The position numbers and the translations under genes are program-made. The notes beneath the pieces were generated by a model, which was given only the letters and a program-made list of their open reading frames with translations, was not told the DNA's origin and did not search any database. Shown in pieces: positions 1 through 32,000 of a stretch of 32,000 nt of DNA (position 1 is the stretch's first letter; every line of letters begins with the position of its first letter). The stretch comes from Pirellula staleyi DSM 6068 (lineage in GTDB: Bacteria > Planctomycetota > Planctomycetia > Pirellulales > Pirellulaceae), in contig CP001848.1 in assembly GCA_000025185.1 (NCBI GenBank), positions 2,040,001-2,072,000 of the forward strand, read 5' to 3'.

Positions 1-304
1 GGCTAGGGAGTGCTACTGCCTGGGGGTAGCGTGCTGGCACCATTGCCCGATTTGACTGAACTCCGCACAGGTCCTGCAACTTACGGAAAACTGTCGCGGA
101 CGGAAAGGCGTCGAGACAACCATTCACACCCCATTTCAGTCGAGATCAGCCGCATCGCAACCTAGGCTCAGCGACAAAACAGTGTTAAAATTTGGAGTGC
201 CCGCGAGGCTGTCCCTATCAATCTGATTGAGCAGTGTCGCGTGGTTATTGGTCGCATGGATGCTCGGTACTCGGTGGTTCGACGGAAAGATTGCGGGGGA
301 TGTG

Positions 305-1132
305 ATGCTTTATAAACGACAGCGGCTCGAACTGAAGGAAACCGAACGCGAATCGATGCGCGCTGCTGGCCGCTTTAATGGCCGCGTGATGGATCTTGTG
401 CGCGAAAACATTCGCCCCGGCATCACCACTGGCGAGATCGATCGGCTGGTCGAAACCTTCACCCGCGATCATGGCCACGTTCCCGCGACGCTCGGCTATC
501 CCGGCCAGATGTACCCCTACCCCAAAAGTTGCTGCACCAGCGTGAACGACGTGATTTGTCACGGCATTCCTGGCGACTACGAACTGCGCGAGGGCGACAT
601 TGTGAACGTCGACCTCACCAGCATCGTCGCCGGTTGGCACGGCGATTCGTCTGAAACGTTTTTGATTGGCGAAGTGTCGGACATTTCGCGCCGCGTTTCG
701 CAGTGTGCGTTCGACTGCATGTGGCTTGCCATCGACGCCCTCACCCCTAACTGCCGCATCTCGGAAATCGGCGATGCGATTGTTCGGCACGCCCGCAAGT
801 GCGGTTTTAGCGTGGTGCAAGAGTACGTTGGTCACGGACTCGGTAAGAAGTTCCATCAGCCACCCACGATTCCTCACGATCCAACCCCCGAGAGCCGACG
901 TCAACGACTACAACCCGGCCTCTGCTTCACGATCGAGCCGATGATCAACAGCGGCGCGAAAGAAACTTTTCTCAGCAGCCGCGATGGCTGGACGGTTCGA
1001 ACCAAAGATGGAGGGCTGAGCGCCCAGTTCGAGCACACGATTCTGATGACCGAAGAAGGTCCCGAAGTCCTTACGCTCACCAAGCATGGTCCCCAGCGTG
1101 GCGATCAGCTGAAACTCTCGACGGGCAATTAG
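305..1132 (+). CDS. map: Type I methionine aminopeptidase
   Basis: The translation has the MetAP-I pattern (…CCTSVNDVICHGIP…DIVNVDLT…GWHGDSSETF…HGLGKKFH…FTIEPM…QFEHT). The track ORF starts at a TTG at 227. The ATG at 305 (MLYKRQRLELK…) gives the usual ~275 aa length and has a G-rich SD-like stretch upstream. Confidence 0.9.
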   Translation: MLYKRQRLELKETERESMRAAGRFNGRVMDLVRENIRPGITTGEIDRLVETFTRDHGHVPATLGYPGQMYPYPKSCCTSVNDVICHGIPGDYELREGDIVNVDLTSIVAGWHGDSSETFLIGEVSDISRRVSQCAFDCMWLAIDALTPNCRISEIGDAIVRHARKCGFSVVQEYVGHGLGKKFHQPPTIPHDPTPESRRQRLQPGLCFTIEPMINSGAKETFLSSRDGWTVRTKDGGLSAQFEHTILMTEEGPEVLTLTKHGPQRGDQLKLSTGN

Positions 1133-1168
1133 CGCCGCGAATCAACCTCATCCTCGAAGGAGCCGCAC

Positions 1169-2338
1169 GTGAAAATCATCTGCATTCATTGCGGCGGCTC
1201 CCTGACGATTGCAGCCGAGCAACTGGGCACCAAGGGGCGATGTCCACACTGCAAGCAGTCGATCACGCTCCCCAAGGCCGATGCTGCCAAATCGACGAGC
1301 GAAACGGATCGCCCGCGCGGAAGTGTCACCAGCGTGCTCGATAGCAGCCTCTCAGGGCTCGCGTCGCTCGTCATTCACCTCGTGATCATGCTGGTCATTG
1401 CGCTCACGCACAACGCCACCGAAGGAAGCGGCGAAGGACTTACCAATGATGTCCTGATCGGCATTCTTCCGAGCGAACAGCTCAGCGACACCATGGAAGA
1501 GCAGATCACCACCGACGCGGTGCAAAAAGATCAGTCGAGCGACGTGCTGAGCGAAACCTTGCAGGTCGAATCTCCAGCCGCGAGTTCCGCCGGTGAAGGA
1601 ATGCTTTCGCTCTCCGATCTTTCCCCAAGCGCGACCGACGGTGGGTCGATGGACCTCGGCACAGTGCAACTCGGTGGTGGGTCGATGGCTGGTGGCAGCT
1701 GGGATGGCATGCTGCAAAATCTCCGTCGAAACGGGCTCGATATCGTGATTTGTTTCGATAGCACCGGCAGTATGTCGGGCGAGATCACGCAAGTGAAACG
1801 CCAGATCGAACAGATCGGAACTACCTTAGTGACGCTTGTTCCCAAAGCGCGAATCAGCATCTGCACCTATCGCGACGAGGGTGATGAGTACGTCGTCAAA
1901 GGGTGCCCACTCACCGGAAGTATTCAGGAAGTTTCGGGCTACCTCGGAAATATCTCGGCAGGTGGTGGTGGCGATCTTCCGGAAGCTGTCGAAGAAGGTT
2001 TGTACTACGCTTCCAGTCAAAACCGTTTTCGTCCTCAAGCTCGCAAAGTGATTTTGATTTTTGGCGATGCCCCGCCACATCCTGAAAAACTAGCGCGCTG
2101 TGTGGAACTGGCGACCAGTTTTCGCAAGCAACACAATGGTGTGGTCAGCACAGTCACATGCCGTGCGATTGAGCCACTTCCTGAGTTCTACGAGATTGCA
2201 GTTGCCGGTGGTGGCGAGGCATTCCTCACGACCGATCAGAAACAAATCGTTTCGCAGCTGATGGTGCTCGTCTTTGGAAGTCAGCATCGCAGCAAAGTGC
2301 TCGAGGCTTTCAAGTTGCTCGATGCCGCTGGTGAATGA
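1169..2338 (+). CDS. Membrane-anchored von Willebrand factor A (vWA) domain protein with an N-terminal zinc ribbon
   Basis: GTG start preceded by GAAGGAG. Two CxxC pairs at the N-terminus (CIHCGG…CPHCKQ). One hydrophobic helix (LASLVIHLVIMLVIAL). A Ser/Gly/Asp-rich linker. The C-terminal vWA fold has a MIDAS-type DxSxS (ICFDSTGSM) and a later FGDAPPH. Confidence 0.8.
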   Translation: MKIICIHCGGSLTIAAEQLGTKGRCPHCKQSITLPKADAAKSTSETDRPRGSVTSVLDSSLSGLASLVIHLVIMLVIALTHNATEGSGEGLTNDVLIGILPSEQLSDTMEEQITTDAVQKDQSSDVLSETLQVESPAASSAGEGMLSLSDLSPSATDGGSMDLGTVQLGGGSMAGGSWDGMLQNLRRNGLDIVICFDSTGSMSGEITQVKRQIEQIGTTLVTLVPKARISICTYRDEGDEYVVKGCPLTGSIQEVSGYLGNISAGGGGDLPEAVEEGLYYASSQNRFRPQARKVILIFGDAPPHPEKLARCVELATSFRKQHNGVVSTVTCRAIEPLPEFYEIAVAGGGEAFLTTDQKQIVSQLMVLVFGSQHRSKVLEAFKLLDAAGE

Positions 2339-2429
2339 GCAGCCGTTTCACAGCGCCATCGCTACCTAGTCTGGCCTTGTCTAGGAACGAGCAGCTTAGG
2401 ATCGATCCTCTCCAGGAGTTCTACGGATC

Positions 2430-3191
2430 ATGTCGCGCACTCTGGTGTTGCTCGGAACGGCTGGCTATCACCCGAGCGATGTGCGCCAAACCAGCTGTTT
2501 GATGATTCCAGAGCTCGGCATTGTTCTCGATGCCGGAACTGGTTTTTATCGCACGCGCGAATTTCTCCAGACATCGACGCTCGACATCTTTCTGTCGCAT
2601 GTGCACCTCGATCATGTGATCGGACTCACCTATCTCTTCAACGTCGTGGATCGCCGCGATATGCAGCGTGTGGCAGTGCATGGTGAAGCTGCCAAACTTG
2701 CAGCGATCGAGAAGCACATGCTCGATACGACCCTCTTCCCGGTGCCGCTGCCATGTCAATGGCTGCCACTGACTGGTCCCGTCGCGATCGGCGGCGGTGG
2801 CACGCTGCGCACTTTTCCGCTGAAGCATCCCGGGGGATCGCTCGGCATGCGACTCGATTTTCCCGATGGTTCGCTGGCCTACATCACCGACACCACGGCT
2901 GCTAAGTCGGCTGACTACGTCCATGAAATTCGTGGCGTCGATCTACTGATCCACGAATGCAATTTTGCCGACGGCTACGAAGACTGGGCCGAAAAAACAG
3001 GCCACAGCTGCCTGACGCCTGTATGCGAAGTGGCGCGAGCCGCCGAAGCCAAACGATTGGTGCTGGTGCATCACAATCCAGTCGCGGATCAGCCCCGTCG
3101 AGCCCCGGAATTGGTGCTCGATCTGCAGCATGCTCGTTCCATCTTCCCGGCCGTCAGCATGGGAAACGACCGGGATCAATTTACATTCTAA
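2430..3191 (+). CDS. MBL-fold metallo-hydrolase (short RNase Z/PhnP-like class)
   Basis: HxHxDH motif (SHVHLDHVIG), later HPGGSLG, ITDT and HECNF/VHHNP motifs. AGGAG SD upstream of the ATG. Confidence 0.85.
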   Translation: MSRTLVLLGTAGYHPSDVRQTSCLMIPELGIVLDAGTGFYRTREFLQTSTLDIFLSHVHLDHVIGLTYLFNVVDRRDMQRVAVHGEAAKLAAIEKHMLDTTLFPVPLPCQWLPLTGPVAIGGGGTLRTFPLKHPGGSLGMRLDFPDGSLAYITDTTAAKSADYVHEIRGVDLLIHECNFADGYEDWAEKTGHSCLTPVCEVARAAEAKRLVLVHHNPVADQPRRAPELVLDLQHARSIFPAVSMGNDRDQFTF

Positions 3192-3227
3192 AAACTCGCT
3201 ACGATTAGCTTGGGCGATCACGCTCGG

Positions 3228-5342
3228 CTATTTGATGTCGATACCTAGCAGGTACTGATCGAGAGCACTTCGCAGTTTGGTTTCTTCGTCGATCGCAGCG
3301 GTAATGAGACCACGCAGGCGCTCAATCTCGTCCTCTTGCTCGGTGAATTTCGTGATATAGCGCCGGAAGAGATCCGACTCCTTCGGGAGCTGCGCCATGT
3401 TATCGCGGATTCGCTTCTGCTCTTGATCGATGACAACCACCTGACGATCGAGTTCAGCCCGCTTCTGCACAGCCTTCTGAATCGAATCCTTGCGAGCCAC
3501 AATCTCTTGCAGCGCCTTCTTCACTTCGGCTGAAACAACCGTTGCCTGCAGGTAGATCTGCACCTGATTGTTGTTCAGGTTGTTAGCCGCAAGTTGTTCG
3601 GTAAGCTGTTGCTCCTCATGGACCACCAGCGTGGCGGCTTTTCCAGGCTCGGCCTTCACGGCAAAGCGATAAAGGTCACGCGTTTTCTCCGACGGCTCGG
3701 CAGGCTCGAGTAGCTTCCAGTTAGCTACCACGGGGTACTCGATCAGCACCGTTTTCTCACTTTTTCCGCTGTTTTTGATGACATACGACTTCTTACGTTC
3801 CAGCTTCGTGCTGACAAACAGCACCCCTTTGGCCAGACGAATGCTGACGAGCGATTGCGGCGAATTCGTAAGCGATGGTGCCACTTCGGTATCGAGATCC
3901 ATCGCATAGCTGATGAGGCGTTCGGTGCCAGGCTGCAGATCTTGAATCTGTGCATCGCCGGCATAGGCCCCATCGTCGAACACAGTGATCGGACCCTGCA
4001 TCAAGTGCAGGTCGGTCGAGTTCTTCAGACGCAGTCCACTCAGTGGATGCTTGATGTGGCTCGCTTCGTTGTAGATCGAAACTTTGGATCCCTCGACCGA
4101 GTCGTTCACGATCGGCAGCATCGCGCTGGTGCTACGCGAGAGCTTTACTGGTGTGGCGATGGCGTATCGAAACATCTCGCCGACATCCGAAGCATTGGCG
4201 ACACTTTCGAGCGAGCTCTTCAGCGTAGCCCGATCGTAACCAGAACTCGGTGAGGCAAAACCGGGGGCAGGTGGTGCTGACGGAGCTGCGGCAGCCAGAT
4301 TCTTCCGTAGTTCGCGACTGCGAGCCAAACCGTCTTGCTTGCCTGCTTCCATTTGCTCGCCGAGCATGGCGAAATCTTGTTCGGCATCTTTCAGCGACTG
4401 ATCATACGTACGTGGACGTAGCGAAGCATAAAGCTCGGGCTTTACCTCAGGACGAGCCAAATAGAGTGGCTGATAGAGGTCCATCACAAACGAGATCGGC
4501 CGACCACTCACCAGCGTGAGATTCACATCGTTCCAGTCAGCTTCGGTAGTGTTCTCGACAATCGCCCAGCCTTGCAAAAGTGGCTGCTTGTCGTTGTCGA
4601 GCACGAGTCGATAGCTGGTCTTCCAAATCGGTGCCTCTTGGATATAGCCCACGCGCACTGCACGCTTGCCAGCACCGAGGAAATTCAGCGAAACAAGCTT
4701 CTTTTCTTGGGATTTTCCTGACGCGAGGACCAGCAGCGCTTGACGCAATTCGGCATCGAGCTTGGCGTTGGTGAGTTTGATGCGTCCCACATTGTCGAGC
4801 GATACACTTCGCAAGCCTTCGTCGGTCAGAAGGGTCAGGTACGACTGCTCGATCGTATCTTCTTTGCCAACAGCGACGATTCGTTTTTCAACGCCGATGA
4901 TCGTTCCAGCAACTTTGGTAGGAGCATCGATTTCGATCGCTTCGCCACGAATCTGTCCGAGAAGATCGGCGAGCGTTGGATTGCGCGTCAGATCGATCGA
5001 GAATGTCGACAGCGTTCGTGTGATCGGGTCTTTGCTACCGTACGATACTGTCGAAATGCGTCCTCCGCCAAGATCTTCGAGCACCATGCTCTTTAGTAGA
5101 TCGTTGATGTCTTTGACATTGAACTGGAGTTCAACTGCACTGTTCCCTTCGACTTCGCCTGCATGTTCGAAGAAGGCCACACCGCTGCTGTACATCACGA
5201 CACGTTTGATCGGGAGATCGCTCAAATTGGTTTCCTCGGCATGAAGCGTGGAGACAGCGACGATCATCACGAGCGACGATGTGGCTGTTCGAATCATCAT
5301 GGCAGCGAGTCGCGTGAGACGAAAGAGTGCAAACGACTTCAT
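3228..5342 (-). CDS. Secreted hypothetical protein, DUF4139/DUF4140-like, with a C-terminal coiled coil
   Basis: GGAGG SD, ATG start and an N-terminal signal-like hydrophobic segment. The N-terminal region (VVMYSSGVAFFEHAGEVEG…) and a later GPITVFDDGAYAGDAQIQDLQPGTE resemble the DUF4140/DUF4139 family from memory. The last ~110 aa are heptad-like and rich in charged residues. The family call is tentative. Confidence 0.7.
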   Translation of the reverse strand: MKSFALFRLTRLAAMMIRTATSSLVMIVAVSTLHAEETNLSDLPIKRVVMYSSGVAFFEHAGEVEGNSAVELQFNVKDINDLLKSMVLEDLGGGRISTVSYGSKDPITRTLSTFSIDLTRNPTLADLLGQIRGEAIEIDAPTKVAGTIIGVEKRIVAVGKEDTIEQSYLTLLTDEGLRSVSLDNVGRIKLTNAKLDAELRQALLVLASGKSQEKKLVSLNFLGAGKRAVRVGYIQEAPIWKTSYRLVLDNDKQPLLQGWAIVENTTEADWNDVNLTLVSGRPISFVMDLYQPLYLARPEVKPELYASLRPRTYDQSLKDAEQDFAMLGEQMEAGKQDGLARSRELRKNLAAAAPSAPPAPGFASPSSGYDRATLKSSLESVANASDVGEMFRYAIATPVKLSRSTSAMLPIVNDSVEGSKVSIYNEASHIKHPLSGLRLKNSTDLHLMQGPITVFDDGAYAGDAQIQDLQPGTERLISYAMDLDTEVAPSLTNSPQSLVSIRLAKGVLFVSTKLERKKSYVIKNSGKSEKTVLIEYPVVANWKLLEPAEPSEKTRDLYRFAVKAEPGKAATLVVHEEQQLTEQLAANNLNNNQVQIYLQATVVSAEVKKALQEIVARKDSIQKAVQKRAELDRQVVVIDQEQKRIRDNMAQLPKESDLFRRYITKFTEQEDEIERLRGLITAAIDEETKLRSALDQYLLGIDIK

Positions 5343-5716
5343 CGGAGCGATCCTCCAGCAGATAAGTTTTTCGCTCGGCAGAGCGAGGAATCTCGGGGAC
5401 AGATATTAGGATGCGAGCACTTTGTGAAGCGATCGCTTTGAGACGCGAGGGGAGCTAGGAAGCGGGGACCACCCCGCAGGGAGTCTACTTCACGTCCTCA
5501 CCACAGTCAGACGATGCTCGTCCAGAAAACGTTCTTGAGTCCCCTAAAAACGGCGTAAGAACCACTCGCGGAGCTAGCGCCAGTGGACCGCGAGATGCCC
5601 GTAATGGCCCGATCGCCGTGCCAATGGGCCAGAGAATGCCCCAGCTGATTCGCGGGATAGGGAATGTGATCTCAGCGAACTGCCGGGGCCGAGATCAAGA
5701 TTTCGCGAAGAAGGGG

Positions 5717-6985
5717 CTAAACCACAGCGCTGGACGCGAGCGAGTGCCGACGATTATCGGGTTTCACCAGCACCAGCTGAACGAGCCCGAGTTGCTGTTC
5801 GCGAAAGCCACCCTCGCAGTAGCAAAGGTAGTACTCCCACATGCGCAGAAATTCGTCGCCGAGGTTCATGTCCCGCAACTTCGGCAGCACGCTGAAGAAG
5901 TTCCTTCGCCAGTCGGCTAGTGTGCGGGCATAGTGCTGCGGGGCATCTTCGAGGTGAAAGATTTTCAGATCAGTCGCGCGTCGTACTGAGGTCGCCATGC
6001 TTTCCACACTCGGCAAACAGCCACCGGGAAAGATGTACCGCTGTATGAAGTCGACACTCTTCAAGTAGTTCTGGTGCAGCTGATCGGCTAGCGTAATGCC
6101 TTGAATCAGCGCGAGACCATTGGGCTTGAGCAGCTTGCTGCAGGTTGCAAAGTACTGATCGAGGAACTCGTGTCCCACCGCTTCGATCATTTCGATACTG
6201 ACAAGCTTGTCGAAGGTCCCTTCCATCTGACGATAGTCGCGTAGCACAATCGTGACACGATCGGAGAGTCCAGCCTCGCGAACCTTTTCGGTAGCGAAAT
6301 CAAACTGCCGCTGTGAAATGGTGATGCCGGTTACACGGCACCCACAGGTCTGCGCGGCATGGATGGCAAGACCTCCCCAGCCGCAACCGATTTCGAGCAA
6401 GTGATCGGAAGCCTGGAGGTCGAGTTTTTCGCAGATACGCTGAAACTTATGCTGCTGCGCTTCTGCGAGAGAACTGTTCGCCGCAGGATAAATAGCGGAA
6501 CTATAAGCCATCGAATGATCGAGCCACGACGAAAAGAAATCATTGCCCAGATCGTAGTGCGCCGCAATGTTTCGCTTGCTTCCCGTTTCGCTATTGCCTT
6601 GACGCCAGTGCCAAAGTCGCAACAGCGGCTGCACCACAAATCCAGCTGCCGATTCCAGAGCGCTCATCGCTTTAGAGTTGCGAATCATCAGCCGAACGAC
6701 GTTCGTCAGATCGGGCGTGCTCCAGTCGCCATCCATATAGCTTTCAGCTGCGGCAATCGAGCCACCGAGTGCGATGCGGCGAAACATTCGATCGTGGTGA
6801 ACGCGAATCTCGGCGACAAGATTGTCAGCGGACTTCTCTCCGAACTGGTGCGTCGTACCGTCGAGTATGAGATGAAGTTCGCCAGCGACGAGCGTGCGTA
6901 ATTTCGCAAGCACACCTCCGCGCATGCGGGCATCGATCCACGACAGCTTTGCGGGGGAAGCTCGCTCAGGAGCGTTGCTTTTCAC
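5717..6985 (-). CDS. cfa: Cyclopropane-fatty-acyl-phospholipid synthase family SAM-dependent methyltransferase
   Basis: Hallmark CMAS motifs are present: HYDLGNDFFSSWLD, LLEIGCGWGGLAIHAA and YYLCYCEGGF. The track ORF runs to 7114, which would overlap the upstream gene by 133 nt. A GTG at 6985 forms a GTGA start/stop junction with the DUF1365 stop. The alternative ATG is at 6925. The start is uncertain. Confidence 0.88.
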   Translation of the reverse strand: MKSNAPERASPAKLSWIDARMRGGVLAKLRTLVAGELHLILDGTTHQFGEKSADNLVAEIRVHHDRMFRRIALGGSIAAAESYMDGDWSTPDLTNVVRLMIRNSKAMSALESAAGFVVQPLLRLWHWRQGNSETGSKRNIAAHYDLGNDFFSSWLDHSMAYSSAIYPAANSSLAEAQQHKFQRICEKLDLQASDHLLEIGCGWGGLAIHAAQTCGCRVTGITISQRQFDFATEKVREAGLSDRVTIVLRDYRQMEGTFDKLVSIEMIEAVGHEFLDQYFATCSKLLKPNGLALIQGITLADQLHQNYLKSVDFIQRYIFPGGCLPSVESMATSVRRATDLKIFHLEDAPQHYARTLADWRRNFFSVLPKLRDMNLGDEFLRMWEYYLCYCEGGFREQQLGLVQLVLVKPDNRRHSLASSAVV

Positions 6986-7923
6986 GCCAGGGGAGTTGGA
7001 CTTGGGATTGCCTGATTCGGTCGTGTCGCCGGGTGGGAGAACGAGGGACATTTCTTGATCCATAGTCGCAGAGCCTCGAAGTAAATCGCTGCCACCACCT
7101 TGGCAGGCATCCAAACATGTTGTCGTTCAAGCGATCGCAATCGAGCGTGAGTCAGTTCGGAGCGTCGCATTAAGAGCGTGGCATCAAACAGAGGTGAAAC
7201 GGGTCTTTTTTCTCGGGAAATATCAGTGGTTTTCAGGTTTTCATCAGAGGAATCGGTCGCAGGTCGCAGTTCACTTGGCCAGTTCGAAAGGTGTACCGTC
7301 AATTGGTCGCCCGGTGCACGAAAATGCCAACGATACTGTTGTTCCATCGGCATGAACGGCGAGACGTGAAACGCTTTCTCATGGCGAAACGAGAGTCCTC
7401 GCGCCGACCGATTTCCGTGGTGAAGCACATAGTGATGTCGCTCACGCCACGGGATGTTGTTTACCTCTGCCACAATCGCTTCCACTTCCGTGCCGGATGC
7501 ATCAAAGCAGTAGTAGAGATTGAGCGGGCTAAAGAAGTATCCGAAGTAACGCAGATGGGTGAGGAGCCGAATCGGACCCACGGGACGCTGGCCACTCTCG
7601 TGCTCGACATGATCTCGGATAAATGTGTCGACCGATGCGAAGTCGGAGTTGGTAGGTGGTGACTGAGGAGCTCGTCCCGTATGAATTGGAGGAGTTAGTT
7701 CACGCGTGTTGCTCGAGTCTTTGAGTTTGGGAAGAGGCAGATGATCGCTGGGCCAAAGAGCGCGCGACGACCAGCCTCGCTCGCAAGTGAAAAAACCTTG
7801 GCGGGCAAGTTCGGGGACTTCAGCCAGATCAAGATAGAGCAGAAAAAGTGGGTACTTAAACTGATGCTCTACAGGGCCGAAGCGGCGGTGCTGAACCCTT
7901 CCTTCGTAGAGACAACTCTGCAT
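6982..7923 (-). CDS. DUF1365 family protein
   Basis: From the ATG at 7923 the protein begins MQSCLYEGRVQHRRFGPVEHQFKYPLFLLYLDL, the typical DUF1365 N-terminus. The track ORF's extra 42 codons (to 8049) lie inside the upstream gene and are probably not translated. Confidence 0.88.
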   Translation of the reverse strand: MQSCLYEGRVQHRRFGPVEHQFKYPLFLLYLDLAEVPELARQGFFTCERGWSSRALWPSDHLPLPKLKDSSNTRELTPPIHTGRAPQSPPTNSDFASVDTFIRDHVEHESGQRPVGPIRLLTHLRYFGYFFSPLNLYYCFDASGTEVEAIVAEVNNIPWRERHHYVLHHGNRSARGLSFRHEKAFHVSPFMPMEQQYRWHFRAPGDQLTVHLSNWPSELRPATDSSDENLKTTDISREKRPVSPLFDATLLMRRSELTHARLRSLERQHVWMPAKVVAAIYFEALRLWIKKCPSFSHPATRPNQAIPSPTPLA

Positions 7924-9167
7924 GAATCGAGATCTTTTCCAAATTCTCGAGCGACTTGTAGCGCGCTCACCACACCATCCTCGTGAAAGCCATTTCTCCA
8001 ATAAGCACCGCAAAACCACGTGTTTCGCGGGCCGTTGATCGTTTTCCAAGCTGCTTGTGCGCCGAGCGATTCAGGGCCAAAGACGGGATGGCTGAACTGC
8101 AGCACCTGGATCCGTTTCGAAGGTTCGACAGAGTGCGTGAAGTTGAGCGTTGCCAAAATCGGACGAGGTGCTCGCACATTTTGCAGCCGGGTGAGATCGT
8201 AAGTCACCGCGACGTTTCCATTGCCCTCTTTGGGGGTGAGATAATTCCAACTGGCCCATGCGCGACGAGCTCGTGGCAAAATCGCGGTGTCGGTGTGAAT
8301 CACCACTTCATTAGGTTGGTAGGGAAACGCGCTCAGCAGCCGCCGCTCTTGCTGGTCGGCATCGCTGAGCATCGCCAAACTCTGATCGGCATGCGAGGCG
8401 AGCACCACATGATCAAATCGTTCGACACCCAACGGCGTGGTGAGATAAACGGAGCCCGCTTCGCGCGAGATACTAGTGACCGGCGTTGATGTCCGAACTT
8501 CAGCCAAAGGGGTGATCAGCTTCGCGATGTAGCGACGTGCGCCCCCGGGAATTGTCCGCCACACGGGACGATCAAGCACTTGCAGAAGACCGTGATTGTG
8601 AAAGAACCGCAGGATGAAAAGAGCTGGAAAATCGAGCATCTTTTCGGGCCTGGCCGACCAAATTGCGGCTCCCATCGGGATCAGATATTGGTCGATGAAT
8701 CGGCGGCTATAGCTCCGTTCGCGAACAATCTCACCGAGCGATCGATGCTCGAGTTTTTCAGGCGAGGTGAGTAGCTGCGGAGCTTCGCGGTTAAAACGAA
8801 GAATATCGGCGATCATGCAGTAGTGCGGAACACTCAGCAAGTTGTGCAGCTGTGCAAAGAGTCCACCCAGGGAGCCTTCATACTCGAGCCCTGTTCGTTC
8901 GCACTTCACCCCAAACGACATGTCGGTTGGCTGTGATTCGATCTCCAGCTTGTCGAGCAGTTTGCAGAAGTTCGGATAGGTGCGTTCGTTGAACACCATG
9001 AAGCCGGTATCGACGGGATAGTTGGTCCCATCGATATCGACGTCGAGCGTGCAGGTATGACCTCCGAGCGTTGGCGCTGATTCTAGTAACGAAACTTCGT
9101 GCTCACTTGCCAATAAGTTGGCAGCAAGAAGTCCGCTGATGCCGGAACCAACAACCGCAATTCGCAT
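7869..9167 (-). CDS. NAD(P)/FAD-dependent oxidoreductase, amine-oxidase/phytoene-desaturase-like
   Basis: N-terminal dinucleotide fold MRIAVVGSGISGLLAANLL…LLESAPTLGGH and a C-terminal FCGAYWRNGFHEDG motif. This is the usual partner of DUF1365 and CFA synthase. Confidence 0.9.
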   Translation of the reverse strand: MRIAVVGSGISGLLAANLLASEHEVSLLESAPTLGGHTCTLDVDIDGTNYPVDTGFMVFNERTYPNFCKLLDKLEIESQPTDMSFGVKCERTGLEYEGSLGGLFAQLHNLLSVPHYCMIADILRFNREAPQLLTSPEKLEHRSLGEIVRERSYSRRFIDQYLIPMGAAIWSARPEKMLDFPALFILRFFHNHGLLQVLDRPVWRTIPGGARRYIAKLITPLAEVRTSTPVTSISREAGSVYLTTPLGVERFDHVVLASHADQSLAMLSDADQQERRLLSAFPYQPNEVVIHTDTAILPRARRAWASWNYLTPKEGNGNVAVTYDLTRLQNVRAPRPILATLNFTHSVEPSKRIQVLQFSHPVFGPESLGAQAAWKTINGPRNTWFCGAYWRNGFHEDGVVSALQVAREFGKDLDSCRVVSTKEGFSTAASAL

Positions 9168-9268
9168 CCAAGGCTCGGCTTTCGTGAGGGAGGTAAGGTC
9201 AACTTAACAGGGTGTACATCAGCGGAACGAATCAATTCTCAGAATTCGCCACAACTGAAGCGAATAGT

Positions 9269-10669
9269 TCAATATCCCAGCATGTGATGCAGCGCCGTAT
9301 CGAGTGTCGTATGCCGAAATTCATAGCCCGATTGCTGAAGTTGGCTTGGCACAACACGCTGCGACGCCAGGAGCAATTCATTCGCCATTTCGCCTAGAAC
9401 AACACGCGCGACGAATCCAGGGAGTGGGAAAATCGTGGGGCGAAAGAGCACGCTACCAAGTGTCTTGGTGAAATCTCGATTCGTGATTGGCTGCGGTGAA
9501 ACGATGTTGACCGGCCCAGCCAGCGACTCGGTCATGATCACGTGATGCAGGGCTGCAGCCGCTTCGTCGAGCGATACCCAGCTCCAAAACTGCTTGCCAC
9601 TCCCGACCACTCCACCACCACCCATCTTGAAGGGAGGGAGCATCTTTGCCAGCGCTCCCCCCGTGGGACTTAGAATCACTCCGAAGCGAGCATTCACGAC
9701 ACGAATGCCAGCTTCCCGAGCCGGAGCAGTAGCCGACTCCCAGTCGCGGCACACCTCTGCCAGGAACCCGGTGCCCGCAGTGCTCTGTTCGTCCAGAAGT
9801 TCATCGCCACGATCGCCGTAAAAGCCGATCGCCGACGCACACACAAGTGTTTTCGGTTTGACACGGAGCTTCGCCAGCGATTCGCAAAGTCGCCTCGTAC
9901 CTACCGCTCGACTATCGCGAATCTTCTGCTTCACCGATGCCGACCAGCGACTTCCTCCGATATTCTCACCCGACAAATGCACCACCGTGTCGATCGGCTG
10001 ATCTGTCGGCAGGATGAGTTCGCCGCTGGCGTCGTTCCAGGTCCCGGTGAGACCATTTCCCGCTAGTTTAGCAGCGTTCTTGCCACCAGCTCGCGAGAGC
10101 TTGATGGCTTGGTGACCACCCGTGGTGAGGAGTGGAACCAGTGCTCCACCAACCATGCCACTGGCGCCAGTGACAGCAATGGTTTGACGCGGCTGCGATT
10201 GATAATGGCTGTGGTGGGCCAGGTCATCCCGTGTTTGGCGGTGACGAAACGCGAACATCCGATCGAGCTTCTTTGCTACGAAACCGGCCCCGAAGAGGGA
10301 CGACATCGGCTGCCCCGGAAGGGAGTACTCAATCCGGTCTTCGAGCGTGCAGCTATTCTCCGACGAACCGTTAAACAGATGCTGATGTTCCCACGACGCG
10401 AATGGTCCGGTCACTTGCGTATCGCAAAATTGTTTGCCCGCGATGTAATCGTGATGACGGGCAAGCCACTTCAGTTTCACGGGGCCGATGCTAGTTTCAA
10501 GAAGTGCTTCAGCGCCGTTTTCGATACCGCCTTTGCGGCTGACGAGCCGAGCCTTTTCCCAGGGTGGTAGTAAACGTTCCAGAGCTCCAGCACGCTCGTG
10601 CCACGCAAAGGCTTCAGCCGCTGATACTGGCAGCGATAACTGCCGTACGAATTTTGTTGTTGCCATCAC
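9269..10669 (-). CDS. SRPBCC domain fused to a TIGR01777-type (YfcH-like, DUF1731) NAD-dependent epimerase/oxidoreductase
   Basis: The N-terminal ~150 aa are lipid-binding START/SRPBCC-like. A Rossmann motif follows (IAVTGASGMVGGALV). The C-terminal PSQLQQSGYEFRHTTLDTAL is typical of DUF1731. GGAGG SD upstream. GTG at 10669 and ATG at 10666 are both possible starts. Confidence 0.85.
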   Translation of the reverse strand: MMATTKFVRQLSLPVSAAEAFAWHERAGALERLLPPWEKARLVSRKGGIENGAEALLETSIGPVKLKWLARHHDYIAGKQFCDTQVTGPFASWEHQHLFNGSSENSCTLEDRIEYSLPGQPMSSLFGAGFVAKKLDRMFAFRHRQTRDDLAHHSHYQSQPRQTIAVTGASGMVGGALVPLLTTGGHQAIKLSRAGGKNAAKLAGNGLTGTWNDASGELILPTDQPIDTVVHLSGENIGGSRWSASVKQKIRDSRAVGTRRLCESLAKLRVKPKTLVCASAIGFYGDRGDELLDEQSTAGTGFLAEVCRDWESATAPAREAGIRVVNARFGVILSPTGGALAKMLPPFKMGGGGVVGSGKQFWSWVSLDEAAAALHHVIMTESLAGPVNIVSPQPITNRDFTKTLGSVLFRPTIFPLPGFVARVVLGEMANELLLASQRVVPSQLQQSGYEFRHTTLDTALHHMLGY

Positions 10670-10699
10670 TAGGCCACCTCCGCGAGGCCCGGGGCGAGA

Positions 10700-10735
10700 T
10701 TGCTAAACGAGCGGAAATCGCCCGTTATTTAGCAA
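10700..10735 (-). other. Inverted repeat/hairpin directly after the sigma-factor stop codon
   Basis: TTGCTAAA (10700-10707) and TTTAGCAA (10728-10735) are perfect reverse complements around a 20-nt loop. There is no U-tract. It lies between the sigma gene stop (10737-10739) and the SD/start of the next gene (10669). Confidence 0.5.
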
Positions 10736-10736
10736 G

Positions 10737-11861
10737 TTACGCCTCTTCGACCGGTGTCAGGTCGATCTCTTCTGCCATGCTTCGTAGCTTACTGATCGCT
10801 CGCATTTCGAGTTGCCGCACACGTTCTTTGCAGACCCCAAACTCACCTGCGAGACTTTGCAATGTTTGAACTTGTTCCTTGCGATCGAGACCAAAGCGGC
10901 AGCGAATGATCGATCGCTCGCGGGGATCGAGTTTGCTGAGCATCTTGGCAAGAGCTCGTCGCAGTTCGTCGAAGCGAGCTTCGCTCATCGTACCAGGACG
11001 CTCTTCTTCTGGCGTGTCCTCGAACAGACTGGTCTCGGCATTCATGAACCGAGTGCGGTCGCGCATCAGTTGCTGCAGCGAGCGGCAAAGAGTGCGGCGA
11101 ACAGCCTGGGTGGCATAAGTGCTGAAGCGAAACCCGCGATCATAATCGAACTTCTCGACAGCTCGCAGCAGTGACGTGATCCCCTCGCTCAGCAGGTCGT
11201 CAAACGAGTTGCGAGCATCCGAAAACTTCTTAGCAATCGATACCACAAGTCGCAGATTGGCTCGCACAATACGGTTGCGATCGGCCAGTGCTTGGGCAAT
11301 CAGACGTTCGATCGAGACAATCAGTTCGCGGTCGGGATGATCGGTATTGATCTTACGGCGGAGAACATCAGCGGTGTATTTCGCGAAGTTCATCCGACGG
11401 AAGAGATCTCGTTCTTCCGTCGGGCTCAAGAGCGAGGTTTCGCACATCCGGGCCAAGTGGGCTGGCATCTCACGGCCAGGAGTCCAGTTGGAGATGGACG
11501 TGGAATCGAGAGGCATCGAACCGAGGATCTCGTGATCGATGCCGGGCTCTTTGAAGGACTCGTTATGGATGTAGTCGAGTTCGGCTGAAGCGAGTGACTT
11601 GGCAGCTGTTCGCCAGTCGCGAGTGGCCGAGGTGTCGATGCTGGCTGGACGATCGGCATAAAGTGCGGCGAGATGCTGCAGTTTCGACAGCTTGCGGCGG
11701 ACCGGTTTGACAGCTTCCTGGGATGAGATTTCCGTGTGGTTTTTAACGAGTTTGCGTTTCGCAGTCGTACTTACTTTGGCGGGTTGGGTCGGGAGTGAGT
11801 CGCGGCGAAGCGAGGTCGACTTTCGCTTGACAGTCTCGCGAATGGGGGAGGCGATGATCAT
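10737..11861 (-). CDS. Sigma-70 family RNA polymerase sigma factor (regions 2, 3 and 4) with a basic N-terminal extension
   Basis: Region 2 is NLRLVVSIAKKF…SEGITSLLRAVEKFDYDRGFRFSTYATQAVRR. Region 4 is RERSIIRCRFGL…TLQSLAGEFGVCKERVRQLEMRAISKLR. The ATG at 11861 is preceded by AAGGAGA at 6 nt. The track start at 11885 is a GTG that contains that SD. Confidence 0.85.
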   Translation of the reverse strand: MIIASPIRETVKRKSTSLRRDSLPTQPAKVSTTAKRKLVKNHTEISSQEAVKPVRRKLSKLQHLAALYADRPASIDTSATRDWRTAAKSLASAELDYIHNESFKEPGIDHEILGSMPLDSTSISNWTPGREMPAHLARMCETSLLSPTEERDLFRRMNFAKYTADVLRRKINTDHPDRELIVSIERLIAQALADRNRIVRANLRLVVSIAKKFSDARNSFDDLLSEGITSLLRAVEKFDYDRGFRFSTYATQAVRRTLCRSLQQLMRDRTRFMNAETSLFEDTPEEERPGTMSEARFDELRRALAKMLSKLDPRERSIIRCRFGLDRKEQVQTLQSLAGEFGVCKERVRQLEMRAISKLRSMAEEIDLTPVEEA

Positions 11862-11951
11862 CGAAACTCTCCTTGGCGGATCCACTTTCAGCTATGCGAG
11901 CCTTGTCGGACGAATTGTCCGAACGATCGGCGGCGACGACTGGCTGAATTA

Positions 11952-12172
11952 AAATCGTTCAAATCGTTCACCGAGGATAATACCGATAAACAGGTGCGGA
12001 GGCAACGTGCAAACGTTCAAATCGCTCAAAACGTCCATGCAGAAAACGCGAAAGGTTGTTGATACAAATGACCTTACCTCTGCATGAATTCTGCAAAAAC
12101 GTTTTTTCTGCGCTAGAAATAAATCGATCCAAGCGCTACAGTGTCCAGTAGACAAATCGTTCAGACCGTTCA
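11952..12172. repeat. Array of 9-10 nt direct repeats (consensus AAATCGTTCA) in the AT-rich divergent intergenic region
   Basis: Exact copies at 11952-11961, 11961-11970 and 12154-12163. Degenerate copies at 12011-12019 (AAACGTTCA), 12019-12028 (AAATCGCTCA), 12028-12037 (AAAACGTCCA), 12121-12130 (AAATCGATCC) and 12164-12172 (GACCGTTCA). They form three tandem clusters (2+3+2) with ~9-10 nt period, plus one isolated degenerate copy at 12121-12130. Confidence 0.8.
11977..12005 (-). promoter_or_regulatory. Candidate sigma-70-type promoter for the sigma-factor gene (TTGCCT-N17-TATTAT on the minus strand)
   Basis: Reverse complement of 12000-12005 is TTGCCT and of 11977-11982 is TATTAT, with a 17-nt spacer. 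It lies ~115 nt upstream of the ATG at 11861 and is flanked on both sides by the AAATCGTTCA-type repeats. The call comes from pattern matching only. Confidence 0.3.
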
Positions 12173-12265
12173 TCGACGGTCTGCTTTTTCCAGGTGTCAA
12201 ATACCTGAAGTATCGATTGGCGTCGTGTTCGTATCGTTTGAGCGTCTCTTCCGAGTGAGCTACCC

Positions 12266-13207
12266 ATGCACGAGCTTTTAACGCCACGACAAGTGGCCCG
12301 TGCGATTGGCGTCAGTGAATCGTCACTCAAACGCTGGTGCGACCGGGGAATGATCCCCATGGTTTGCACCGCTGGCGGACACCGAAGACTCCCTATTAGT
12401 GGGGTTCTTGAGTTCATTCGGGCTCAGCGTCACACGCTTATTCATCCCGAATCGATTGGGCTCCCAAGGGATACCGGTCAGCGTCGGTTGGGGCTCCATG
12501 CGGCTCGTACGCTCCTCGAGCAATCGCTTATCGATGGCGACGAAAATCAAAGTCGCCAAATCATTCTGGATCTTTACCTGGATAACCACCAAATCGCGAT
12601 TCTGTGCGATCAAGTGATTGCTCCTACGTTTCACGCGATTGGCCATCGCTGGCAATGCGGTGAACTGGAGGTCTATCGCGAGCGTCGTGCCTGTCGTATT
12701 TGCATTCGTGTGCTGAGTGAAATCCGATCGCTCATGGCGACCCCTCGCCCCGAAGGGCCTCTCGCTCTCGGTGCCACGCCAGGAGGAGACAACTACGAAG
12801 TGCCAACGGCAATGGTGGAACTCGTTCTGAGGCAAAATGGTTGGAATGCCACTTCGCTCGGATCATCGCTACCCATCGACACGCTCGCTGTAGCCATTGC
12901 CGAGAACAGCCCATCGCTCTTTTGGCTGAGTGTGTCGCATCTAGCTAATCCACGAGAATTCATGGCCGAACTTCCGAAGCTTCTGGCCGCCGCCGGAGAT
13001 CGAACAAGTTTGGTGCTAGGTGGACGTGGCATCACGCACGAAATTCGCGAGCAACTCACCGGTGTTCTGTTCTGCGATTCGATGAGGCAACTTGAGGAAC
13101 TCACGAAGCCGATTTTCGATCGACAGTCGAAAACTTCTGAACTTCCCAAGGTGGTGCAGGACCAGCCTCTCCAGCCAGGTCAGCCCGGTTCAGTCAAGCT
13201 CGGCTGA
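12266..13207 (+). CDS. Transcriptional regulator: MerR/excisionase-type HTH + B12-binding cap + B12-binding Rossmann-like domain (CarH/LitR architecture, degenerate ligand motif)
   Basis: N-terminal HTH is LTPRQVARAIGVSESSLKRWCDRGMIP. Cap-like helical bundle has IGHRWQCGELEVYRERRA. The fingerprint D-N-Y-E-V-P -(41)- S-V-S -(27)- G-G matches the spacing of DxHxxG-(41)-SxL-(26-28)-GG, but with His to Tyr and Gly to Pro. Confidence 0.8.
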   Translation: MHELLTPRQVARAIGVSESSLKRWCDRGMIPMVCTAGGHRRLPISGVLEFIRAQRHTLIHPESIGLPRDTGQRRLGLHAARTLLEQSLIDGDENQSRQIILDLYLDNHQIAILCDQVIAPTFHAIGHRWQCGELEVYRERRACRICIRVLSEIRSLMATPRPEGPLALGATPGGDNYEVPTAMVELVLRQNGWNATSLGSSLPIDTLAVAIAENSPSLFWLSVSHLANPREFMAELPKLLAAAGDRTSLVLGGRGITHEIREQLTGVLFCDSMRQLEELTKPIFDRQSKTSELPKVVQDQPLQPGQPGSVKLG

Positions 13208-13216
13208 ATCGCTCTC

Positions 13217-13238
13217 AGCAGCGAAATTGTTCGCTGCT
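13217..13238 (+). terminator. Hairpin immediately after the regulator stop codon (possible intrinsic terminator with a weak U-tract)
   Basis: AGCAGCGAA (13217-13225), loop ATTG, TTCGCTGCT (13230-13238): a 9-bp perfect stem. The following TGCTCTTCC is only partly T-rich. Confidence 0.4.
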
Positions 13239-13346
13239 TGCTCTTCCGCACTTGACCGCCGCCACACACTTCTCTGACATTCTTCTAAACGCATCGCCTC
13301 CGGCAGGCAGCTTCTCATCCGATTTCCATCGCAAGGTGCCCCGCTT

Positions 13347-14693
13347 ATGCCAGCCCTCAGCCATTTTGCACCGACCCGTTTTTCATGGCCACTTTCATGG
13401 GTCGGTTGGCTGTTGCACGCGGTTGTTGCCGCACTTGCCCTCTCGGCTGCTGTCGGCGATGAACCCCCAACTGCAGCGACTCCTGTAGCGACACGCACCT
13501 GGACCCAGTGGCGTGGTCCTTCGCGGAGCAGTGTGGTGGAGGGGCAAACGTGGCCCGACACCCTGACAGAAAAGAATCTGCAGCAGCGCTTTCGGATTCC
13601 TCTGGGGCCGAGCTATAGCGGACCGATTGTCACCGAGGATCGCGTTTTTGTGACTGAAACGGTCGACGCCTCGAAGGAGGTGGTCCGCGCACTTTCTCGA
13701 ACCGATGGGAGCGAACTTTGGCGAGTGGAGTGGAAAGGGGCGATCATCGTTCCGTTCTTCGCGATGAGCAACGGAAGCTGGATTCGTGCCACTCCAGCCT
13801 TCGACGGAACCACCCTCTATGTCGCTGGGATGCGCGATCTGCTCGTGGCGCTTGAAGCCAGCAGCGGTAAAGAGCTGTGGCGGCTCGATTTCGTGAAGGA
13901 GCTGAAGTCGCCCGTCCCTAGTTTTGGTTTTGTCTCCTCGCCACTCATAGTGGGCGAACATCTGTACGTGCAAGCGGGAAGCGGATTTTGCAAGGTCGAG
14001 AAAGGGACAGGCAAGCTGGTTTGGCGAACGCTTGTCGACGACGGCGGCATGATGGGGAGCGCTTTCAGCTCGCCAGTGCTGGCCAGCATCGCCGGCCAAG
14101 AGCAGATGCTGGTGCAAACTCGCACCAAACTGTGCGGTGTCGAACTTACCGCAGGGAAAGAACTCTGGTCCCTCGAAATCCCTGCTTTTCGTGGCATGAA
14201 CATCCTGACACCGACCGTGATCGGCAATTCGATTTTCACGAGCAGCTACGGTGGCAAAAGTTTGCTGATTGAGGTCGCTCGCGACGGAGAGAAGTGGACC
14301 ACCACCGAGCGCTGGAACACCAAACAGCAGGGCTACATGTCATCCCCGGTGGTGATCGATGGTCAAATCTACCTGCATTTGCGAAACCAGCGATTTACCT
14401 GCCTCAGTGTGGCGGATGGTGCCGAAGCCTTCACCACCAAGCCATACGGCAAATACTGGAGCATGATTGCGAGCGATAAGCGCATGCTCGCGCTCGACGA
14501 ACAGGGAGATCTCTTACTGATTCACGCAACTCCCGAGAAGTTCGACCTCATCGCTTCCCGGAAAATCTCGGACGATGAGACCTGGGCACATCTGGCCATT
14601 GCTCCCTCGACCGACTCCACCAAGCCCGGCGCTTATGACCTATTCATTCGCGAGCTCGAAGCCCTCACCCTCTACACATGGTCCCCTGAGTAG
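13347..14693 (+). CDS. PQQ-like beta-propeller repeat protein (BamB/quinoprotein-fold), secreted
   Basis: Signal-like N-terminus, WTQWRGPSRSS motif, and repeated 'V(F/Y)V…G…(L)VALEASSGKELWR'-type blades. This is typical of planctomycete PQQ-propeller proteins. Confidence 0.85.
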   Translation: MPALSHFAPTRFSWPLSWVGWLLHAVVAALALSAAVGDEPPTAATPVATRTWTQWRGPSRSSVVEGQTWPDTLTEKNLQQRFRIPLGPSYSGPIVTEDRVFVTETVDASKEVVRALSRTDGSELWRVEWKGAIIVPFFAMSNGSWIRATPAFDGTTLYVAGMRDLLVALEASSGKELWRLDFVKELKSPVPSFGFVSSPLIVGEHLYVQAGSGFCKVEKGTGKLVWRTLVDDGGMMGSAFSSPVLASIAGQEQMLVQTRTKLCGVELTAGKELWSLEIPAFRGMNILTPTVIGNSIFTSSYGGKSLLIEVARDGEKWTTTERWNTKQQGYMSSPVVIDGQIYLHLRNQRFTCLSVADGAEAFTTKPYGKYWSMIASDKRMLALDEQGDLLLIHATPEKFDLIASRKISDDETWAHLAIAPSTDSTKPGAYDLFIRELEALTLYTWSPE

Positions 14694-14731
14694 TGCAGGT
14701 GTAGTCGTGACGGCGAATAAGAAACAGACAT

Positions 14732-17700
14732 CTACTCTTTCGGAATCGAGCCGTCTAAATAACGCCACTCTTTGATGTAGGCGAGCAAGTCGGCCATGCT
14801 GGCGTGCGGGATTTGTTTCTCGAGCCCCTCGGGCATCAAGGAAACGCCTGTCGAAAGTAACTGCTCGATCTCGTCGCGCTGGATGACAAGCGTTTTGTCG
14901 CCAGGCTGACGAAGCGTGATGCTGGTGGCTGTTTCGCTCGTCAAGATGCCAGTGGCAGTCGTTCCGTCGACCGTCAGGAGCGAGTAGGCGACGTAGTTGT
15001 TGTCGATAGCGCGGTTCGGCTGAATGATGTCGGCCAGTAACTGCGAGGTCGTTTTCGTGCGCGAGTCGCTGATGTCTGGGGCGACGTTCACGCCAATGGT
15101 GCCGACCTTGTGACAGTTGCTGCAATTTTTCTCAAAAATCACCGATCCCCGTCGTGCATCCCCCGTGAGAGAGAGGGCCTTCTGGTAGTCGGCAAGTGCT
15201 GCAGTCCGATCTTGCGGAATCGCCGAGGCGAGCAGCCGCTCGAGTTCCACGCGAAGTTTCTCGTCGGGATGTTTGGTCAAACGCTGCCGCGCACCGGCAT
15301 CAAGTTCCGACGCCACCAGTTTCTTTTCGCGAAGACCAGCGGCGACAAGCGTTGCGAGAGTTCCGTCGCTGGCGATCTTCGCGACCACCGCGCGGCGAAT
15401 CGCAGGGGGCTCTTGCGGCAACTGATCGACGAGCGCTCTCCAGTGCACGAGCTTGGCTTCCTCTTCGAGCTTCCGTTTCCCGAGCAGATCGATCGCCAAG
15501 AGACGGAGAGCTTGCGAGCTATCGGCAAGGGCCAATTGCACGAGCCAATCGTCCTTCTCACTGAGCGCCGCGGCGACTTCGAGCGCCAGCAATCGCGCGG
15601 TCATCGTTGCTTCAGGATTGACTGCGACCTCTTCGAGCAGTTTGCTTAACTCGGAGCGAAGTGGCTGATCAACAAGTCCCGTAAGTGTTGGCTGCGCGCG
15701 GTTCTGGGCCGTGGCCAGAGAAGCGAGAATCGCCATCGATGCTTCGAGTTGGCTGGCAGTGGCCCTCGACAAAGTCGATCCATGCACGATCGTCGCCCCC
15801 TTCGTGGCGAGCGCTCGAGCCAGGGACTGATCGTCGGCGTTTGTCTTTGAGGCTAGCGCGACCAGCAGCGCGCGATCGATCGCAAAATGCTCGCTCTTCC
15901 AGAGCGCTCCTGGTCGGCTGAGATACCGCTGGGCCAGCAGCAGCGAGCCGCGCGGACCCGCTGCCAAACGATACGCAGCCACCATCCACGGATCGGCAGC
16001 ATCGTCGGCCAGTATCTGCAGGTCGATTTTAGCCGCAAGCTCTTCTTCGCTCTTGGTCAGCGACGCCGGAGTTTGACTAGCAAACAGCCGCCACGAAAGA
16101 AGGGCTTGATACCGGACGCGCGGGTCGGGATCGGCAATGAGCGACTCCGGATTCCACGGACGAGGGAGGGTTTCGCTCGCTTGAATCGCGGCTACTCGAG
16201 TGTGGGGATCTCGCGCGGTGATCGCCAAATGGAGATCTTGCTGCGACAGCTTTCCGGCGATCGCCAGGAGCCAAAGTGCGTGCCGCGAACGCTGGCCATG
16301 ATTTCCCACGGCGATGGCACTTAGTGGTATCGATGGGAGCATTTCTCCGGCGAGGAACTGCTCGTAGATCAGTCGATGCGGGAGGTCGCGATGCTCGCGC
16401 GAATCGTCGGCCAGATCGGCCACGAGGCTGTCGGGGGTCGTATCGATTTGGCGATAGATCCGTTGGCCGCGCGGCTGTTGCGAGGTGACCTGTTTAGGCT
16501 CGATGCGCCAGATACGCCCCGAGCTATTGCCCCAGCGCAGATCCTTGCGTCCCCGGAGTTCGTCGGGCATGAACTCGGGATGCTCGATCACCGCACGACA
16601 AAAATCGACAACGTACAAACTTCCATCCGGTCCGACCTCGAGGTTCACCGGACGAAACCAGTCATTCGTCGACGAAAGGAATTCGTGGTCTTCGTAAGGG
16701 GATTGTGAATGGAGCGCCGGGCTGTTGCCACTCAGCTTTTCGAAGTGGACGAAGTTCCCCGTGGGATCGCAGGTGAAGATGCCGCTTCGATAGGACTCGG
16801 GTAAGAAATTGCCTCGATAGCAATGCACACCACAGGCGGCTGTGAATTGACCCGCGTGCAGATTCGAGGTAGTCCAGGCTTTGCTGCGCGGAAACACGCG
16901 CGACGCTTCACCAAACGGAGCGACGTCGTGCACCACGCTGACGACCGAAATCTGCGGGCTCGCCGCGAGATACTTTTCGGCAATCATCACCTGACGACAA
17001 GGGTTGCGATTGCTCACCAGCAGTCGCTCGTCGGCAGGTCCATAGCAAAGTCCAAACTGCGATTGACCGCTCGCCGCAACGAACTTCCCGGTGCGAGGAT
17101 GGAAGCGAAAATCGCGCCCCGACAGATCGACAGCCGGCTCCTCGGGAAACTTGGGGCTCGTTACTTTGCCCCCCCGCAAGCCACTGGCAACGTCGATCCA
17201 GCCATCGATGGCAAGTCGGGGATGGCTGGCCCGCAGTTGCTGATTCTGTTCAGCGAAACCGGTATACCAAACCTCTTGTTCGTCGCAAACGAAATCGCCG
17301 TTGGTGTCTTTCATGTAAACGACATTGCCGGAAACTGTGACGAACGCTCCACCGCGCCAAGGCTGCATGCCGGTCACATAGCGGAGGTTATCGGCGAACA
17401 CGGTCGACACGTCGAACACCCCATCGCCATCGGTGTCGCGCAGGATGCTGATGCGCGAGGAAGGCGTGTTGCCCCCTTCTTCGACGAACGGATAGTCGCG
17501 CATTTCAGCGACCCAGAGTGCGCGATGCTCGTCGAAACGAATGGCCACCGGGTCGATCACCAGTGGCTCGGCGGCGGCTAGCGAGATGCTCAGGTCGTCG
17601 GGAAGTTTCAGCGAAGCGAGAATGGTTTGAGGGGTGGGAGGCTGCGGCTCACTGGCCAGCAGTGGGCTCTCGCTTAGGAGAGCGAGGAGGGAGCAGAGCG

Positions 17701-17734
17701 CAACAGCGGTCGTCAGGAAACGTCGGCAGTGCAT
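14732..17734 (-). CDS. PVC-type heme-binding protein: membrane-bound-dehydrogenase-like domain + HEAT-like repeats + C-terminal cytochrome c domain
   Basis: Signal peptide. The N-terminal beta-propeller-like dehydrogenase domain contains DGVFD, PWRGGAFV and LYVVDFCRAVIEHPEFMP. A long helical-repeat middle region follows. The C-terminus has FEKNCSNCHKVG (CxxCH) followed by LMPEGLE. Confidence 0.9.
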   Translation of the reverse strand: MHCRRFLTTAVALCSLLALLSESPLLASEPQPPTPQTILASLKLPDDLSISLAAAEPLVIDPVAIRFDEHRALWVAEMRDYPFVEEGGNTPSSRISILRDTDGDGVFDVSTVFADNLRYVTGMQPWRGGAFVTVSGNVVYMKDTNGDFVCDEQEVWYTGFAEQNQQLRASHPRLAIDGWIDVASGLRGGKVTSPKFPEEPAVDLSGRDFRFHPRTGKFVAASGQSQFGLCYGPADERLLVSNRNPCRQVMIAEKYLAASPQISVVSVVHDVAPFGEASRVFPRSKAWTTSNLHAGQFTAACGVHCYRGNFLPESYRSGIFTCDPTGNFVHFEKLSGNSPALHSQSPYEDHEFLSSTNDWFRPVNLEVGPDGSLYVVDFCRAVIEHPEFMPDELRGRKDLRWGNSSGRIWRIEPKQVTSQQPRGQRIYRQIDTTPDSLVADLADDSREHRDLPHRLIYEQFLAGEMLPSIPLSAIAVGNHGQRSRHALWLLAIAGKLSQQDLHLAITARDPHTRVAAIQASETLPRPWNPESLIADPDPRVRYQALLSWRLFASQTPASLTKSEEELAAKIDLQILADDAADPWMVAAYRLAAGPRGSLLLAQRYLSRPGALWKSEHFAIDRALLVALASKTNADDQSLARALATKGATIVHGSTLSRATASQLEASMAILASLATAQNRAQPTLTGLVDQPLRSELSKLLEEVAVNPEATMTARLLALEVAAALSEKDDWLVQLALADSSQALRLLAIDLLGKRKLEEEAKLVHWRALVDQLPQEPPAIRRAVVAKIASDGTLATLVAAGLREKKLVASELDAGARQRLTKHPDEKLRVELERLLASAIPQDRTAALADYQKALSLTGDARRGSVIFEKNCSNCHKVGTIGVNVAPDISDSRTKTTSQLLADIIQPNRAIDNNYVAYSLLTVDGTTATGILTSETATSITLRQPGDKTLVIQRDEIEQLLSTGVSLMPEGLEKQIPHASMADLLAYIKEWRYLDGSIPKE

Positions 17735-17881
17735 CGGCAGGACACTTCACTTACGAGTTTTGGAACAAAACAGTGGCGAGACGACGCAAAACAAGTGCCA
17801 AAGTTGGCTATATTGGTAGCTTGCAAGGATCGAGCGAAACGCATCAGCAGTGGCGCCAGTGCAGTTCGCAAGAGAGGTGGG

Positions 17882-19060
17882 ATGGTGAAGAGGGGGATCG
17901 TGGTGATGACCAGTTGGCAAAACCAGATGCAGCAGATTGTGACGAAACTTCAGCGCATCGGAAAGCATTTTTTTGCTTCTGCTTCGATTCTGTGGCTCGC
18001 GACATACTTTGCAGTGGCCGGAACGTCTAGTTTCGCGCTCGCCGAAGATACCACCGAGGTGCAAAAGGCTGCCCTGCAAAAAGTTCGTTCGCTGCTATCA
18101 GCCCGCGATTTGCCAGGGGCCAAAGCAGCGCGTGCCGAAGCCGCTGCTGTCGAAGGACCAATCGAATTTCAAAACGAGCGCGCACGTGTCGAGACGCTGT
18201 ACGACGTGCTGGAGCAGTTTTGGGTTGCCGTCGATAAAGGGGGAAAATCGCTCGGCGGTGGCGAAGAATTGATGATCGGCGAGATGCCAGTCGCGGTGGT
18301 GGAATATCTCAACGGCAGCCTCACGCTTCGCGTGGCTGGGGCTAATCGAAGCTACACCCTCAAAACACTCCCACCCCGACTCGCCCTGGAACTCTCCTAT
18401 CGCGCTCTTCAAAAAGAGGCCCCCGTCAATCAAGTGCTGTTCGGCTGTTTCCTGATGCTCGATCCCAAGGGGGATCGCAAAATGGCCCGCGACTATTTAA
18501 CCACAGCCGCCAAAGCGAACGTCGAAGCCGCCACCTACTTGATGCCCGAACTCGAGATCCTCCCCCCTGCTCCGCCGATTGAGATCCCCGCGGTCACGCC
18601 GCTGATGAAAACGCTCCTCAATGCTTCTAGCTGGATGCTTCGGAGCGAGGCCGAGAAAGGGTTCACGAAAAAGCCGCTCGGTGATGTGGGCAAGAACAAC
18701 GACGAAGGTCGGCTTGTGGTGTCGTTTCCCGGCGAAGGAAAGCACCAACTGGTGACCAAACGCCAATTTGCTGGCGATTTTGTATTCCGGGCGATTCTGG
18801 TCGACGTGAAACAAGGGATGCAGTTCGGGGCCTTCGCAGGAGACACCCGCGACATCTCCCAAACCGTTGAACTTCCTGAAGGAACTGTGCTCGTCGAAAT
18901 CGAACGCAAACAAGGTGTCCTCAGTTGTAAGGTGAACTCCACAAAAGTCGACCTTGCCGATTCCGGCGAGATTCCGGGGCGTTTCAGCTGCGTGATCGGA
19001 CTCGGATCGTCAGAAGCAGCAGTGGTCACCGTGGCAGCTGTTGATATTCAGGGACGATAG
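17882..19060 (+). CDS. Secreted hypothetical protein
   Basis: The ATG at 17882 follows GAGAGGTGG. A hydrophobic signal/anchor (FFASASILWLATYFAVAGTSSFALA) is present. The C-terminal ~130 aa look like a beta-sandwich. I recognised no family. The track start at 17729 would overlap the divergent gene's start. Confidence 0.6.
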   Translation: MVKRGIVVMTSWQNQMQQIVTKLQRIGKHFFASASILWLATYFAVAGTSSFALAEDTTEVQKAALQKVRSLLSARDLPGAKAARAEAAAVEGPIEFQNERARVETLYDVLEQFWVAVDKGGKSLGGGEELMIGEMPVAVVEYLNGSLTLRVAGANRSYTLKTLPPRLALELSYRALQKEAPVNQVLFGCFLMLDPKGDRKMARDYLTTAAKANVEAATYLMPELEILPPAPPIEIPAVTPLMKTLLNASSWMLRSEAEKGFTKKPLGDVGKNNDEGRLVVSFPGEGKHQLVTKRQFAGDFVFRAILVDVKQGMQFGAFAGDTRDISQTVELPEGTVLVEIERKQGVLSCKVNSTKVDLADSGEIPGRFSCVIGLGSSEAAVVTVAAVDIQGR

Positions 19061-19266
19061 CTGGCGCCGCTATTAGCCGCTTCGTTTTGCCCGATCAGTA
19101 AATAGTGCCTAGCTCCGAGTGCTCGAGGTGGGGTTAGCACACCAAACGCACCGCTGCTGGGGTCGACGGGGGAGCGGTGCCGATGCACTTTTCGCTTCCC
19201 TTGCTTCGCGTTAGCATGCAGGATGTGACTCCTCTCGATTTTCCGACTTTTCCGCCTGGATCGTAC

Positions 19267-20526
19267 ATGCCAACTGCTCGCGATGTGGTGATAACCGGCC
19301 TCGGAGTTGTTTCTCCGATTGGCGTAGGACGCGAAGCGTTTTGGGGTTCCCTCACGAGCGGAAAGAGTGGCATTCGCGCGGTTACCGAACTCGGCGGCAC
19401 CGATCTGCCCTTCGCAATCGGCGGGGAAGTGGTGGGGTTTGAGCCCAAGGAATATGTGCAGCCTCGCAAAACATTGAAGGTGATGTGTCGCGAGATTCAG
19501 GCGGGCTATTCCGCCGCCATGCTGGCCATTGCCGATGCTAAGCTGGCCAAGGGGGCGATTGAGCCAGCTCGGCTCGGGATCGTCATGGGGAGCGAAATGC
19601 TCTACGGCGAAGTCCCCGAAATGCGCGATGTCTTCACCCACACCGCTGTCGACGGCAAATTCCAGTACGACCTGTGGGGCACCAACGCCATGCGCGATCT
19701 GTTCCCACTCTGGATGCTCAAATACCTGCCTAATATGGCTGCTTGCCACATCGGCATTGCCATCGATGCGCGTGGCCCTAACAACTCGATTGTGCAAGGT
19801 GCTGTGTCGAGTCTGCTAGCTGTCATCGAAGCAATGAGCGCCATTCAGCGCGGCGCTGCGGATGTGATGATCGTGGGGGGAAGTGGGTCGCTCATCAACT
19901 TCTCGGCACTTACGTTTCGAGGCTGGGAACAGATATCAAAACAGCAGCAATTGCCAGCTGTTTCGCCACGCCCGTTCGATCTGAATCGCGATGGCGTTTT
20001 GCTCGGCGAAGGGGCTGGCTGTTTGGTGCTCGAATCGCGCGAGCATGCTGAAAAACGTGGCGCAACACTGCTCGCCCAAGTGATTGGGAGCGCCAGCCGC
20101 TGCGAAGCGGGGCGTGGTCCCACGATTCAAGGGACAGCGATCGACCAATCGATTGCTGGCGCTTTGCGGTCGAGCCAACTCGACCCAGCCAGTGTCGGAC
20201 ATGTGAATGCCGAGGCCGGTGGTAGCGTGAAGTTCGATGCTCTCGAAGCACAAGCGATCCAAAAACATTTGGGGGATGTGCCGGTTTTTGCTCCCAAGAG
20301 CTACTTCGGCGACCTCGGTGCAGGAAGTGGAGCGGTTGAACTGATTGCCAGCGTGCTGGCGATTCATCAGCAGCAAATTCCCGCCACGCTGAACTTCGAA
20401 ACGCCCGATCCCGCTTGCCCGGTGAATGTCACCCGCACGACCACTCCCCTCGCCAAATCGGCTGCCTTGGTCCTCAACCATTCGATCTTCGGACAAGCAG
20501 CCGCTGTGGTCCTGGATGCGGCTTAA
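19267..20526 (+). CDS. Beta-ketoacyl-ACP synthase II (FabF)-like protein lacking the catalytic triad
   Basis: From the ATG at 19267 the protein begins MPTARDVVITGLGVVSPIG, a FabF-type N-terminus. It aligns without gaps to E. coli FabF around all three active-site motifs. The alternative upstream ATG at 19177 has a GGAG 8 nt upstream. Confidence 0.85.
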   Translation: MPTARDVVITGLGVVSPIGVGREAFWGSLTSGKSGIRAVTELGGTDLPFAIGGEVVGFEPKEYVQPRKTLKVMCREIQAGYSAAMLAIADAKLAKGAIEPARLGIVMGSEMLYGEVPEMRDVFTHTAVDGKFQYDLWGTNAMRDLFPLWMLKYLPNMAACHIGIAIDARGPNNSIVQGAVSSLLAVIEAMSAIQRGAADVMIVGGSGSLINFSALTFRGWEQISKQQQLPAVSPRPFDLNRDGVLLGEGAGCLVLESREHAEKRGATLLAQVIGSASRCEAGRGPTIQGTAIDQSIAGALRSSQLDPASVGHVNAEAGGSVKFDALEAQAIQKHLGDVPVFAPKSYFGDLGAGSGAVELIASVLAIHQQQIPATLNFETPDPACPVNVTRTTTPLAKSAALVLNHSIFGQAAAVVLDAA

Positions 20527-20657
20527 TCCGTCCCGCTAAGCAACTACAAATATTTTTCCCTTGAACAGCCGATGTTTCTAGGAAGAGATTCCTCGCGACC
20601 TGCTCCATTAGATACCGACGCACAAAACTGACTTTCTGGTGGCAGGAGCTTCCTCCG

Positions 20658-20867
20658 ATGGCAAAATCCAAAAACAAACTCTCGGCAAAGTCGCTTTCGC
20701 CTAAGTCGGGCAGCAGTAACGCTTCCGTCGCCAAATCGAGCGGCGATGTCGCTGGCGATGCCACCGCGATTCGGTCGATCGTCGGCAGCCCGGCTCTGCT
20801 CGGCATCAGCGTGGTTCTGTTCGCCACCTGGTTTGTGTTTCTCACCGTCGTCGCCTTCTGGGGCTAA
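20658..20867 (+). CDS. Small (69 aa) tail-anchored membrane protein, hypothetical
   Basis: CAGGAG lies ~12 nt upstream of the ATG. The N-terminal half is Ser/Lys-rich and likely disordered. There is a single C-terminal hydrophobic helix (PALLGISVVLFATWFVFLTVVAFWG). Support comes from composition only. Confidence 0.4.
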   Translation: MAKSKNKLSAKSLSPKSGSSNASVAKSSGDVAGDATAIRSIVGSPALLGISVVLFATWFVFLTVVAFWG

Positions 20868-21161
20868 GCTAAGCCATCGGCCGCTTGCCTTGCGGTTAAT
20901 TCGTACGGTTTTCACGAGTTTTTCGTGATCTTCCCCCTCTTTCTCGCTGGATATCAGAGCGGCTGATTCGTTTAGCCATTCCCCTTGCGCAATTGCCGGG
21001 CTACCATCAAAGTTCGCCTCCAGGAGCGAGCGCGACAGACCCGCCTGATCTACTTTCGATCGGGCGGCTGCTGTTGAGCGGATTCCCGGCCTGGCAGTTG
21101 TTTCCGAAACTTCGGATCGGTGCTTCCTCGCGACATTGGCTCGCGACCTGCTGCACCTGTG

Positions 21162-23468
21162 ATGCCCATGAACGCTCCGTTTTCACTTCCCCTCGTACAG
21201 CCCTCGGCTGGACGTCTTGGTGACCTCCTCACGACCCTGCGTGAGTCGAGCCCCTCACAGCCGACGGGACCTGTTCGCCCCCTTCCGATGACGCGCGAAG
21301 AAATGCAGGCGCGAGGCTGGGACGAACTCGACATTGTCTTCGTCACCGGCGACGCCTACATCGACCACCCCAGTTTTGCGATGGCCATTCTGGGACGCGT
21401 GCTGGAAGCAGCCGGCTTTCGGGTTGGCATTGTTTCTCAGCCCGACTGGCGCAAGGTCGACGATTGGCGTCGCCTCGGTAAGCCGCGTCTGTTCTTCGCC
21501 GTGAGCGCGGGGAACATGGACTCGATGATCAACCACTACACCGCGAATCGCAAAGTCCGAAACGACGATGCCTATTCCCCAGGTGGGCGTATTGGTCTGC
21601 GTCCCGATCGCGCCACACTTGCCTATTGCCAGCGCTCGCGCGAAGCCTATCCCGGTGTGCCGGTGATTGCGGGAGGCGTGGAAGCATCGCTGCGCCGTCT
21701 GGCCCACTACGACTACTGGAGCGACAAGGTCCGCCGCTCGATCTTGCTCGATTGCAAGGCCGATCTCGTGGTGTTCGGCATGGGTGAAGAGATCATCCTG
21801 CAAATTGCCCGCGCTCTGGCCGAAGGAAAAGACACCAAATCTCTGCGCGACCTACGCGGCATTGCCTACGCCTTGGGAGCGAGCGAACAGCCTCCCGCCG
21901 ACTCGCTGGTACTCCCCAGTTTCGAAGCGGTCTCGACCGACAAAAAGGCCTTCGCGATCGCCACCCGCACGATTCACAACGAAACCAATCCCTACAACGC
22001 CCGTCGCCTAGTGCAGTGGCACGACCGTCAAGCAGTGGTTTGTAATCCGCCGTCGCTCCCAATTTCGCAAGGCTCGATGGATGTGATCTACGGTCTGCCC
22101 TACACGCGCCGGCCCCATCCGTCGTACACCGAACCGATTCCCGCTTTCGGCATGATCAAAGACAGTGTCACGATCATGCGAGGCTGTTTTGGAGGCTGCA
22201 CTTTCTGCAGCATCACCACGCACCAAGGCCGCATCATTCAGTCGCGCAGCAAGGATTCGGTGATCGGTGAAATCAAGCGGATGACCGAAGATCCGAAGTT
22301 CAAAGGGACGGTCAGCGACATCGGCGGCCCGACAGCGAACATGTATCAAATGACATGCTCCAAGCCCGAAGTGGAGGAGAAATGTCGCCGCCAATCGTGC
22401 GTTCATCCCACGATCTGCAAGCTTTTAGGAACCAGTCACGAGCCCCTGATTGAACTGATGAAAGAGGCTCGCGAATTGCCCGGTATCAAGAAAGTGCTGG
22501 TGGCGAGTGGGATTCGGATGGACTTGGCCCGCCGCAGTCCCGAGTACATGAAAGACCTGGTGCAGCATCACGTTGGTGGGCATCTGAAAGTTGCTCCCGA
22601 GCATACCGATCCGGATGTGCTCAACAAAATGCGCAAACCATCGAACGACGACTTCGAAAAGTTCACAGCGTCGTTCATGAAGGAATCGAAGAAGGCGGGG
22701 AAGAAGCAGTACGTTGTCCCCTACTTCATCGCCAGCCATCCCGGCAGCGATCTCGATGCGATGATCAACCTGGCGGTGTTTTTGAAACAAAACGGCTATC
22801 GCCCTGATCAGGTGCAGGACTTCATTCCCGCGCCGTTCGATGTGGCGACCGCGATGTACTACACCGGCATGGACCCGTTCACTTTTAAGCCGGTCTACAT
22901 TGCCAAGCAACTGAAAGATCGCAAGCTCCAGCGCGCTCTGCTGCAGTTCTTCAAGCCCGAGAATTATTTTGAAGTGCGCGAGGCTCTGCAGCGGGCTGGA
23001 CGGACCGACTTGATTGGTGAAGGTTGCGACGCTTTGATCCCCGCCAATCCTCCGAAGGAAGCCCTCGCTCGTCGACGCTCGCAAGCCAACGAGCATTTCA
23101 GCGGGCAGTATGTCCATACGATTCCGAGCGGAAAGCCCGAAGCAAAAGATCGCCCAAATCCTGGGAAAACCGGCGATTCGCGCGGCGCGGTGAATCCGCA
23201 GTTCGCCAGCAAACCGCGCGTGAAGAAGCAAAAGTTTCGCCTCCCCTCGGGGAAAGTGATCGACGGCAATGCGCGTCCTGCAGGTGGCGCTGCACGACCT
23301 GCAACCGGTGGTGCGCGACCGGCGGGAGGATCGGGCGGACCTCGTCCTCCGATCACTGGCGGTACAGCGGGGGATGCTTCGCTGCAAAAGAAAAAGGGAC
23401 GAAAAAAAGAGTCGCGGCATCAGCCCGGACCCGGCTATCGTCCCGATACCAAAAAGCATCAGGGATAA
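21162..23468 (+). CDS. ygiQ: YgiQ family (UPF0313) radical SAM protein
   Basis: [46 protein letters not shown] matches the YgiQ N-terminal domain. Radical SAM cluster motif is CFGGCTFCS. The start is chosen at ATG 21162 (or 21168) by analogy with E. coli YgiQ, which has ~30 aa before LPMSREEM. The track GTG is at 21120. The C-terminus is a basic low-complexity tail. Confidence 0.9.
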
Positions 23469-23533
23469 TCGTCGATCCCAGCAGCGGCTCGATCCTGCAA
23501 AGCCTTGCAGAGCAAGCAGGCAAAATAACTCGA

Positions 23534-24640
23534 CTAGCGGAGCAAGCTTCGATACAGCTCCGCATAACCGTCAATCATTTTGTCGAGCGAAAACTCCGTC
23601 CGCATGCGGTGCTGAGCAGCTGTGATCAGCTTCGCTCGAAGTGTGGCATCGTTCAGGATCAATTCGGTTTTTTTCGCGAATTCGCTGCGGTCACCGATGT
23701 CGACCAGAAAGCCATGCTCGCCACTCTGCATCAAATCACGATTGCCAGGAATATCGGTTGCGATTACCGGCACCCCCGCCTGCATCGCTTCCATCACACT
23801 GTTGGATTGCCCCTCGTAGCCACTGCAGAGCCAAAAGGCATCGAGGTGGGGGAGTAGCTCGGCAATATCTTTACGATGCCCGAGGAAATGGACTCGATCT
23901 TCGATTTCGACTTTCGCGCGGAATTGCTCGAGGAGTTTGCGCTGGGGACCATCGCCGATGATCAGCAGATGGACATCGTCGCGAATACATTTCAGCAAAT
24001 CGGTGGCCCAGATCGCATCCTTCATCCGTTTTTGGGGCCAGAGCCGACCAATTGTTCCAACCAGTTTGCCATCCGCGGGCAGGTTTAAACTCTTCAGCAA
24101 ATCGTTGCGAGTAAGTGAAGAGTTGCTAATAATCTTTTCAGGAATTCCGTTCGGAATCACGACAAACTTATCCGCAGGTATTCCCGAGTTCTTATAGAAA
24201 TCGACAACGCCACTGCTGTTGGTAACGATCTTCTCGGTGTAGCGCGCTTGGTAGCGATCGAGCCACAGTGCGGGAGTGCTTTTCCAGGGATCGACGCACC
24301 GTTCACTCGCTAAAATATGCTTAATTCCAGCAGATTTGGCGGCTGATCGTCCGTAGCTGTTGGCCGCGAAGAGCCACGTTTGCACGATCTGCGGCTGCAG
24401 GTCGCGGATCAGTTTTTTGAGCCGGAAGTAAGCAAATGGATCGACCTTCCAGCGCTTGTGGATGTGATGCACCGGAATGCCTGCCGCGACTAGTTCGCGC
24501 TCGTAGGGCCCGGTGTGTGTCAGGACCGCGACGTGCACTTCAAACTCGTCTCGTGGCAAACGTGTCGCGAGCAGCGTGCACTGCTTTTCAGCGCCACCTT
24601 GAACGAGGGTCGGAATGATTTGCAGAACACGTGCGGGCAT
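23534..24640 (-). CDS. Glycosyltransferase family 4 (GT-B, Glycos_transf_1)
   Basis: N-terminal RVLQIIPTLVQGGAEKQ and C-terminal LCSGYEGQSNSVMEAMQAGVPVIATDIPGNRDL (E-x7-E type motif). Confidence 0.9.
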   Translation of the reverse strand: MPARVLQIIPTLVQGGAEKQCTLLATRLPRDEFEVHVAVLTHTGPYERELVAAGIPVHHIHKRWKVDPFAYFRLKKLIRDLQPQIVQTWLFAANSYGRSAAKSAGIKHILASERCVDPWKSTPALWLDRYQARYTEKIVTNSSGVVDFYKNSGIPADKFVVIPNGIPEKIISNSSLTRNDLLKSLNLPADGKLVGTIGRLWPQKRMKDAIWATDLLKCIRDDVHLLIIGDGPQRKLLEQFRAKVEIEDRVHFLGHRKDIAELLPHLDAFWLCSGYEGQSNSVMEAMQAGVPVIATDIPGNRDLMQSGEHGFLVDIGDRSEFAKKTELILNDATLRAKLITAAQHRMRTEFSLDKMIDGYAELYRSLLR

Positions 24641-24721
24641 CGTGCGCGACTACTACTCAGGGGAGCTGGGCTCGTGGAAATTACTGGGTGAACGTGTGAG
24701 GAGATGCGAGGCTCGAAACGG

Positions 24722-25903
24722 CTAACGGGAGTTGCATGGCGGAATGGTCGTTTCGATAACGTCGAGGATACGCTTGATCATACTTCCCAGATCGAACCGG
24801 CGCAAAGCCGACTCGCGTGCGAGCATTGAGAATCGGTGGTGGGCAAGTGGATCGGAAATCAGGGTGGTGATGGCCTCCGACATATCGCCCAGGTTTTGCG
24901 CGCTGACGAGCAGCCCCTCTTGGGCGTGCGAGATGAGCTCGCGCGAAGTCGGGACATCACCAGCCACCACCGGCAAACCGGCCGCGAGTGCCGGGATCAT
25001 GCTGGTATGCGACGTGCTGGTGAGATGGGGCATCACCAGAGCGTCGGCAGCTGCGAGGAGTTCCGTGAGATCGTCGAACACACCGGGCATGCAAACACGA
25101 TAGCGCAGGTCGAGATCGGTGATCAGATTCCAAAGTTTCTCGCGCAGGTCGCCATCCCCGACGAGCCAGAGTCGAGCGGTGGGGAGCTTGGCCTGCACGC
25201 CGCGCCAGCTGCTGACAAGTTCCTCGAGTCCCAGCCCGGCAGCCAGAGGGCCATGGTAGATCGCCAACGGAGATCGCTGGTCGAGCAGTAGGTCGTGGTT
25301 CACATCTCCCAAGGCCTTGCGGGCCGCGATTTTGGCCTCGATCGTTCGCTCGGGAAAAGGGGTTATTCCAAGGGAAAGGCGAACGATTTTCTCGGGAGGT
25401 GCGCCATGAGCGAGGAGCTCTTCGGCGGCGACCTGACTTGTGCAGAAGAGGGCCTGACCGTCGAAACATCCACCCACCACACGCGCGCCGAAGTGCGAGT
25501 TCTGTTGCCACTGGATGTCGCCGCCGATGCCCGCTCCTTCACTCCATAAAAAGACAGGGAGCGACGTTCCGCGAAGGGCTCGCACCACGGCGTAGGCGTC
25601 GTAGCGCAGGCCAGAAACGATCACCGCATCGAACTGATTCTTATGGGTACGAAGATGCGACAAGAGTGACCAGAGATAGGTCAGCGTGTTCCAGGGCTGG
25701 AGGTGGAGCTGCGCGAGTCGTTCGACTTTGACTTCACGATGCACCACATGGGTGGGCCATTGCTTGCCGAGTGCAGCGGTGAGGATGGTGACCTCGTGAC
25801 CAGCGCGGCGCAGACCTTCAGCCAACCACTCGATGGCCTGCACCTGCTCGCCGGTTGCCGGCCAGTAGCGGCGGCAAACGACCGCCAGCCGGCGCGGCTT
25901 CAT
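24722..25903 (-). CDS. Glycosyltransferase family 4 (GT-B)
   Basis: N-terminal RRLAVVCRRYWPATGEQ…GHEVTILT and C-terminal LVMPHLTSTSHTSMIPALAAGLPVVAGDVPTSRELI. The start ATG overlaps the hpt stop (ATGA at 25903-25900). Confidence 0.9.
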   Translation of the reverse strand: MKPRRLAVVCRRYWPATGEQVQAIEWLAEGLRRAGHEVTILTAALGKQWPTHVVHREVKVERLAQLHLQPWNTLTYLWSLLSHLRTHKNQFDAVIVSGLRYDAYAVVRALRGTSLPVFLWSEGAGIGGDIQWQQNSHFGARVVGGCFDGQALFCTSQVAAEELLAHGAPPEKIVRLSLGITPFPERTIEAKIAARKALGDVNHDLLLDQRSPLAIYHGPLAAGLGLEELVSSWRGVQAKLPTARLWLVGDGDLREKLWNLITDLDLRYRVCMPGVFDDLTELLAAADALVMPHLTSTSHTSMIPALAAGLPVVAGDVPTSRELISHAQEGLLVSAQNLGDMSEAITTLISDPLAHHRFSMLARESALRRFDLGSMIKRILDVIETTIPPCNSR

Positions 25904-26427
25904 GGAGTGGTGCCTTCGATGTCGGCTGGCTCGAGCGACGCCAGGAACGGCAAGTTCCGGTAAGCATCGTTGTAGTCTAGCCCATAGCCGACGACGAATT
26001 CGTCGGGAATCTCAAAGCCGACATAGTCGGGCTCGAGTTTCACTTCCTGTCGACCTTTTTTCTTCAGCAGCACAGCCGAGCGGATGCTTTTAGGGCCGAA
26101 TTCGTCGAGCATGCCGATGACTTCGAACAGCGTGTGACCGGTGTCGAAGATATCGTCGATCAGCAGCACATCACGCCCCGCGATATCGGGCATCATCTCG
26201 GAATTGATGCGGAGTTTGCCGCGTGTGGTTCCGACATAGCTGCTGGTTTGCACCACACCCACTCGCAGCGGCATATCGAGCTTGCGAATCAAGTCGGCCA
26301 GAAACACGATGCTGCCAGTCATGATCGCAATGACCGTGAGTGGTCGACCTTGTTCGCGCTCGCGGATCGTTTGAGCAAGTTGCTCGACGGAGGCCTGGAT
26401 TTCAGCTTCGGAGACCAGAATTTTCAC
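25900..26427 (-). CDS. hpt: Hypoxanthine(-guanine) phosphoribosyltransferase
   Basis: PRPP-binding loop DVLLIDDIFDTGHTL and C-terminal DEFVVGYGLDYNDAYRNLPF. The GTG at 26427 gives MKILVSEAEIQ…, which is colinear with E. coli Hpt (175 aa). The track start at 26493 is a TTG, adds 22 aa, and remains possible. Confidence 0.88.
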   Translation of the reverse strand: MKILVSEAEIQASVEQLAQTIREREQGRPLTVIAIMTGSIVFLADLIRKLDMPLRVGVVQTSSYVGTTRGKLRINSEMMPDIAGRDVLLIDDIFDTGHTLFEVIGMLDEFGPKSIRSAVLLKKKGRQEVKLEPDYVGFEIPDEFVVGYGLDYNDAYRNLPFLASLEPADIEGTTP

Positions 26428-26686
26428 GGGAAGCTCGTCGAGGAAGGGACTGGTGGCAAGGGACAAACGGCAAGGTAGTTGCGGATCGGGCAAGGGAAGG
26501 CGCGGTTAGTGCTCCCCAGGTGTTGCAGCGTATTCTAGCGATCGAGGGGAGCCTAGGAACCGGGGAACAATAACTCTCGCTGGAGATATTCAGCCTCGCT
26601 ATCCGCCTCTCGTTTCCCGTCTCGCTGGAGGCTACGATCTGGCGTGGTGTGAGGCAGCAACGACGCGACCCAAAGCGAGCTGAGAT

Positions 26687-27484
26687 ATGGGATTGGCAAC
26701 CAAAGAGCCGGAGTGGACGACAAGTGGACCGGTGGTCTCGGCCGAGGGGACTTGGACGCTCGAGACGATCGATGGTCACCCATGCGACCTGTTTCAGCCT
26801 GCCAAGCCGAGTCCGCACAAATACACGGTGCTTTATCTGCATGGCGTGCATTTGAATCGGCTGGTGGATAAACGGGTGTTTGTCGAGCAATTTGGCAAGT
26901 ATGGGCTGAATGTCGTTTGCCCACGCACCGAGCGAAGTTGGTGGACCGATCGCATTTGCACCGAGTTTAGTACGAAGTATTCGGCCCAGCAGTTTGTGAT
27001 GGAACTGGTGCTGCCGTGGATCAAGCAGCGGCTGGGATGCGAGCCGCCCCGCATCGCCTTGCTTGGGACCAGCATGGGTGGGCAAGGAGCGCTGCGGTTT
27101 TCGTACAAGTTTCCGAACATCTTTCCGATTGCGGCGGCGATTTCTCCAGCGATTGATTATCAGCTGCGGTACGACGAGGGGGATGTGACGATTCCCCAGA
27201 TGTACAGCGATCCGGAGGCAGCGCGACAAGATACGGCGCTCTTGCACGTGCATCCGCTCAATTGGCCTCGGCATCAGTTTTTCGCATGTGATCCTGAAGA
27301 TACGCGCTGGTGGGACTCGGCCGATCGATTGCGCATGAAGCTCTATTCGCTGGGGGTTCCGCACACGTGCGACATGGAGACGAGTGGTGGCGGCCACAGC
27401 TTCGAGTACTACCAGCTGCTGGCCCCAACGGCTGTGAAGTTCGTGTTCGATGCCCTGGAGCAAGAGCGTTTGCGGTTGCTGTGA
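26687..27484 (+). CDS. Alpha/beta-hydrolase 'putative esterase' family protein
   Basis: VLYLHGVH, nucleophile elbow LLGTSMGGQGAL (GxSxG), and C-terminal GGGHSFEYY supplying the His. Confidence 0.85.
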   Translation: MGLATKEPEWTTSGPVVSAEGTWTLETIDGHPCDLFQPAKPSPHKYTVLYLHGVHLNRLVDKRVFVEQFGKYGLNVVCPRTERSWWTDRICTEFSTKYSAQQFVMELVLPWIKQRLGCEPPRIALLGTSMGGQGALRFSYKFPNIFPIAAAISPAIDYQLRYDEGDVTIPQMYSDPEAARQDTALLHVHPLNWPRHQFFACDPEDTRWWDSADRLRMKLYSLGVPHTCDMETSGGGHSFEYYQLLAPTAVKFVFDALEQERLRLL

Positions 27485-27567
27485 TCGGCATTGGGGCTCG
27501 AGCGGCAGGAAAGTATTCACGAGATCTCGCATTTGCGGCGAAGCTGACCCTGCCGATTACGCGGAGA

Positions 27568-27595
27568 TTGACTTCTTTCCCCTTAACCCTACAAT
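27568..27595 (+). promoter_or_regulatory. Near-consensus sigma-70 promoter TTGACT-N16-TACAAT
   Basis: TTGACT at 27568-27573, a 16-nt spacer, and TACAAT at 27590-27595. It sits in the 409-bp gap between the esterase and thioredoxin-like genes, ~300 nt upstream of the ATG at 27894. Confidence 0.45.
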
Positions 27596-27893
27596 GCGGC
27601 CAAGATAAATCACCTTGCGCTGATGCGTCGGCGTTGATGGGTGGGCCAAAATTGCCCGAAATGCTACTGCTGCTGGCAGTTGCGTGCGGTTTTTGGCTCG
27701 GCCGTCGAACCTCTAAGCGATCGGTGCGTAGATGGTGCCAGGGTCGTTTCGTGTTCTGAAGGTCAGCCGCCACTCCCCTGGGAGTCTTTCAGCGGCTGAA
27801 CTGACCGTGTAACGACGACCTGATTCTGGTTATCTGAATAACAGCGTCTGGCTAAAGTTGCCAGGCACATTCACGCCGCAGGAGATCTGACCC

Positions 27894-28466
27894 ATGATTC
27901 GTCGCATGTTTTTGTCGCTGGCGCTCATCGCCGCAGTCGTTGCCCCTTCGTTCGCTGCCGAAATCGCCCCCGGCGAAAAGGCTCCTGAGTTCAAGGGACT
28001 CGTGGGAACCGACGGCAAGGAATATGGCCTGGCCGACATGAAAGACGCCAAGGCTGTCGTGGTCGTCTTCACCTGCAATCGCTGCCCCGTGGCCATCGAT
28101 TACGAAGATCGCTTCATCGAATTCACCAAGAAGTACAAGGAAAAGGGTGTTTCGTTCGTTGCTATCAACTGCAACCGCCGCACCGAAGATCTCGAAGCAA
28201 TGAAGGCTCGTGCTGAAGAAAAGGGTTTCAACTTCCCCTACGTCTTCGACAAGACCGGTGCCACCGCCACGGAATACGGTGCCCGCGTTACCCCGCACAT
28301 CTTTGTGCTCGATGGCAACCGCGCTGTGCAGTACGTCGGTGCGTTTGACAACAGCGCCAACGAACCGACTAAGCACTACGTGGTCGACGCCGTGGAAGCC
28401 ATTCTGGCCGGCAAGGCTCCTGAAGTGACCCAGACCAAGGCTGTTGGTTGCGGTATCGCCAAGTAA
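27894..28466 (+). CDS. Secreted thioredoxin-fold (redoxin/AhpC-TSA-like) protein
   Basis: AGGAG SD and signal peptide MIRRMFLSLALIAAVVAPSFAA. Motif VVVFTCNRCPVA (CxxC). The overall pattern matches thioredoxin-family periplasmic proteins. Confidence 0.85.
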   Translation: MIRRMFLSLALIAAVVAPSFAAEIAPGEKAPEFKGLVGTDGKEYGLADMKDAKAVVVVFTCNRCPVAIDYEDRFIEFTKKYKEKGVSFVAINCNRRTEDLEAMKARAEEKGFNFPYVFDKTGATATEYGARVTPHIFVLDGNRAVQYVGAFDNSANEPTKHYVVDAVEAILAGKAPEVTQTKAVGCGIAK

Positions 28467-28670
28467 TTTCGCTGCTGCAGCCGACTCGGTTGCAGACGCC
28501 CCATGATTCAATCGGTCCGATAGTCGCACACGATTGTCGGGCCGTGACTACACCCTCGCCTCAATGCAGTAACCAAGCACCACCAGCACTTACCGATTGA
28601 TCCTTGGCACTGCTGTGCCACAATCGCTTCTCCTAAGTGACGTGCTTGGGCCCACTGCGACTTGCTCTTC

Positions 28671-28718
28671 AAAAAATTGCCGCTGATGGTTCTTCCTCAG
28701 GACTGTCAGCGGTTTTTT
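28671..28718. terminator. Bidirectional-looking intrinsic terminator
   Basis: A-run at 28671-28676. Stem CCGCTGA (28680-28686) pairs with TCAGCGG (28706-28712). T-run TTTTTT at 28713-28718. It lies 214 nt downstream of the thioredoxin-like stop codon. Confidence 0.6.
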
Positions 28719-28823
28719 GTTGTCTGTACGCTGAAGTAAGTATGCACGGTTGCTGTAGTGTTTGCTTCCTGCAGCGATTGTTCGTTCCGTCTAGTTGCTC
28801 CGCTTATTTACTAGGTGAATCGC

Positions 28824-29498
28824 ATGTCGCGCAGCCTCTCGCTACTCACGCTCGCCACACTGATGATTTCTGCTCTGCTTCTCGGCTGTGAGCAGTCGGC
28901 CCCGGTCATGACCCAGCCAACCCCGACCAAGGTTGCACCGCCGGTGTTGAGTGCCGAAGCAGCGCCGGCAAAATCCCCCAACGCGATTTCCCCCGAGGCT
29001 GTGGTGCTCACCATGGGGAATGAGGAACTACTCGCCGAATCGCTGAAGAAACATCGGGGCAAGCTGGTGTTTGTGGACTACTGGGCCACTTGGTGCGGCC
29101 CGTGCGTCGAGTTCTTTCCGCACACGGTTCAGTTGCACGAAAAGTTTGGAGACAAGGGACTCGAAGTGATTTCGGTCAGCTTCGATAATCTCGCTGAGGA
29201 AGGAAAAGTACGACTCTTCCTGGCCGATCAAGGAGCCAAGTTCGAAAACATCCTGAGCAGCTATAACGGCGCGAGTGTCGAAGCCGCAGAAGGTTTTCAG
29301 TTCGAAGGGGTGCTGCCTCATTTTCGTCTGTATGGTCGTGATGGTTCGCTTCTCGCCAAGTGGGATGGAGCGCCCGAGAACATCGACGCTGAAATCGAGC
29401 GTTTGATCAGCGGCGTCGATCCAGTATCACCTGCTGCTGAAGCCCCCTCGACAGAAACCCCCACGGAAACAGCGGCACCAGTTGCCAGCGAGCAATAG
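28824..29498 (+). CDS. TlpA-family thiol:disulfide oxidoreductase, lipoprotein
   Basis: The ATG at 28824 is preceded by AGGTG at 6 nt; the track GTG is at 28815. Lipobox-like LLLGC. Thioredoxin motif YWATWCGPCVEFFP. Pro/Ala/Thr/Glu-rich C-terminal tail. Confidence 0.85.
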   Translation: MSRSLSLLTLATLMISALLLGCEQSAPVMTQPTPTKVAPPVLSAEAAPAKSPNAISPEAVVLTMGNEELLAESLKKHRGKLVFVDYWATWCGPCVEFFPHTVQLHEKFGDKGLEVISVSFDNLAEEGKVRLFLADQGAKFENILSSYNGASVEAAEGFQFEGVLPHFRLYGRDGSLLAKWDGAPENIDAEIERLISGVDPVSPAAEAPSTETPTETAAPVASEQ

Positions 29499-29541
29499 TG
29501 TGAAGTGAATCCTCAAACTTCGCTTCCCAGGTTTTCCCGGC

Positions 29542-29997
29542 ATGCTGATGCTCGATGAAATATTGCTGATTCATGTCGCGGCGACGTGGGGAATGGTGGG
29601 GCTGATTGGGATTGTGCAGTTGGTGCACTATCCATTGATGAACTACGTGCCCGCAGACCGATTTCCCGAGTTCGAGCAGGCACATCGCTCGCGCATCACC
29701 TACATCGTGGCGCCGCTGATGCTCATCGAGTCGGCTTCGGCGGTCCTTCTCGTTTCCTTGCCAACCCCAGCCCCCATCACTACGCTGGCCTGGATTGGCA
29801 TGGTGCTACTCCTGGGCAACTGGCTCTCGACGCTGCTACTGCAGATGCCCTGCCATTTCAAACTGAGCCAGAAGTTCGACACCGCCACGCACCGGTTTCT
29901 CGTTCGCAGCAACTGGATCCGCTCGATTTTGTGGTTTTTGCGAGGCCTCGTGGCCCTGGCCATGCTGTGGTATTCGAGCGCGAACTCCTCTTTTTAA
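29542..29997 (+). CDS. Small integral membrane protein (about 4 predicted TM helices), family not recognised
   Basis: The hydrophobic segments are ILLIHVAATWGMVGLIGIVQLV, YIVAPLMLIESASAVLLVSL, LAWIGMVLLLGNWLSTLLL and ILWFLRGLVALAMLW. Codon usage is consistent with neighbouring genes. Confidence 0.6.
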   Translation: MLMLDEILLIHVAATWGMVGLIGIVQLVHYPLMNYVPADRFPEFEQAHRSRITYIVAPLMLIESASAVLLVSLPTPAPITTLAWIGMVLLLGNWLSTLLLQMPCHFKLSQKFDTATHRFLVRSNWIRSILWFLRGLVALAMLWYSSANSSF

Positions 29998-30137
29998 GCC
30001 GAAACTGCGGCGACACTTCTCCCCGCTCGCGGGGTAAGGTATGGTGGAGTGGTTCTGCCGCTTCGTGCGTTCGCACGTTCTTCTCCAGCGGCGAGTGACG
30101 TCACGTTCGGCACGCCTCGCATTCAAGGTGCGCGATC

Positions 30138-32000
30138 ATGTTTCGCAGTCTTGGTCTCACCGTCGGCTGGCTCGCTCTTTTGGCTTCGACTTCGCTGGCT
30201 GCGACCGACGAAAAACTGGCGAAGCGTCTCGAGCCGATTATCGCCGCCCATCAAGGGCAGGTGGCCGTGGCCATTAAGCATTTGCCGAGCGAAGCGACGT
30301 TCGAATATCGGGCCGCCGATCCAATGCCGACCGCCAGCCTCATCAAGTTGCCGGTGATGATCGAAGCGTATCGGCAATCGGCGGCAGGCAAACTCGATCT
30401 CGCACAAAGTATCACCTTGACCGAAAAAGATAAGGTCCCTGGAAGCGGTGTGCTAACAAAACATTTCTCTGCTGGCGCGACGCTGACACTGCGCGATGCC
30501 ATTCGCTTGATGATGGCGTTCAGCGACAACACAGCGACAAACATGGTGCTCGAGCGGACCGGCATTCCGGCCGTAAATCAAACGATGGAGAAGCTCGACC
30601 TTGTCGAGACCAAGATCCATTCGCAAGTCTTTCGCCCCGGCACCTCGGTGCTTCCCGAGCGCAGTAAGCAGTTTGGACTAGGGAGCACAACAGCAGCGGA
30701 GACCGTTGCACTGATCGAGAAATTGCATCAGGGAAAACTTGCAACTCCTGCCATCTGTGCGGAGATGCTCCAGCACCTGTACGCCACCGAAGAAGAGAGT
30801 TGCTTGCCACGACTGTTGCCCGAAGGGGTGCGCGTGGCGCAGAAAACAGGCGCTGTTTCGGCCGTGCGAACCGCAGCAGGCATTATTGAATCGAACGCTG
30901 GGCCGATTCTGATTTGTGTCCTAACGAGCGAGAATCGCGACCAGCGCTGGACCAGCGATAACAGTGCAGAACTGCTGATTGCCAACATCGCCCGTGAGAC
31001 ACACGAGCATTTTGCCGCGATGCAGCAATCGACGACACCGCCAGTACCCAAAACGCTTCGGATTGGCTCGAGTGGCGATTTAGTCGCGGCGCTCCAGCGC
31101 ACTCTGAATGCTAAAAATCCTGAGGCCTCGCGACTCACCGTCGATGGCGACTATGGCCCAGCGACCGCAGCGGCGGTGAAGAAATTTCAGCTCGAACATA
31201 TGCTCAATGAAACGGGCGAGATGGACTCCAAAACCTGGCAAGCACTTGGCCCCTTAGTCGATCGCGAAAATCCGACAGCCGATCCAGCGGTGGTGAACGC
31301 CGCCGAACTTCCTCCCAAAAAGCCCGAGTCGCTCGAAGGTCCTCCGGTGGTCTCGTGCAAGTCGTGGGGGATCGCTGATGCCAAGACCGGCGCGATCATT
31401 GCCTCGTACGAGGAAGACGACAAACTCGATATCGCCAGCACGACGAAGTTGATGACCGCACTGGTGGTCGCGCGGATGGCTGGTGAAAACGCGTCGCTGC
31501 TCGACGAAGTGGTGACCATCTCCGCAGCTGCCGATGCCACGCCCGGCAGTAGCGCGTGGATACGTGAAGGGGAGAAGTTACAGCTGCGAGAACTGCTCTA
31601 CGGACTCCTCTTGCCGTCGGGGAACGATGCCTCGGTGGCAGTCGCCGAGCATATCGGCAGCAAGCTGATGCTCGACGACCGAAAGCCGGCGCCACTCGAT
31701 CGGTTCATCGCCGAAATGAATAAGGTGGCGGCTGAACTGGGGATGAGTGACACGTCGTACAAAAATCCGCACGGGCTGACCGAGGAGGGACACTTCTCGA
31801 GCGTGCGCGATCAGCTGAAGCTCGCGCGAACGATCGTCGGCACGCCGATGCTCGCCCCTTATTTCGAAGCTCGCATTCGTGGCGCGCGAATCGAAAGCGA
31901 GATGGGCTATCAGCGGAACGTCGCTTGGAAAAACTCGAATCGTTTGCTCGACTACGAGGGATATCGGGGGCTGAAAACTGGCACGACCGACGCAGCTGGG
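30138..32000 (+). CDS. Tri-domain serine hydrolase (3'-truncated by the window): class-A beta-lactamase-like + PG_binding_1 + S11 D-alanyl-D-alanine carboxypeptidase
   Basis: This ORF is not in the supplied track because it runs off the window. I translated it by hand from ATG 30138 (AAGGTG SD, signal peptide MFRSLGLTVGWLALLASTSLA) for 621 codons with no stop. Domain 1 has SLIK (aa 67-70), SDN (129-131) and KTG (236-238). Domain 2 has GSSGDLVAALQRTLN…VDGDYGPATAAAVKKFQ. Domain 3 has STTK (434-437), SGN (494-496) and KTG (613-615). Confidence 0.85.
   Translation, partial: MFRSLGLTVGWLALLASTSLAATDEKLAKRLEPIIAAHQGQVAVAIKHLPSEATFEYRAADPMPTASLIKLPVMIEAYRQSAAGKLDLAQSITLTEKDKVPGSGVLTKHFSAGATLTLRDAIRLMMAFSDNTATNMVLERTGIPAVNQTMEKLDLVETKIHSQVFRPGTSVLPERSKQFGLGSTTAAETVALIEKLHQGKLATPAICAEMLQHLYATEEESCLPRLLPEGVRVAQKTGAVSAVRTAAGIIESNAGPILICVLTSENRDQRWTSDNSAELLIANIARETHEHFAAMQQSTTPPVPKTLRIGSSGDLVAALQRTLNAKNPEASRLTVDGDYGPATAAAVKKFQLEHMLNETGEMDSKTWQALGPLVDRENPTADPAVVNAAELPPKKPESLEGPPVVSCKSWGIADAKTGAIIASYEEDDKLDIASTTKLMTALVVARMAGENASLLDEVVTISAAADATPGSSAWIREGEKLQLRELLYGLLLPSGNDASVAVAEHIGSKLMLDDRKPAPLDRFIAEMNKVAAELGMSDTSYKNPHGLTEEGHFSSVRDQLKLARTIVGTPMLAPYFEARIRGARIESEMGYQRNVAWKNSNRLLDYEGYRGLKTGTTDAAG

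Follow-up and report, generated by a model that had tools for sequence, protein, structure and literature searches.

The window analysed here, 32,000 nt of DNA from Pirellula staleyi DSM 6068, contains five co-directional minus-strand genes that face a divergently transcribed regulator gene (Table 1). Re-examination of the sequence gave the same open reading frames and strands for all six genes as the preliminary description, and the tight junctions were re-derived as well: 67 nt separate the sigma factor gene from the SRPBCC gene and 101 nt the latter from the amine-oxidase gene, the amine-oxidase and DUF1365 genes share a 55-nt overlap, and the DUF1365 and CFA genes meet in a GTGA start/stop overlap. 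The starts are ATG 11861 for the sigma factor (Shine-Dalgarno AAGGAG), GTG 10669, ATG 9167, ATG 7923 and GTG 6985, the last being uncertain, with upstream ATGs of the same ORF, which reaches 7114, as the alternative. A strong hairpin (-27.5 kcal/mol) inside the 67-nt gap could limit read-through, which counts against a one-operon scheme. The spacer between the sigma and regulator genes, described before as AT-rich and of about 400 bp, measures 404 nt at 47.5 % GC compared with 57 % for the window, placing it in the lowest 0.3 % among segments of that length.

Table 1. Predicted genes and regulatory elements of the locus, in window positions
Feature	Position	Strand	Basis
CFA-synthase-family SAM methyltransferase, UfaM-type candidate	5717..6985	-	CMAS PF02353, 286 bits
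DUF1365 protein, UfaO-type candidate (O2-dependent furan-ring formation)	6982..7923	-	PF07103 234 bits, full profile
FAD amine-oxidase-family protein, UfaD-type candidate (fatty-acyl desaturase)	7869..9167	-	PF01593 85 bits, NAD_binding_8
SRPBCC (Polyketide_cyc) + TIGR01777/DUF1731 NAD-dependent epimerase-type SDR fusion	9269..10669	-	Polyketide_cyc, Epimerase, DUF1731
Sigma factor, 374 aa	10737..11861	-	Pfam Sigma70_r2 + r4 only
Predicted operator site A, AAATCGTTCAAATCGTTCA, two perfect 9-nt units	11952..11970	+	PWM scan, 35.1 bits
Predicted sigma-70-type promoter of the sigma operon, TTGCCT (12005-12000), 17-nt spacer, TATTAT (11982-11977)	11977..12005	-	Promoter scan
Predicted operator site B, three 9-nt units CAAACGTTC AAATCGCTC AAAACGTCC A	12010..12037	+	PWM scan
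Predicted operator site C, AAATCGTTCAGACCGTTCA, in the regulator leader	12154..12172	+	PWM scan, 24.7 bits
Regulator, 313 aa, HTH_17/MerR-like winged helix + CarH/CtMerR-type four-helix bundle + Rossmann 'cobalamin-binding' domain	12266..13207	+	Pfam, NCBIfam
PQQ_2/BamB-like beta-propeller, hydrophobic N-terminus	13347..14693	+	PF13360, 149 bits

Profile searches (Pfam, NCBIfam) found every family that had been claimed for the six genes. The SRPBCC-SDR protein scores 302 bits on TIGR01777 (cutoff 207). No other partner of the sigma gene is as constant: the SRPBCC-SDR gene lies immediately 3' of it in loci L165-L168, L033, L022, L027 and L049, while in L084 the two domains are encoded by separate genes. 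The remaining three enzymes had been tied to furan fatty acids (FuFA), a link that both family and order uphold: amine-oxidase, DUF1365 and CFA-like genes in this order are the FuFA set defined by experiment in R. palustris, ufaD-ufaO-ufaM, in which the amine-oxidase gene takes the position of ufaD and UfaO is the DUF1365 protein; furan fatty acids are the product of UfaD, UfaO and UfaM, whose genes are induced by 1O2 (PMC7380195). The CFA-like protein of the window remains under the equivalog cutoffs of true CFA synthases (287 bits compared with 400).

The sigma factor read from 11861 is 100 % identical to an annotated P. staleyi DSM 6068 protein labelled 'RpoH'. A variable basic N-terminal extension is followed by a family-specific motif (AELDYIHNESF ... 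MPAHLARMCE in the family alignment) and then by regions 1.2, 2 and 4, whereas region 3 was found neither by Pfam nor in an alignment to SigA, which skips ~60 residues of that region. Of the earlier designation as a full-length sigma-70 and not an ECF factor, the non-ECF half therefore stands and the full-length half is rejected. Our search for a promoter specific to this sigma factor found none, a point against the cascade proposed below.

The regulator carries SESSLKRWCD...GGHRR in its N-terminal DNA-binding domain and passes the Pfam cutoffs for HTH_17 (33.6 bits; cutoff 27) and B12-binding_2 (32 bits; cutoff 23), with the B12-binding domain under its own (26.4 bits; cutoff 32.1) and the NCBIfam CarH model at 51 bits of a required 400. 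The family profile matches PDB 8JBS (CtMerR) with an E value of 8e-44 and CarH with 6e-7, which makes CtMerR, whose role as an AdoCbl photoreceptor is validated, the nearest relative of known structure by profile comparison. In the AF2 model (pLDDT 91) the cobalamin-binding domain (CBD) superimposes on 8jbs_B with an RMSD of 2.0 A and a TM of 0.86, and the modelled fold equals that of CtMerR/CarH. The motifs that define the CarH/LitR family fail nevertheless: W129-x9-E139-R140 replaces Wx9EH by Wx9ER, and G174-D175-x-Y177 replaces E/DxHxxG by DxYxxP. Both R140 and Y177 occur in 197/197 sampled family members, which have thus lost both signature histidines; in a sister group position 177 is Phe, and mixed H/Y intermediates are present among the relatives. 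Four cysteines are conserved, Cys25 in the DNA-binding domain, Cys131, Cys143 adjacent to E139-R140, and Cys270. Cys at 25, 143 and 270 is found in 20/20, 20/20 and 18/20 R/Y and R/F proteins as compared to 0/35 His-type proteins, and in 195, 194 and 184 members of the planctomycetal clade (n=197). G126, W129, E139, D175, G199, P203, S222, G252 and G253 of the cobalamin pocket are invariant in the family. Judged by these defining motifs the regulator, first labelled CarH/LitR-like, is no CarH/LitR member, and as the motif changes are invariant and coupled to the cysteines, 'photoreceptor-like' can refer to its fold only and not to a demonstrated light sensor.

The short direct repeats noted before in the spacer proved real and non-random, as an 18-mer of two 9-nt units, allowing <=3 mismatches, has four matches, all within the spacer and on one strand, where 0.03 are expected. 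We interpret the repeats as a conserved predicted operator of tandem AAA[AT]CGTTC units at three fixed sites. On the strand of the sigma gene, site A lies immediately past the -10 box, at ~+1 to +20 of the predicted transcript, and its distance to the promoter is fixed in 35/37 loci; in most other loci the sigma gene has its Shine-Dalgarno and ATG 15-30 nt past the site, and in the window ATG 11861 follows after ~90 nt. The promoter itself recurs as a TTGCC.-17-TA.AA. element between sites B and A, in the same register, in 35/37 orthologous loci, and site B, which consists of two overlapping PWM matches (23.7 and 23.3 bits), adjoins the -35 box on its upstream side. Start to start, sites A and B are 58 nt apart in the window, 55-60 nt in 36 locus pairs and 56-60 nt in 35 (mode 58). 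Site C overlaps a terminator-like hairpin (12162-12183), with a weaker related unit pair at 12121-12138; it precedes the regulator ATG by 112 nt in the window and in most loci by ~35 nt, downstream of a sigma-70-like promoter.

Across the loci, 30 of 41 spacers contain CGTTCAAA, where 0.5 would be expected, and more than 80 % of the 168 PWM matches in 2.65 Mb are upstream of the regulator gene, whichever its divergent partner; all of the 153 upstream matches are on the regulator's strand and fall into three positional classes. The operator also stands directly 5' of the ufa operon in the sigma-less loci L044, L047, L054 and L055 and in front of an SRPBCC-photolyase operon in L070, which speaks for direct control in these cases, and the same motif heads a carotenoid operon in Ignavibacteria. 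It also occurs upstream of CtMerR's own gene, which links the module to a validated photoreceptor. CarH and CarA repress sigma-A promoters via tandem direct repeats (PMC8156234).

A neighbourhood survey of 80 Planctomycetota loci anchored on the regulator, 42 of them with full flanks, placed the sigma gene divergently adjacent to it in 55–64 % of the 80 (27/42 with full flanks) and the amine-oxidase/DUF1365/CFA triad within 10 kb in 36–43 % (18/42). At least one module gene is near the regulator in 36/42 full-flank loci, whereas unrelated window genes, taken as controls, are near it in 0/80. As all five loci anchored on the sigma factor have an adjacent regulator, the co-occurrence of sigma factor, regulator and enzymes, for which such a survey had been proposed in advance, holds in both directions. 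The recurrent neighbours are class II photolyase, which bears out the expected photolyase association, SRPBCC, DUF1295 and fasciclin; a DCC1-like thiol-disulfide oxidoreductase is also among the neighbours, as is a glutathione peroxidase in L084. Across the 80 loci the recurrent neighbours include no LOV, BLUF or CarS-like gene, and among those surveyed no ChrR-like gene recurs either. The PQQ_2/BamB-like gene starts 139 nt 3' of the regulator gene and may be an accessory member with no assigned role; it comes immediately after the regulator gene in L168 and in 25/80 loci. The literature search returned no report of this module in Planctomycetes, in agreement with the preliminary description, and judged by gene neighbourhood an uncharacterised module recurs across the phylum.

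On these data, a conserved operator of three sites appears to place both the dedicated sigma factor and the furan-fatty-acid-type genes under a CarH-like repressor devoid of the two cobalamin-signature histidines, and we lean, with some reserve, towards a repressor-to-sigma cascade for photo-oxidative membrane protection. The regulator would bind the tandem repeats at sites A, B and C; sites B and A flank the predicted housekeeping promoter in front of the sigma gene, and an oligomer that occupied both, 58 nt apart, would shut this promoter, and site C in the regulator's own leader would provide autoregulation. An inducing signal, most likely light or a photo-oxidative product, would take the repressor off the DNA, upon which the five genes, which we infer to be co-transcribed, would be read from the housekeeping promoter to give the sigma factor, the SRPBCC-SDR protein and the UfaD/UfaO/UfaM-type enzymes. 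These enzymes would methylate the vaccenate chains in membrane phospholipids and go on to form furan fatty acids, which act as scavengers of singlet oxygen, and the sigma factor could extend or amplify the response to unlinked genes, photolyase for example. Of this scheme, sequence and comparison show the families of the genes, their conserved linkage, the operator with its spacing, the promoter and the changed sensor pocket, and the repression, its signal, a common transcript, the genes served by the sigma factor and the lipid product are inferred. Since all five genes are placed behind a housekeeping-type promoter, derepression alone may suffice for expression of the enzymes, with no need for a new sigma factor. 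The earlier picture of a dedicated sigma factor and a photoreceptor-like repressor around a lipid pathway thus retains its linkage, its triad and its photolyase connection, but neither the photoreceptor class nor the full-length sigma.

Responsiveness to light or singlet oxygen is suggested by guilt by association, and with both signature histidines replaced throughout the sampled clade and Phe177 in the sister group, CarH-type AdoCbl photochemistry is doubtful. For a control protein that carries Arg in place of His177, the authors predicted no response to light (PMC11796333). It is conceivable, if rather doubtful, that in the same circuit the regulator acts as a sensor that is thiol-based or otherwise non-photolytic and answers photo-oxidative or redox stress (singlet oxygen, peroxide, lipid aldehydes), with the CarH/CtMerR fold re-used but not its AdoCbl photochemistry, and the DNA freed by oxidation or adduct formation at the conserved cysteines. 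The loss of the signature histidines does co-vary with the gain of the three cysteines, the thiol-disulfide oxidoreductase and glutathione peroxidase are neighbours, and in Vibrio a MerR-like regulator and ChrR answer light-generated ROS (PMC5241685), yet the rest of the cobalamin pocket is invariant, suggesting that a corrinoid-like ligand is still bound, and the cysteines could have a structural or metal-binding role instead. The same invariance (GxxW, the Glu of the EH pair, D175, GxxxP, Ser and GG) speaks for cobalamin bound with Tyr/Phe under the corrin in place of the His ligand, by a light sensor of altered photochemistry or a sensor of B12 availability. This reading, which we regard as somewhat unlikely, is consistent with CtMerR as the nearest solved relative, with His-type relatives that head carotenoid/isoprenoid genes under the same operator, with the mixed H/Y intermediates and, as regards light, with the linked photolyase genes, but the lower axial His and the His of the EH pair define CarH-type function (PMC8156234, PMC11796333), Phe177 of the sister proteins cannot ligate cobalt, and the B12-binding score is below its cutoff.

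A signal-blind repressor in the style of M. xanthus CarA or class II LitR, relieved by a photoreceptor or antirepressor encoded elsewhere, seems quite improbable. Precedents exist in CarA, which has no Wx9EH, needs no B12 for repression and yields to CarS (PMC8156234), and in class II LitR, relieved by a short LOV protein (PMC9758184); however, the survey revealed no recurrent LOV, BLUF or CarS-like neighbour, the absence of the first two counting against a light cascade, and strict conservation of the pocket is unexpected in a ligand-free scaffold. Turning from signal to product, we find it improbable that the linkage is regulatory but serves cyclopropane or mid-chain methyl fatty acids or another lipid, in general envelope stress and not in light. 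The CFA-like protein scores almost equally on CFA-synthase models (288 bits on NF008686, below the cutoff of 400), no function is assigned to the partners SRPBCC-SDR, DUF1295 and fasciclin, and as the in-operon CFA-like paralog of R. sphaeroides is dispensable for FuFA (PMC7380195), the product here could differ; against this, the triad reproduces the R. palustris set in order and the co-localised photolyase suggests light.

The cascade that we favour can be compared with several known systems. CtMerR of Chloracidobacterium thermophilum (PDB 8JBS/8JBT, Yu et al. 2024, PMC11796333) shares with the P. staleyi regulator the two-part architecture, including the unusual SESS.KRW.D...GGHRR DNA-binding domain, the CBD fold, GxxW and GxxxP, and tandem AAA[AT]CGTTC units 5' of its gene, an operator that its own paper does not mention (PMC11796333). 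It differs in having E-H and G-x-x-H, with His204 ligating cobalt, where the P. staleyi protein has E-R and G-x-x-Y, in having no Cys at the three co-varying positions, and in a polyprenyl synthase gene as neighbour instead of sigma or ufa genes. CarH/class I LitR (T. thermophilus, M. xanthus, B. megaterium) and their B12-independent paralog CarA likewise combine a winged-helix DNA-binding domain, a four-helix bundle and a Rossmann fold and repress photoprotective genes from tandem direct-repeat operators over sigma-A-type promoters (PMC8156234), but theirs are 3-4 contiguous 11-bp repeats and not pairs of 9-nt units at three separated sites, and the P. staleyi DNA-binding domain is of the HTH_17 type. 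Pseudomonas class II LitR (PplR/PmlR), for which canonical B12 chemistry is out of reach, as is likely here, governs an equivalent light-induced set, phrB, SDR, FAD oxidoreductase, ufaM and hypotheticals (PMC9758184). This precedent, invoked in the preliminary description, applies to the gene set but not to the dedicated sigma factor, since the Pseudomonas genes have sigma-70 promoters and an adjacent LOV partner gene (PMC9758184) for which no counterpart was found here; moreover, that protein is a four-helix bundle only, whereas ours has both subdomains and a conserved pocket, and its operator is a TGTACA-type inverted sequence.

In sigmaE-ChrR of R. sphaeroides, and of Vibrio cholerae with a MerR-like protein, a dedicated sigma factor likewise stands over ufa-type genes and photolyase, which respond to light-generated ROS (PMC7380195, PMC5241685), but control there is post-translational, by the anti-sigma factor ChrR on an ECF sigma, and the P. 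staleyi sigma gene would be under a transcriptional repressor. With the UfaD-UfaO-UfaM pathway (R. palustris RPA2571-2569; R. sphaeroides RSP1091-1090 + RSP2144) the likeness is one of family and order, extending to DUF1295 and SDR as frequent accessory genes in related loci; the window has the SRPBCC-TIGR01777 fusion and no DUF1295. Streptomyces LitR is of the AdoB12 type and governs an ECF sigma that drives the crt genes. The LitR-LitS cascade follows the same two-tier logic, a light-responsive MerR-type repressor over a dedicated sigma factor for photoprotection genes (PMC11519972), from which P. staleyi departs in a non-ECF sigma factor with group 1-3-like regions 1.2, 2 and 4 and no region 3, in a predicted output of lipid modification or photolyase rather than carotenoids, and in a regulator devoid of the His ligands. 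The logic of the circuit is thus already known from LitR–LitS and σE–ChrR, and what is new here are the sensor variant, the operator and the type of sigma factor.

The six open reading frames of the module lie at the coordinates and on the strands first assigned to them, HMM searches (Pfam, NCBIfam) returned every family that had been named, and recomputing the junctions from the sequence gave the same 67- and 101-nt gaps, 55-nt overlap and GTGA start/stop overlap. Models PF01593, PF07103 and PF02353 all exceed their cutoffs in the products of the amine-oxidase (AmOx), DUF1365 and CFA-family genes, hereafter the triad. As the sigma product read from ATG 11861, which AAGGAG precedes, is 100 % identical to the annotated Pirellula staleyi DSM 6068 protein, the sigma start codon is fixed. 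A terminator scan showed no terminator-like sites in the gaps between the five minus-strand genes. The gap between sigma and the SRPBCC-SDR fusion holds a strong hairpin without a U-tract; since the matching gaps at four loci of sigma homologs (L165-L168) are 12-25 nt long or overlapping, the hairpin is not conserved and was rejected as a part of the module, and it may influence read-through or the stability of the mRNA, but in P. staleyi alone. A 704-aa gene follows the CFA gene on the same strand, 374 nt 3' of it, and as it recurs in 0 of the 80 regulator loci we compared, the operon most likely ends at 5717. A PQQ_2/BamB-like beta-propeller gene, whose product has a hydrophobic N-terminus, begins 139 nt 3' of the regulator; a gene of this kind holds that position in 25 of the 80 loci and in L168, and judged by gene order it may be an accessory member, perhaps in the envelope.

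Genes and predicted regulatory elements of the module and its flanks in the window
Feature	Position	Strand	Typical distance from regulator start	Basis or description
704-aa protein gene	3228-5342	-		weak sub-threshold DUF4139 match; long C-terminal coiled-coil-like region
CFA-family gene (UfaM-type candidate)	5717-6985	-		CMAS, PF02353, 286 bits (HMM search)
DUF1365 gene (UfaO-type candidate)	6982-7923	-		PF07103, 234 bits (HMM search)
AmOx gene (UfaD-type candidate)	7869-9167	-		Amino_oxidase PF01593, 85 bits (HMM search)
SRPBCC-SDR fusion gene	9269-10669	-		Polyketide_cyc + Epimerase + DUF1731; TIGR01777, 302 bits (cutoff 207)
Hairpin, sigma/SRPBCC-SDR gap	10670-10736	-		14 bp, UUGCUAA...UUAGCAA around GGGCG/CGCUC; -27.5 kcal/mol, z = -2.0
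Sigma gene	10737-11861	-		Sigma70_r2 + Sigma70_r4 (Pfam)
Putative operator site A	11952-11970	+	~-230	weight-matrix scan
Predicted sigma-gene promoter, TTGCCT-17-TATTAT	12005-11977	-		also found independently by generic promoter scan
Putative operator site B, three units	12010-12037	+	~-170	weight-matrix scan
Putative operator site C	12154-12172	+	~-35	weight-matrix scan
Terminator-like hairpin, regulator leader	12162-12183	+		9-bp stem then CTTTTTCC
Regulator gene	12266-13207	+		HTH_17 + B12-binding_2; B12-binding sub-threshold (Pfam)
PQQ_2/BamB-like gene	13347-14693	+

A search of reference genomes with a regulator profile (alignment A1) returned 80 loci, all of Planctomycetota, which include Pirellulales, Gimesia and other Planctomycetales, Thermoguttaceae, Lacipirellula, Adhaeretor, Mariniblastus and Anatilimnocola, and 42 of which have full 10-kb flanks. 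When linkage was counted by tblastn with the window proteins, the sigma gene was divergently adjacent to the regulator in 27 of the 42 full-flank loci (44/80 of all), the complete triad was present in 18 (29/80), and at least one recurrent module gene in 36 (66/80), whereas the window's unrelated flanking genes, used as a control, were found in 0/80. Approached from the other side, four sigma homologs from different genera (47-53 % identity; L165-L168) all have the regulator divergently adjacent and the SRPBCC-Epimerase-DUF1731 fusion directly after sigma, and among the metagenome contigs listed in a survey with sigma, where generic sigma-70 matches predominated, one (L085) reproduces the entire module. 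The preliminary description had named a lack of co-occurrence between the sigma/regulator pair and the enzyme genes as the main ground for giving it up; as the linkage is conserved from both the regulator and the sigma side, this ground is removed. Judged by gene order, the conserved core is the regulator, the divergent sigma and the SRPBCC-TIGR01777 gene that follows sigma, with the lipid triad appended or nearby. No planctomycetal description of this module was found in the searchable literature.

Unbiased clustering of all ORFs in the 80 loci brought up further recurrent neighbours, namely fasciclin (18 loci), DUF1295 immediately behind the CFA gene (17 loci), a class II CPD photolyase matching PDB 8oet/2xry at E 1e-74 (11 loci, adjacent in five), a DCC1-like thiol-disulfide oxidoreductase (10 loci), SDR + DUF2867, stand-alone SRPBCC and SpoIIE phosphatase. 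In many loci, examples being L008, L016, L019, L021, L024, L079 and L080 of Gimesia and other Planctomycetales, the triad is followed by DUF1295 and another CFA-family paralog, and a DCC1-like gene separates AmOx from sigma; all three are absent from the window. A conserved membrane protein of ~293 aa with the motif GFRWWE.D (cluster c38) lies ahead of AmOx in L028, L037 and L040. As two regulator-sigma pairs, one followed by the SRPBCC-SDR fusion, occupy different positions of a single MAG contig (L034 and L049, JACKHM010000001.1), the module can be duplicated within a planctomycetal genome.

The 404-nt spacer between the divergent regulator and sigma genes has 47.5 % GC vs 57 % for the window, in the lowest 0.3 % of same-length windows, and it is, as had been noticed, rich in short direct repeats: an 18-mer of two tandem 9-nt AAA[AT]CGTTC units has four matches at up to 3 mismatches where 0.03 are expected, and the matches in the window are confined to the spacer and to one strand. 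The tandem motif AAA[AT]CGTTCAAA[AT]CGTTCA is conserved in orthologous spacers, with CGTTCAAA present in 30 of 41 against 0.5 expected. A weight matrix run over 2.65 Mb gave 168 matches, more than 80 % of them immediately upstream of the regulator gene, whatever its divergent partner (sigma, fasciclin, AmOx, SpoIIE or DCC1). The 800 nt upstream of the regulator contain 153 matches, every one of them on the regulator's coding strand, in three positional classes, the putative operator sites A, B and C. Sites A and B are 55-60 nt apart in 36 locus pairs (56-60 in 35, mode 58), and the window has ~78 extra nt between site C and the regulator ATG compared with most loci.

Read on the sigma strand, sites B and A enclose a sigma-70-type promoter (TTGCC.-17-TA.AA.) whose register is unchanged in 35 of 37 loci, so placed that site B abuts the -35 box and site A comes after the -10 box; the Shine-Dalgarno sequence and ATG of sigma stand 15-30 nt beyond site A in most other loci and ~90 nt beyond it in the window. 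Site C sits between a sigma-70-like promoter and the regulator ATG. In loci without sigma (L044, L047, L054 and L055) the operator is found directly ahead of an AmOx-DUF1365-CFA operon, and in L070 ahead of an SRPBCC-photolyase operon. We propose that the regulator would occlude the housekeeping promoter from the two flanking sites and would autoregulate; the arrangement of the sites is as expected for such a repressor, and we infer the repression itself. The predicted layout parallels that of CarH and CarA, which repress sigma-A promoters via tandem direct repeats (PMC8156234). Given the housekeeping-type promoter, the short gaps and the absence of terminator-like sites in them, derepression alone would probably lead to transcription of the enzyme genes, which would then be co-transcribed, and sigma presumably extends the response to unlinked genes. 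Searching 90 module-gene upstream regions for a sigma-specific promoter by k-mer enrichment gave only the reverse-complemented operator, and no shared element upstream of the AmOx and SRPBCC genes was seen by visual inspection.

The terminator-like hairpin in the regulator leader shares bases with site C and may act as an attenuator coupled to operator occupancy; a GC hairpin is also present 3' of site C in L003. The predicted 5' UTR of sigma carries site A in antisense and that of the regulator carries site C in sense, so the divergent transcripts would share complementary segments of ~19 nt by their ribosome-binding sites, and RNA-RNA cross-talk between them is conceivable, if purely speculative. 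Neither the window nor the spacer matches a cobalamin riboswitch or any other family of Rfam.

Primary-like sigma-70 factors of groups 1-3 contain regions 2, 3 and 4, and ECF factors (group 4) have the sigma2 and sigma4 domains only, an ECF-type sequence and usually a cognate anti-sigma. The sigma protein of the window had been taken as full-length sigma-70 rather than ECF; the non-ECF part of this assignment stands, while "full-length" does not, as region 3 is absent. The best alignments of regions 1.2 and 2 are to SigA, SigB, RpoD and RpoS; region 2 lies near the primary and stationary-phase sigmas, and region 1.2 aligns to SigB and SigA. Region 3, ~60 residues, is missing and Pfam Sigma70_r3 gives no match; over the stretch of SigA (8h3v_G) from residue 228 to 287 the query moves on by only a few residues. 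The protein matches the Pfam r2 and r4 models, not r4_2, and no anti-sigma-like gene recurs among its neighbours. The "RpoH" annotation was rejected as unsupported: scores against the RpoH models fall far short of the cutoffs. Only the generic TIGR02937 superfamily model passes. Alignment A2, of the sigma proteins, shows a conserved segment at residues ~100-160, ahead of region 1.2 (E-I-D-F-I-P-N-x-x-F ... LPAHLxRLCE), preceded by a variable Lys/Arg/Ser/Thr-rich N-terminus that is longest in P. staleyi; the segment could be a docking site for a regulator or an anti-sigma. Regions 1.2, 2 and 4 together with this N-terminal motif define a sigma family that is misannotated as RpoH, RpoD or SigA.

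The closest solved relative of the regulator is CtMerR of Chloracidobacterium thermophilum (8JBS, profile E 7.8e-44, CarH giving only E 6e-7), the match to 8jbs_A spanning residues 4-269 and including SESS.KRW.D / GGHRR of the DNA-binding domain (DBD). Its AF2 model (pLDDT 91) superposes on the cobalamin-binding domain (CBD) of CtMerR with an RMSD of 2.0 A and TM 0.86, Foldseek matches it to full-length CarH 5c8d at E 2e-14, and its CBD compares with CarH CBDs at TM 0.75-0.80; the winged-helix DBD, four-helix bundle and Rossmann fold of CarH and class I LitR are all present. Pfam scores the DBD above cutoff for HTH_17 and below it for MerR PF00376, and the protein reaches 26.4 bits against Pfam B12-binding (cutoff 32.1) and 51 bits against NCBIfam CarH (cutoff 400). 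On this sequence evidence the regulator is a member of a CtMerR-like HTH_17-CBD family. No database entry matched its exact sequence.

Membership of the fold is a different matter from membership of the photoreceptors. CarH and class I LitR, repressors that bind AdoCbl and on illumination give up their oligomeric state and their DNA, are defined by the motifs Wx9EH and E/DxHxxG (PMC8156234), and light-responsive CBDs, as in CtMerR and photocobilins, by the signature GxxW / EH / GxxH / GxxxP; CtMerR, for which AdoCbl binding and light response were shown experimentally, has His204 as lower ligand (PMC11796333). Where CtMerR has EH and GxxH, the regulator has ER and GxxY: Wx9EH is replaced by W129-x9-E139-R140, with Arg in all 197 sampled family members, and E/DxHxxG with its lower axial His by D175-N-Y177-E-V-P180, with Tyr again in 197/197. 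Only two of the four SignatureFinder elements are retained, GxxW (G126, W129) and GxxxP (G199, P203). The remaining pocket residues are invariant in the 197 (G126, W129, E139, D175, G199, P203, S222, G252 and G253). The label "CarH/LitR-like" therefore holds for the fold and needs correction as to photoreceptor status (Wx9ER, DxYxxP), and as both CarH motifs and two of the four signature elements fail, we reject the regulator as CarH, class I LitR or a light-responsive CBD by the published definitions. Nor does it fit class II LitR of Pseudomonas, which consists of the four-helix bundle only and has a short LOV protein as its partner (PMC9758184): the regulator of the window has a conserved Rossmann subdomain, and no LOV gene occurs among the recurrent neighbours.

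What then replaces the two histidines can be approached from a CtMerR-seeded search, in which residue types at the signature positions were surveyed. H/H types (35 proteins) come from Acidobacteriota, Ignavibacteria and others; the other types are R/Y, R/F (e.g. Polyangiaceae) and a few H/Y. Tyr177 as a replacement cobalt ligand is unlikely, and the aromatic residue at 177 is arguably no metal ligand at all, since Phe takes this position in sister proteins. Among the R/Y and R/F proteins, Cys occupies position 25 (in the DBD, KRWCD) in 20/20, 143 (ERRAC) in 20/20 and 270 in 18/20; the 35 H/H proteins all lack Cys at these three. In the planctomycetal clade five cysteine columns are conserved, C25 in 195, C114 in 152, C131 in 191, C143 in 194 and C270 in 184 of 197 sequences. 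Across phyla, Cys at 25, 143 and 270 co-varies with the loss of both signature histidines, and Cys131 and Cys143 flank the W-x9-E-R helix segment, which caps the upper cofactor face in CarH and CtMerR. The R/Y(F)-plus-cysteine clade comprises more than 2,000 sequence clusters, mainly of Planctomycetota with relatives in Myxococcota. We suggest, tentatively and with more doubt than conviction, that it is a new sensor class which has kept the CarH/CtMerR fold, pocket and DNA code, has exchanged the AdoCbl-His photochemistry and commands an unrecognised family of region-3-less sigmas. The exchanged mechanism could be a cysteine-dependent singlet-oxygen or redox response, a differently ligated tetrapyrrole or corrinoid, or a metal or Fe-S centre. 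With both histidines replaced, cysteines gained and the pocket conserved, the clade is a large natural "experiment" that could uncover sensing chemistry new to the CarH scaffold, or define which parts of the light-response signature are really needed.

Of the H/H relatives, those of L081 and L082 stand beside a polyprenyl synthase and that of L083 heads a complete carotenoid operon, and the R/F protein of L084 adjoins TIGR01777, SRPBCC, SDR, fasciclin and glutathione peroxidase genes; the CtMerR-like family is thus tied to photoprotection genes. All four loci have the tandem motif just upstream of the regulator gene and on its strand (23.9-30.4 bits), and DNA recognition is therefore common to the family, which strengthens the operator assignment and predicts an operator for CtMerR, for which its authors gave only an "alternative DNA-binding site"; the prediction should be useful to the optogenetics community mining B12 photoreceptors. 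L084 (Polyangiaceae, GCA_046351415.1) also holds a canonical MerR + B12-binding CarH-like regulator beside an amine-oxidase/phytoene-desaturase-type gene, so R/F-type and CarH-like sensors coexist in one genome.

Three proteins of R. sphaeroides and R. palustris make 9M5-FuFA from vaccenate chains: the CFA-like SAM methylase UfaM, the FAD enzyme UfaD (RSP1091 / RPA2571) and the DUF1365 protein UfaO (RSP1090 / RPA2570). Singlet oxygen induces the ufa genes via sigmaE-ChrR, and R. sphaeroides does not need the CFA paralog of its operon for furan fatty acids (PMC7380195). Besides 9M5-FuFA, the fatty acids 11Me-12t-18:1 and 11Me-10t,12t-18:2 mark the pathway. The window encodes the three families together, and its order AmOx-DUF1365-CFA is the ufaD-ufaO-ufaM order of R. 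palustris. At the level of family and synteny the triad is ufa-type, with a predicted function in furan-fatty-acid formation, so that furan or methylated fatty acids are predicted in Planctomycetes. The sigmaE-ChrR system itself pairs an ECF sigmaE with the adjacent anti-sigma ChrR (zinc ASD and cupin); here the sigma is non-ECF and no ChrR-type gene occurs in the window region or among the recurrent neighbours; the single cupin there, a Cupin_2 protein of 128 aa, comes from Gimesia synteny.

Planctomycetota include abundant surface-exposed aquatic species and, to our knowledge, few of their regulators have been characterised. Our analysis offers a concrete regulatory model for how they may cope with light or photo-oxidative stress, the putative inducing signal, in the cultured type strain P. 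staleyi DSM 6068. In outline the interpretation first put forward, a dedicated sigma and a CarH-fold repressor around a ufa-type pathway, stands, and the gene arrangement is conserved in Planctomycetota. Related responses have been described in Pseudomonas, where class II LitR and a short LOV protein govern the light induction of phrB, SDR, FAD oxidoreductase and ufaM genes (PMC9758184), and in Vibrio, where a MerR-like protein and ChrR-sigmaE mediate the blue-light/ROS response (PMC5241685). The type of circuit is already known from LitR-LitS, sigmaE-ChrR and class II LitR; new are the clade of sensors that have lost the histidines and gained cysteines, the putative operator of three sites of 9-nt direct repeats bracketing a conserved promoter, and the region-3-less sigma family.
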